64,000 nt of DNA from Mobula hypostoma. Taxonomy: Eukaryota. Below, piece by piece: positions 1 to 64,000 of this stretch. The notes under the pieces are model-generated. The model made no database searches and was not told where the DNA came from. It saw only the letters and a program-made list of their open reading frames with translations. Each line of letters begins with the position of its first letter. The first letter of the stretch is position 1. The position numbers and the translations under genes are program-made. Location of the stretch: assembly GCF_963921235.1 (NCBI RefSeq), contig NC_086108.1:9796001-9860000 (forward strand). The letters are read 5' to 3'.

Positions 1-3000
1 TCCACACCAGGATCACACTACTCCACACCAGGACCTCCCTACTCCACACCAGAATCACCCCACTCCACAGCAGGACCACCCTACTCTACACCAGGATCAC
101 ACTCCTAACCAGGATCGCCATATTGCACACCAGCATCACCCTACTCCGCACAAGGATTGCCCTACTCCAAATCTGGATCAACCTACGCCACACCAGAATA
201 GCTCTACTGCACACCAGGATCACTCTACTCCACACCAGAATCACTCTACTCCACACCAGGATCTCCCTACTCCACACCAGGACAACCCTACTCCAGACCA
301 GGATCACCCTACTCCACACCAGGATCGCCCTACTCCACACCAGGACCACACTCCACACCAGGACAACCCTACTCCACACCAGAATCACTCTACTCCACAC
401 CAGGATCACCCTACTCCACACCAGGACCACCCTACTCCACACCAGGATCACACTCCACACCAGGATCACACTACTCCACACCAGGATCACCCTGCTCCAC
501 ACCAGAATCACTCTACTCCACACGAGGATCACCCTACTCCACACCAGGTCCACCCTACACACCAGGATCACACTCCGCACCAGGATCTCACTCCACACCA
601 GGATCGCCCTTCTCCACACCAGGATCACCTTACTCCACACCAGGATCACCCTACTCCACACCAGGATCACACTCCACACCAGGATCACCCTTCTCCACAC
701 CAGAATCAACCGACTCCACACCAGAATCAACCTACTCCACACCAGAATCATCCTACTCAAAAGCAGCACCACCCTACTCCACACCAAAATTGCCCTTCTC
801 AACGCTAGGATCACCCTACTCTACACCAGCATCACCCTATTCCACACCAGGACCACCCTACTCCACACCAGGATCACACTCCACACCAGGATCTCACTCC
901 CCACCTCGATCGCCCTTCTCCACACCAGGATCACCCTACTCCACACCAGAATCACCTTACTCCACACCAGGATCACTCTACCCCACACCAGAATCACCTT
1001 ACTGCACACCAGAATCACACTACTGCACACCAGGATCACCCTACTCCACACCAGGATCACCATAGTCCACATCAGGATCACGCTACCCCACACCAGGATG
1101 CCCCTACTCCACACCAGGATCACACTCCACACCAGGATCTCTCTATTCCACACCAGGGTCACCCCACTCCACACCAGGACTACCCTACTCCACACTAGGA
1201 TTGCACTTCTCCACACCAGGATCACGCCACTCCACACCAGGATCACAGTTCACACCAGGATCACCCTTCTCTACACCAGAATCACCCTACTCTACAGCAG
1301 AATGACCATACTCCATACCAGGAACACCCTACTCCACATCAGGAATACACTCCAGACCAGGATCACGCTACTCCACACCAGAATCGCACTCCACCCCAGG
1401 ATCACCCTACTCCACACCGGGATCGCCATACTCCACACCAGAATCACTCTACTCCACAACAGGATCACCCTACTGCACACCAGAAACACTCTACTGCACA
1501 CCATGATCACACTACTCCACACCAGGATCACACATTTCCACACCAGGATCACACTACTCCACACCAGGACCTCCCTACTCCACACCAGAATCACCCCACT
1601 CCACAGCAGGACCACCCTACTCTACACCAGGATCACACTCCTAACCAGGATCGCCATATTGCACACCAGCATCACCCTACTCCGCACAAGGATTGCCCTA
1701 CTCCACATCTGGATCAACCTACGCCACACCAGAATAGCTCTACTGCACACCAGGATCACTCTACTCCACACCAGAATCACTCTACTCCACACCAGGATCA
1801 CCCTACTGGACACCAGGATCACACTCCGCACCAGGATCTCACTCCACACCTGGATCGCCCTTCTCCACACCAGGATCACCCTACTACACACCAGAATCAC
1901 GTTACTCCACACCAGGACCACACTCCACACCAGGACAACCCTACTCCATACGAGAATCACGATACTCCACACCAGAATCACCTTACTCCACTCCAAGACC
2001 ACCCTATTCTACACCAGTAACACCCTATCCCACACCAGGATCACACTACCCCACACCAGGATCACCCTACACCACACCAGGATCACCCTACTCCACACCA
2101 GGACAACCCTACTCCACACCAGGATCACCCTACTCCACACCAGGATCGCCCTACTCCACACTAGAATCACTCTACTCCACACCAGGATCATCCCACTCCA
2201 CACCAGGACCACCCTGCTCCACACCAGGATCACACTCCACACCAGGATCTCTCTATTCCACACCAGGGTCACCCCACTCCACACCAGGACTACCCTACTC
2301 CACACTAGGATTGCACTTCTCCACACCAGGATCACGCCACTCCACACCAGGATCACAGTTCACACCAGGATCACCCTTCTCTACACCAGAATCACCCTAC
2401 TCTACAGCAGAATGACCATACTCCATACCAGGAACACCCTACTCCACATCAGGAATACACTCCAGACCAGGATCACGCTACTCCACACCAGAATCGCACT
2501 CCACCCCAGGATCACCCTACTCCACACCGGGATCGCCATACTCCACACCAGAATCACTCTACTCCACAACAGGATCACCCTACTGCACACCAGAAACACT
2601 CTACTGCACACCATGATCACACTACTCCACACCAGGATCACACATTTCCACACCAGGATCACACTACTCCACACCAGGACCTCCCTACTCCACACCAGAA
2701 TCACCCCACTCCACAGCAGGACCACCCTACTCTACACCAGGATCACACTCCTAACCAGGATCGCCATATTGCACACCAGCATCACCCTACTCCGCACAAG
2801 GATTGCCCTACTCCACATCTGGATCAACCTACGCCACACCAGAATAGCTCTACTGCACACCAGGATCACTCTACTCCACACCAGAATCACTCTACTCCAC
2901 ACCAGGATCACCCTACTGGACACCAGGATCACACTCCGCACCAGGATCTCACTCCACACCTGGATCGCCCTTCTCCACACCAGGATCACCCTACTACACA

Positions 3001-6000
3001 CCAGAATCACGTTACTCCACACCAGGACCACACTCCACACCAGGACCACACTCCACACCAGGACAACCCTACTCCATACGAGAATCACGATACTCCACAC
3101 CAGAATCACCTTACTCCACTCCAAGACCACCCTATTCCACACCAGTACCACCCTACCCCACACCAGGATCACACTACCCCACACCAGGATCACCCTACAC
3201 CACACCAGGATCACCCTACTCCACACCAGGACAACCCTACTCCACACCAGGATCACCCTACTCCACACCAGGATCGCCCTACTCCACACTAGAATCACTC
3301 TACTCCACACCAGGATCATCCCACTCCACACCAGGACCACCCTGCTCCACACCAGGATCACACTCCACACCAGGATCACACTACTCCACACCAGGATCAC
3401 CCTACTCCACACCAGAATCACTCTACTCCACACCAGGATCACTCTACTCCACCAGGACCACCCTACACACCAGGATCACACTCCGCACCAGGATCTCACT
3501 CCACACCAGGATCGCCCTTCTCCACACCAGGATCAACTTACTCCACACCAGAATCACCCTACTCCACACCAGAATCACCCTACTTCACACCAGGATCACA
3601 CTCCACACCAAGATCACCCTACTCCACACCAGAATCATCCTACTCCACAGCAGGACCACCCTACTCCACACCAAAATTGCCCTTCTCCACACTAGGATCA
3701 CCCTACTCCACACCAGCATCACCCTATTCCACACCAGAATCACTCTACTCCATACCAGGATCACTCTACCCCACATCAGGATCACCTTACTCCACACCAG
3801 GATCACCCTACTCCACACCAGGATCACACTCCACACCAGGATCAGCCTTCTCCACACCAGAATAACCCTACACACCAGAATCACCCTACTCCACACCAGG
3901 ATCACACTCCGCACCAGGATCTCACTCCACACCTGGATCTCCCTTCTCCACACCAGTATAACCCTACTCCACACCAGAATCACCTTACTCCACACCAGAA
4001 TCACACTACTCCACACCAGAATCACTCTACTCCACACCAGTATCACCCTACTCCACACCAGGACAGCCCTACACCACACACGTATCACACTCCACACTAG
4101 GATCACCGATCTCCAGACCAGATTCACCCTACTCCGTACCAGAATCACCTTACTCCACACCAGGATGACCCTACTCCACACCAGGATCGCCTTACTCCAC
4201 ACCATAATCACTCTACTCCACACCAGGATCACCCTACTCCACACCAGAATCACCCATACTCCACACCAGGATCACCCTACTCCACACCAGAATCACTCTA
4301 CTCCACACCAGGATCACCCTACTCCACACCAGGACCACCCTACTCCACACCAGGATCACCCTACTCCACACCAGGATCGCCCTACTCCACACAGGAATCA
4401 CTCTACTCCACACCAGGATCATCCCACTCCACACCAGAATCACCATACTCCACACCAGGATCACTCTACCCCACACCAGAATCACCCTACAGCACACCAG
4501 AATCACACTACTGCACACCAGGATCACCCTACACCACACCAGGATCACCCTACTCCACACCAGGACAACCCTACTGCACACCAGGATCACCCTACTCCAC
4601 ACCAGGATCGCCCTACTCCACACTAGAATCACTCTACTCCACACCAGGATCATCCCACTCCACACCAGGACCTCCCTGCTCCACACCAGGATCACACTCC
4701 ACACCAGGATCTCACTCCACACCTGGATCACCCTTCTCCACACCAGAATCACTCTACTCCACACCAGAATCACCCTACTCCACACCAGGATTACTCTACT
4801 GCACACCAGGACCACCGTACTCCACACTAGGACCACCCGACTTCACACCAGGATCACACTCCGCACCAGGATCTCACTCCACACCTGGATCGCCCTTCTC
4901 CACACCATGATCACCCTACTCCACACCAGGACCACCCTACTCCACACCAGGATCGCCCTACAACACACCAGGATCACCCTACTCCACACCAGGATCACAC
5001 TCCACACCAGGATCTCACTCCACACCTCGATCGCCCTTCTCCATTCCAGGATCACCCTAATCCACACCAGAATCACCTTACTCCACACCAGGACCACACT
5101 CCACACCAGGACAACCCTACTCCATACGAGAATCACCATACTCCACACCAGAATCACACTACTCCACACCAGGATCGCCCTACTCCACACCACGATCACT
5201 ATACCCCACAGCAGGATCACACTACCCCACACCAGAATCACCCTACTCCACACCAGGATCACTCTACCCCACACCAGAATCACCCTACTGCACACCAGAA
5301 TCACACTACTGCACACCAGGATCACCCTACTCCACACCAGGATCACCCTACTCCACACCAGGATCACGCTACTCCACACCAGGATCCCCCTACTCCACAC
5401 CAGGATCACACTCCACACCAGGATCACTCTACTCAACACCAGGGTCACCCCACTCCACACCAGGACTACCCTACTCCACACCAGGGTTGCACTTCTCCAC
5501 ACCAGGATCACCCTACTCCACACCAGGATCACAGTTCACACCAGGATCACCCTTCTCTACACCAGAATCACCCTACTCTACAGCAGAATGACCCTACTCC
5601 ATACCAGGAACACCCTACTCCACATCAGGAATACACTCCAGACCAGGATCACGCTACTCCACACCAGAATCGCACTCCACCCCAGGATCACCCTACTCCA
5701 CACCGGGATCACCATACTCCACACCAGAATCACTCTACTCCACAACAGGATCACCCTACTGCACACCAGAAACACTCTACTGCACACCATGATCACACTA
5801 CTCCACACCAGGATCACACATTTCCACACCAGGATCACACTACTCCACACCAGGACCTCCCTACTCCACACCAGAATCACCCCACTCCACAGCAGGACCA
5901 CCCTACTCTACACCAGGATCACACTCCTAACCAGGATCGCCATATTGCACACCAGCATCACCCTACTCCGCACAAGGATTGCCCTACTCCACATCTGGAT

Positions 6001-9000
6001 CAACCTACGCCACACCAGAATAGCTCTACTGCACACCAGGATCACTCTACTCCACACCAGAATCACTCTACTCCACACCAGGATCACCCTACTGGACACC
6101 AGGATCACACTCCGCACCAAGATCTCACTCCACACCTGGATCGCCCTTCTCCACACCAGGATCACCCTACTACACACCAGAATCACGTTACTCCACACCA
6201 GGACCACACTCCACACCAGGACAACCCTACTCCATACCAGAATCACGATACTCCACACCAGAATCACCTTACTCCACTCCAAGACCACCCTATTCTACAC
6301 CAGTAACACCCTATCCCACACCAGGATCACACTACCCCACACCAGGATCACCCTACACCACACCAGGATCACCCTACTCCACACCAGGACAACCCTACTC
6401 CACACCAGGATCACCCTACTCCACACCAGGATCGCCCTACTCCACACTAGAATCACTCTACACCACACCAGGATCATCCCACTCCACACCAGGAACACCC
6501 TGCTCCACACCAGGATCACACTCCACACCAGGATCTCTCTATTCCACACCAGGGTCACCCCACTCCACACCAGGACTACCCTACTCCACACTAGGATTGC
6601 ACTTCTCCACACCAGGATCACGCCACTCCACACCAGGATCACAGTTCACACCAGGATCACCCTTCTCTACACCAGAATCACCCTACTCTACAGCAGAATG
6701 ACCATACTCCATACCAGGAACACCCTACTCCACATCAGGAATACACTCCAGACCAGGATCACGCTACTCCACACCAGAATCGCACTCCACCCCAGGATCA
6801 CCCTACTCCACACCGGGATCGCCATACTCCACACCAGAATCACTCTACTCCACAACAGGATCACCCTACTGCACACCAGAAACACTCTACTGCACACCAT
6901 GATCACACTACTCCACACCAGGATCACACATTTCCACACCAGGATCACACTACACCACACCAGGACCTCCCTACTCCACACCAGAATCACCCCACTCCAC
7001 AGCAGGACCACCCTACTCTAAACCAGGATCACACTCCACACCAGGATCGCCATATTGCACACCAGCATCACCCAACTCCGCACAAGGATTGCCCTACTCC
7101 ACATCTGGATCAACCTACGCCACACCAGAATAGCTCTATTGCACACCAGGATCACCCTACTCCACACCAGAATCACTCTACTCCACACCAGGATCACCCT
7201 ACTCCACACCAGGATCACACTCCGCACCAGGATCTCACTCCACACCTGGATCGCCCTTCTCCACACCAGGATCACCCTACTACACACCAGAATCACGTTA
7301 CTCCACACCAGGACCACACTCCACACCAGGACAACCCTACTCCATACGAGAATCACGATTCTCCACAGCAGAATCACCTTACTCCACTCCAAGACCACCC
7401 TATTCCACACCAGTAACACCCTATCCCACACCAGGATCACACTACCCCACACCAGAATCACCCTACTCCACACCAGGATGACTCTACCCCACACCAGAAT
7501 CACCCTACTGCACACCAGAATCACACTACTGCACACCAGGATCACCCTACACCACACCAGGATCACCCTACTCCACACCAGGACAACCCTACTCCACACC
7601 AGGATCACCCTACTCCACACCAGGATCGCCCTACTCCACACCAGAATCACTCTACTCCACACCAGGATCATCCTACTCCACACCAGGAGCACCCTACTCC
7701 ACACCAGGATCACACTCCACACCAGGATCACATTACTCCACACCAGGATCACCCTACTCCACACCAGAATCACTCTACTCCACACCAGGATCACTCTACT
7801 CCACCAGGACCACCCTACACACCAGGATCACACTCCGCACCAGGATCTCACTCCACAACAGGATCGCCCTTCTCCACACCAGGATCAACTTACTCCACAC
7901 CAGGATCACCCTACTCCACACCAGAATCACCCTACTTCACACCAGGATCACACTCCACACCAAGATCACCCTACTCCACACCAGAATCATCCTACTCCAC
8001 ACCAGGACCACCCTACTCCACACCAAAATTGGCCTTCTCCACACTAGGATCACCCTACTCCACACCAGCATCACCCTATTCCACACCAGAATGACTCTAC
8101 TCCATACCAGGATCATTCTACCCCACATCAGGATCACCTTAGTCCACACCAGAATCACCCTACTCCACACCAGGATCACTCTACCCCACACCAGAATCAC
8201 CCTACTGCACACCAGGATCACCATACACTACACCAGGATCTCCCTACTCCACACCAGAACCACCCTACTCCACACCAGGATCACCCTACTCCACACCAGG
8301 ATCGCCCTACTCCACACCAGGATCACCCTACTCCACACCAGGATCGCCCTACTCCACACCAGTATCACACTCCACACCAGGATCACCCTACTCCACACCA
8401 GAACCACCCTACTCCACACCAGGATTACTCTACTGCACACCAGGACCACCGTACTCAACACCAGGACCACCCGACTTCACACCAGGATCACACTCCGCAC
8501 CAGGATCTCACTCCACACCTGGATCGCCCTTCTCCACACGATGATCACCCTACTCCACACCAGGACCACACTCCACACCAGGACAACCCTACTCCATACG
8601 AGAATCACGATTCTCCACACCAGAATCACCTTACTCCACTCCAAGACCACCCTATTCCACACCAGTAACTCCCTATCCCACACCAGGATCACACTACCCC
8701 ACACCAGAATCACCCTACTCCACACCAGGATCACTCTACCCCACACCAGAATCACCCTACTGCACACCAGAATCACACTACTGCACACCAGGATCACCCT
8801 ACACCACACCAGGATCACCCTACTCCACACCAGGACAACCCTACTCCACACCAGGATCACCCTACTCCACACCAGGATCACCCTACTCCACACCAGAATC
8901 ACTCTACTCCACACCAGGATCACCCTACTCCACACCAGGATCACCCTACTCCACACCAGGATCACACTCCACACCAGGATCACACTACTCCACACCAGGA

Positions 9001-12000
9001 TCACCCTACTCCACACCAGAATCACTCTACTCCACACCAGGATCACTCTACTCCACCAGGACCACCCTACACACCAGGATCATACTCCGCACCAGGATCT
9101 CACTCCACAACAGGATCGCCCTTCTCCACACCAGGATCAACTTACTCCACACCAGGATCACCCTACCCCACACCAGAATCACCCTACTTCACACCAGGAT
9201 CACACTCCACACCAAGATCACCCTACTCCACACCAGAATCATCCTACTCCACACCAGGACCACCCTACTCCACACCAAGATTGCCCTTCTCCACACTAGG
9301 ATCACCCTACTCCACACCAGCATCACCCTATTCCACACCAGAATCACTCTACTCCATACCAGGATTACTCTACCCCACATCAGGATCACCTTACTCCACA
9401 CCAGGATCACCCTACTCCACACCAGGATCACTCTACTCCACACCAGAATCACCCTACTGCACACCAGGATCACCATACACTACACCAGGATCTCCCTACT
9501 CCGCACCAGGACCACCCTACTCCAGACCAGATTCACCGTACTCCACACTGGGATCGCCTTACTCCACACCATAATCACCCTACTCCACACCAGGATCACC
9601 CTACTGCACACCAGTATCACACTCCACACCAGGATCACTCTACTCCACACCAGGATCACCCTACTCCACACCAGGATCACTCTACTGCACACCAGGACCA
9701 CCCTACTCCACACCAGGACCACCCGACTTCACACCAGGATCACACTCCGCACCAGGATCTCACTCCACACCTGGATCGCCCTTCTCCACACCAGGATCAC
9801 CCTACTCCACACCAGAATCACCCTACTCCACACCAGAATCAACCTACTCCACACCAGAATCAGACTACTCCACACCAGAATCAACCTACTCCACACCAGA
9901 ATCACCCTACTCCACACCAGGACCACACTCCACACCAGGACAACCCTACTCCATACGAGAATCACCCTACTCCACACCAGCATCACCATGATCTACAGCA
10001 GAATGACCCTACTCCATACCAGGACCACACTAATCCACATCAGGATCACACTCCACGCCAGGATCACACTACCCCACACCAGAATCACCCTACTCCACAC
10101 CATGATCACTCTATCCCACACCAGAATCACCCTACTGCACACCAGAATCACCCCACTCCACAGCAGGACCACCCTACTCTACACCAGGATCACACTCCAC
10201 ACCAGGATCGCCCTATTGCACACCAGCATCACCCTACTCCGCACAAGGATCGCCCTACTCCACATCCGGATTAACCTACGCCACACCAGAATAGCTCTAC
10301 TGCACACCAGGATCACCCTACTCCACACCAGAATCACTCTGCTCCACACCAGGATCACACTCCGCACCATGATCTCACTCCACACCTGGATCGCCCTTCT
10401 CCACAGCAGGATCACCCTACTACACACCAGAATCACGTTACTCCACACCAGGACCACACTCCACACCAGGACAACCCTATCCCACACCAGAATCACACTA
10501 CCCCACACCAGAATCACCCTACTCCAGACCAGGATCACCCTACCCCACACCAGAATCACCCTACTGCACACCAGAATCACACTACTGCACACCAGGATCA
10601 CCCTACACCACACCAGGATCACCCTACTCCACACCAGGACAACCCTACTCCACACCAGGATCACCCTACTCCACACCAGGATCACCCTACTCCACACCAG
10701 GATCACCCTACTCCACACCAGGACAACCCTACTCCACACCAGAATCACTCTACTCCACACCAGGATCATCCTACTCCACACCAGGACCACCCTACTCCAC
10801 ACCAGGATCACACTCCACACCAGGATCACACTCCTAACCAGGATCGCCATATTGCACACCAGCATCACCCTACTCCGCACAAGGATTGCCCTACTCCACA
10901 TCTGGATCAACCTACGCCACACCAGAATAGCTCTACTCCACACCAGGATCACTCTACTCCACACCAGAATCACTCTACTCCACACCAGGATCACCCTACT
11001 CCACACCAGGATCACACTCCGCACCAGGATCTCACTCCACACCTGGATCGCCCTTCTCCACAACAGGATCACCCTACTCCACACCAGAATCACTTTACTC
11101 CACACCAGGACCACAATCCACACCAGGAACACCCTACTCTGCACCAGAATCACCCTACTCCACACCAGAATCACCTTACTCCACTCCAAGACCACCCTAT
11201 TCCACACCAGTACCACCCTACCCCACACCAGGATCACACTACCCCACACCAGGATCCCTACTCCACACCAGGATCACCCTACTCCACACCAGGATCACCC
11301 TACTCCACACCAGAATCACTCTACTCCACACCAGGATCATCCTACTCCACACCAGGACCACCCTACTCCACACCAGGATCACACTCCACACCAGGATCAC
11401 ACTACTCCACACCAGGATCACCCTACTCCACACCAGAATCACCCTACTCCACACCAGGATCACTCTACTACACCAGGACCACCCTACACACCAGGATCAC
11501 ACACCGCACCAGGATCTCACTCCACACCAGGATCGCCCTTCTCCACACCAGAATCAACTTACTCCACACCAGAATCACCCTACTCCACACCAGAATCACC
11601 CTACTTCACACCAGGATCACACTCCACACCAAGATCACCCTACTCCACACCAGAATCATCCTACTCCACACCAGGACCACCCTACTCCACACCAAGATTG
11701 CCCTTCTCCACACTAGGATCACCCTACTCCACACCAGCATCACCCTATTCCACACCAGAATCACTCTACTCCATACCAGGATCACTCTACCCCACATCAG
11801 GATCACCTTACTCCACACCAGGATCACCCTACTCCACACCAGGATCACACTCCACACCAGGATCAGCCTTCGCCACACCAGAATCACCCTACTCCACACC
11901 AGAATCACCCTACTCCACACCAGGATCACACTCCGCACCAGGATCTCACTCCACACCTGGATCTCCCTTCTCCAAACCAGTATAACCCGACTCCACACCA

Positions 12001-15000
12001 GAATCACCTTACTCCACACCAGGATCAGCCTACGCCACACCAGAATCACTCTACTCCACACCAGTATCACCCTACTCCACACCAGGACAGCCCTACACCA
12101 CACCAGTATCACACTCCACACTAGGATCACCCTTCTCCAGACCAGATTCACCCTACTCCATACCAGAATCACCTTACTCCACACCAGGATCACCCTACTC
12201 CACGCTAGGATCACACTCCACACCAGGATCACCCTTCTCCACACCAGAATCAACCTACTCCACACCAGAATCACTCTACTCCACACCAGGATCACCCTAC
12301 TCCACACCAGGACCACCCTACTCCACACCAGGATCACCCTACTCCACACCAGGATCGCCCTACTCCACACTAGAATCACTCTACTCCACACCAGGATCAT
12401 CCCACTCCACACCAGAATCACCATACTCCATACCAGGATCACTCTACCCCACACCAGAATCACCCTACTGTACACCAGAATCACCCATACTCCACACCAG
12501 GATCGCCCTACTCCACACTGGAATCACTCTACTCCACACCAGGATCATCCCACTCCACACCAGGACCACCCTGCTCCACACCAGGATCACACTCCACACC
12601 AGGATCTCACTCCACACCTGGATCACCCTTCTCTACACCAGAATCACTCTACTCCACACCAGAATCACCCTACTGCACACCAGGATTACTCTACTGCACA
12701 CCAGGACCACCGTAATCCACACTAGGACCACCCGACTTCACACCAGGATCACACTCCGCACCAGGATCTCACTCCACAACTGGATCGCCCTTCTCCACAC
12801 CAGGATCACCCTACTCCACACCAGGATCACCCTACTCCACACCAGGATCACCCTACTCCACACCAGGATCACCCTACTCCACACCAGGATCACCCTACTC
12901 CACACCAGGATCACACTCCACACCAGGATCACCCTTCTCCACACCAGGATCACCCTACTCCACACCAGAATCAACCTACTCCACACCAGGACCACACTCC
13001 ACACCAGGACAACCCTACTCCATACGAGAATCACCATACTCCACACCAGAATCACACTACTCCACACCAGGATCGCCCTACTCCACACCAGGATCACTCT
13101 ACCCCACACCAGGATCACACTACCCCTCACCAGAATCACCCTACTCCACACCAGGATCACTCTACCCCACACCAGAATCACCCTACTGCACACCAGAATC
13201 ACACTACTGCACACCAGGATCACCCTACTCTACAGCAGAATGACCCTACTCCATATCAGGAACACCCTACTCCACATCAGGAATACACTCCAGACCAGGA
13301 TCACGCTACTCCACACCAGAATCGCACTCCACCCCAGGATCACCCTACTCCACACCGGGATTGCCATACTCCACACCAGGATCACTCTACTCCACACCAG
13401 GATCACTCTACTCCACACCAGTACGCCCTACTCCACAGCAGTATCACACTCCACACCAGCATCACCCTGCTCCACACCAGGACCAACCTACTCCACACCA
13501 GGATCACTCTACTACACACCAGAATCACGTTACTCCACACCAGGACCACACTCCACACCAGGACAACCCTACTCCATACCAGAATCACCCTACTCCACAC
13601 CAGAATCACCTTACTCCACTCCAAGACCACCCTATTCTACACCAGTACCACCCTATCCCATACCAGGATCAAACTACCCCACACCAGAATCACCCTACTC
13701 CACACCAGGATCACTCTACCCCACACCAGAATCACACTACTGCACACCAGGATCACCCTACTCCACACCAGGATCACCCTACTCCACACCAGGACCACCC
13801 TACTCCACACCAGGATCACCCTACTCCACACCAGGATCACCCTACTCCACACCAGAATCACTCTACTCCACACCAGGATCACCCTACTCCACACCAGGAG
13901 CCCCATACTCCACACTAGGATCACACTCCACACCAGGATCACACTACTCCACACCAGGATCACCCTACTCCACACCAGAATCACTCTACTCCACACCAGG
14001 ATCACTCTACTCCACCAGGACCACCCTACACACCAGGATCACACTCCGCACCAGGATCTCACTCCACAACAGGATCGCCCTTCTCCACACCAGGATCAAC
14101 TTACTCCACACCAGGATCACCCTACTCCACACCAGAATCACCCTACTTCACACCAGGATCACAATCCACACCAAGATCACCCTACTCCACACCAGAATCA
14201 TCCTACTCCACAGTAGGACCACCCTACTCCACACCAATATTGGCCTTCTCCACACTAGGATCACCCTACTCCACACCAGCATCACCCTATTCCACACCAG
14301 AATCACTCTACTCCATACCAGGATCACTCTACCCCACATCAGGATCACCTTACTCCACACCAGGATCACCCTACTCCACACCAGGATCACTCTACCCCAC
14401 ACCAGAATCACCCTACTGCACACCAGGATCACCATACACTACACCAGGATCTCCCTACTCCACACCAGAACCACCCAACTCCACACCAGGATCACCCTAC
14501 TCCACACCAGGATCACCCTACTCCACACCAGGATCACCCTACTCCACACCAGGATCGCCCTACTCCACACCAGTATCACACTCCACACCAGGATCACTCT
14601 ACACCACACCAGAATCACCCTACTCCACACCATGATTACTCTACTGCACACCAGGACCACCGTACTCCACACCAGGACCACCCGACTTCACACCAGGATC
14701 ACACTCCGCACCAGGATCTCACTCCACACCTGGATCGCCCTTCTCCACACCATGATCACCCTACTCCACACCAGAATCACCCTACTCCACACCAGAATCA
14801 ACCTACTCCACACCAGAATCAGACTACTCCACACCAGGACCACACTCCACACCAGGACAACCCTACTCCATACGAGAATCACCCTACTCCACACCAGCAT
14901 CACCCTGATCTACAGCAGAATGACCCTACTCCATACCAGGACCACACTAATCCACATCAGGATCACACTCCACGCCAGGATCACACTACCCCACACCAGA

Positions 15001-18000
15001 ATCACCCTACTCCACACCATGATCACTCTACCCCACACCAGAATCACCCTACTGCACACCAGAATCACCCCACTCCACAGCAGGACCACCCTACCCTACA
15101 CCAGGATCACACTCCACACCAGGATCGCCCTATTGCACACCAGCATCACCCTACTCCGCACAAGGATCGCCCTACTCCACATCCGGATCAACCTACGCCA
15201 CACCAGAATAGCTCTACTGCACACCAGGATCACCCTACTCCACACCAGAATCACTCTACTCCACACCAGGATCACACTCCGCACCATGATCTCACTCCAC
15301 ACCTGGATCGCCCTTCTCCACAGCAGGATCACCCTACTACACACCAGAATCACGTTACTCCACACCAGGACCACACTCCACACCAGGACAACCCTATCCC
15401 ACACCAGAATCACACTACCCCACACCAGAATCACCCTACTCCACACCAGGATCACCCTACCCCACACCAGAATCACCCTGCTGCACACCAGAATCACACA
15501 ACTGCACACCAGGATCACCCTACACCACACCAGGATCTCCCTACTCCATACCAGGACAACCCTACTCCACACCAGGATCACCCTACTCCACACTAGGATC
15601 GCCTTACTCCACACCAGGACCACACTCCACACCAGGACAACCCTACTCCACACCAGAATCACTCTACTCCACACCAGGATCACCCTACTCCACACCAGGA
15701 CCACCCTACTCCACACCAGGATCACACTCCACACCAGGATCACACTACTCCACACCAGGATCACCCTGCTCCACACCAGAATCACTCTACTCCACACCAG
15801 GATCACCCTACTCCACATCAGGTCCACCCTACACACCAGGATCACACTCCGCACCAGGATCTCACTCCACACCAGGATCGCCCTTCTCCACACCAGGATC
15901 AACTTACTCCACACCAGGATCACCCTACTCCACATCAGAATCGCACTCCACAACAGGATCACCCTACTTCACACCAGGATCACACTCCACACCAAGATCA
16001 CCCTACTCCACACCAGAATCATCCTACTCAAAAGCAGCACCACCCTACTCCACACCAAAATTGCCCTTCTCCACACTAGGATCACCCTACTCTACACCAG
16101 CATCACGCTATTCCACACCAGGACCACCCTACTCCACACCAGGATCACACTCCACACCAGGATCTCACTCCACACCTCGATCGCCCTTCTCCACACCAGG
16201 ATCACCCTACTCCACACCAGAATCACCTTACTCCACACCAGGATCACTCTACCCCACACCAGAATCACCTTACTGCACACCAGAATCACACTACTGCACA
16301 CCAGGATCACCCTACTCCACACCAGGATCACCTTACTCCACATCAGGATCACGCTACCCCACACCAGGATCACCCTACTCCACACCAGGATCACACTCCA
16401 CACCAAGATCACCCTACTCCACACCAGAATCATCCTACTCAAAAGCAGCACCACCCTACTCCACACCAAAATTGCCCTTCTCCACACTAGGATCACCCTA
16501 CTCTACACCAGCATCACGCTATTCCACACCAGGACCACCCTACTCCACACCAGGATCACACTCCACACCAGGATCTCACTCCACACCTCGATCGCCCTTC
16601 TCCACACCAGGATCACCCTACTCCACACCAGAATCACCTTACTCCACACCAGGATCACTCTACCCCACACCAGAATCACCTTACTGCACACCAGAATCAC
16701 ACTACTGCACACCAGGATCACCCTACTCCACACCAGGATCACCTTACTCCACATCAGGATCACGCTACCCCACACCAGGATGCCCCTACTCCACACCAGG
16801 ATCACACTCCACACCAGGATCTCTCTATTCCACACCTGGGTCACCCCACTCCACACCAGGACTACCCTACTCCACACTAGGATTGCACTTCTCCACACCA
16901 GGATCACGCCACTCCACACCAGGATCACAGTTCACACCAGGATCACCCTTCTCTACACCAGAATCACCCTACTCTACAGCAGAATGACCATACTCCATAC
17001 CAGGAACACCCTACTCCACATCAGGAATACACTCCAGACCAGGATCACGCTACTCCACACCAGAATCGCACTCCACCCCAGGATCACCCTACTCCACACC
17101 GGGATCGCCATACTCCACACCAGAATCACTCTACTCCACAACAGGATCACCCTACTGCACACCAGAAACACTCTACTGCACACCATGATCACACTACTCC
17201 ACACCAGGATCACACATTTCCACACCAGGATCACACTACTCCACACCAGGACCTCCCTACTCCACACCAGAATCACCCCACTCCACAGCAGGACCACCCT
17301 ACTCTACACCAGGATCACACTCCTAACCAGGATCGCCATATTGCACACCAGCATCACCCTACTCCGCACAAGGATTGCCCTACTCCACATCTGGATCAAC
17401 CTACGCCACACCAGAATAGCTCTACTGCACACCAGGATCACTCTACTCCACACCAGAATCACTCTACTCCACACCAGGATCACCCTACTGGACACCAGGA
17501 TCACACTCCGCACCAGGATCTCACTCCACACCTGGATCGCCCTTCTCCACACCAGGATCACCCTACTCCACACCAGAATCACCGTACTCCACACCAGGAC
17601 CACACTCCACACCAGGACAACCCTACTCCATACGAGAATCACCCTACTCCACACCAGAATCACCTTACTCCACTCCAAGACCACCCTATTCTACACCAGT
17701 AACACCCTATCCCACACCAGGATCACACTACCCCACACCAGGATCACCCTACTCCACACCAGGATCACCCTACTCCACACCAGGACCACCCTACTCCACA
17801 CCAGGATCACCCTACTCCACACCAGGATCACCCTACTCCACACCAGAATCACACTCCACACCAGGATCACCACACTCCACACCAGGACCACCCTACTCCA
17901 CACCAGGATCACACTCCACACCAGGATCACTCTACTCCACACCAGGGTCACCCCACTCCACACCAGGACTACCTTCTTCCACACCAGGATTGCACTTCTC

Positions 18001-21000
18001 CACACCAGGATCACCCTACTCCACACCAGGATCACAGTTCACACCAGGATCACCCTTCTCTACACCAGAATCACCCTACTCTACAGCAGAATGACCATAC
18101 TCCATACCAGGAACACCCTACTCCACATCAGGAATACACTCCAGACCAGGATCACGCTACTCCACACCAGAATCGCACTCCACCCCAGGATCACCCTACT
18201 CCACACCGGGATCACCATACTCCACACCAGAATCACTCTACTCCACACCAGGATCACCCTACTGCACACCAGAAACACTCTACTGCACACCATGATCACA
18301 CTACTCCACACCAGGATCACACATTTCCACACCAGGATCACACTACTCCACACCAGGACCTCCCTACTCCACACCAGAATCACCCCACTCCACAGCAGGA
18401 CCACCCTACTCTACACCAGGATCACACTCCTAACCAGGATCGCCATATTGCACACCAGCATCACCCTACTCCGCACAAGGATTGCCCTACTCCACATCTG
18501 GATCAACCTACGCCACACCAGAATAGCTCTACTGCACACCAGGTTCACCCTACTCCACACCAGAATCACTCTACTCCACACCAGGATCACCCTACTCCAC
18601 ACCAGGATCACCCTACTCCACACCAGGATCACACTCCGCACCAGGATCTCACTCCACACCTGGATCGCCCTTCTCCACACCAGGATCACCCTACTACACA
18701 CCAGAATCACGTTACTCCACACCAGGACCACACTCCACACCAGGACCACACTCCACACCAGGACAACCCTACTCCATACGAGAATCACGATTCTCCACAC
18801 CAGAATCACCTTACTCCACTCCAAGACCACCCTATTCCACACCAGTACCACCCTATCCCACACCAGGATCACACTACCCCACACCAGAATCACCCTACTC
18901 CACACCAGGATGACTCTACCCCACACCAGAATCACCCTACTGCACACCAGAATCACACTACTGCACACCAGGATCACAATACACCACACCAGGATCACCC
19001 TACTCCACACCAGGACAACCCTACTCCATACCAGGATCACCCTACTCCACACCAGGATCGCCCTACTCCACACCAGAATCACTCTACTCCACACCAGGAT
19101 CACCCTACTCCACACCAGGACCACCCTACTCCACACCAGGATCACCCTACTCCACACCAGGATCACACTACTCCACACCAGGATCACCCTACTCCACACC
19201 AGAATCACTCTACTCCACACCAGGATCACTCTACTCCACCAGGACCACCCTACACACCAGGATCACACTCCGCACCAGGATCTCACTCCACACCAGGATC
19301 TCACTCCACACCAGGATCACCCTTCTCCACACCAGAATCAACCTACTCCACACCAGAATCAACCTACTCCACACCAGAATCACCCTACTCCACACCAGGA
19401 TCACACTCCACACCAAGATCACCCTACTCCACACCAGCATCACCCTGATCTACAGCAGAATGACCCTACTCCATACCAGGACCACACTAATCCACATCAG
19501 GATCACACTCCACGCCAGGATCACACTACCCCACACCAGAATCACCCTACTCCACACCATGATCACTCTACCCCACACCAGAATCACCCTACTGCACACC
19601 AGAATCACCCCACTCCACAGCAGGACCACCCTACCCTACACCAGGATCACACTCCACACCAGGATCGCCCTATTGCACACCAGCATCACCCTACTCCGCA
19701 CAAGGATCGCCCTACTCCACATCCGGATCAACCTACGCCACACCAGAATAGCTCTACTGCACACCAGGATCACCCTACTCCACACCAGAATCACTCTACT
19801 CCACACCAGGATCACACTCCGCACCATGATCTCACTCCACACCTGGATCGCCCTTCTCCACAGCAGGATCACCCTACTCCACACCAGAATCACGTTACTC
19901 CACACCAGGACCACACTCCACACCAGGACAACCCTATCCCACACCAGAATCACACTACCCCACACCAGAATCACCCTACTCCACACCAGGATCACCCTAC
20001 CCCACACCAGAATCACCCTACTGCACACCAGAATCACACTACTGCACACCAGGATCACCCTACTCCACACCAGGATCACCCTACTCCACACCAGGATCAC
20101 CCTACTCCACACCAGGATCACCCTACTCCACACCAGGATCACCCTACTCCACACCAGGACCACACTCCACACCAGGATCACCCTACTCCACACCAGAATC
20201 ACTCTACTCCACACCAGGATCATCCTACTCCACACCAGGACCACCCTACTCCACACCAGGATCACACTCCACACCAGGATCTCACTCCACACCTGGATCA
20301 CCCTTCTCTACACCAGAATCACTCTACTCCACACCAGAATCACCCTACTGCACACCAGGATTACTCTACTGCACACCAGGACCACCGTAATCCACACTAG
20401 GACCACCCGACTTCACACCAGGATCACACTCCGCACCAGGATCTCACTCCACAACTGGATCGCCCTTCTCCACACCATGATCACCCTACTCCACACCAGG
20501 ACCACCCTACTCCACACCAGGATCGCCCTACAACACACCAGGATCACCCTACTCCACACCAGGATCACACTCCACACCAGGATCTCACTCCACACCTCGA
20601 TCGCCCTTCTCCACACCAGGATCACCCTACTCCACACCAGAATCACCTTACTCCACACCAGGACCACACTCCACACCAGGACAACCCTACTCCATACGAG
20701 AATCACCATACTCCACACCAGAATCACTCTACTCCACACCAGGATCGCCCTACTCCACACCAGGATCACTCTACCCCACACCAGGATCACACTACCCCAC
20801 ACCAGAATCACCCTACTCCACACCAGGATCACTCTACCCCACACCAGAATCACCCTACTGCACACCAGAATCACACTACTGCACACCAGGATCACCCTAC
20901 TCTACAGCAGAATGACCCTACTCCATATCAGGAACACCCTACTCCACATCAGGAATACACTCCACACCAGGATCACACTACTCCACACCAGGATCGCCCT

Positions 21001-24000
21001 ACTCCACACCAGGATCACCCTACTCCACACCAGGATCACTACTCCACACCAGGATCACTCTACTCCACACCAGGATCACTCTACTCCACACCAGGATCAC
21101 CCTACTCCACACCAGGATCACACTCCGCACCAGGATCTCACTCCACACCTGGATCGCCCTTCTCCACACCAGGATCACTCTACTTCACACCAGAATCACC
21201 CTACTCCACACCAGGACCACACTCCACACCAGGACAACCCTACTCCATACGAGAATCACCCTACTCCACACCAGAATCACCTTACTCCACTCCAAGACCA
21301 CCCTATTCCACACCAGTACCACCCTATCCCACACCAGGATCACACTACCCCACACCAGAATCACCCTACTCCACACCAGGATCACTCTACCCCACACCAG
21401 AATAACCCTACTGCACACCAGAATCACACTACTCCACACCAGGATCACCCTACTCCACACCAGGATCACCCTACTCCACACCAGGATCACCCTACTCCAC
21501 ACCAGAATCACCCTACTGCACACCAGAATCACACTACTCCACACCAGGATCACCCTACTCCACACCAGGATCACCCTACTGCACAGCAGAATCACTCTAC
21601 TCCACACCAGGATCATCCTACTCCACACCAGGATCACCCTACTCCACACCAGGATCACTCTACTCCACACCAGGATCACCCTACTCCACACCAGGACCAC
21701 CCTACTCCACACCAGGATCACACTCCGCACCAGGATCTCACTCCACAACAGGATCACCCTACTCCACACCAGGATCTCACTCCACACCAGGATCACTCTA
21801 CTCCACACCAGAATCACCCTACTTCACACCAGGATCACACTCCACACCAAGATCACCCTACTCCACACCAGAATCATCCTACTCCACAGCAGGACCACCC
21901 TACTCCACACCAAGATTGCCCTTCTCCACACTAGGATCACCCTACTCCACACCAGCATCACCCTATTCCACACCAGAATCACTCTACTCCATACCAGGAT
22001 CACTCTACCCCACATCAGGATCACCTTACTCCACACCAGGATCACCCTACTCCACACCAGGATCAGCCACTCCACACCAGGATCACCCTACTCCACACCA
22101 GAATCACCCTACTCCACACCAGGATCACCCTACTCCACACCAGGATCACCCTACTCCACACCAGGATCACCCTACTCCACACCAGGATCACCCTACTCCA
22201 CACCAGGATCACCCTACTCCACACCAGGATCACCCTACTCCACACCAGGATCACCCTACTCCACACCAGGATCACCCTACACCACACCAGAATCACCCTA
22301 CTCCACACCAGGATCACCCTACTCCACACCAGGACCACCCTACTCCACACCAGGATCACCCTACTCCACACCAGGATCACCCTACTCCACACCAGGATCA
22401 CCCTACTCCACACCAGGATCACCCTCCACACCAGGATCACCCTTCTCCACACCAGAATCAACCGACTCCACACCAGAATCAACCTACTTCACACCAGAAT
22501 CACCCTACTCCACACCAGGGCCACACTCCACACCAGGACAACCCTACTCCATGCGAGAATCACCCTACTCCACACCAGAATCACCTTACTCCACACCAGA
22601 ATCACCCTACTCCACACCAGGATCACCCTACTCCACATCAGGATCACACTCCACACCAGGATCACCCTACTCCACACCAGAATCACCCTACTCCATACCA
22701 GGATCACTCTACCCCACACCAGAATCACCCTACTCCACACCAGGATCACAACTCCACACCAGGATCACCCTACACAACACCAGGACCACACTCCACACTA
22801 GGTTCGTACTCCACAGCAGAATCACCCTTCTCCACACCAGGATCACACTCCACACCAGAATCTCCCTACTCCACACCAGGATCACTCTACTCCACACCAG
22901 GATCACCCTACTCCACACCAGGATCACCCTTCTCCACACCAGGATCACTCTACTCCACACCAGGATCACACTCCATACCAGGATCACGCTCCACACCAGA
23001 ATCTCCCTACTCCACACCCGGATCACACTACTCCATGCCAGGGTCATCCTACTCCACACCAGGATCATCCTACTCCACACCAGGACCACACTCCACACCA
23101 GTATCACCCTACTCCATACCAGAATCACCCTACACCACACCAGGATCACCCTACTGCACACCAGAATCACACTACTGCACACCAGGATCACCCTACACCA
23201 CACCAGGATCACCCTACTCCACACCAGGATCACCCTACTCCACACCAGGATCACCCTACTCCACACCAGGATCACCCTACTCCACACCAGGATCACCCTT
23301 CTCTACACCAGAATCACCCTACTACACACCAGAATCACCCTACTCCACACCAGAATCACCCTACTGCACACCAGGATCACCCTTCTCCACTCCAGGATCA
23401 CGCTACTCCACACCAGAATCACGCTTTTCCACACCAGGACCGCACTCCACACCAGAATCACCCTACTCTAAACCAGAATCACCGTATTCCACACCAGGAT
23501 TACCCTATTCCTCACCAGAATCACCCTACTCCACACCAGGATCACCCTACTCCACACCAGGATCACCCTACTCCACACCAGGATCACCCTACTCCACACC
23601 AGGATCACGCTACTCCACACCAGGATCACCCTACTCCACACCAGGATCACCCTTCTCCACACCAGGATCACCCTACTCCACACCAGGATCACCCCACTCC
23701 ACACCAGGATCACCCTACTCCACACCAGGATTGCACTTCTCCACACCAGGATCACCCTTCTCCACACCAGGATCACCGTACTCCACACCAGAATCACCCT
23801 ACTCCACACCAGAATCACCCTACTCCACACCAGGATCACCCTTCTCCACACCAGGATCGCACTCCACGCCAGGATCACCCTACTCCACACCAGAATCACC
23901 CAACTCCGCACCAAGATTGCCCTTCTCCACACCAGGAATCACCCTACTCCACACCAGGATCACCCTACTCCACACCAGAATCACCCTACTCCACACCAGG

Positions 24001-24613
24001 ATCACCCTACTCCACACCAGAAACACCCTACTCCACACCAGGATCACCCTACTCCACACCAGGATCACCCTACTCCACACCAGGATCACCCTACTCCACA
24101 CCAGTAGCACCCTACTCCACACCAGGATCACCCTTCTCCACACCAGGATTACCCTACTCCACACCAGAAACATCCTACTCCACACCAGGATCACCCTTCT
24201 CCACACCAGGATCACTCTATTCTCCACACCAGGATTACACTCCACACCAGGATCACACTCCATACCAGGATCACTCACTCCACACCAGGATCACCCTACT
24301 CCACACCAAGATTGCCCTTCTCCACACCAGAATCACCCTACTCCACACCAGGATCACACTCCACAGCAGAATCTCCCTGCTGCATACCAGGATCACACTA
24401 CTCCACACCAGGATCACCCTTCTCCACACCAGGATCACCCTACTCCACACCATAATCACCCTACACCACACCAGGATCACTCTACCCCACATCAAGATCT
24501 CCCTACGCCACACCAGAATCACCCTACTCCGCACCAGAATCACCCAACTCCACACCAGGACCGCCCTTCTCCACACCAGGACCGCCCTTCTCCACACCAG
24601 GATCACCCTTCTC
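1..24613. repeat. 21-bp tandem satellite (consensus CCACACCAGGATCACCCTACT; 18-bp variant CCACACCAGGATCACACT), continuing beyond the left edge
   Basis: Directly visible, uninterrupted tandem units up to ...GATCACCCTTCTC at ~24613. Diagnostic variant blocks recur at 411, 1107-1110, 4286 and 15682 bp offsets. Confidence 0.98.
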
Positions 24614-24769
24614 AAAAACAGTTACTTTCCCTCAGCAGTAAAGCTGATAAACACCTCCACCCATCGGTTCGGAGTTACAATTATTTTGTTCTCTGTTACA
24701 GCAGTGTACATGAAATAACTTTAAACAACCTTTAATCTCGGATCTTAATTCCCCAGGACATGGGGAGAC

Positions 24770-25045
24770 CAAAACTCGGGGCATAGATGTAGGGTGAGAG
24801 GGTAAAAGATTAAGAGGGTACTTACACAGAGGGTGGTGGGTGTGTGGGGTGACCTGCCAGGGAGGTGGTTGAGGCAAGTTTAATAGTAGCATTTGAAAGG
24901 CGCTTAGGAAGGGACGTGGAGGGGTGACATTTTGAGGGATGTGTGCTGTGCAGGAGAAATTGGGACTAGCTGGGTGGGCACTGTGGTTGGCATGGACTAG
25001 ATGGGCTGAAGGGTCGTATCCACGTTGCGATGCTCCATACTCTAA
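24770..25045 (+). mobile_element. Decayed CR1 LINE 3' fragment
   Basis: ACACAGAGGGTGGTGGGTGTGTGG...CTGCCAGGGAGGTGGTTGAGGCA...GATGGGCTGAAGGG resembles the 3' end of the better-preserved CR1 at 25475-26177. Confidence 0.7.
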
Positions 25046-25224
25046 ATGGTGAGAGGCTGTCCACGTCCACATGGTGTCAGCTCTTTCCTTTTGGTTGCCT
25101 TGTGTGCCACGGCACTGGTGTCCGGTCTCAGGGGCTTACCTTCGCACTGAGGTCACGGCAAGTGCTGAAGAAACATCTGGAACATCTGCTGCACATATAG
25201 AAGGCTCCTTGTGCACTCTTATCT

Positions 25225-25390
25225 TCCAGATTCCTACTTCATTCCCCCACCCCCACACACACCCAGCTTCATCTATCACCATCGAGCTTGAGCTCCTGCC
25301 TCTCCCCCACCTTCTTATTCTGGCATCTTTCCCTTTCCTTTCCAGTCCCGAAGAAGGGTCTCGGCCCGACACTTCCACTTTTCATTCATT
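25225..25390 (+). mobile_element. Penelope-like element terminal fragment with decayed hammerhead motif
   Basis: Pyrimidine-rich tract followed by CAGTC-CCGAAGA-AGGGTCTCGGCCC-GACAC (25343-25372). Related to 58065-58390 and 58470-58730. Confidence 0.6.
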
Positions 25391-25474
25391 TCCTGGGCCA
25401 AGCACGCAAGTGCAATTACAAAGAAAACATGGTAGTGCCTCTACTTCCTCAGGAAGATGTGAAGATGTGGCATA

Positions 25475-26177
25475 ATAATAAAGGTGCATAGTTCCCTGAA
25501 GGTGGAATCTCATGTGGATAGGGTGGTGAAGAAAGCTTTTGGTATGCTGGCCTTTATAAATCAGAGCATTGAGTATAGGAGTTGGGATGTAATGTTGAAA
25601 TTCTACAAGGCATTGGTGAGGGCAAATTTGGAGTATTGTGTACAATTCTGGTCACCGAATTATAGGAAAGATGTCAACAAAATAGAGAGAGTACAGAGAA
25701 GATTTACTAGAATGTTGCCTGGGTTTCATCACCTAAGTTACAGAGAAAGGTTGAACAAGTTAGGTCTTTATTCTTTGGAATGTAGAAGGTTGAGGGGGGT
25801 CTTGATAGAGGTGTTTAAAATTATGAGGGGGATGGATAGAGTTGACATGGATAGGCTTTTTCCATTGAGAGTGGGGGAGATTCAAACAAGAGGACTTGAG
25901 TTGAGGGTCAGAGGGCAAAAGTTTAGGGGTAACATGAGGGGGAACTTCTTTACTCAGAGAGTGGTAGCTGTGTGGAATGAGCTTCCAGCAGAAGTGGTTG
26001 AGGCAGGTTCGATGTTGTCGTTTAAAGTTAAATTGGATAGATTTATGGACAGGAAAGGAATAGAGGGTTATGGGCTGAGTGCAGGTTGGTGGGACTAGGT
26101 GAGAGTAAGAGTTCAGCATGGACTAGAAGGGCCAAGATGGCCTGTTTCCCTGCTGTAATTGTTATATGGTTATATGA
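25475..26177 (+). mobile_element. 5'-truncated CR1 LINE (ORF2 C-terminus plus 3' tail)
   Basis: ORF 25484-26098 contains LEYCVQFWSP, LSYRERL, FFTQRVVAVWNELP. It ends in a GTTATATG repeat tail. Confidence 0.92.
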
Positions 26178-26493
26178 TTATAAGATCTCAAACTTTGCCA
26201 AACTTCTCTAGATGTATGGTGGAGTGCATATTGATTGATTGCATCAATTCCCTTGAATGGAAAATCCTACAAAAGGTAATGGATGCGGCCCAGTCCATCA
26301 CGGGTAAATACCATTGAGCACATCTACATGAAATGATATCGCAGGAAAGCAGCATCCATCATCAGGGACACCCACGATGCAGGACATGTTCTCTCCTCGC
26401 TGCTGCCATCAACTAGAAGGTACAGGAGCCTCAGGACCCACACCATCAGGTTCAGGAACAGTATTCACCACTCAACCATCAGGCTCTTGAACC

Positions 26494-27340
26494 TGTTACG
26501 TACCCCGTAACTGGGTTGCCAAACCAGCAGAAATGGATCACTCAGTTGGAGTCTGGATTACTAGAACTAAGAAAGTTTTATTAAAGAAACAAGCAACACA
26601 GTACTCTAATCAAAAGGATAATAAATGCAACAGTTCAGCAATGATAAACACACATGTACACAGAATTAAGATAACAGGATTAATCAAGCTCTATTGCTGT
26701 CTAGGGGTAAATGACCAGTTTCAAAGTGACGCAAAGTTCAGTTCAGTTTGCAGTAATCGCTGCCGTGGCGATGGACAGTGGGGGGGGGAGGAGAGAGAGC
26801 AAAAACGAATGAATATTCAAGGCTTCCACACGGACCTTCGCAGTCAGCTTTCGGGCGAGTCCTTTGTGATGTCATCTGAGGTCACCGACCGTGACCCCCT
26901 CCGTTTCCAGATACGATCGTTTCCCTGTGCTGAACCTGGCACCCAGGCAAGGGTGGACACACACCAGGTTCCTGCCGATCGTGCCTTTCCACCCTGTGTG
27001 GTTATGGCCTGGTACTTCCCACAGACTTGTGAGAGGCGCACCGCTTCCAGGGTCTCGTTACCTCGGGTGTCGTGTGTGTCCTGCCTTAGCGAACCTGTCC
27101 CTTTTTATCCCCCTGCTGGGGTATCGCCTGTCCATCACTTCAAACAGTTCAGGGTTCAAAGGGGGAACCGCTCTTGACAGCTCCCTCCTTCTGTTACTCT
27201 CTCTCCCGTCCCTTCATTACACACCTCCAAATGTTGCTCTATTGTTTTCCTTATCTCTCTCTCTCCTGAAGACAGGTGGCAGACCAACTGCTGATCACAC
27301 AGGACAGCTAACATCTTAATCTATGTGTACTCTTGTCACA
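26494..27340 (-). repeat. 3' LTR (847 bp)
   Basis: Runs TGTTACGTACCCCG...CTTGTCACA. Abutted by the polypurine tract. Confidence 0.95.
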
Positions 27341-27352
27341 CTTCCCCCCTTT
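27341..27352 (-). promoter_or_regulatory. Polypurine tract (AAAGGGGGGAAG)
   Basis: Plus-strand CTTCCCCCCTTT lies immediately internal to the 3' LTR. Confidence 0.9.
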
Positions 27353-27716
27353 AAGGATTTTTACCTGGGGATAAAAATTACAAACATGAATACATTATTT
27401 GATACACACAAATATACATCTTTATCAGCTATTTGGCTAATACAGCGAGTTTGAAGTTGTCAACACCTGACAGACAGTCAGCCATCACATTTTCTGTTCC
27501 TTTTATATGTGTTATTAATAATCCCTTAGACCAGGCTCCAACTTAGCAAACTTCATAGTGGCCAAAAACACTGATGAATTGCGATCAATGTAACCTCTCA
27601 TTGGGTTTCGTCTCGGACCACAATAACAAGGGTCGTCCCATTCCGACTTAGTTTTCTCTCGCAAAGGCTTAGTAGGAGGGGGAGGGGTGGTAACCGCAGA
27701 GTTATTGCAAAACTTC

Positions 27717-30332
27717 CTACAGTACCCCCACCATCTCCAAGAGCCTTCTGAGGGCCCTCTTGTCTGTCAGGGTTGGGATGTCAGAGATAGCCCGCACCTT
27801 AGCTTGCATCGCTGCCAGTTGCCCCTGTGTCACCACAATTCCCAGGTAAGTGACCCTCGTGTGGCCGAACTCATTTTTTTCAAGGTCCACTGTCAAGCTG
27901 GCTTCAGACAGCCATATTAAATTGCCAATACACACCTCTGTGTTCGTCAGCCCTTTTGTCACCGAATTACTCATTCTATATGGATGTTGCTTACTAGGCT
28001 GACCTAGTGTAACAGACACCACCCAGCATCCCAGTTCTTTGCATCGCCTCGGGACAATCAAACACACGAGTGCGAGTCGTTTAATTACTTCCCCTAAAGA
28101 GTCGCTTTGTTCGGGGATTAAGGGAGAGACCTTATCAGCAGAGTTGGCCGAAACAATAGCCTTCTCCCATCTGGTCGATACCATACTCATCTTTTCGAAA
28201 TGGTTTTTCTCTCTTATCAGGGGGACCCTAGCTTCATTGATTTCCTCGCTAGCACCGACTAGGCTTGTTAGCATATCAAAAGCCTGTGACCGTCTCAGTT
28301 CGCGTCGGTCATAATCAATAACATCCTCCCTCCTGGACAGCCGGTAAACCTCTTTCATGATTCCACCAACTGTTCCCTCCAGTACCACAAAATGTCCACC
28401 GGGGGCTACCTTGTGGGCCAGGTTAAAAACCTCATCCCCATAACTCTTTTGCACCACCCCCCATTCCTCATCTGTGGGTACTGTACTTGATTTCCCTTTC
28501 TTCCTTAGCACTTCCTCCTCCACCAAAACCATCAGCCCCTCATCTCGCTCCTGCGTCTGCACAAATTCTTTCCTGGCTACTGCTACATCTGTCCCAGCTC
28601 CCTCACTACCTCTTGTCTCACTACACTCCTTCTTTTCACTTTCTACCCCCGTCTCGTACAAGGCTGGCAGAAACGTTTCAGCTAAATTCACTACCGCGGT
28701 CCCGTGATGAACCTGTGAGTCCATGGGCAGGGCCTCAATGCTGGCAGGCTGACCTGTCAATCTCACGACTGAGAACACGATTCCCCTGGCGACGTCATTA
28801 CCAAGCAAGACTTCCACGCCTTTCATCGGTAATTCGGACCTCACCCCGATCGTGACTAGTCCAGAGACCAGGTTGCTTTGTAAGTGTATCTGGTGCAAAG
28901 GGACTGACTCTGTCCCTTCCCCAACACCTTTGACCTTGACCTCCCCAGTCTGGGTCTCTGAGCTAAACTCTAATACACTCTTCAATATTAGTGACTGACA
29001 CGCTCCCGTGTCTCTCCAGATCCGCACTGGAACTGGTTTTAACCCCTCCTTCACTGACAGCAATCCGGCCGAGATAAACTTCTCGCGCCCTTCCTGAACT
29101 TTGGCAGACCTGTCCTTCCCTAGCAGTTCGTTTACCAGCTCGATACAGCCAGTCAAAATCGCCGTTTTTCCTTTTCCCGTCTCCTTCTTTGGGGCAAAGC
29201 ACCTGGACGCAAAGTGTCCGACTTTCCTGCAATTATAACAGACGACCCCAGGAGACTTCCTACCAGACTGCTCCCGGTCTACCTTATCCTTCTCGCTAGT
29301 CCCCGGCTTACTTTCTGACTTTTCCGGCGGACTCTCCCCGCCGTCCTGACTACCCTTCTGGTAGCCTTTACTCGGGGCAAACTTTATTTTATGCGTCAAC
29401 GCATACTCATCCGCTAACTTAGCAGTTGCGGCTAACGTGGCTGCCTCTTTCTCATCGAGGTAGGGTCTCATACATTCAGGGACACAACCTTTAAACTGCT
29501 CAATCAGGATCAGCTGTAGCAGTCTGTCATAATCCCCCTCTACCCCCTTCGAGGTGCACCAACGCTCACAATATGTCTGCATCTCACAGGCAAACTCTAA
29601 ATACGTGCGGTCCCACTGCTTCCTCGCATTCCGGAACCTCTGCCGATATGCCTCCGGGACCAACTCATAAATCCTGAGGATGGCCTCTTTCACCACCTCA
29701 TACCTCTGGGCATCTTCCGCGGACAAAGCTGAGTAAGCTTCTTGGGCTTTCCCTTTCAGTACACTCTGAAGCAAAACAACCTACTTATCCCTCGGCCAGT
29801 CCTGACTTATAGCGACTTTTTCGAAATGGAGAAAGTACCGATCCACGTCGGTATCATCAAATGGGGGAACCAGCCTAACCTCCTGGGTTGCCCGGAACCC
29901 TCCACCTTGGTTCGGCACGGGCCCCTGCTCTGCCCTTATCTTTAACTTCTCCAGCTCGAATTTCCTTTCCCTCTGTTTCTCCTCTCGCTCCAGCTGTCTC
30001 TCTCTCTCTTCTCGCTCCAACTGTTTGTCCCTCTCTTTCTCTTCTCACTCCAGCTGCCGTACCCGGAACTCGTGCTCGAGTCTCAGTTTTTCAAGCTGCA
30101 CCTGTACCGCGTCTCCAGCAGGTTTTTCAACAGATACCACCCCCAGCTCGCCTTGGGGAAACACACCTTTAGATACATAGTGCTCTACGATAGCTCTGTG
30201 TATCTCCTCTCTCCTCATTGTCGACTTCCCCTTAGCAAGATTCAACCGTTTGGCCACAGCTACCAATTCTGATTTCCTGGCATCCTCTAATGCCTCCAAG
30301 GTTGGCGCCTTTATAATTTCCTCAGCCTCCAT
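27717..30332 (-). pseudogene. gag-pro-(deleted pol) polyprotein in one reading frame with two premature stops
   Basis: ORFs 30045-30332, 29781-30020 and 27717-29774 share a frame and are separated by TGA (30045-47) and TAG (29781-83). Motifs: VPPFDD..VDRYF.HFEK capsid, CYNCRKVGHFASRC knuckle, RDTGA protease, LAH..GH integrase remnant, KQHPYR and VTYLG RT remnants. Confidence 0.9.
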
Positions 30333-30408
30333 TTCTGCTGTTCGTCTTTTCTTTCTTTCGGGAATTTTGACCCAATCAATTTACTCCGTCCCAAATTTAG
30401 CGTTCAAA

Positions 30409-30427
30409 ATCTCGGACGAGAACCCCA
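30409..30427 (-). promoter_or_regulatory. Primer-binding site, tRNA-Pro-like
   Basis: Minus strand TGGGGTTCTCGTCCGAGAT, 4 nt inside the 5' LTR. The canonical tRNA-Pro PBS is TGGGGGCTCGTCCGGGAT. Confidence 0.8.
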
Positions 30428-30431
30428 CTTA

Positions 30432-31289
30432 TGTTATGTACCCCGTAACTGGGTTGCCAAACCAGCAGAAATGGATCACTCAGTTGGAGTTTGGATTACT
30501 AGAACTAAGGAAGTTTTATTAAAGAAACAAGCAACACAGTACTCTAATCAAAAGGATAATAAATGCAACAGTTCAGCAATGATAAACACACATGTACACA
30601 GAATTAAGATAACAGGATTAATCAAGCTCTATCGTTGTCTAGGGGTACATGACCAGTTTCAAAATGACGCAAAGTTCAGTTCAATTGAGTTCAGTTCAGT
30701 TCACAGTAATCACTGCTGTGGGAGATGGACAGTGGGGGGAAGGAGAGAGAGAGCAAAAACGAATGAATATTCAAACGGCTTCCACACAGACCTTCGACAT
30801 TCTTCGCAGTCAGCTTTCGGGCGAGCCTTTTGTGATGTCATCTGAGGTCACCGACCGTGACCCCTCCATTTCCAGATACGATCATTTCCCTGCGCTGAAC
30901 CCGGCACCCAGGCAAGGGTGGACACACACCAGGTTCCCGCTGATCGTGCCTTTCCACCCTGTGCGTCTATGGCCCGATACTTCCCACCGACTTGTGAGAG
31001 GCGCACCGCTTCCAGGGTCTCGTTACCTCGGGTGTCGTGTGTGTCCTGCCTTAGCGAACCTGTCCCGTTTTATCCCCCTGCTGGGGTATCGCCTGTCCAT
31101 CACTTCAAACAGTTCAGGGTTCAAAGGGGGAGCCGCTCTAGACAGCTCTCTCTCCCGTCCCTTCATTACACATCTCCAAATGTTGCTCTATTGTTTTCCT
31201 TATCTCTCTCTCTCCTGTAGACAGGTGGCAGACCAACTGCTGATCACACAGGACAGATAACATCTTAATCTATGTGTATTCTTGTCACA
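30432..31289 (-). repeat. 5' LTR (858 bp)
   Basis: Runs TGTTATGTACCCCG...CTTGTCACA. Colinear with 26494-27340 apart from scattered substitutions and small indels. Confidence 0.95.
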
Positions 31290-31789
31290 AACCAAAGGAG
31301 ATAAATTCACTCAACTTTACTCACCCCATCACTGAAATGTTCCCACAACCTTTGGACTCACTTTCAGGGACTCTTCATCTCATCTTCTCAATATTTATTG
31401 CTTTTTTTCACTACTTTCTTCTTCTTGTCTTTGCACAGTTTGTTGTATTGTGCCCTCTGGTTGAACACCCTAGTTGGTGCGATTTTCCGTTGATTTTGTT
31501 ATGGTTATTAGATTTGCTGAGTTTGCCCACAGGAAAGTGAATCTCAGTGTTGTGTATGATGCCAGATATGTACTTTGATAATGAATTTGCTTTGAACTTT
31601 TTCAGACACTGCTTGACCTGCTGATTTCCGTAGCATTTAGTGACTGTCGCTCTGGAGATGCATAGTCCTGTTTTCCAGCTTGCTCTCTGCTTTGCCATCA
31701 CAGGAGATGATTCTACCTATTGCTGCTTGGAACAAGACGAAGGAGCAGAATTAGACCATTCGGCCCTTCAGGTTTGTTCTTGAAAGCAC

Positions 31790-32025
31790 TGGCACAACCA
31801 GTAGCGTAGAGGTTAGCACAATGCTTTACAATACCAGTGACCCGGGCTCAATCTCAGTTGCTGTGTGTAAGGAAGTTTGTACGTTCTCCCCTTGACCACG
31901 TGGGTTTCCTCCGGGTGCTCCAGTTTCCTCCCACAGTCCAAAGACGTACCGGTTAGTAGGTTAATTCGTCACTGTAAATTGTCCCGTGATTAGGCCAGGG
32001 TTAAATAGGTGGGTCGCTGAGTGGT
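31790..32025 (+). mobile_element. tRNA-derived V-SINE, 5' part (probable 3' remainder at ~34760-34830)
   Basis: tRNA-like head (TAGCGTAGAGG...GGCTCAATCTC) plus the V-domain CGTGGGTTTCCTCCGGGTGCTCCAGTTTCCTCCCACAGTCCAAAGAC. A matching tail GGGCTGGAAGGGCCTGTTTC...(TAAA)n ends at ~34830. Confidence 0.85.
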
Positions 32026-32029
32026 CCAT

Positions 32030-34745
32030 GTCTCCTGCTGTGGACCATTGACCACTCATCAACCCACCTTTTCAACCCTAGCAGGAAACATGGACAGACT
32101 TCGAAGAAGGATAAAAACCATTAGACGCAAAGTCAAAACGAATTAAGGAGAAACTTCAACTGGCATATACTGAAGCTGACAAGAAAGTGAAGAGACTTAC
32201 AAGAAAGGGTAAGGCCTTGTACAGGAGGCCGCAGCAGCAGCCAATCAAGGTGATCCATGAAATATATACAAGATTTCAAAATTGATATGTGGAAAGTTCC
32301 AGGCCAGATCCAGAGGTCCCGTGAGCGGTAAGAACAGTCCGCTTTTGACAACCGAGAAAGAGCAAGAAACACAATGGACAGAATACTTCAGGGAATTACT
32401 AAATAGACCGCCACCAAATGAAGAACCTGCCATAAGTCCATAAGACATAGGAGTGGAATCAGGTCATTCAGCCCATTGAGTCTACTCTGCCATTCCATCA
32501 TGGCTGATCCCGGATCCCACTCAACCCGGTATACCTGCCTTCTCGCCGTATCCTTTGATGCCCCGACCGATCAGGAAATGATCAACTTCTACCTTAAATA
32601 TACTCCCGGACTTGGCCTCCACTGCAGCCTGTGGCAGAGCATTCCACAGATTCATCACTCTTTGGCTAAAAAAATTCCTCCTATACCTCTGTTCTAAAGG
32701 ATTGCTCCTCAATTTTAAGGCTGTGCCCTCTAGTTATGGTTTCCCCTCCATAGGAAACATCCTCTCCACATCCACCCTCTCTGGTCCTTTCAACATTTGG
32801 TAGGTTTCAATCAAACCCCCCCCCCCACATTATTCTAATTCCAGTGAGTCCAGGCCAAAAGCTGCCAAATGCTCCTCATATGTTAACCCCTTCATTCCTG
32901 AAATCACCCTTGTGAACCTCTTCTGGACTCTCTCCAATGAAAACACATCCTTTGTGAGATAAGGGGCCCATACTCCAAGTGCAGCCGGACTAATGTCTTA
33001 CAAAGCTTCAGCGTTATTTCCATTTTATATTCTATCCCCTTTGAAATAAATGCCAACATTGCGTTTACCTTCTTTATCACAGGTTTAAACTATAAGATAA
33101 CCTTCTGGGAGTCTTGCACAAAGACTCCTAAGTCCCTCTGCACCTCTGATGTTTGAAGCTTCTCCCCATTTAGATAATAGTCCGCACTATTGTTCCTTTT
33201 ACCAAAATGCATTATCGTACAAACTTTGTACATTTCCCAACACTATCTGCCACTGTTTTGCCCATTCTTCCAATTTGTCAAACTCCTTCTGCAATCACAT
33301 TACTTCCTCAGAACTACCTACCCCTCCATCTATCTTCGTATTATTCACAAAGGTTACCACAAAACCATCAATTCCATTATCCAAATCATTGTCCAACAAT
33401 GTGAAAGGTAATGGTCCCAATACTGACTCCTGAAAAGCACCTCTAGTCACCGACAGCCAACCAGAAAGGCCTTTTTTATTCCCGCTTATCAAATGTCCAA
33501 GTAAATGACATCCCCTGCCTCTCCTTTGTCCACCCTGCTTGTTACTTCCTCTAACAGATTTGCCAGGAAAGATTTCCCTTTACAGAAACCATGCTGACTT
33601 TGACTTATTTTATCATTAGTCTCCAAGTGCCCTGAAACCTCATCCTTAATGATAGACTCCAACATTTTCCCAGCCACTGAGGTTAGGCTAACTGGCCTAT
33701 AACTTCTTTTCTTTTGCCTTCCTCCCTTCTTAAAGAGTGGAGTGACATTTGCAATCTTCCAGTCCTCTGGAATCATGCTAGAATCAAGTGATTCTTGAAG
33801 ATCATAACCAATGCATTGGTTATCTCTTCAGCAACCTCTCTCAGGACCCTGGGGCGTAGTCCATGTGACTTAACCACCTTAAGACCTTTGAGTCTGCCTA
33901 GCACTTTTTTGCTTTGTAATAGCAATGGCACTCACTCCAGTTCCCTGACACTCACAGACCCTTGGCACACTTCTATAGTGAAGACAGATGGAAAGTACCC
34001 ATTAAGTTTATCTGCCATTTCTTTGTCCCCCATTCCTACCTCACCAGCATCATTTTCCAGTGGTCCAATATTAACTCTCACCTCTCTTTTACTCTTTATA
34101 TAACTGAAAAAAAACTTTCGATATCCTGCTTTATATTATTGGCTAGTTTGCCCTCATATTTCATCTTTACTCTTCTTATAGCTTTCTTAGTTGCCTTTTG
34201 TTGTATTTTAAAAGCTTCTCAATCATCCAACTTCCCAATCACTTTTTTTTTTGCCTTATATGCCTTTTCCTTGGTATTTATGCAGTCCTTGACTTCCCTT
34301 GTTAGCCACGGTTGTCTGCCCCTGCCATTTGAGAACTTCTTCTTCTGTGAGACACAGCTATCCTGCGCCTTGTGAACTATTCCCAGAAACTTCAGCCATC
34401 TCTGCTCTGCCATCATCCCCGTCCCCGTACTGATGCACGTGACTTATGCTTCTCCCTCTCAAATTGCAGTATGAGTTCACTACCTCCTAAGGGTTCCTTT
34501 ACATTAAGCTCCCTAATTAGATCAGGGTTAATGCACATCTAAGATGGCCTTTCCCCAAGTAGGCTCAAGCACAAGCTGCTCGAAAAAGCCATCTCGTAGG
34601 CATACAACACAGCTTGGTGCCGTAGTGTAGATGCAGATGTGTGGACCCTGAACCACACCTGGGGCACTATGGAGAAGACAGCCTCGGACAAACAGAGAGG
34701 GAGGACCTTCATTGTTGCCCCAAATGCCTGTGGCGTAATGGGTAG
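32030..34745 (+). mobile_element. Decayed RTE-clade LINE in two pieces (~32030-32435, ~34605-34745) flanking a CR1
   Basis: Left piece reads TTEKEQETQWTEYFRELLNRPPPNEE. Right piece reads W.RSV.A...TLNHTWGTMEKTASDKQRGRTFIVA, an RTE ORF C-terminus. Confidence 0.65.
32436..34600 (-). mobile_element. CR1 LINE, decayed, with internal deletions
   Basis: Minus-strand ORFs PEDWKIANVTPLFKKG..YRPVSLTSV..SQHGF and FFSQRVMNLWNALP. Tail reads CATAAGTCCATAAGACATAGG on the plus strand. Confidence 0.9.
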
Positions 34746-35012
34746 CTGGTGGTGATGCTGATTGCCGGTGGTGCGTCTCACTGGGCTGGAAGGGCCTGTT
34801 TCAAGCAGTATCTCTAAATAAATAAATAAACACATTTATTATTTATTGCCAATTATACTCTTTTTATGTATTGCACCAAACTTCTGCTGCAAAACAACAA
34901 ACTTTATGGCAGCTGACAGTGACAATAAATCTGATTCCAATACTGAACTGATGGCCAGGGTGGGAATGACTGACACGAGCGTGTATAATTTTCAGGTGAT
35001 TGGAGGGAAATG

Positions 35013-35325
35013 TGAGCACGTGGCCAAGTGGTTAAGGCATTGGACAAGCTACCAGGAGGTCGTGAGTTCAAGCCCCAGCTGAGGGAACGTGTTGTGTCCT
35101 TGAGCAAGGCACTTAACCACACATTGCTCTGCGACGACACCGGTGCCAAGCTGTATGGGTCCTAATGCCCTTCCCTTGGACAACATTGGTGTCGTGGAGA
35201 GGGGAGACTTGCAGCATGGGCAACTGCTGATCTTCCATACAACCTTGCCCAGGTCTGCGCCCTGGAGAGTGAAGACTTTCCAGGCGCAAATCCAGTGTCT
35301 CGCAAGACTAACGGATGCCTTAAAA
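35013..35325 (+). mobile_element. tRNA-derived SINE with a CORE-like central domain, inserted in a CR1 3' fragment
   Basis: Box A TGGCCAAGTGG (35021-31), box B GAGTTCAAGCC (35064-74), central GTGTCCTTGAGCAAGGCACTTAACC. Flanking direct repeat TGGAGGGAA at 35001-09 and 35326-34. Confidence 0.8.
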
Positions 35326-35560
35326 TGGAGGGAACTATAGGGAGGATGTTTGAGGTAGGTTTTTTACTCCGGGTGGTGAGTATTGGGGAATGTACTGTCG
35401 GGGCTGGTGGAGCCAGATACATTAGGGGCACTTCAGAGATTCTTAGATAGCACATGGATGATGGAAAACTGGAGGGCTATGTGGGAGGGAAGGGTTAAAT
35501 AGATCTTGGAGTTGGTTGGCACAACGTCGTGGGCCAAAGGCCCTGTACTGTGTTCTAATG
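35326..35560 (+). mobile_element. Decayed CR1 3' fragment
   Basis: TTTTTTACTCCGGGTGGTGAGT...TTAGATAGCACATGGATG...GTGGGCCAAAGGCCCTGTACTGTG pattern of CR1 3' ends. Confidence 0.7.
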
Positions 35561-35796
35561 CTTCCAGAGTTGTGTGTTAAATCAGACAACACAGAAGCAG
35601 AATTAGGCCATTTAGCCCTATTGAGTTCGCTCTACCATTCGATCAGGGCAGGTTATTTTCTACCCCATCCTTCTGCCTTCTCCCTGCCTCCCTTAACCCA
35701 CACTCCTCGCCTTACCAATCAATGCTGTTGGTGTGTTCTTCAATTTCAACACCTGCAGTCTCTCATGCCTCAAAGGTTTCAAGGTACATTTATTTA

Positions 35797-37264
35797 CTGG
35801 ACAACAAGTCTCTTCTTCAGTTTTGCTTCCTCAGAATTTTTTTTTGGTGATTATTATAGACTGATTGTAGCTGAACACAAACATAATTTCAGACTACTTG
35901 TATCATGTAGGAATTTGGAGAAACAAGAAATTAACTTTTATTAATATAATGCATTTAATGGTATAATGGTGCAGATGCTTTGCAATAGTTTAACTAAGCT
36001 AAGAATGTTTTGTTGATGATTTTCATTTGTACTCAGTGTCTGAGGCTTTTTGCTTAAATGTCCAACAATAATCACCCAGCATTGATGGATTCCAGTTGCC
36101 CTGATAGCGTTTCTCCATGGCCACAATGTCCTGGTGAAATCTTTCACCGTGCTCGTCACTGACAGAGCCAAGATTTGCAGGGAAGAAGTCTAAATGGGAA
36201 TGCAGAAAATGAATCATTAGTGACATGTTACACTTCATGGTTTTGTATGCTTGAAGCATGTTGTCAACCGGCTTCATGTAGTTTTTGCTCTGCAGTTGCT
36301 TAGAAATCTTTCAGCAACATCCTTGAATGCCTTCCATGCAATTTTCTCCAGTCCCAGTAGAAGTTCTTCAAATTGCCTGTCATTGATGACCTGTTTGATT
36401 TGTGGACCAACAAGAATGCCTTCCTTAATCTTGGCATTAGTTTTTTCTGATTTGAATTATGAATTAAAATAACACATTTAGGCAATTTAAAAAATGGTGC
36501 ATGATGGGGAAATTTCATAGGCATTTTCATGAAATCCATAAGAGTTGCAGAGAAGATGGCGGCGTGACGCAGCGCGTAGCAGCCACTCTGGGATGAATAT
36601 CCGTTATTTGTTAAGTAGGATGCCATGCACGATCCTGATTTGATGGAGACAGACGTGAGAAGCACGGAGGAACATCTGGAGAAACTTCTGAAATCCCGCT
36701 TCGCTGCCGCTGCTAATGTGCGATCCAGAATCTCTGGAGGGGAAGGCCCCGAGTCCTTGGCTTTGCCTGCTGCTTGGCGGCCGGGGCCGGGGTCGAAGCG
36801 CTCGGTAGAGATGGTGCTCGGTGTTGGAGGGCTGGTCGGAGGCTTGGAGTTTTCGGACGGACTCAGAGTCGGCTGTGGTCGGGTGCTTCCGGGGTGCTGC
36901 ATCGGCAAGTTTGCGGCGCTGGAGGTTCATGGCAGGGAGAGTTTTTCTTCCTTCTACCGTCTGCGTGAGATGATGGGGCTATCGGGAATTGGAGACTTTT
37001 CTTTTGACCGTGCCCATGGTCTGTTCTTTATCAAATTATGGTATTGCTTTGCACTGTTGTAACTATATGTTATAATTATGTGGTTTTGTCAGTTTTAGTC
37101 TTGGTCTGTCTAGTGTTTCTGTGATATCATACTGGAGGAACATTGTATCATTTCTTAATGCATACATTACTAAATGACAATAAACGAGGACTGAGTGTCC
37201 TCATAATCTAAAAAAATGATACACAAAAAAAGTATTCAGGAAGCAAGATCTTTGTAATCCAGTG
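35797..37264 (-). mobile_element. CMC/Chapaev3-like DNA transposon, internally deleted
   Basis: ORF 36023-36277 reads CNMSLMIHFLHSHLDFFPANLGSVSDEHGERFHQDI..MEKRYQG.W..MLGDYCW. Imperfect TIRs: [CA]CTGGA..ACAA...TTGCTTCCT at left, AGGAAGCAA...TTGTAATCCAGTG at right. TTA on both flanks. Family name is from recall of the motif. Confidence 0.75.
36544..37216 (+). mobile_element. Non-coding non-autonomous retroposon inserted in the DNA transposon
   Basis: Starts near AAGATGGCGGCG, has a CpG-rich body and ends AATGACAATAAA...AATCTAAAAAAA. It separates the transposase remnant from the right TIR. Confidence 0.6.
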
Positions 37265-37688
37265 TTATCAAAGAATGGATGCAGTTTACAACTCTGAGAT
37301 TTGTTTGACCCACAAACAGCCACAAAACAACAATCCACAGAGTCCACTTAAAGAAAAAACATCAAACAACTCCCTCCCCCCACGTGGAAAGTCAAAACAA
37401 ATTGCACAAATGGCATAAAAATAAACGACTGAATGTAAAACACAAAATCAAAGGCATATTCAGTTCAGCTCAGTGTTCATTACCTGCAGGTTGCCTGATT
37501 CAAAAATTGCCCAAAACAGCAGCAAAAAATGGAGCCCCCAGAAACCAGAAACACATTATAACTCGAGTTAGAGTCCAACCCACAAAATGTGTCGACTGAA
37601 CCTTACCCTGCCACCATTCTCCAACAGCAGCACGAGAGAAACAGAACGCATGAATGAAAGATCCTTTCCTTGGGAGCAGCAACTGAGA

Positions 37689-37692
<4 letters not shown>

Positions 37693-37726
<34 letters not shown>

Positions 37727-37745
37727 AAAGAAAGAAAGAAAAAAA
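37693..37745. repeat. (GA)n/(GAAA)n microsatellite
   Basis: Directly visible. Confidence 0.95.
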
Positions 37746-39255
37746 CCACACGCAGACTGCCACATCCGGAGGCATCGAGCGTGAGGCTGGTAGTTAGTAC
37801 TGAACATCTGCTTCAATGATTATTTTCTTCTTCAGTGCTTGAATAGGCAAGACCGGCAATAAATGGAGTCGATCACGGGCTCGCATCCCATCTCCAGGCT
37901 CCCTGCTTTGCTCGCAGCCTTGTGGATCTTTCTCAGAGACAGCGAAGTGCCAGATTGCTTGATCGGCTGAAAACCACACTGCTAGGATGTACTGCGTTCA
38001 ACAGTAGCAGAACCACATCCAGGATTGGATCAAAGGATCTACTACTACTACTACGTCGACTCAGGCCTGGGGGGCCGGCGTCGGGCACGATGACTGACTC
38101 TCCACTTCTCCCTCTCCCTCATCAGTGTGTTCAGTTCATCTACATTAGCCACGCCGCTGCCTTCTAGGAGCATGTTGACCATAGTCTTGGGAGGGCGCCC
38201 AGGGTTCATCCTCCCGTGCTTGGGCTCCCATATGACGACTAGGCTGGCAGGTAGCTCGGGGTGGCGTAGACAGTGCCCCACTAGTTGCAGTCTTCTCGTC
38301 TCGATTTTAGTGGAGAGCATCGGTAGGTCGTTATAGAGCTTGATGTTCATCATGTGCTGTTGCCTACTCATGTCAAGAGCCATCCGGAGCATTCGTGTAT
38401 AGCAACCATCTAGAGACTTTCGCATAGTCTTGGTGAGTGTCCACGTCTCACATCCGTACGTGAGAATGGACTCTATGACTGCTATGAAAATCCTCTTTTT
38501 AAGCCCTCTGGTCAGGTTCGACTTCCAGATTTCCTTCATGTCGTTCATAGCCCTCCACGCCAGCGCCTTCCATATCTTTATGTCCTTCTCCGAACTCATC
38601 ATTCTTGACCTGAGGTACTTGTAGTCAAAGACTTTCTTAATGGTATCATTCTTTATGGTCTTGAGAGTACCTTCATCACAGTTAAACGCCATGTACTCTG
38701 TCTTTTTAGTGTTTAGGTGAAGTCCAACTTTATTGCACTCAATTTCCACTTTTGTCAGTAGCTGCTGTGCTTCCTCCATCTGGTCAGAGAGCAGGACTAT
38801 GTCATCTGCAAAATCGAGATCTGTGAGCATAACTGGTCTGACCCTTTTGGTTCGTCCTGGTTTTATGGTAAAACCAAGCTTGTCATGATCTTTGGTAGCT
38901 TGATGCAGAGCGTAATCAAGGACGATTATATAGATGTAGGGTGCCAGAGTGTCTCCTTGCAGCACACCAGCTAGGAGCTCGAACACTGCTGTTTCTCCGT
39001 CTGGTGATACAACTTCCGCCATGGTTTTGGTATAGCTAGACTCTATTGCTCTCAGTAGATGGTCTGGCGGATTCTGCAGGGAGCGCTCATGGAGTGAGGT
39101 CGTCTCTCTGGCTTCTCTCCATTCCCGTTATCCTTTTTAACCTATGATCTCCTTGATTTAATCAACCTTAAGTACACCAGAAGACTTACTTTATCTCTCT
39201 GACTTACTGATTAATTGATTTCCTTTTGTCAACTGCAACTTTTGAGCTTAAAGAA

Positions 39256-40149
39256 ATGAGTACGAGATCTAAAACCAAAGATGGGAAAGACGCTGATGGG
39301 AACGGAGGAAAGAAGAAAGGTGACTCTAAACAAACGGAATTAACTTACGAAGTTATGATGAAGTGTTTGGAGGAAATGTTTGAGCAGCATCAGATAAAAT
39401 TATCTGAAAGTTTAACTGCTCAATTTGAACAACATTGTCAAAGCCTCAATGAAGATTTAAAATCAATCACTGATTCTTTGAAATCCCTGAATTCTGATGT
39501 TCAAAAACACGATGCAAAAATTTCTGAGCTGGATACTAAATCTCAGAAGACGGATAGAAAAGTTGAGATCTTAGAGAAGAATCTAGCTTCGACTGCTAAA
39601 CAGCTCCAACAACTTAAATCCAAAGTTATTGATCTTGAGAATCGATCGAGAAGACAAAATTTACGTTTAATTGGCTTACCCGAGGACGTTGAGGTTGGAG
39701 GTCCTGTAATATTCTTTGCTCAACTTTTAAAGGATTCGTTCGGTTCAGTTTTTCCCAACGATCCTCCATCACTCGACCGCGCCCATCGTATACCGTGGGT
39801 AAAGTCGGCAGCGGCTGTTTCCAAACCCAGACCACTTATTCTTCATTTCCATTATGTTAATGTTAAAGAACAACTTCTCCAGACTGCTCGTCGACAAAGG
39901 ATGATCAAGTATCGCCAGCATTCCTTCAGGATAGTTCAAGACTATAGTCCTGAAGTGATGAAGGAACGACTGACTTTTAAACCTTTAATGTCGGAATGCT
40001 ATCAAAAAAATCTCAAACCGGCACTATTGTACCCTGCACGACTCAGAATCTCTCTTCCTGATGGAAATCGTCGTGTCTTCCACTCTACAACTGCCGCTCG
40101 AAGGTTTTTGGATGATAATTTCCCATCTGATACAGACACCCTCTCTTAA
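39256..40149 (+). CDS. L1 ORF1p (coiled coil plus RRM/CTD RNA-binding protein), uninterrupted
   Basis: Coiled coil followed by DLENRSRRQNLRLIGLPE, LDRAHR, PRPLI and LLYPARLRI. First ATG at 39256. Confidence 0.9.
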   Translation: MSTRSKTKDGKDADGNGGKKKGDSKQTELTYEVMMKCLEEMFEQHQIKLSESLTAQFEQHCQSLNEDLKSITDSLKSLNSDVQKHDAKISELDTKSQKTDRKVEILEKNLASTAKQLQQLKSKVIDLENRSRRQNLRLIGLPEDVEVGGPVIFFAQLLKDSFGSVFPNDPPSLDRAHRIPWVKSAAAVSKPRPLILHFHYVNVKEQLLQTARRQRMIKYRQHSFRIVQDYSPEVMKERLTFKPLMSECYQKNLKPALLYPARLRISLPDGNRRVFHSTTAARRFLDDNFPSDTDTLS

Positions 40150-40532
40150 TTTGTGTCTGGTGTTTCCAGCACCAATTTTTTTTTCTCTCTGGTGTTTTTC
40201 TTCAAAATAAACCTTCTACTACTGTGCGATGAAGGTTTTTTATAAGTCTAAGATTTTTGTTCTTTGTTTATTACTATAGTGATTATTCTATAACTTATAT
40301 AGAATATTTATCTCCTGTGAGTAACATCATTTTCCCTCAGTTAACCTTTTGTTTTAACTTTTCCTTTTTCGTTATTACTAATGATCCGATCCGACGGTCA
40401 TTTGTAGTTATATGTTTCCTATTTTTGGTTTTCGCATAATTAAAATGGCGACTTGTCTTTCTTTTTGTATAATCTCCTTTGTTTTTTTTGGGACGCCATG
40501 CTCTTATGCTTCTTCTTCCCATAATCCATTTT

Positions 40533-43497
40533 TAGAAACATAGAAACATAGAAACATAGAAAATAGGTGCAGGAGTAGGCCATTCGGCCCTTCGAGCCTG
40601 CACCGCCATTTATTATGATCATGGCTGATCATCCAACTCAGAACCCCGCCCCAGCCTTCCCTCCATACCCCCTGACCCCTGTAGCCACAAGGGCCATATC
40701 TAACTCCCTCTTAAACATAGCCAATGAACTGGCCTCAACAGTTTGCTGTGGCAGAGAATTCCACAGATTCATCACTCTCTGCGTGAAGAAGTTTTTCCTA
40801 ATCTCGGTCCTAAAAGGCTTCCCCTCTATCCTCAAACTGTGACCCCTCGTTCTGGACCTCCCCAACATTGGGAACAATCTTCCCGCATCTAGCCTGTCCA
40901 ATCCCTTTAGGATCTTATACGTTTCAATCAGATCCCCCCTCAATCTTCTAAATTCCAACCAGTACAAGCCCAGTTCATCCAGTCTTTCTTCATATGAAAG
41001 ACCTGCCATCCCAGGAATCAATCTGGTGAACCTTCTTTGTATTCCTCTATGGCAAAGATGTCTTTCCTCAGATTAGGGGACCAAAACTGCACACAATACT
41101 CCAGGTGTGGTCTCACCAAGGCCTTGTACAACTGCAGTAGTACCTCCCTGCTCCTGTACTTGAATCCTCTCACTATAAATGCCAGCATACCATTTGCCTT
41201 TTTCACCGCCTGCTGTACCTGCATGCCCACTTTCAATGACTGGTGTATAATGACACCCAGGTCTCGTTGCACCTCCCCTTTTCCTAATCGGCCACCATTC
41301 AGATAATAATCTGTTTTCCTATTTTTGCCACCAAAGTGGATAACTTCACATTTATCCACATTAAATTGCATCTGCCATGAGTTTGCCCACTCACCCAACC
41401 TATCCAAGTCACCCTGCATCCTCTTAGCATCCTCCTCACTGCTAACACTGCCACCTAGCTTCGTGTCATCCGCAAACTTGGAGATGCTGCATTTAATTCC
41501 CTCATCCAAGTCATTAATATATATTGTAAACAACTGGGGTCCCAGCACTGAGCCTTGCGGTACCCCACTAGTTACCGCCTGCCATTCTGAAAAGGTCCCG
41601 TTTATTCCCACTCTTTGCTTCCTGTCTGCTAACCAATTCTCCACCCACACCAATACCTTACCCCCAATACCGTGTGCTTTAAGTTTGCACACTAATCTCC
41701 TGTGTGGGACCTTGTCAAAAGCCTTTTGAAAATCCAAATATACCACATCCACTGGTTCTCCCCAATCCACTCTACTAGTTACATCCTCAAAAAATTCTAT
41801 GAGATTCGTCAGACATGATTTTCCTTTCACAAATCCATGCTGACTTTGTCTGATCATTTCACCGCTTTCCAAATGTGCTGTTATCACATCCTTGATAACT
41901 GACTCCAGCAGTTTCCCCACCACCGACGTTAGGCTAACCGGCCTATAATTCCCCGGTTTCTCTCTCCCTCCTTTTTTAAAAAGTGGGGTTACATTAGCCA
42001 CCCTCCAATCCTCAGGAACTAGTCCAGAATCTAACGAGTTTTGAAAAATTATCACTAATGCATCCACTATTTCTTGGGCTACTTCCTTAAGCACTCTAGG
42101 ATGCAGACCATCTGGCCCTGGGGATTTATCTGCCTTCAATCCCTTCAATTTACCTAACACCACTTCCCTACTAACATGTATTTCACTCAGTTCCTCCATC
42201 TCACTGGCCCCTCTGTCCCTTACTATTTCTGGAAGATTATTTATGTCCTCCTTAGTGAAGACAGAACCAAAGTAATTATTCAATTGGTCTGCCATGTCCT
42301 TGCTCCCCATAATCAATTCACCTGTTTCTGTCTGCAGGGGACCTACATTTGTCTTTACCAGTCTTTTCCTTTTTACATATCTATAAAAGCTTTTACAGTC
42401 CGTTTTTATGTTCTCTGCCAGTTTTCTCTCATAATCTTTTTTCCCCTTCCTAATTAAGCCCTTTTTCCTCCTCTGCTGAACTCTGAATTTCTCCCAGTCC
42501 TCAGGTGAGCCACTTTCTCTGGCTAATTTGTATGCTACTTCTTTGGAATTGATACTATCCCTAATTTCTCTCGTCAGCCACGGGTGAACTACCTTCCTTG
42601 AATTATTCTTCTGCCAAACTGGGATGAACAATTGTTGTAGTTCATCCATGCAACCTTTAAATGCTTGCCATTGCATATCCACCGTCAATCCTTTAAGTGT
42701 CTTTTGCCAGTCTATCTTAGCTAATTCACGTCTCTCATACCTTCAAAGTTACCCCTCTTTAAGTTCAGAACCTTTGTTTCTGAATTAACTATGTCACTCT
42801 CCATATTAGTGAAGAATTCCACCATATTATGGTCACTCTTACCCAAGGGGCCTCTCACGACAAGATCGCTAATTAACCCTTCCTCATTGCTCAAAACCCA
42901 GTCCAGAATAGCCTGCTCTCTAGTCGGTTCCTCGACATGTTGGTTCAAAAAAACCATCCCGCATACATTCCAAGAAATCCTCTTCCTCAGCACCTTTACC
43001 AATTTGGTTCACCCAGTCTACATGTAGATTGAAGTCACCCAATATAACTGCTGTTCCTTTATTGCACACATTTCTAATTTCCTGTTTAATACCATCTCCA
43101 ACCTCACTACTACTGTTAGGTGGCCTGTACACAACTCCCACCAGCGTCTTCTGCCCCTTAGTGTTACACAGCTCTACCCATATCGATTCCACATCTTCCC
43201 GGCTTATGTCCTTCCTTTCTATTGCGTTAATCTCTTTTTTAACCAGCAACGCCACCCCACCTCCCCTTCCTTCATGTCTATCCCTCCTGAATATTGAATA
43301 TCCCTGAACGTTGAGCTCCCTTCCCTGGTCACCCTGGAGCCATGTCTCTGTGATCCCAACTATATCATAATCATTAATAACAATCTGCACTTTCAATTCA
43401 TCCACCTTATTACGAATGCTCCTTGCATTGACACACAAAGCCTTCAGGCGCTCTTTTACAACTCTCTTAGCCCTTGTACAATTATGTTGAAAAGTGG
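40533..43497 (-). mobile_element. CR1 LINE with nearly complete ORF2 (endonuclease + RT, three frameshifts), inserted between L1 ORF1 and ORF2
   Basis: CVNARSIRNK, GITETWL, GDFN, SDHN; then YLDFQKAFDKV, GVPQGSVLGP, KFADDTK. Tail reads (TAGAAACA)3 on the plus strand from 40533. Confidence 0.95.
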
Positions 43498-43941
43498 AAG
43501 CTTCTTTTGGAAGCGATTTTTTATTTACTCGCTTATAATTAACTAATTATATGTACTGATACTGTTTTTCTTATTTCATATATTTTAGTAATTTTTACTA
43601 TGTAGACTAATTTACTATACTGTTTATTTTTCACACATATTAGTTTTCGGGAGGTCACTTATTTAACATATATTTTTGGAGTTGCCCCCTGCAGAAATGG
43701 GGTTAAAGTTAGTATTAGTCCTTTTTTCAGCCTTCTCTGGCTTAGTTTGGGGTTCTACTTGGGGTTGGGGGAGGGGGTTGTCTTTTTCTTTTCTAATTTT
43801 TTCTATTGGGCTGATTCAGAACTACAAAGATGTCCGAAGTGTCGAGATTTCCGGTTCCTCTCTAATCATGTATTCCTCTTCCGATTTCATGAGCTCACAT
43901 TATGGTTAACCCCTTACTTACCAAAGGGTTAATTTTTAGTT

Positions 43942-46900
43942 ATGGCTCATACTATTAATTTTGTCTCTTGGAATACAAATGGTTTAAACCATCCAATAAA
44001 ACGGAAAAAGATTTTCAAAGTGTTCCAAAGACTGAGTGCTCATATTATTTTTGCACAAGAGACTCATGTAAGGAAAGAGGACAACGCTTCTTTAAGTTTT
44101 GGAAAAGACAACAATACCATTCAAATACTCAAGACAAAATTAAAGGCGTTTCAATTTTTATTGATCCCTCAATTACATTTATTCATCAAGACATTATTTC
44201 AGATCCTAATGGCAGATTTCTGTTAATTACTGGGGTACTTTTTAATAAAAAGGTCGCTATGGTTAATGTTTACGTTCCGAATGTGGATTATCCTGAATTC
44301 TTTAAACACTTATTCACTTCCCTTCCTAATTTAAACGAGTATATGTTGATAATGGGCGGTGATTTTAATTTATGTTTGAATCCCATGTTGGACAGATCCA
44401 TAGGTAATCCGGCTTTACCGAACAAGTCGGCTATTATTATTAACTCTTTTATGTTGGATTCTGGGATTTCAGAAATTTGGAGATTTCTACATCCAAATGG
44501 TAAGGAATTCTCCTTTTTTTCACATGTACATCATTCTTTTTCCCGAATTGATTATTTCCTGATTGACTCTCGTTTGATTCCATATGTAGTTGATTGTAAT
44601 TATGACATTATTGCTATTTCAGATCATGCTCCAATGAAACTTTCCATCAAGTTAATGGATACCTTTTGTATTAGTAGACAATGGTGATTTAACCCTATTT
44701 TGCTTCAAGATCAGGACTTTGTCAAATTTATAAAGGAGCAGATTGATTTCTTCTTTTCAACTAATACTACGGAAGAAGTTTCCAACCGAACTGTTTGGGA
44801 CGCCTTTAAAGCTTATATCCGTGGTCAGATTATTTCCTGTTCGGCTGGTTTGAAAAGACATATTAACAATGAAATACTTCTGTTGGTTGATAAAATTAAA
44901 GAAGTCGATAAAAAATATGCTATTTCTCCCAGTAAGGAGCTGTACAAACACAGAGTTGAACTCCAATTGGAACATAGCTTATTATTAACATCCTCGATTG
45001 AAAATCAATTAATGAGAACTAGAAGTGATTTTTATATTCATAGCGATAAATCGGGTAAATTACTGGCTAACCAATTGAAATTTGATTCGGTTAAACGTCA
45101 AATTACTAAGATTCGCAAACAGGATGATACTTTCACAGTTGATCATGTTGGGATAAACCAAACCTTTCAAGAATTTTATACCTCTTTATATCACTCTGAT
45201 TTTCCTCATGATTCTAATTTCATGCATGATTTTTTAAGTAAATTGAGTTTTCTGAAACTATCACCCGAAAATTGCCTATCATTAGAAACTTCCATTTCAG
45301 AGGAAGAAATAATAACTGCAATCTCATCATTGAATTCCGGTAAAGCACCCGGTCCGGATGGGTTTACAGTGAAATTTTTAAAATTTTTTTCCTCCATTCT
45401 TTCTTCTAAGTTGTCTAGAATATTCAAGGAAGCAATCAGTTTAGGTAAATTACCAGAATCGTTTTATGAAGCCTCTATTTCCTTAATTCTTAAAAAGAAT
45501 AAAGGTCCTACTGATTGTGCATCATACAGACCGATATCTCTTCTGAATGTAGACTCTAAAATTTTTTCAAAAATTCTAGCAACTAGACTGGAGAAGGTGT
45601 TACCTCAAATTATTTCTATGGATCAAACTGGATTTATTAAAAATCGCTATTCATCCTTTAATATTAGGAGGTTAATGAATATTGTTTACACCCCCTCATT
45701 GTTTACACCCCCTGAGAAAGCCTTTGACAGAGTTGAATGGCCTTATTTATTTAATGTTCTTGAGAAATTTAATTTTAATTTGACGTTTATATCTTGGATT
45801 AAATTGTTATATTACTCCCCAGTAGCTTCGGTTTGTACAAATAATTATAGATCTCCTTTTTTTCGTCTTTTTTGTGGTACTAGGCAAGGTTGCCCTCTTA
45901 GTCCTTTACTATTTAATATTGCTCTTGAACCTTTAGCAATTGCTATTCGTGACTCACCAAATATTGTTGGTATTACCCGTGGAAACAAAATACATAAATT
46001 ATCATTATATGCAGATGATTTGTTGTTATACACCTCTAACCCGGAGAAGTCAATTCCTGCTATCCTAGATCTGTTAGCTCAATTTAGTAACTTCTCTGGT
46101 TACAAATTGAATCTTAGTAAGAGTGAATTATTCCCTTTAAATAAGCATGTACCTATTTATGGATGTTTACCATTTAAATTGGTTACTGATTCATTTATAT
46201 ATTTAGGGATAACAATTACGAAAAAATATAAAGATTTATTTAAAGCTAATTTTTTACCTTTAATTGACCAGATTAAACTTTTATTTACCAAATGGTCCCC
46301 AATCTCTTTGTCTTTGATTGGTCGGATTAATGCTATTAAGATGATCATTTTGCCCAAATTTTTGTATATATTCCAATCGGTTCCAATTTTTATCCCAAAA
46401 TCATTTTTTGATAATGTAGATTCAAAAATTTCCTCATATATTTGGCAGAATAAAAATCCCAGGTTAGGTAAAAGGTATCTACAGAAATCTAAAAAGGGGG
46501 GGGGGGGCTTGCCCTCCCGAATTTTAGATTCTATTATTGGACTATTAATATTCGATATTTAAAATTTTGGTTACAAGATTTGGACGCATCTTTAAACCCT
46601 CATTGGGTAAATCTTGAATCTAATTTATTACAAGGGTTTTCCTTGGGTTCGGTCTTAGGAACTTTACTTCCTTTCACTTCTTTTAAATCATATAAACAAA
46701 TGAACAACCCAATAGTTAAGCATACTTTGCGTATATGGTTTCAATTCCGAAGATTTTTTGGGTTTAATCAATTTATTCTAGCAAGTCCCATTATATCAAA
46801 TTTTCTTTTTCAACCTTCCACGATGGATCAAGCTTACTTTGATTGGAAAACCAAAGGTACAATATCTTTTTGTGAGTTATTCTTGGATAACTGTTTTATG

Positions 46901-47701
46901 TCTTTTGATCAACTCTCTAATAAATATAACTTACCCAGATCTCACTTTTTTAGATATCTACAGATCAGAAACTTTTTAATTACTGTCTCTCCTAATTTTC
47001 CACACCCATATCCAATGGACACTTTGGAAAAAATCTTAGATTTAAATCTCTCTCAGAAAAGTGTAGTAGCAAATATATATAATATAATTATGAATCTATG
47101 TCCTGATGCTTCTAATAAAATCAAAGCTGACTGGGAAAGAGAACTTGAGATTAATATACCGACTGAAAAATGGGAAAAAATTCCTCAGTTGGTGAATTCA
47201 TCCTCTGTATGTGCTAAGCATAGGTTGATACAGTTTAAATTAGTGCACAGGGCTCACATGTCCAAAGATAAACTATCTCGTTATTACTCTTATATTAATC
47301 CAATATGTGACAGATGTCATTCCAAGATAGCTTCTTTAACCCACATGTTTTGGTCATGTCCCTTGTTGGAGAAATATTGGAAAGATATTTTTGATATTAT
47401 TTCAACGGTCCTAAATATAGACTTACAACCTCATCCAATTACTGCTATCTTTGGACTACCAATGATAGACTTAAATAATTTAACCTCTTCTTCACGAAGG
47501 ATGATTGCATTTCTTACTTTAATAGCTAGAAGGTCCATTTTGTTGAATTGGAAAGAGATCAACCCTCCTACTGTATTTCATTGGTTTTCACAAACTATGG
47601 TGTGTTTGAATTTGGAGAAAAATAGAAGTGCAGTTTATGACCCTTCCATTAAGTTTGAAAAAACTTGGAGGCCATTCATTCAGCATTTTCATTTGACGTA
47701 A
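43942..47701 (+). pseudogene. L1 ORF2p (APE endonuclease, RT, CCHC), disrupted
   Basis: SWNTNGLN, QETH, GGDFN, SDHAP, RQGCPLSP, LYADD, CDRC...HMFWSC. Lesions: frameshift ~44080, stop 44685-87, motif-A lesion ~45700, frameshift in G12 at 46496-46507. Confidence 0.93.
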
Positions 47702-49419
47702 TTTGATTATTTCCAAACTTGTTTTATCTCTCTGTACTGTTGTTGGAGAGGAATGGAGTCGTCGACACTAAGGTTTTCTTCTTTTCCATTTTTAAGTTGT
47801 TAGTTTTGCCCAAGTCTTTTAGTTTAGTTGATTAATTTTGTTTTTCTTTGGGGATGGGTTTTTTTTTTGTTTTGTTTTTTTTTCTTTTTCATGTTTTTTT
47901 TCCAGTTTAATTTTGCTTTGTATTATCCGTGGTTAGTTCTACATGTTTGGGAGCTTTGTTAATTCCCACTACTTGGTTTTGCAATTACTTTTTTTAAGTG
48001 CAACAATATATCTCCTATTATTTGTATTATGGCTATGTTTTGTTTCTGTATCTTGAAATTAATAAAAAGATTGAAAAAGAAAGTAGACGGTCTGGCACTC
48101 CGTAAGCTTGCAGATCTTCAGCATTTTATCTCAGTGAATGGAGTCAAAAGCTTTGTGAAAATCGATGTAAGTAAGCACAGCTGGTAGGTTGTTCTTCTTG
48201 ACTTTTTCAATGATTCTATGGAGGGCAAGTATTTGCATTACTGTTGTGCGCTTCTGCCGAAAACCATTCTGACTGAATCTTAGCTTAGGGTCAATGGCAA
48301 TGCGAATCAGCTGATACAGCAGTAGTTATCTGTCTTTGTGAGAGATCCAGACTTGGGGACTGGGATAATGTTTGAGAGTGACCACCGTTCTGGTTTGTCG
48401 CCTTTCATCAGTGCCGTATTACATATGTCCAGCAAGATGTCGTCCAGGTCGCAGTTCTTCAGGACATCTGGTGGTATCCCATCTGGTCCAGCGCTCCTGC
48501 CCTGTTTGAGTGTACATTTGACCTTCTTCAGTTCCTCAATGGTGAATGGGCCGTCATCAATGTCAATTGCGTTAGTATTGTGGGTATGTCCTCTTCTTCT
48601 TCCATGATCGTTGGAGGGTTCTTAAAGTGGGTAAACCATGTCTGGACCCAGTCCTCTGGTGTTTTACCACTTATTTGACCTGGTGGGGTCTTGTTGACTA
48701 GGCACCATGCTTCTCCATGCTGCTTGTCTTCATTAGCAGCCTCTACCTCTCTAATCCTCTCAGCTGGTTCCTCTTCCTTCAGTCGGTCATAGGTGGCAAA
48801 GAGATTCTTCTTTGCTGTCTTGAACTTGTCTCTCAGCTCTTCTGTTTTGCTCCTTCTAAGTTCAGCATGACAAGTACTGACCACGCTTCTTGCTGTGACG
48901 ACGTCAGGATGTTTCGAGATCCGGCTCTTCTTGATTCGCTTCACAGTAGGCAAACTCTTTGTTGCATCTGTGTATGCGTCTATGAGCCGTTGATAGCGGT
49001 CGGTGGCAGTCTCTTCCTCCTCCTTTTCCAGTGGGCCGAAGCGATTTCTCACCTCCACTGTGTACTGGGCTTGAAGAATAGGTTGTGAGCAGAATGCCTT
49101 CCAGTCTACCTTCTCCTTGGGGCCTGTAGCTTTGGGTTGCCTCAGGCTCAGTATCACCTGCATTGACACTACTCTGTGGTCAGAACTGACCGAGTTGAAG
49201 GTGCTGTAGGCTTCTGTGTTGATCACACAATTACGCCATTTTGTTCTTATGAGGATGTACATCCTCGTACATCCTCCAAAAAAAAAGGGATCTAGAACCA
49301 GAGTAATTAACCCAAGCAGCAAGAATGACGGGGAGAGTGAAGAAAGAGGGCAGCTGATGATAAAAAAAATCTAATAAAAGAAGAGTCAAGCGGGAATGGA
49401 GAGGAGCTGTGGGTAAAAC

Positions 49420-50110
49420 TGGTTCAATGGTTTAATTTAACATCAGAGAACGTACACAGTATACAACCTGAAATTCTTACTCTTCACAGACACCCACAAA
49501 ACAGAAAAAAGAACAAATTATAGAAAGCCCAAAGCCCTCCTCCCCCTCTCAGCAAAAGCATCAAACCTTATCATCCACCATGAAATAATAAGCCCCCAGA
49601 GACCACAATCTAGAGCCAATCTCTAGTCATCATCTCAGACACTAGTGGGGAAGAGAGAGGTATCGCTCCTGCCACAATGAGGGAGGAGACCGACAGCTCG
49701 TTGTTTCAATGTCATAATCTGTCACGTCGCTTGTTCGAGTTCCTCAACTCGCGACCAACAGTGTCTCGCTCACCAACAAGAGAGGGAGAGAGTGATTACT
49801 TGAGTGCAGGGGCCATCTTTTGACAGCAGCGCAGACCACTCGATGTTTCAATGTCCCGCGACACTAGTTGGTGACATCGGCGAGGAATTGCATCGTCCAC
49901 AGGACCACACGCTGAGGGCGCACGTCTTTCAGGCCGCACCTGGAGATATCAAAATGCCAGGCTGCTCGGTGAATCTGTGAGCGAGAACCTAGTGCTGGTG
50001 AAGAACCATGGCTAGAGCTGCAGCTGTAGACCAGGACCCCAGCCACCTTGAACAGAAGACAGCGGACATGGGAAGAGAAGAATAAGCTGTTTTGTGGACG
50101 AACTGGAAGA
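49420..50110 (-). mobile_element. Probable non-autonomous retroposon with a Rex1-type 3' end
   Basis: Plus-strand TTTAACATCAGAGAACGTACACAGTATACAACCTGAAATTC resembles the termini at ~37265 and ~52170. No coding capacity. Confidence 0.4.
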
Positions 50111-50654
50111 AGTTGTCTGGGTCTTCAAAAGCTTCTGGCACCATAGCAGGTATGAGTTGACTTGAGTTATACAACTATGGATGTGTGCTTAGAGGGAGAG
50201 CGTGTGACTTGGATGCAGTTCCTCGCTGCAGGCTTCAGGAGGTACATCTTTACGGGCTGTCAGAAGGCATTAGCGTCCTAACTGAGAATCTCAGGACAGG
50301 GCTAATGAACAAAATACTTACAATTCCAGCTACAAATCAGAGTTCCTGGTGCTTTGCTACAGAAAGTGACCAAACAGGCTAACAACTTGCTGTGGGCCAA
50401 AGGAAACAGGTGTTAGAGCAAAGTGTTTTTTTTGTATTTAAATTTTATTGTTCAGTGTGACTGGGCTCGTTAGTTAGCCCATTTTGAACAGTAGAGATTG
50501 GCAAGAGCTTTCCAAATTCATCAGAGGGCTGTTCGCTCTAACACGGGTCTATTAACTACTCCCAGACCAATCTGGTTATATGACCATGCTAAATTAGCTC
50601 ACCATTACTTGTCTTCTCTGAGAATGAACGCTAAAATCAGATCCACTAGGATCT

Positions 50655-51174
50655 TGTTAAATGTTGGAGCAGGAGCCCCCTCCCTCAGATGTATACGTTT
50701 GTGTGTATCTGAGTGCGATAAATATATTTGTTAGGGTGTATTCTGGAGTTAGGGTATATAGAAAATATTAATTTCACCAGCAACCAATCTTCAGACCTGA
50801 ACGTGGATTGTAGATGAATTTAAAATACAGCCCTGAACAATGGTTTTCCTGGAGCTGCAGACTGGAGTTGGTTGCAAATCAGACACTGCTGATTAACATT
50901 CATTTTTGGTGTCTGAAGTGTGGGTGCGAAGAAGGTGGCAAGTAAAAACTATATGTAATCCATAGGAAGCATTGAAGATACGTTGTAACTATAGAATTGT
51001 CCTGCTGTTACCTTTGATCTTTAGAATATAAAAATGTCATGTAATATTGGGTCAGGAGGCCTCTTCCTCCAAGAGTGTCTCAATATGATGCCTGCTGTTT
51101 GTTTTTGTTGAATAAAACACTTCTATATCCATTAGATTAAGTGTCTCTCTGGTGACTTTGTTCACATATTACCA
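50655..51174 (+). mobile_element. Possible solo LTR
   Basis: TG...CA ends, TATAAAA at ~51027, AATAAA at 51111. Flanks ATCT/ATTT differ by one base. Confidence 0.35.
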
Positions 51175-51191
51175 ATTTATTCTTCTCCAAG

Positions 51192-51590
51192 GATTGTCAC
51201 CTAGTCATGGTGGAGAAACTTGTGAGTTTCTGAGATCTTGAGAGCGTAGCCATTTGGACTTTAGCCATCAGGTGCTTAGCTCCTGTTGGGATCACCAATG
51301 CCGGTAAGGTCCAGGGTGATGTTTGAGACAAAGAGCGATCCAATCAAGACTTCAACAGTGAGGCTGGTGGAAGGTGGTGGCAGTGAAGGGGGAGGAAGGC
51401 TACAGCTGTGAAGGGTCTCCAGTCATCTTGCAATACGTGCCACTGGACCCTGGCCCTGATCTGTGAAGGACTGTATGGCGGCCTCCCGTGCATCAGCCTC
51501 CCTCACATTAAACAAAGCCATGCACAGGCCTTCTCCATTAAGGTAATCCCTCTTAACGTCCTGAATTAAGTCCTGTAGTGATCAGCAAGT
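51192..51590 (+). mobile_element. RTE-related non-autonomous element (RTE-like 5' leader)
   Basis: CCTAGTCATGGTGGAGAAACTTG...GGGATCACCAATGCCGGTAAGGTCC...AGACAAAG resembles the conserved leader of Rex3/BovB-type RTEs (from recall). Confidence 0.5.
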
Positions 51591-51829
51591 GGTGAAGGGG
51601 GCCTTGTGAGGTCTTGGAATCTGAGGATCTGGATAAGTTTCTACAGCCACCTGAAGACCTACCATTAGACAACCCCTTAGGAGAACATTGTACTCGATTC
51701 CACTGATCGCACCACTGCTACCACTGTTCCTTGTCTCTGGAGTATTTACTGCAGCGTGATTCATATTGCCTTCTCTCGGTTTCAAATTTCAAATTTCAAA
51801 TTTCAAAGTAAATTTAAAATCAAAGTATG

Positions 51830-52168
51830 CAGGTGGAGAGGATGTTTCTAATGGCGGGGAAGTCTAGGATCAGAGGGCACAGTCTCAGTGTAGAGGGACA
51901 TCCATTTAGAACGGAGATGAGGAGGAATTTCTTTAGCCAGCGAGTTGTGATTCTGTAGAATTCGTTGCCACAGGCGGCAGTAGAGGCCAAGTCATTGGGT
52001 GCATTTTAAGCAGAGGTTGATAGATTCTTGATTAGTCAGGGTGTGAAAGATTACAGGGAGAAGGCAGGAGAATGGGGGTTGAGAGGGAAATTGTACAGCC
52101 ATGATGAAATGAGAGAGCAGGCTCAATGGGTCGAAGGGTCTAATTCTGCCCCGTGTCTTACGGTCTTA
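51830..52168 (+). mobile_element. CR1 3' fragment
   Basis: GAGATGAGGAGGAATTTCTTTAGCCAGCGAGTTGTG (EMRRNFFSQRVV). Ends CTTACGGTCTTAT. Confidence 0.85.
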
Positions 52169-52298
52169 TATGTCACCATACACCAACCTGAGATCCAGCT
52201 TCTTGTAGGCATCTACAGCAGAAATACAATAGAATCAATGAAAAACTACCCACAAAGACTGACTGGCAACCAATGTGCAAAAGAAGCCAGATGGTGTA

Positions 52299-52299
52299 G

Positions 52300-52326
<27 letters not shown>
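52299..52326. repeat. (TA)n microsatellite
   Basis: Directly visible. Confidence 0.95.
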
Positions 52327-52334
<8 letters not shown>

Positions 52335-52596
52335 TACATATATAATATAAAATAAGCAATTAAATAAATAAATAATACTGAGACCATGAGTGGTAGAGTC
52401 TGCAAAAGTGAGCTCATGCTCATATGCTGTGGAATCAGTCCAATGTTGTGGTGAGTGAAGTTATCCACACTGGTTCAGAAGCCTGATAGTTGAGGGGTAA
52501 TAACTGTTCCTGAACCTGGTGGTGTGGGACCTAACGCTCTTGTACCTTCTTCCTGATGACAGCAACGAGAACAGAGCATGTCCTGGATGTTGGAGT

Positions 52597-53413
52597 TGTA
52601 AGCCATGGAGGAATTAAAATATGGAAGAAAACATCAAACTTGAATGGGTCAAGCACAGTGGAAGCAGACCAACCAATTGTCCTTGTTCTTGCCATGAGGT
52701 CAAAGGAATAGAGGCTGCCATTTTGTGAAGCTGCTCTGAATCCTCCATTTTGTGAACTGGAGTTCTTGGTGTGATCAGTGTTATAAAGTAGATGCAAGGA
52801 TGCTCCAGCTAATCCGCTGGGCTAGAGGTAATTTTCAAATAAGAAGTTATTTGTGAGGTGATATTTGGATAGATATAACATGCAAGTTTGTGAATGGTGG
52901 GGTCTCTTTCTGCCCTGAGTGATTTGAGGTGGTTACTGGTTTGGTAACTGATTTAAAACCAAGAACCATAAATTACCAGTTGACACTTGCGGAAGAGGGT
53001 GATAGGTGGATGCTGGCTTGGATCAGAGCGGATAAGGAGATGTTATAGATCAGTCAGATGACCCACAGCCAATCACACTGAAATGCAATATTTGAATGGA
53101 TAAGCAATGAATATAAAAGCAGAGACTTCAGATGCAAAGTGGAGATAACTTCGGTGATTCACCATCGTGAAGAAGAACCTTCACGCCAGGGGCTGGGAGA
53201 AGAAAGGATTGATCATCTGGCTGATGGAGATCCTCTATTTCGGTGTTATAAATTGGAGAAATGGTCTGAGTGAGTATTGGTACAGAGGGGACAGTAGAAT
53301 TCATGTTTTAAGTTGTTGGCCTGGGATCAACATAATTATGTTGTTGTGCAGAGACAACAAAGTGAGAGCTTTGTTGGGCTTTAATGAAGAGTTGTGTAGT
53401 GAATTTCCTAACC
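52597..53413 (+). mobile_element. Unclassified ~0.8-kb insertion, possibly an old solo LTR
   Basis: Interrupts the Rex1 coding remnant. Starts TGTAAG and contains CCATTTTGTGAA twice and TATAAAAG at ~53112. The right end and TSD are imperfect. Confidence 0.35.
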
Positions 53414-54226
53414 TAGTTCCGTTGATGAATGGTCAACAGGGATGCTGGACGATGGATGTGGTAGTACTCTTTGTAGATGTGTCTAATGGTGGGGAGGGTT
53501 TTGCCTGTGATGGACTGGTATCCATCACTTTTTGGAGGTTTATCTGCACTTGACCATTGGCATTTCCATACTAGATCATGTTTCAACCACTCAGTATAGT
53601 CTCCACCTTTCTTCAAAAAGGTAGAAATTTCAAGCCGGGTGGAGCAGCCACCAACAGGGAGGGACATATTCTCTGTATGTTTGTGATGGGACACACTCTG
53701 CTCAGCAATTGAATCACACCAGTCGATCTATTACAAGCCCCCAGCTTTGAATGCAGAACTCTTCACCTGAAATACAACCTGCCCCGAGTCTGAGGTTTAG
53801 AGCGTCTTGGTAAGTAGGGTTTGCAGGGAAAGTCACCTGGGCAAATTAACCTTTGGAGTTGGAGTCACTGCGTAATAGGCCTTCCAGACAATCACCTTGA
53901 AAGAGCTCACCATATACTGTCAGCTATTATTTGGAGAGTAAATTGTGATTGGGCTCACATGATTGCAGTTTTATTGGACAGCTTTCGCAGCTTTGACAAA
54001 GACATGGCGTAATTTACAGATGAGGAGAACATGAGTCTTTGTGAGAGCGGTGGTAACACTGCATTATTCATAGCGCCGCGCGTTCTCAGTCTACGGCAAT
54101 GTTACATACTAATAGCTTTAATTTTATTACAAGCAGCGATAAAGCAGATACCCAGACATAAAAACGCAGTTACCACAGTCAACATAGCGTTTCAGAAAGA
54201 CATTGAGAGCTAGTTGGAAAGAATAG

Positions 54227-54228
54227 TA

Positions 54229-54284
<56 letters not shown>

Positions 54285-55914
54285 GGTGTGTGTATGTGTG
54301 GGCCTGTGTGTGTGCATCTGTGTGTCTGTATGTGTGTGTCCATATGTGTGCCTGTATATGTGTGTGTGTGTGTGTGTGCGCGAGTCTGTGTGTATGTTTG
54401 TGTGTGTATGTGCCTGTGTTAGTGTGTGAGTCTGTGTGTGTATGATTGTGTGTGTGAGACTGTATGAGTGTGTGTCTGTGTGTGTGTATGTTGTGTATGG
54501 GTTTGTGTGTTTGCGAGTCTGTGTGTGTGTGTGTTTGTGTGCGTGTGTAAGTGTGTGTGTCTGTCTGTGTAATTGTGTGTGTGAGTGTGTGTGTATGTGT
54601 GTGTGTCGATGTGTATGTTTGTGTGTGTATGCCTGAGTGTGAGTGAGTATGTTTGTGTGTGTGAGTTTGTGTGTGTCTGTGTGTCTGTGTGAGCGTCTGT
54701 GTGTGTGAGGTATGTAATTGTGTGTGTGTGTCTGTGTGTGTCTATATATGAGTGTGAGTGTGTATGTGTGAGCCTGTGTTTATGTGAGAGTCTGTGTGTG
54801 TCTGTGTGTTTATGTGACTGAGAGTGTGTGAGAGTCTGTGTGTGTGTGTGGGTCTGTTTATCTGTGTATGTGTAAGTGAGTGTGTGTGGGTCTCTGTGTG
54901 TGTATGTGTGTATCTGTGTGAGTGGGTGTGTGAGTGAGTGTGTGTGTCTATGTATCTGTGTGTGTGTATATTTGTGTGTATGTGAGTCTGTGTGTGTATA
55001 CATGTGTGTGGGTCTCCATGTGTCTGTGTGAGTCTGTGTGTGTGAATGTGAGTGTGTGTGTGTGTGTGTGTCTGCTTGTGTCTGTGTGAGTGTGTGAATG
55101 TGAGAGTCAGTGTGTGAGTGTTTGTGTGTGTGAGTCTGTGTGTGTGTGAGAGAGTGTGTGTGTCTCTCTGTGTATATATTTGTGTGTATGTGAGTCTGTG
55201 TGTGTGCGTGTGCATGTGTGTGTCTGTGTGTGAATGTGTATGTGTATGTGTTTGTGAGTGTGCGTAGGTCTATGTGTGTGTGTATGTGACTGTGTGTCTG
55301 TGTGAGTGTGTGTGAAAGACTGTGTGAGGGAGAGACAATCTGTGTGTGTGAGAGAGAGGGTCTGTGTGTGTCTGTGTGTCTGTGTGAATGTGTTTGTGCA
55401 AATGTGAGTCTGTGTGTGTGTGTGAGTGTGTGAATCTGTGTGCATGTGTGAGAGGGAGTGTGTGTGTGTGGATCTATGTGAGTTTTTGTCAGTCTGTGTG
55501 TATCTGTCTGTGTATGTGTGAGGGTATGTAGTGTATGGGATTGTGTGTGTTTGGGTGAGGCTGTGTATCGGTGTGTCTGTGTGAGTCTGTGTGTGTATGT
55601 TTGTGTGTGTGTGTATGTGTGTGTATGAGTCTGTGTGTGTGTGTTTGTGCATGTGTGTGAGTGTGTGCATGTCTGTGTGATTGTGTGTGTCTGTGTGTGT
55701 CTGAGTGTGAGTGCGTGTGTATGAGTCTGTGTCTGAGTGTGAGCGTGTGTGTGTGTGAACATGTATGCCTGTCTGTGTGGGTCTTTGTGTGTGTATGTTT
55801 GTGTGTGTGAGTCACTCTGTGTGTGTGTGTGTGTGTGGATCTGTTTGTGTATATGTGTCTGTGTAAGTGAGTGAGTGTGTGTGTAAGTGTGAGTATGTGT
55901 GTGAGTGTGTGTGT
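54227..55914. repeat. Degenerate (TG)n low-complexity tract, ~1.7 kb
   Basis: Directly visible. Pure (TG)n at 54233-54282, then interrupted units such as GAGTCTGTGTG. Confidence 0.97.
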
Positions 55915-56307
55915 TTTGAGTGTACTTATTATAATTCAGGTATTTTTTCACTATTATCATGTATTGCATTGTACTGCTGCCGTAAAGTTAACAAATTTCA
56001 TGACATATGCCGGTGAAATTAAACCTGATTCTGATTCTGCTAATTGTGCTGTAAAGCTTGTGAATAACTTATGTTTTTCTTGTGAGTGTTCTATATCCAA
56101 TGCTGAATCTCTGTGACACTCCCGCATGTAAGTTATTCACTGACCTGTGCAGCCACGGACTTGTGTGTGTGAGTCATCACACTCAACTTGGACTTTGAGG
56201 GTAAGGCGGGTACAAAAGCTGCCCCACTGCAAGGAGCTGTAGGAGCTTCAGACGGGATGGGATGTGGAAGGCTCCGTCCCGGCAGAGCCAGACTCAACCT
56301 GCTGCAC

Positions 56308-56774
56308 ACATTTAGTGGCCACGTTGTCAGGTACAGGAGTGGGAAGCGGTGTGATCTTTTGCTGCTGTAGCCCATCCACCTCATGCTTCAGAGATGCTCT
56401 CCGGCCCATCACTGTGGTAACGTCTGGTTATCTGAGTTACTGTCGCCTTCCTGTCAGCTTGAACCAGTCTGGCCATTCTCCTCTGACCTCTCTCATTAAC
56501 CAGGCATTTCATCCACAGAACGACCACTCACTGGATGTTTGGTCTTGTTTTTCGCACCATTCTCTGTAAACTCTAGACACTGTTGTGCGAGGAAACCCCA
56601 GGAGAAAATCCCAGTTTCTGAGATACTCAAACCACTCCCTCTGGAACTGAAAATCATTCCACAGTCAGAGTCACTGAGATGACATTTCTTCCCCATTCTG
56701 ATCATTGGCTCTTGAGATATTTGCATTAATGAGCAGGAGTACAGGAGTACCCATTGAAGTGGCCACTCAGGGTA
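56308..56774 (-). mobile_element. Tc1/mariner deletion derivative
   Basis: Imperfect TIRs AGTGGCCAC......AGGTAC and GTACC......AGTGGCCACTCAG. Minus-strand MGKKCHLSDSDCGMIFSSRGSGLSISET resembles a Tc1 transposase N-terminus. Confidence 0.8.
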
Positions 56775-56894
56775 TATTGTGTATTCATCGCAGGCCCAGG
56801 ACTGTTTTACCAAGAAATAACTGTTGGATTCCCTAACCCCTTCTCTTCTGCGCACCTGTCCATCACCAGACCCTGGTGCCTCTGCTCCTCCCCT

Positions 56895-58062
56895 TTCTCT
56901 TCAGTCAAGAGTACTGTTCCTGGATTTCAGTTCAGAATTCATCACAGGAGTTGGTGAACTAACTCCTGCTCCTCGGTTTAAATACACCACAGTGCAACTG
57001 GGTGCTGGACTTCCTAACCAACAGACATTGGACAGTCAGAACCTCCCTCCCCATCACCCTCGACATGGGTGTCCCCTGGGGCTGTGTGCTGAGCCCACTG
57101 TTGTACACTCCGTTTGCATGTGACTGCACGGTCAAACACGCAAGTAATTGCGTTGTCAGCTTCACCCATGGCATGACAGTCTTTAGGCTCATCGTTACAA
57201 CAGTGAGATGGTCTACAGAGAGGAGCTGGAAGAGCTCGAGGCCTAAGCCAGCAAATAACCTTTTCCTCAATGTCAACAAGATACAGGAGATGGTTATTGA
57301 CTATGGGAGAACTTGCACCACGCACACCCCTCTGACACAGTAGTGAAAACTGAGTAGTTTCTAACTCCTGGGAGTGTACATCTCGTATAATCTCTTACAT
57401 CCTACACAGTCAGGAAAACTCACCAACATCTCCGCTTTCTGTGGAGGCGGAAGACAACTGGACTAATGTGCGTTAACACTCACGTTCTGCAGGTGCACAG
57501 TAGAGAGCATCCTAACATGCTGCATCACTGCGTGGCACTGCGATGGACAGGAAGGCTCTACAAAGGGCAGTCAAAACTGCCCAGAGTATGAGTTAGCTCA
57601 CCCGCCTTCAAAGTCATATATATATGAAAAGGGCCAGTAACATCATGAACGATCCCACCAACCTTGCTCATGGTCTGTTTGTCCCACTCCCATCAAGGAT
57701 GGGGCTACATAGCGTCCACACCAGGACCACCAGATTCAAATACAGTTACTTTCCTCAAGCAGTAAGGCTGATCAACACCTCCACCCACTAACCCACCCCT
57801 CTACACCCCCAACCACCACTGCTTTATCATTTCCTGTCAGTCACCTCACATACAGACACTCCTGTGCCTAGTGTCACTTTATAGATGTGCAATCTATCTA
57901 TGTAAGTAAGCTATCCCATGTATTGATATTTATCATGTTTTTTTATTATTATCATTGTGTTTTTTTTAAATCTTTTTTTTTGTGCAGCATCGGATCCGAA
58001 GTAACAACGTTCTCCTTTACTCTTGTGTGCTGGAAATGACATTAAACAGCCTTGAATCTTGA
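56895..58062 (+). mobile_element. Rex1/Babar LINE, 5'-truncated and decayed
   Basis: [60 protein letters not shown]. Tail CTTGAATCTTGAA. Confidence 0.85.
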
Positions 58063-58064
58063 AG

Positions 58065-58390
58065 CTTCTCCCTTGGTCCACTCTTCTCTCCTGTCAGGTT
58101 TCTTCTTCTTCAGCCCTTTACTTCTTCCACCTGTAACCTCCAACTTCTTTCTTCATTCCCTCCCTCCCCCCACGCACCTATCTTCTCCCTCACCTGTCAC
58201 CTACCAGCTTGCACTCCTCGCCTCTCCCCAACTACTCATTTTGGCTCCTTTCCCCCCTTCCTTTCCAGTCCTGACATAGGGTCTCGGCCCGAAGCATCGA
58301 CTGTTCACTCCTCTCCACGGAAGCTGCCTGACCTGCCGAGTTCCTCCAGCATTTTGTGTGAGTTGCTCTGGATCTCCAGCATCTGCAGTA
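58065..58390 (+). mobile_element. Penelope-like terminal repeat fragment with decayed hammerhead motif
   Basis: CAGTC-CTGACAT-AGGGTCTCGGCCC-GAAGCATC-GACTG (58266-58303), then GCTGCCTGACCTGCCGAGTTCCTCCAGCATTTTGTG. Confidence 0.7.
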
Positions 58391-58469
58391 CCTCTAGGGT
58401 TGGATCTGCTGATGTGAGACGTGGGCAACGAGGGCATGAGCAGATGGAGATGATGAAAACAAGAACCTC

Positions 58470-58730
58470 TGTTTAATTCTGATTTCCATTCCCATTCCAA
58501 CATGTCAACCCATAGCCTCCTCTTGTGCCAAGATGAGGTCACCCTCAGGGTGGAGGAGCAACACTTTATATTCCATATGGACACCCTCCAACCTGATGGC
58601 ATGAATATCAATTTCTCCTTCCGGTAAACAAATTCCTACCCCTCCTCTTCTACTCCCCTCTCTGACCTTTCCAGCCCTCAAGAAGGGTCCCAGCCTGAAA
58701 TGTCGACTGTTTATTAATTTCCATAGAAGC
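58470..58730 (+). mobile_element. Penelope-like element: GIY-YIG endonuclease C-terminus plus hammerhead remnant
   Basis: 58472-58627 translates FNSDFHSHSNM...EEQHFIFHMDTLQPDGMNINFSFR*. Followed by CTCAAGAAGGGTCCCAGCCTGAAATGTCGACTG. Confidence 0.75.
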
Positions 58731-59689
58731 GACTCGAAGGGCTGCGCTGTATCTCAATGAATGAATAAGATAAAGCAAAATGATTCTATAGATTTATCAA
58801 GTATGCCCTCACTAAAATGAATCTCAGGGTTGTACTTCGATATAAGATTTACTCTGAACTTTAAAACTGCTCAGATTAAAGACAGATTGCCCACAACATA
58901 CGACTCAGCACATAATAATGATGATGAAGGCATGAATATTCATGATGGGAATATGGGTACATTAAAATGGGAATAAAATTGTGCACCAGGTGGTCAGCAG
59001 GGAGGGAATGGGCCGAAAGGCCTGACTCCCTACGACTTGAGGAGAAGTAGAATCATGCCGAGCCAGAGCGGCGGCTATCACATTAGGCAGGGATGATGTT
59101 TACTTGTTGAAGCTCTCAATCAGTTTGGATAAGATGCTAAGTGCTATGTTTTGAAGTTACTGCCATTGAGTTAAATTGGCCCATTTCATATTGTGCTACT
59201 TAAGTGCGCTGACAATGCACCTTGATTGCCTCTCTCCGTGATACTGCCTGGTTCAGAAACATTAGCTGGTGCTTCAGAGCAATCCTATTTCATGTTTCAT
59301 TCAGGGACATGGGCATTGCTGCCAAGGCTGAAATTCATTGCCATCCTGTCCGAACGGGGAACAGTGAGATGTGCACTCCGATGCTGATAAATAGCTACTA
59401 AACCACACTTGTCAACAGCCGCTAAATGCTGGAGGAACTCAGCGCGTTGGGCAGTTTCGCGAGCAGGGGAAGAGATTGGCCCACGATGTCCACTGTTCAT
59501 TCTGAAGACGAATGAGTTAGCGTTAGTGAGTTGTGGGCATGCTGTGTTTGTGCAGCAGCTTTCTGGCTGGTCAGAAAGCAAGAAACATGAGTAAATACTT
59601 TATTATTTACACTTTCTCTTTGGTAAATTGTGCTAAACTAACACTGCAGACAAAGAAGAGGTAAGGAAAGGTGAAGCTAACTTGAGGGT

Positions 59690-60445
59690 CGAGGTGTGCA
59701 GGTGCGATGGCATGTTTGAGGAGAAGTGGTCTGAGTGAGGTTGAGGCATGTTCGAGACAGAGTCGGAGTCGGAGTCGGAGTCAGAGATGGAGTTGGACCG
59801 AGCAAATTGGAGAACAGTCAGAGCCGGGGAGTTTCGGAGCCTGTCCACCTAAACCGGGAGCGAGGTTGGATTGATCTAAGCACCAGACCAATTTGGAGAG
59901 GTTGAGTACGGGCCAGAATGTGGCGGCAGGTCCAGGCCTGGAGCGTATCGCCGCAGGTCCTAGTACAGGGAATGACTTGGTGTTTGGACGATTTAAACAC
60001 CGGCCTAGGTAGGCTGAAAAGGCAGGGTGACGGGACCAGAGGCAAAGGTCCGGCTGGTTCTGCTTCACTCTCTGTGGCAGTGAGACTGAGGCTGTGGCCT
60101 GCTCCAGCTGAGGCCTGCTCCGGCTGAGGCCTGCTCCGGCTGCGGCCTGCTCCGGCTGCGGCCTGCTCCGGCTGAGGCCTGCTCCGGCTGCGGCCTGCTC
60201 CGGCTGTGGTCTGCTCCAGCTGCTCCGGGTTTCGTGTCTGCGGACTCACTTTCGTTCTGAATGTTGTTGCTTGATCTTATTTTTTGCACGATCTGTGTGT
60301 ATTTTCTCCCCCTCTCTGTGCTGTTGGTGTGAGTTGGTCTTTTTTTCAAACAAGTTCTTTTGGGTGTCATTTTGTGGATGACTGTAAGCAGATGAATCTC
60401 AAGGTTGTATAATTTTTACATACGTTGATAATTTTGAAATTTGGA
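59690..60445 (+). mobile_element. Probable non-autonomous retroposon with a Rex1-type 3' end, containing (GAGTCG)n and a 16-bp array
   Basis: GC-rich body ending GAATCTCAAGGTTGTATA...TTGATAAT, like the end at 31540-31600. The left boundary is uncertain. Confidence 0.4.
60090..60217. repeat. Minisatellite, 8 x 16 bp (GGCTGNGGCCTGCTCC)
   Basis: Eight contiguous units counted directly. Confidence 0.95.
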
Positions 60446-60489
60446 TTTCCAGATCTGCAGACCCCCTTGTGCCTCCGTGTAGTTTTAAA

Positions 60490-62430
60490 ACCATAAGATC
60501 AGGAGACACAGGAGCAGAATTAGGCCATTTGGTCCATCGAATGCTCCACTTTTCCATCATGGAATATTATCCCACTCGACCCCATTCTCCTGCCTTCTCC
60601 CCATAACCTTTGATGCCCTGACTAATCATGACCTATTAACCTCAGCTTTAGGTAGCCTCCACAGCTATTTGTGGCGATGAATTTCACAGATTCGCCACCT
60701 TCTAGCTAAAGCAACTCCTTCTCATCTCTCTGCATGTCCTTCTATTCTGAGGCTGTACCCTCTGGTCCTAGACCCACCCATTAAAGGAAACATCTGCTCC
60801 ACATTCACTCTGCCTAGGCCCTTCAATAGTCCATGGGCTTCAATGAATGAGATTTCCCCTTCATTATTTTAAGCTCCAGCGCGTACAGTCCTGGAGCCAT
60901 TAAACGCTCCTCATTCCCGGATCATTCTTGTGAACCTTCTCTGAACCCTCTCCAATGCCAGCACATCTTTTCTTAGATAAGGGACACAAGGACTCCCAAA
61001 TCCCTTTGCAGCTCTGATTTTTGAGTTTTTCCCCATTTAGAAAATTCTCCCATTCTCTAATCTGTTCTTCAGTCGTTCATCTGCTTCCTCAACACTACCT
61101 ACTCCTCTACTTGCCTTCCTGTCGCCTGCAACTTGGCCTCAAAGCCGTCGATTCTGTCATCCAGGTCTTTGGCATATAATGTGAAAAGTGGTCCCAATAC
61201 TGACCCCTGCAGACCAGGGCTTTTCACCGGCAGTCAACCAGTATTTTTTTTAAAGTCTGTCCCGAGCCTTGTGGCCCATCAGGCCGGTACTCCAACAGTA
61301 GTAGATCCAGATTTGAAAGAAAAAGAAGGCATAAAAGAGGTGAAAGAAGTTTTTTGTGAACTGTCTGGAGGATGTCACCCTTGGTCACAATGTTTGCTGG
61401 CACCATCTTCTTTCAGATCTTCTACACCGTGCTAGTATCTTTCCTGTAATACCATGATCTCTTACCGTGTTAAACAGCCTCATGTGTGGCACATTGTCAA
61501 ATTCAAGCAAACAACATTCACTGATTCTCCCTTGTCTACCCTGTCTGTTATTTCCTCAAAGAACTCCAACAGATTTGCCAGGCAAGATTTCCCCTTAAGG
61601 AAACCATGCTGACTATAGCCTATTTTATCATATACCTCCAAGTACCCTGAAGCCACAACCTTCATAATGGACTCCAACATCTTCCCAATCGCTGAAGTCA
61701 AGCCAACTGGCCTATCATTTCCTTTCATATGTCTTCCTCCCATCTTAAAGACTGGAGTGACAGTTGCAATTTTCCAGTCCTCTGGAACCATTCCACAATC
61801 TAGTGATCCTTGGAAGATCCTTACTCATTCCTCCGTAATCTCTTCAGCTACTTATTTCAGAACCCCAGGGCGTAGTCCATCTGGTCCAGATGACTTATCT
61901 GACTTCAGACCTTCCACCTTCTCTTTGGAAACAGCGAAGTCACTCGCTTCTGCCCATTGACACTCCTGCCTTTCTGGCATTCTGTTGGAGTCCTCCAAAG
62001 AGAAACTGATGTAAAATACTTACTAAGTTCATCCCTTATTTCTTTATCCCCCATTATTACTGCGATGAGAGTCCTTGACGAAGGATGGTTTGGACCTAAA
62101 TGCTGGAGTATCCGAGGCAAGGATCGAGGCCCAGAATAAAACTGGAATGAGAACAGAACACAGACAAATGCAAGCCGATATCTCTAGTTGGGTTAGAGAC
62201 TGAGCACTGAGGGTCCATTCAGGTGCTCTTTAAATACTCAATCCTTGGCGCTCAAAACATGATTGCCAATTAGTGGGAAGGTCCTGAACACTTAAAGAGG
62301 ATGCGCCGGCTATCCGTACTCTGGAGAGTTAGAGTGTCTAAACCCCGGAAGCTGGGGCAGTTGGGTGCATCTTGTAACAACTGCCTCTCCAGCGGTCCAA
62401 TATCCACTCTTGTCTCGCTTTTACTATTTA
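60490..62430 (-). mobile_element. CR1 LINE, heavily deleted, with internal insertions
   Basis: ORF 61480-61791 reads PEDWKIATVTPVFK..SQHGFLKGKSCL.NLLEFFEE. Tail CCATAAGA...AGGAGCAGAATTAGGCCATT. Confidence 0.85.
62061..62379. mobile_element. ~320-bp insertion in CR1, candidate solo LTR
   Basis: Runs TG...TGTAACA. CR1 sequence CCCATTATTAC resumes as ACTGCCTCTCCAGCGGTCCAATATC. ACTG occurs at both junctions but overlaps the TG on the left. Confidence 0.5.
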
Positions 62431-63644
62431 TATATAACCATGTAACAATTACAGCAAGGAAACAGGCCATCTCGGCCCTTCTAGTCCATGCCGAACGTTT
62501 ACTCTCACCTAGTCCCACCGACCTGCACTCAGCCCATAACCCTCCATTCCTTTCCTGTCCATATAGCTATCCAATTTAACTTTAAATGTCAATATCGAAC
62601 CTGCCTCAACCACTTCTGCTGGAAGCTCGTTCCACACAGCTACCACTCTCTGAGTAAAGAAGTTCCTCCTCATGTTACTCCTAAACTTTTGCCCTTTAAC
62701 TCTCAACTCATGTCCTCTTGTTTGAATCTCCCCCACTCTCGATGGAAAAAGCCTATCCATGTCAACTCTATCTATCCCCCTCATAATTTTAAATACCTCT
62801 ATCAAGTCCCCCCTCAACCTTCTACGTTCCAAAGAATAAAGACCCAACTTGTTCAACCTTTCTCTGTAACTTAGGTGCTGAAATCCAGGTAACATTCTAG
62901 TAAATCTTCTCTGTACTCTCTCTATTTTGTTGACATCTTTCCTATAATTCCGTGACCAGAACTGTACACAATACTCCAAATTTGGCCTCTCCAATGCCTT
63001 GTACAATTTTAACATTACATCCCAACTCCTATACTCAATGCTCTGATTTATAAAGGCCAGCATACCAAAAGCTTTCTTCCCCACCCTATCCACATGAGAT
63101 TCCACCTTCAGGGAACAATGCACCATTATTCCTAGATCCCTCTGTTCTACTGCATTCTTCAATGCCCTACCATTTACCATGTATGTCCTATTTTGATTAG
63201 TCCTACCAAAATGTAGCACCTCACATTTATCAGCATTAAACTCCATCTGCCATCTTTCAGCCCACTCTTCTAACTGGCCTAAATCTCTCTGCAAGCTTTG
63301 AAAACCTGCTTCATTACCCACAATGTCACCTATCTTAGTATCGTCTGCATACTTACTAATCCAATTTACTACCCCATCATCCAGATCTTTAATGTATATG
63401 AGAAGCAACACTGGACCCAGTACAGATCCCTGAGGCACACCACTAGTCACTGGCCTCTAATCTGACAAAGAGTTATCCACCACCACTCTCTGGCATCTCC
63501 CATCCAGCCACTGTGAATCCATTTTACTCAATATTAATAGTTAACGATTGAACCTTCCCAACTAACCTTCTGTGTGGAACCTTGTCAAAGGCCTTACTGA
63601 AGTCCATATAGACAACATCCACTGCTTTACCCTCATCAACTTTC
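62430..63644 (-). mobile_element. CR1 LINE RT/3' portion, same subfamily as 25475-26177
   Basis: ORF 62509-63450 has GVPQGSVLGP and KYADDTK. Its C-terminus is nearly identical to ORF 25484-26098. Confidence 0.93.
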
Positions 63645-64000
63645 TGTTACATAACCGGCAACAATGAATATCAATCGAGTCAGGTTATATAAAAACAACC
63701 AAACATTTATTAAACATGGATAAACAATAAAAAAAATCAAACGAAAACCTTAACTGGAAGTTAACCGCTATGCGGCCATTCAACAAATCGCCACTCGGTA
63801 TTGGTTCTTAAAGCGATAAATGCAAAGATAGTTCTTAAAGCGGTAAAGCCAAATACAGTTCTTAAAATGGTAAATTCAAAAGTCCAACAGATTTATACAT
63901 TCAATTGGGAGAGACTTCTCTGGAGAAGGATTTCTTCATAGACGCGACTTTCCTGCTGGTTCTGTCCAAAAGGATTCACGATGAAGGAAATAAACAGCTT
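63645..64000. mobile_element. Probable start of another LTR inserted in the CR1, cut by the window edge
   Basis: CR1 sequence stops abruptly at TTTC|TGTTAC. The same TGTTAC start and early TTTATT are seen in the LTR at 26494. Confidence 0.5.

Follow-up and report, generated by a model that had tools for sequence, protein, structure and literature searches.

Translation itself as a possible target of selection in a non-autonomous family of Gmr1-type LTR retrotransposons from Mobula

A Gmr1-type LTR retrotransposon of 4.8 kb was located on the minus strand at 26494–31289 of the window, by which we mean the whole 64,000-nucleotide stretch of Mobula hypostoma DNA that was analysed (contig NC_086108.1, positions 9,796,001–9,860,000 of the forward strand). 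The analysis points to a non-autonomous Mobula family in which selection has favoured translation to near the 3' end and not the product of that translation, a reading to which we assign a probability of roughly 0.55. The family would then offer a natural and countable example in which an open frame is selected but its protein is not, something that for retroelements has so far been argued mainly from one mouse subfamily.

Structure and condition of the copy in the window

The element is present as a single copy in the 64-kb window. Its features are given below in the direction of transcription; coordinates within the ORF were counted by hand and may be in error by one codon.

31290–31293, no strand: right copy of the target site duplication, AACC, 4 bp (flank sequence)
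30432–31289, minus: 5' LTR, 858 bp (LTR alignment)
30409–30427, minus: primer binding site (PBS), altered in the window copy; contig loose end at 30420 in run X15
29079–30332, minus: gag, with N-terminal helical domain, E/R/K/Q coiled coil, capsid and CCHC knuckle
30045–30047, minus: in-frame gag stop of the window copy only; family proteins read through
29781–29783, minus: second in-frame gag stop, window copy only
about 29388–29657, minus: SCAN-like C-terminal domain of capsid (Pfam SCAN PF02023, E=1e-12)
about 29199–29240, minus: CCHC knuckle (Pfam zf-CCHC, E=6e-5)
28770–29078, minus: aspartic protease, DTG motif near 29004–29012
28302–28769, minus: tail 1, linker plus what is left of the integrase N-terminal part, with the His pair but not the Cys pair
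about 28523, minus: in-frame 54-nt gap in tail 1, shared with P0296; contig loose ends at 28523 and 28525
28301–28302, minus: junction 1, ~290 aa of integrase gone in frame (Cys pair, DDE core and C-terminal domain)
27972–28301, minus: tail 2, integrase C-terminal end, linker and start of RT
27972–27977, minus: junction 2, ~126 aa of RT gone in frame; two-residue repeat at both ends
27626–27971, minus: tail 3, RT motifs 5–7 and thumb remnant
27914–27917, minus: junction 3, 18 aa gone in frame past a degenerate YxDD; absent from P0006
27725–27729, minus: 1-nt slip in a homopolymer run, copy-level
27625–27626, minus: junction 4, ~86 aa of connection and RNase H gone in frame
27518–27625, minus: tail 4, RNase H remnant, with a family-wide frame-changing deletion at ~27553 followed by 12 out-of-frame codons
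27515–27517, minus: stop codon of the family ORF, the same end in 11 family proteins
27429–27514, minus: last pol codons (HIKG...ADCLS), beyond the stop in a different frame; length variants that change the frame are common
27341–27352, minus: polypurine tract (PPT)
26494–27340, minus: 3' LTR, 847 bp, polyadenylation hexamer at 26577–26582
26490–26493, no strand: left copy of the target site duplication, AACC, 4 bp (flank sequence)

Two direct LTRs with TG...CA ends, 33 mismatches over 829 aligned bases and 11 gaps (96% identity) were found together with a target site duplication, a PPT and an altered PBS, as expected of an LTR-retrotransposon insertion. The sequence-only reading had called all of these parts complete, which was confirmed for the LTRs, the PPT and the 4-bp duplication; the PBS, presumably of tRNA-Pro type, is present but unlike that of other contigs. 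The LTR pair also carries 10- and 16-nt indels and clustered mismatches. The two LTRs may derive from two subfamilies via recombination, in which case their 4% difference overstates the age of the insertion. Gag opens with a small, confidently modelled helical domain (30170–30270) that resembles Rho_N weakly, below the cut-off (E=0.0035), and within the coiled coil (29950–30060) copies differ by whole repeat units with a spread of ~80 residues.

The pol remnants are colinear with P0013, a full integrase-first polyprotein of 1558 aa, and all pol motifs previously listed were recovered in integrase-before-RT order. Residues of P0013 retained by the tail extend up to ~745 and then span ~1035–1151, 1277–1293, ~1312–1410 and 1497–1521. 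Autonomy calls for intact integrase DDE, RT YxDD and RNase H cores; measured against P0013, the window element has lost the Cys pair and DDE core of integrase, the greater part of RT and the core of RNase H, with about 420 codons past the protease vs about 1025 in a full Gmr1-type element. Pfam gave no match in the young tail, matches to Integrase_H2C2 and RVT_1 being retained only by the family protein P0006. A PDB sequence search returned knuckle and SCAN matches only, all with E above 0.01, and Rfam returned 0 matches within 26400–31400. An out-of-frame integrase match at 28145–28198 was weak (E=2.4) and was dismissed as chance.

The open frame noted earlier was confirmed and spans 687 codons (29780–27720), and the 1-nt slip in the run 27725–27729 is likewise present. 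The claim that all deletions keep the frame does not extend to the end of pol: the frame of YCRKFC and YIDRN stops at 27515–27517, and HIKGTENVMADCLS, which had been read as its continuation, lies in another frame beyond further frame changes. In fact, the last ~40 codons of the old pol are out of frame throughout the family. The state of gag had also been overlooked. Two in-frame stops interrupt it, and Gag-protease can therefore not be made by the window copy. In four runs, contigs without the slip base account for 26%, 52%, 100% and 100% of the depth, which places the slip at the level of individual copies. Residues unique to the window copy number 26 of 935, corresponding to ~1.4% nucleotide change, at which 1.2–1.8 stops are expected. 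With two gag stops and a slip of its own, the window copy is an ordinary decayed family member and not the working element that had been proposed.

Positions 1–24600 of the window hold a very long tandem array, built from a 21-bp unit and 18-bp variants of it, that shows strong strand skew (GC skew about −0.63) and contains long spurious ORFs. Two inverted pieces at 25477–26175 and 62432–63130, 94.6% identical over 699 bases, are taken by us to be CR1-like LINE 3' ends, named by reading only. An L1-like element, also named by reading only, extends over 39211–47701 (ORF1 at 39211–40149, ORF2 pieces at 43959–47701) and seems to be interrupted by an opposite-strand CR1-like element at 40638–43546. 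The Gmr1-type element itself was inserted beside or in another repeat (26377–26496) that recurs at 52469–52588 with 82% identity over 120 bases.

Copies of the family and the order of their losses

Family copies were drawn from gene models and contigs and not from a genome assembly; models of the former kind tend to be chosen for open frames and may conceal introns. Every close relative was a gene model from Mobula birostris or M. hypostoma. Junction 1 was found in 18 of 22 screened family models and junction 4 in 11 of the 22, ending at the stop seen in the window, and a single ORF of 939–1004 aa from the gag start to the family stop was observed in 5 of the 22; the remaining models end earlier. 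The internal region was matched by 17865, 8570, 237 and 711 contigs in four public runs with all 30 bins covered, counts that are evidence of a repeat family and not of copy number, for which contig depth was likewise not used. The deletion junctions are not private to the window copy but recur at many loci of both Mobula species, as the sequence-only reading had anticipated, and defects common to so many dispersed copies define a non-autonomous LTR family.

The order of the losses can be followed in surviving copies. P0135, a broken copy of the parent type, continues beyond junction 1 and reaches the Cys pair and core of integrase. P0006 lacks junction 3 but shares junctions 1, 2 and 4, and carries seven extra residues behind junction 1; one contig with 21 extra bases behind junction 1 matches it. 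Both P0135 and P0006 are known as gene models and were not seen as genomic DNA. A tree of the tail takes the form of a ladder that starts at P0006, passes the window-type copies and reaches a young subfamily of M. hypostoma, in which four further small tail losses (9, 7, 4 and 6 aa) were found. Contig loose ends at 27553 in two runs represent an older form without the last deletion, and the stop has therefore moved ~30 codons upstream without harm, family-wide. The 18-aa gap common to the window copy and P0296 does not correspond to a supported clade and may be recurrent.

Constraint on the tail protein and on its reading frame

Constraint on the protein was evaluated using alignment columns with a conservation of 80% or more among 43 autonomous relatives. 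The family protein P0004 keeps 108 of 127 such columns in gag-protease vs 67 of 128 in the tail (P=2e-8), while the 43 autonomous relatives keep 94% in both regions; for the protease the count is 38 of 46. Differences from P0135 in gag-protease avoid conserved columns (8/79 vs 34/102 variable columns, P=3e-4). No avoidance was observed for tail differences from P0006, which affect 46/118 conserved and 66/160 variable columns (P=0.71). Differences between two subfamilies amount to 38/347 in the tail vs 12/286 in gag-protease (P=0.002), and substitutions in the tail are as radical as neutral ones, with a mean BLOSUM62 score of −0.26 vs −0.29 expected under neutrality. In gag-protease, 6 subfamily-level changes were silent and 1 was replacing, vs 0 and 4 in the tail (P=0.015); these come from a small, non-random sample (40 of 544 variant rows) and do not amount to a true dN/dS. 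In the structure model of P0004, pLDDT is mostly above 85 in the gag helices and protease and mostly under 50 in residues 552–966, leaving the tail without a confident fold; the best match of the predicted structure is to retroviral proteases. Judged from these sequence comparisons, gag-protease is conserved and the amino acids of the tail are free to drift. The conserved-column counts support purifying selection on gag-protease, and the tail is catalytically dead, as had been proposed earlier.

The tail might be needed as a protein all the same, only as bulk or tether, with a Gag-protease-tail fusion acting in cis. Nascent Gag could, for example, be held on its own RNA, or the fusion could co-assemble with a helper Gag-Pol. 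This too predicts an absence of stops and fits with about 420 codons still being present, and the fusion protein of mouse IAP 1-delta-1 promotes retrotransposition in cis according to the consulted portions of PMC7411935 and PMC6466679. We consider it unlikely on the grounds that no residue class is spared among changes as radical as neutral ones, that the tail is still shrinking in the youngest subfamily and that the C-terminus has been swapped for out-of-frame codons throughout the family.

Maintenance of the frame was evaluated from stops and indels. The family differs from P0006 at 145 of 358 residues with zero stops, where 6.5–9.2 are expected from the mutation spectrum of contig variants (P=0.0015–0.0001). 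Among indels common to at least two loci, counted by eye, 16 of 19 keep the frame (P=7e-6 at a chance of one third). Some of these may be compensating pairs of shifts, which would point the same way. Frame breaks are shared in three cases: throughout the family at ~27553, in P0002 and P0005 (~100 codons early), and in P0008 and P0009, where the break lies in a homopolymer run and may be recurrent. The frame is thus kept far above chance, and in this respect the original observation stands.

It is quite unlikely, in our estimation, that this pattern arose without selection on the frame, from a few master copies, in-frame microhomology deletions and the choice of open-frame examples. In favour of such an origin, short repeats are in frame in 36–47% of cases in the ORF, above the 32–38% found in the LTR, repeated residue pairs occur at junctions 1 and 2, the gene models form an ascertained sample, some frame breaks are shared and the element was originally picked for study because it looked in frame. 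The excess of in-frame indels nevertheless persists at P=7e-4 when a chance of 0.46 is assumed, allowing for microhomology bias, and the missing stops are a separate signal. Contigs, moreover, are copies unselected by annotators. Frame-changing variants at 5% or more in the DNA-type runs were observed at 27366, 27467 and 27514 among 12 of 30 rows listed, all of them in the 177 bases behind the stop, and within the ORF the same rows contain only the slip of the window copy. Single-contig rows of run X9, guessed to be RNA, were set aside and the run was not used as evidence of expression. Together these observations suggest that the open frame is kept while the protein it encodes is not selected.

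A host-kept source gene, whose Gag-protease-tail protein would poison autonomous Gmr1 particles with the copies as by-products, is very improbable: a close intact helper was not found (best match 38%), several copies are annotated as transcribed isoforms and SCAN genes derive from Gmr1 gag according to an excerpt of PMC8321522, but thousands of contigs match, LTRs and a target site duplication flank the copy, subfamilies succeed each other in the ladder and the tail is unconstrained. A decoy had also been among the roles suggested for the tail at the outset; its neutral amino-acid drift argues against this and against any sequence-specific role of the protein.

Proposed mechanism and relation to known elements

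Selection for translation itself could have operated as follows. Deletions would arise through template switching at short repeats, which fits the repeated residue pairs found at junctions 1 and 2; splicing was also considered and may be an alternative source. RT and integrase would come in trans from an autonomous Gmr1 element, while the element would supply its own capsid and hence package its own RNA. With a single gag-pol ORF lacking an internal stop, Gmr elements would have no device that shields an extended untranslated stretch at the 3' end. If translation were cut short past the protease by a stop or frameshift, the distance from stop to poly(A) would grow from 933 to as much as about 2190 bases, and the longer untranslated part would lower RNA stability through nonsense-mediated decay (NMD), or else impair co-translational hand-over to Gag. 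Retroviral RNA with a long 3' UTR is exposed to NMD unless a stability element protects it, as stated in the accessible part of PMC2925335. Shortening of the tail in frame would thus be tolerated and win, variants with early stops would rarely found subfamilies, and the frame would be maintained open to ~40 codons before the old pol end. RNA stability and co-translational packaging would both fit the data and are inseparable here. Counting against selection for translation, the untranslated 3' part is already about 0.9 kb at present.

The best full polyprotein was 38% identical among 402 matches of 1204–3435 aa, so that no close intact helper was found, and RT relatives in a profile-free search starting from P0006 did not exceed 59%; both results are weak evidence of absence.

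By its domain order, single ORF, SCAN domain and similarity to integrase-first polyproteins, the Mobula element is classed as Gmr1-like. Gmr1-like elements have integrase before RT (PMC3587641) and Gmr elements a single gag-pol ORF (PMC11117352), as described in the sections of these papers that were available. The Mobula family shares with Gmr1-like Ty3/Gypsy elements the upstream position of integrase and the single gag-pol ORF (broken in the window copy), a SCAN-type capsid end of the kind described in the cited part of PMC8321522, and colinearity with full polyproteins at up to 38% identity. It is unlike them in being non-autonomous, with three enzyme cores gone and the tail past the protease reduced to the length given above.

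The mouse IAP 1-delta-1 subfamily is non-autonomous yet successful, and its deletion leaves a Gag-Pol fusion ORF that acts in cis with enzymes provided in trans (available text of PMC7411935 and PMC6466679). One fusion ORF is likewise left by deletion in Mobula, where cis action of the tail could be proposed by analogy only. The mouse element is betaretrovirus-like and carries a single 1.9-kb deletion that also removes part of gag, whereas in the Mobula family gag-protease is whole and at least 16 nested in-frame indels, surviving intermediates and a measurable neutrality of the tail are observed. Plant TR-GAG or GAG/PROT-only elements keep gag or gag-protease and lack the enzymes, some with decayed pieces of pol, in the definition given in the consulted part of PMC13570524. 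The Mobula family resembles them in its retained gag-protease and dead pol enzymes and differs in that its pol remnants remain fused in one frame; neither 'in-frame' nor 'open reading frame' appears in the main text of PMC13570524. Defective interfering RNAs of mouse hepatitis virus, so far as the source consulted describes them, offer an analogy of logic and not kinship, as they belong to a cytoplasmic RNA virus under laboratory passage, with no integration and no evolutionary series. We put forward tentatively, at a little under even odds, that the Mobula family is a defective-interfering-like vertebrate LTR lineage with a ladder of at least 16 in-frame indels, surviving intermediates and selection for translation as far as its 3' end. 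If true, single-ORF retrotransposons would not become gag-protease-only by way of a stop codon but would have to shrink in frame, a general rule that any genome could be used to test. No paper on the Mobula family or on a nested in-frame series was found in the literature searched, to which subscription journals, Repbase and Dfam did not belong, and the family may already be catalogued in the latter two.

The family makes testable both an origin of non-autonomous LTR elements by in-frame shrinkage instead of truncation and the action of RNA surveillance or co-translational packaging as a shaping force. It also cautions against inferring protein function from the length of an open frame, and it accounts for dozens of 'uncharacterized' and some misnamed Mobula gene models. 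P0004, P0293 and P0302 are named as isoforms of the host genes MACC1, UBE2G2 and PPM1Lb, yet they consist wholly or largely of the element ORF, which suggests annotation errors or LTR-driven chimeric transcripts. In P0141, P0232 and P0144 (a shrimp and a stingray among the sources) Gmr1 pol was observed with internal gaps in one frame; these gaps may be annotation introns or parallel cases.
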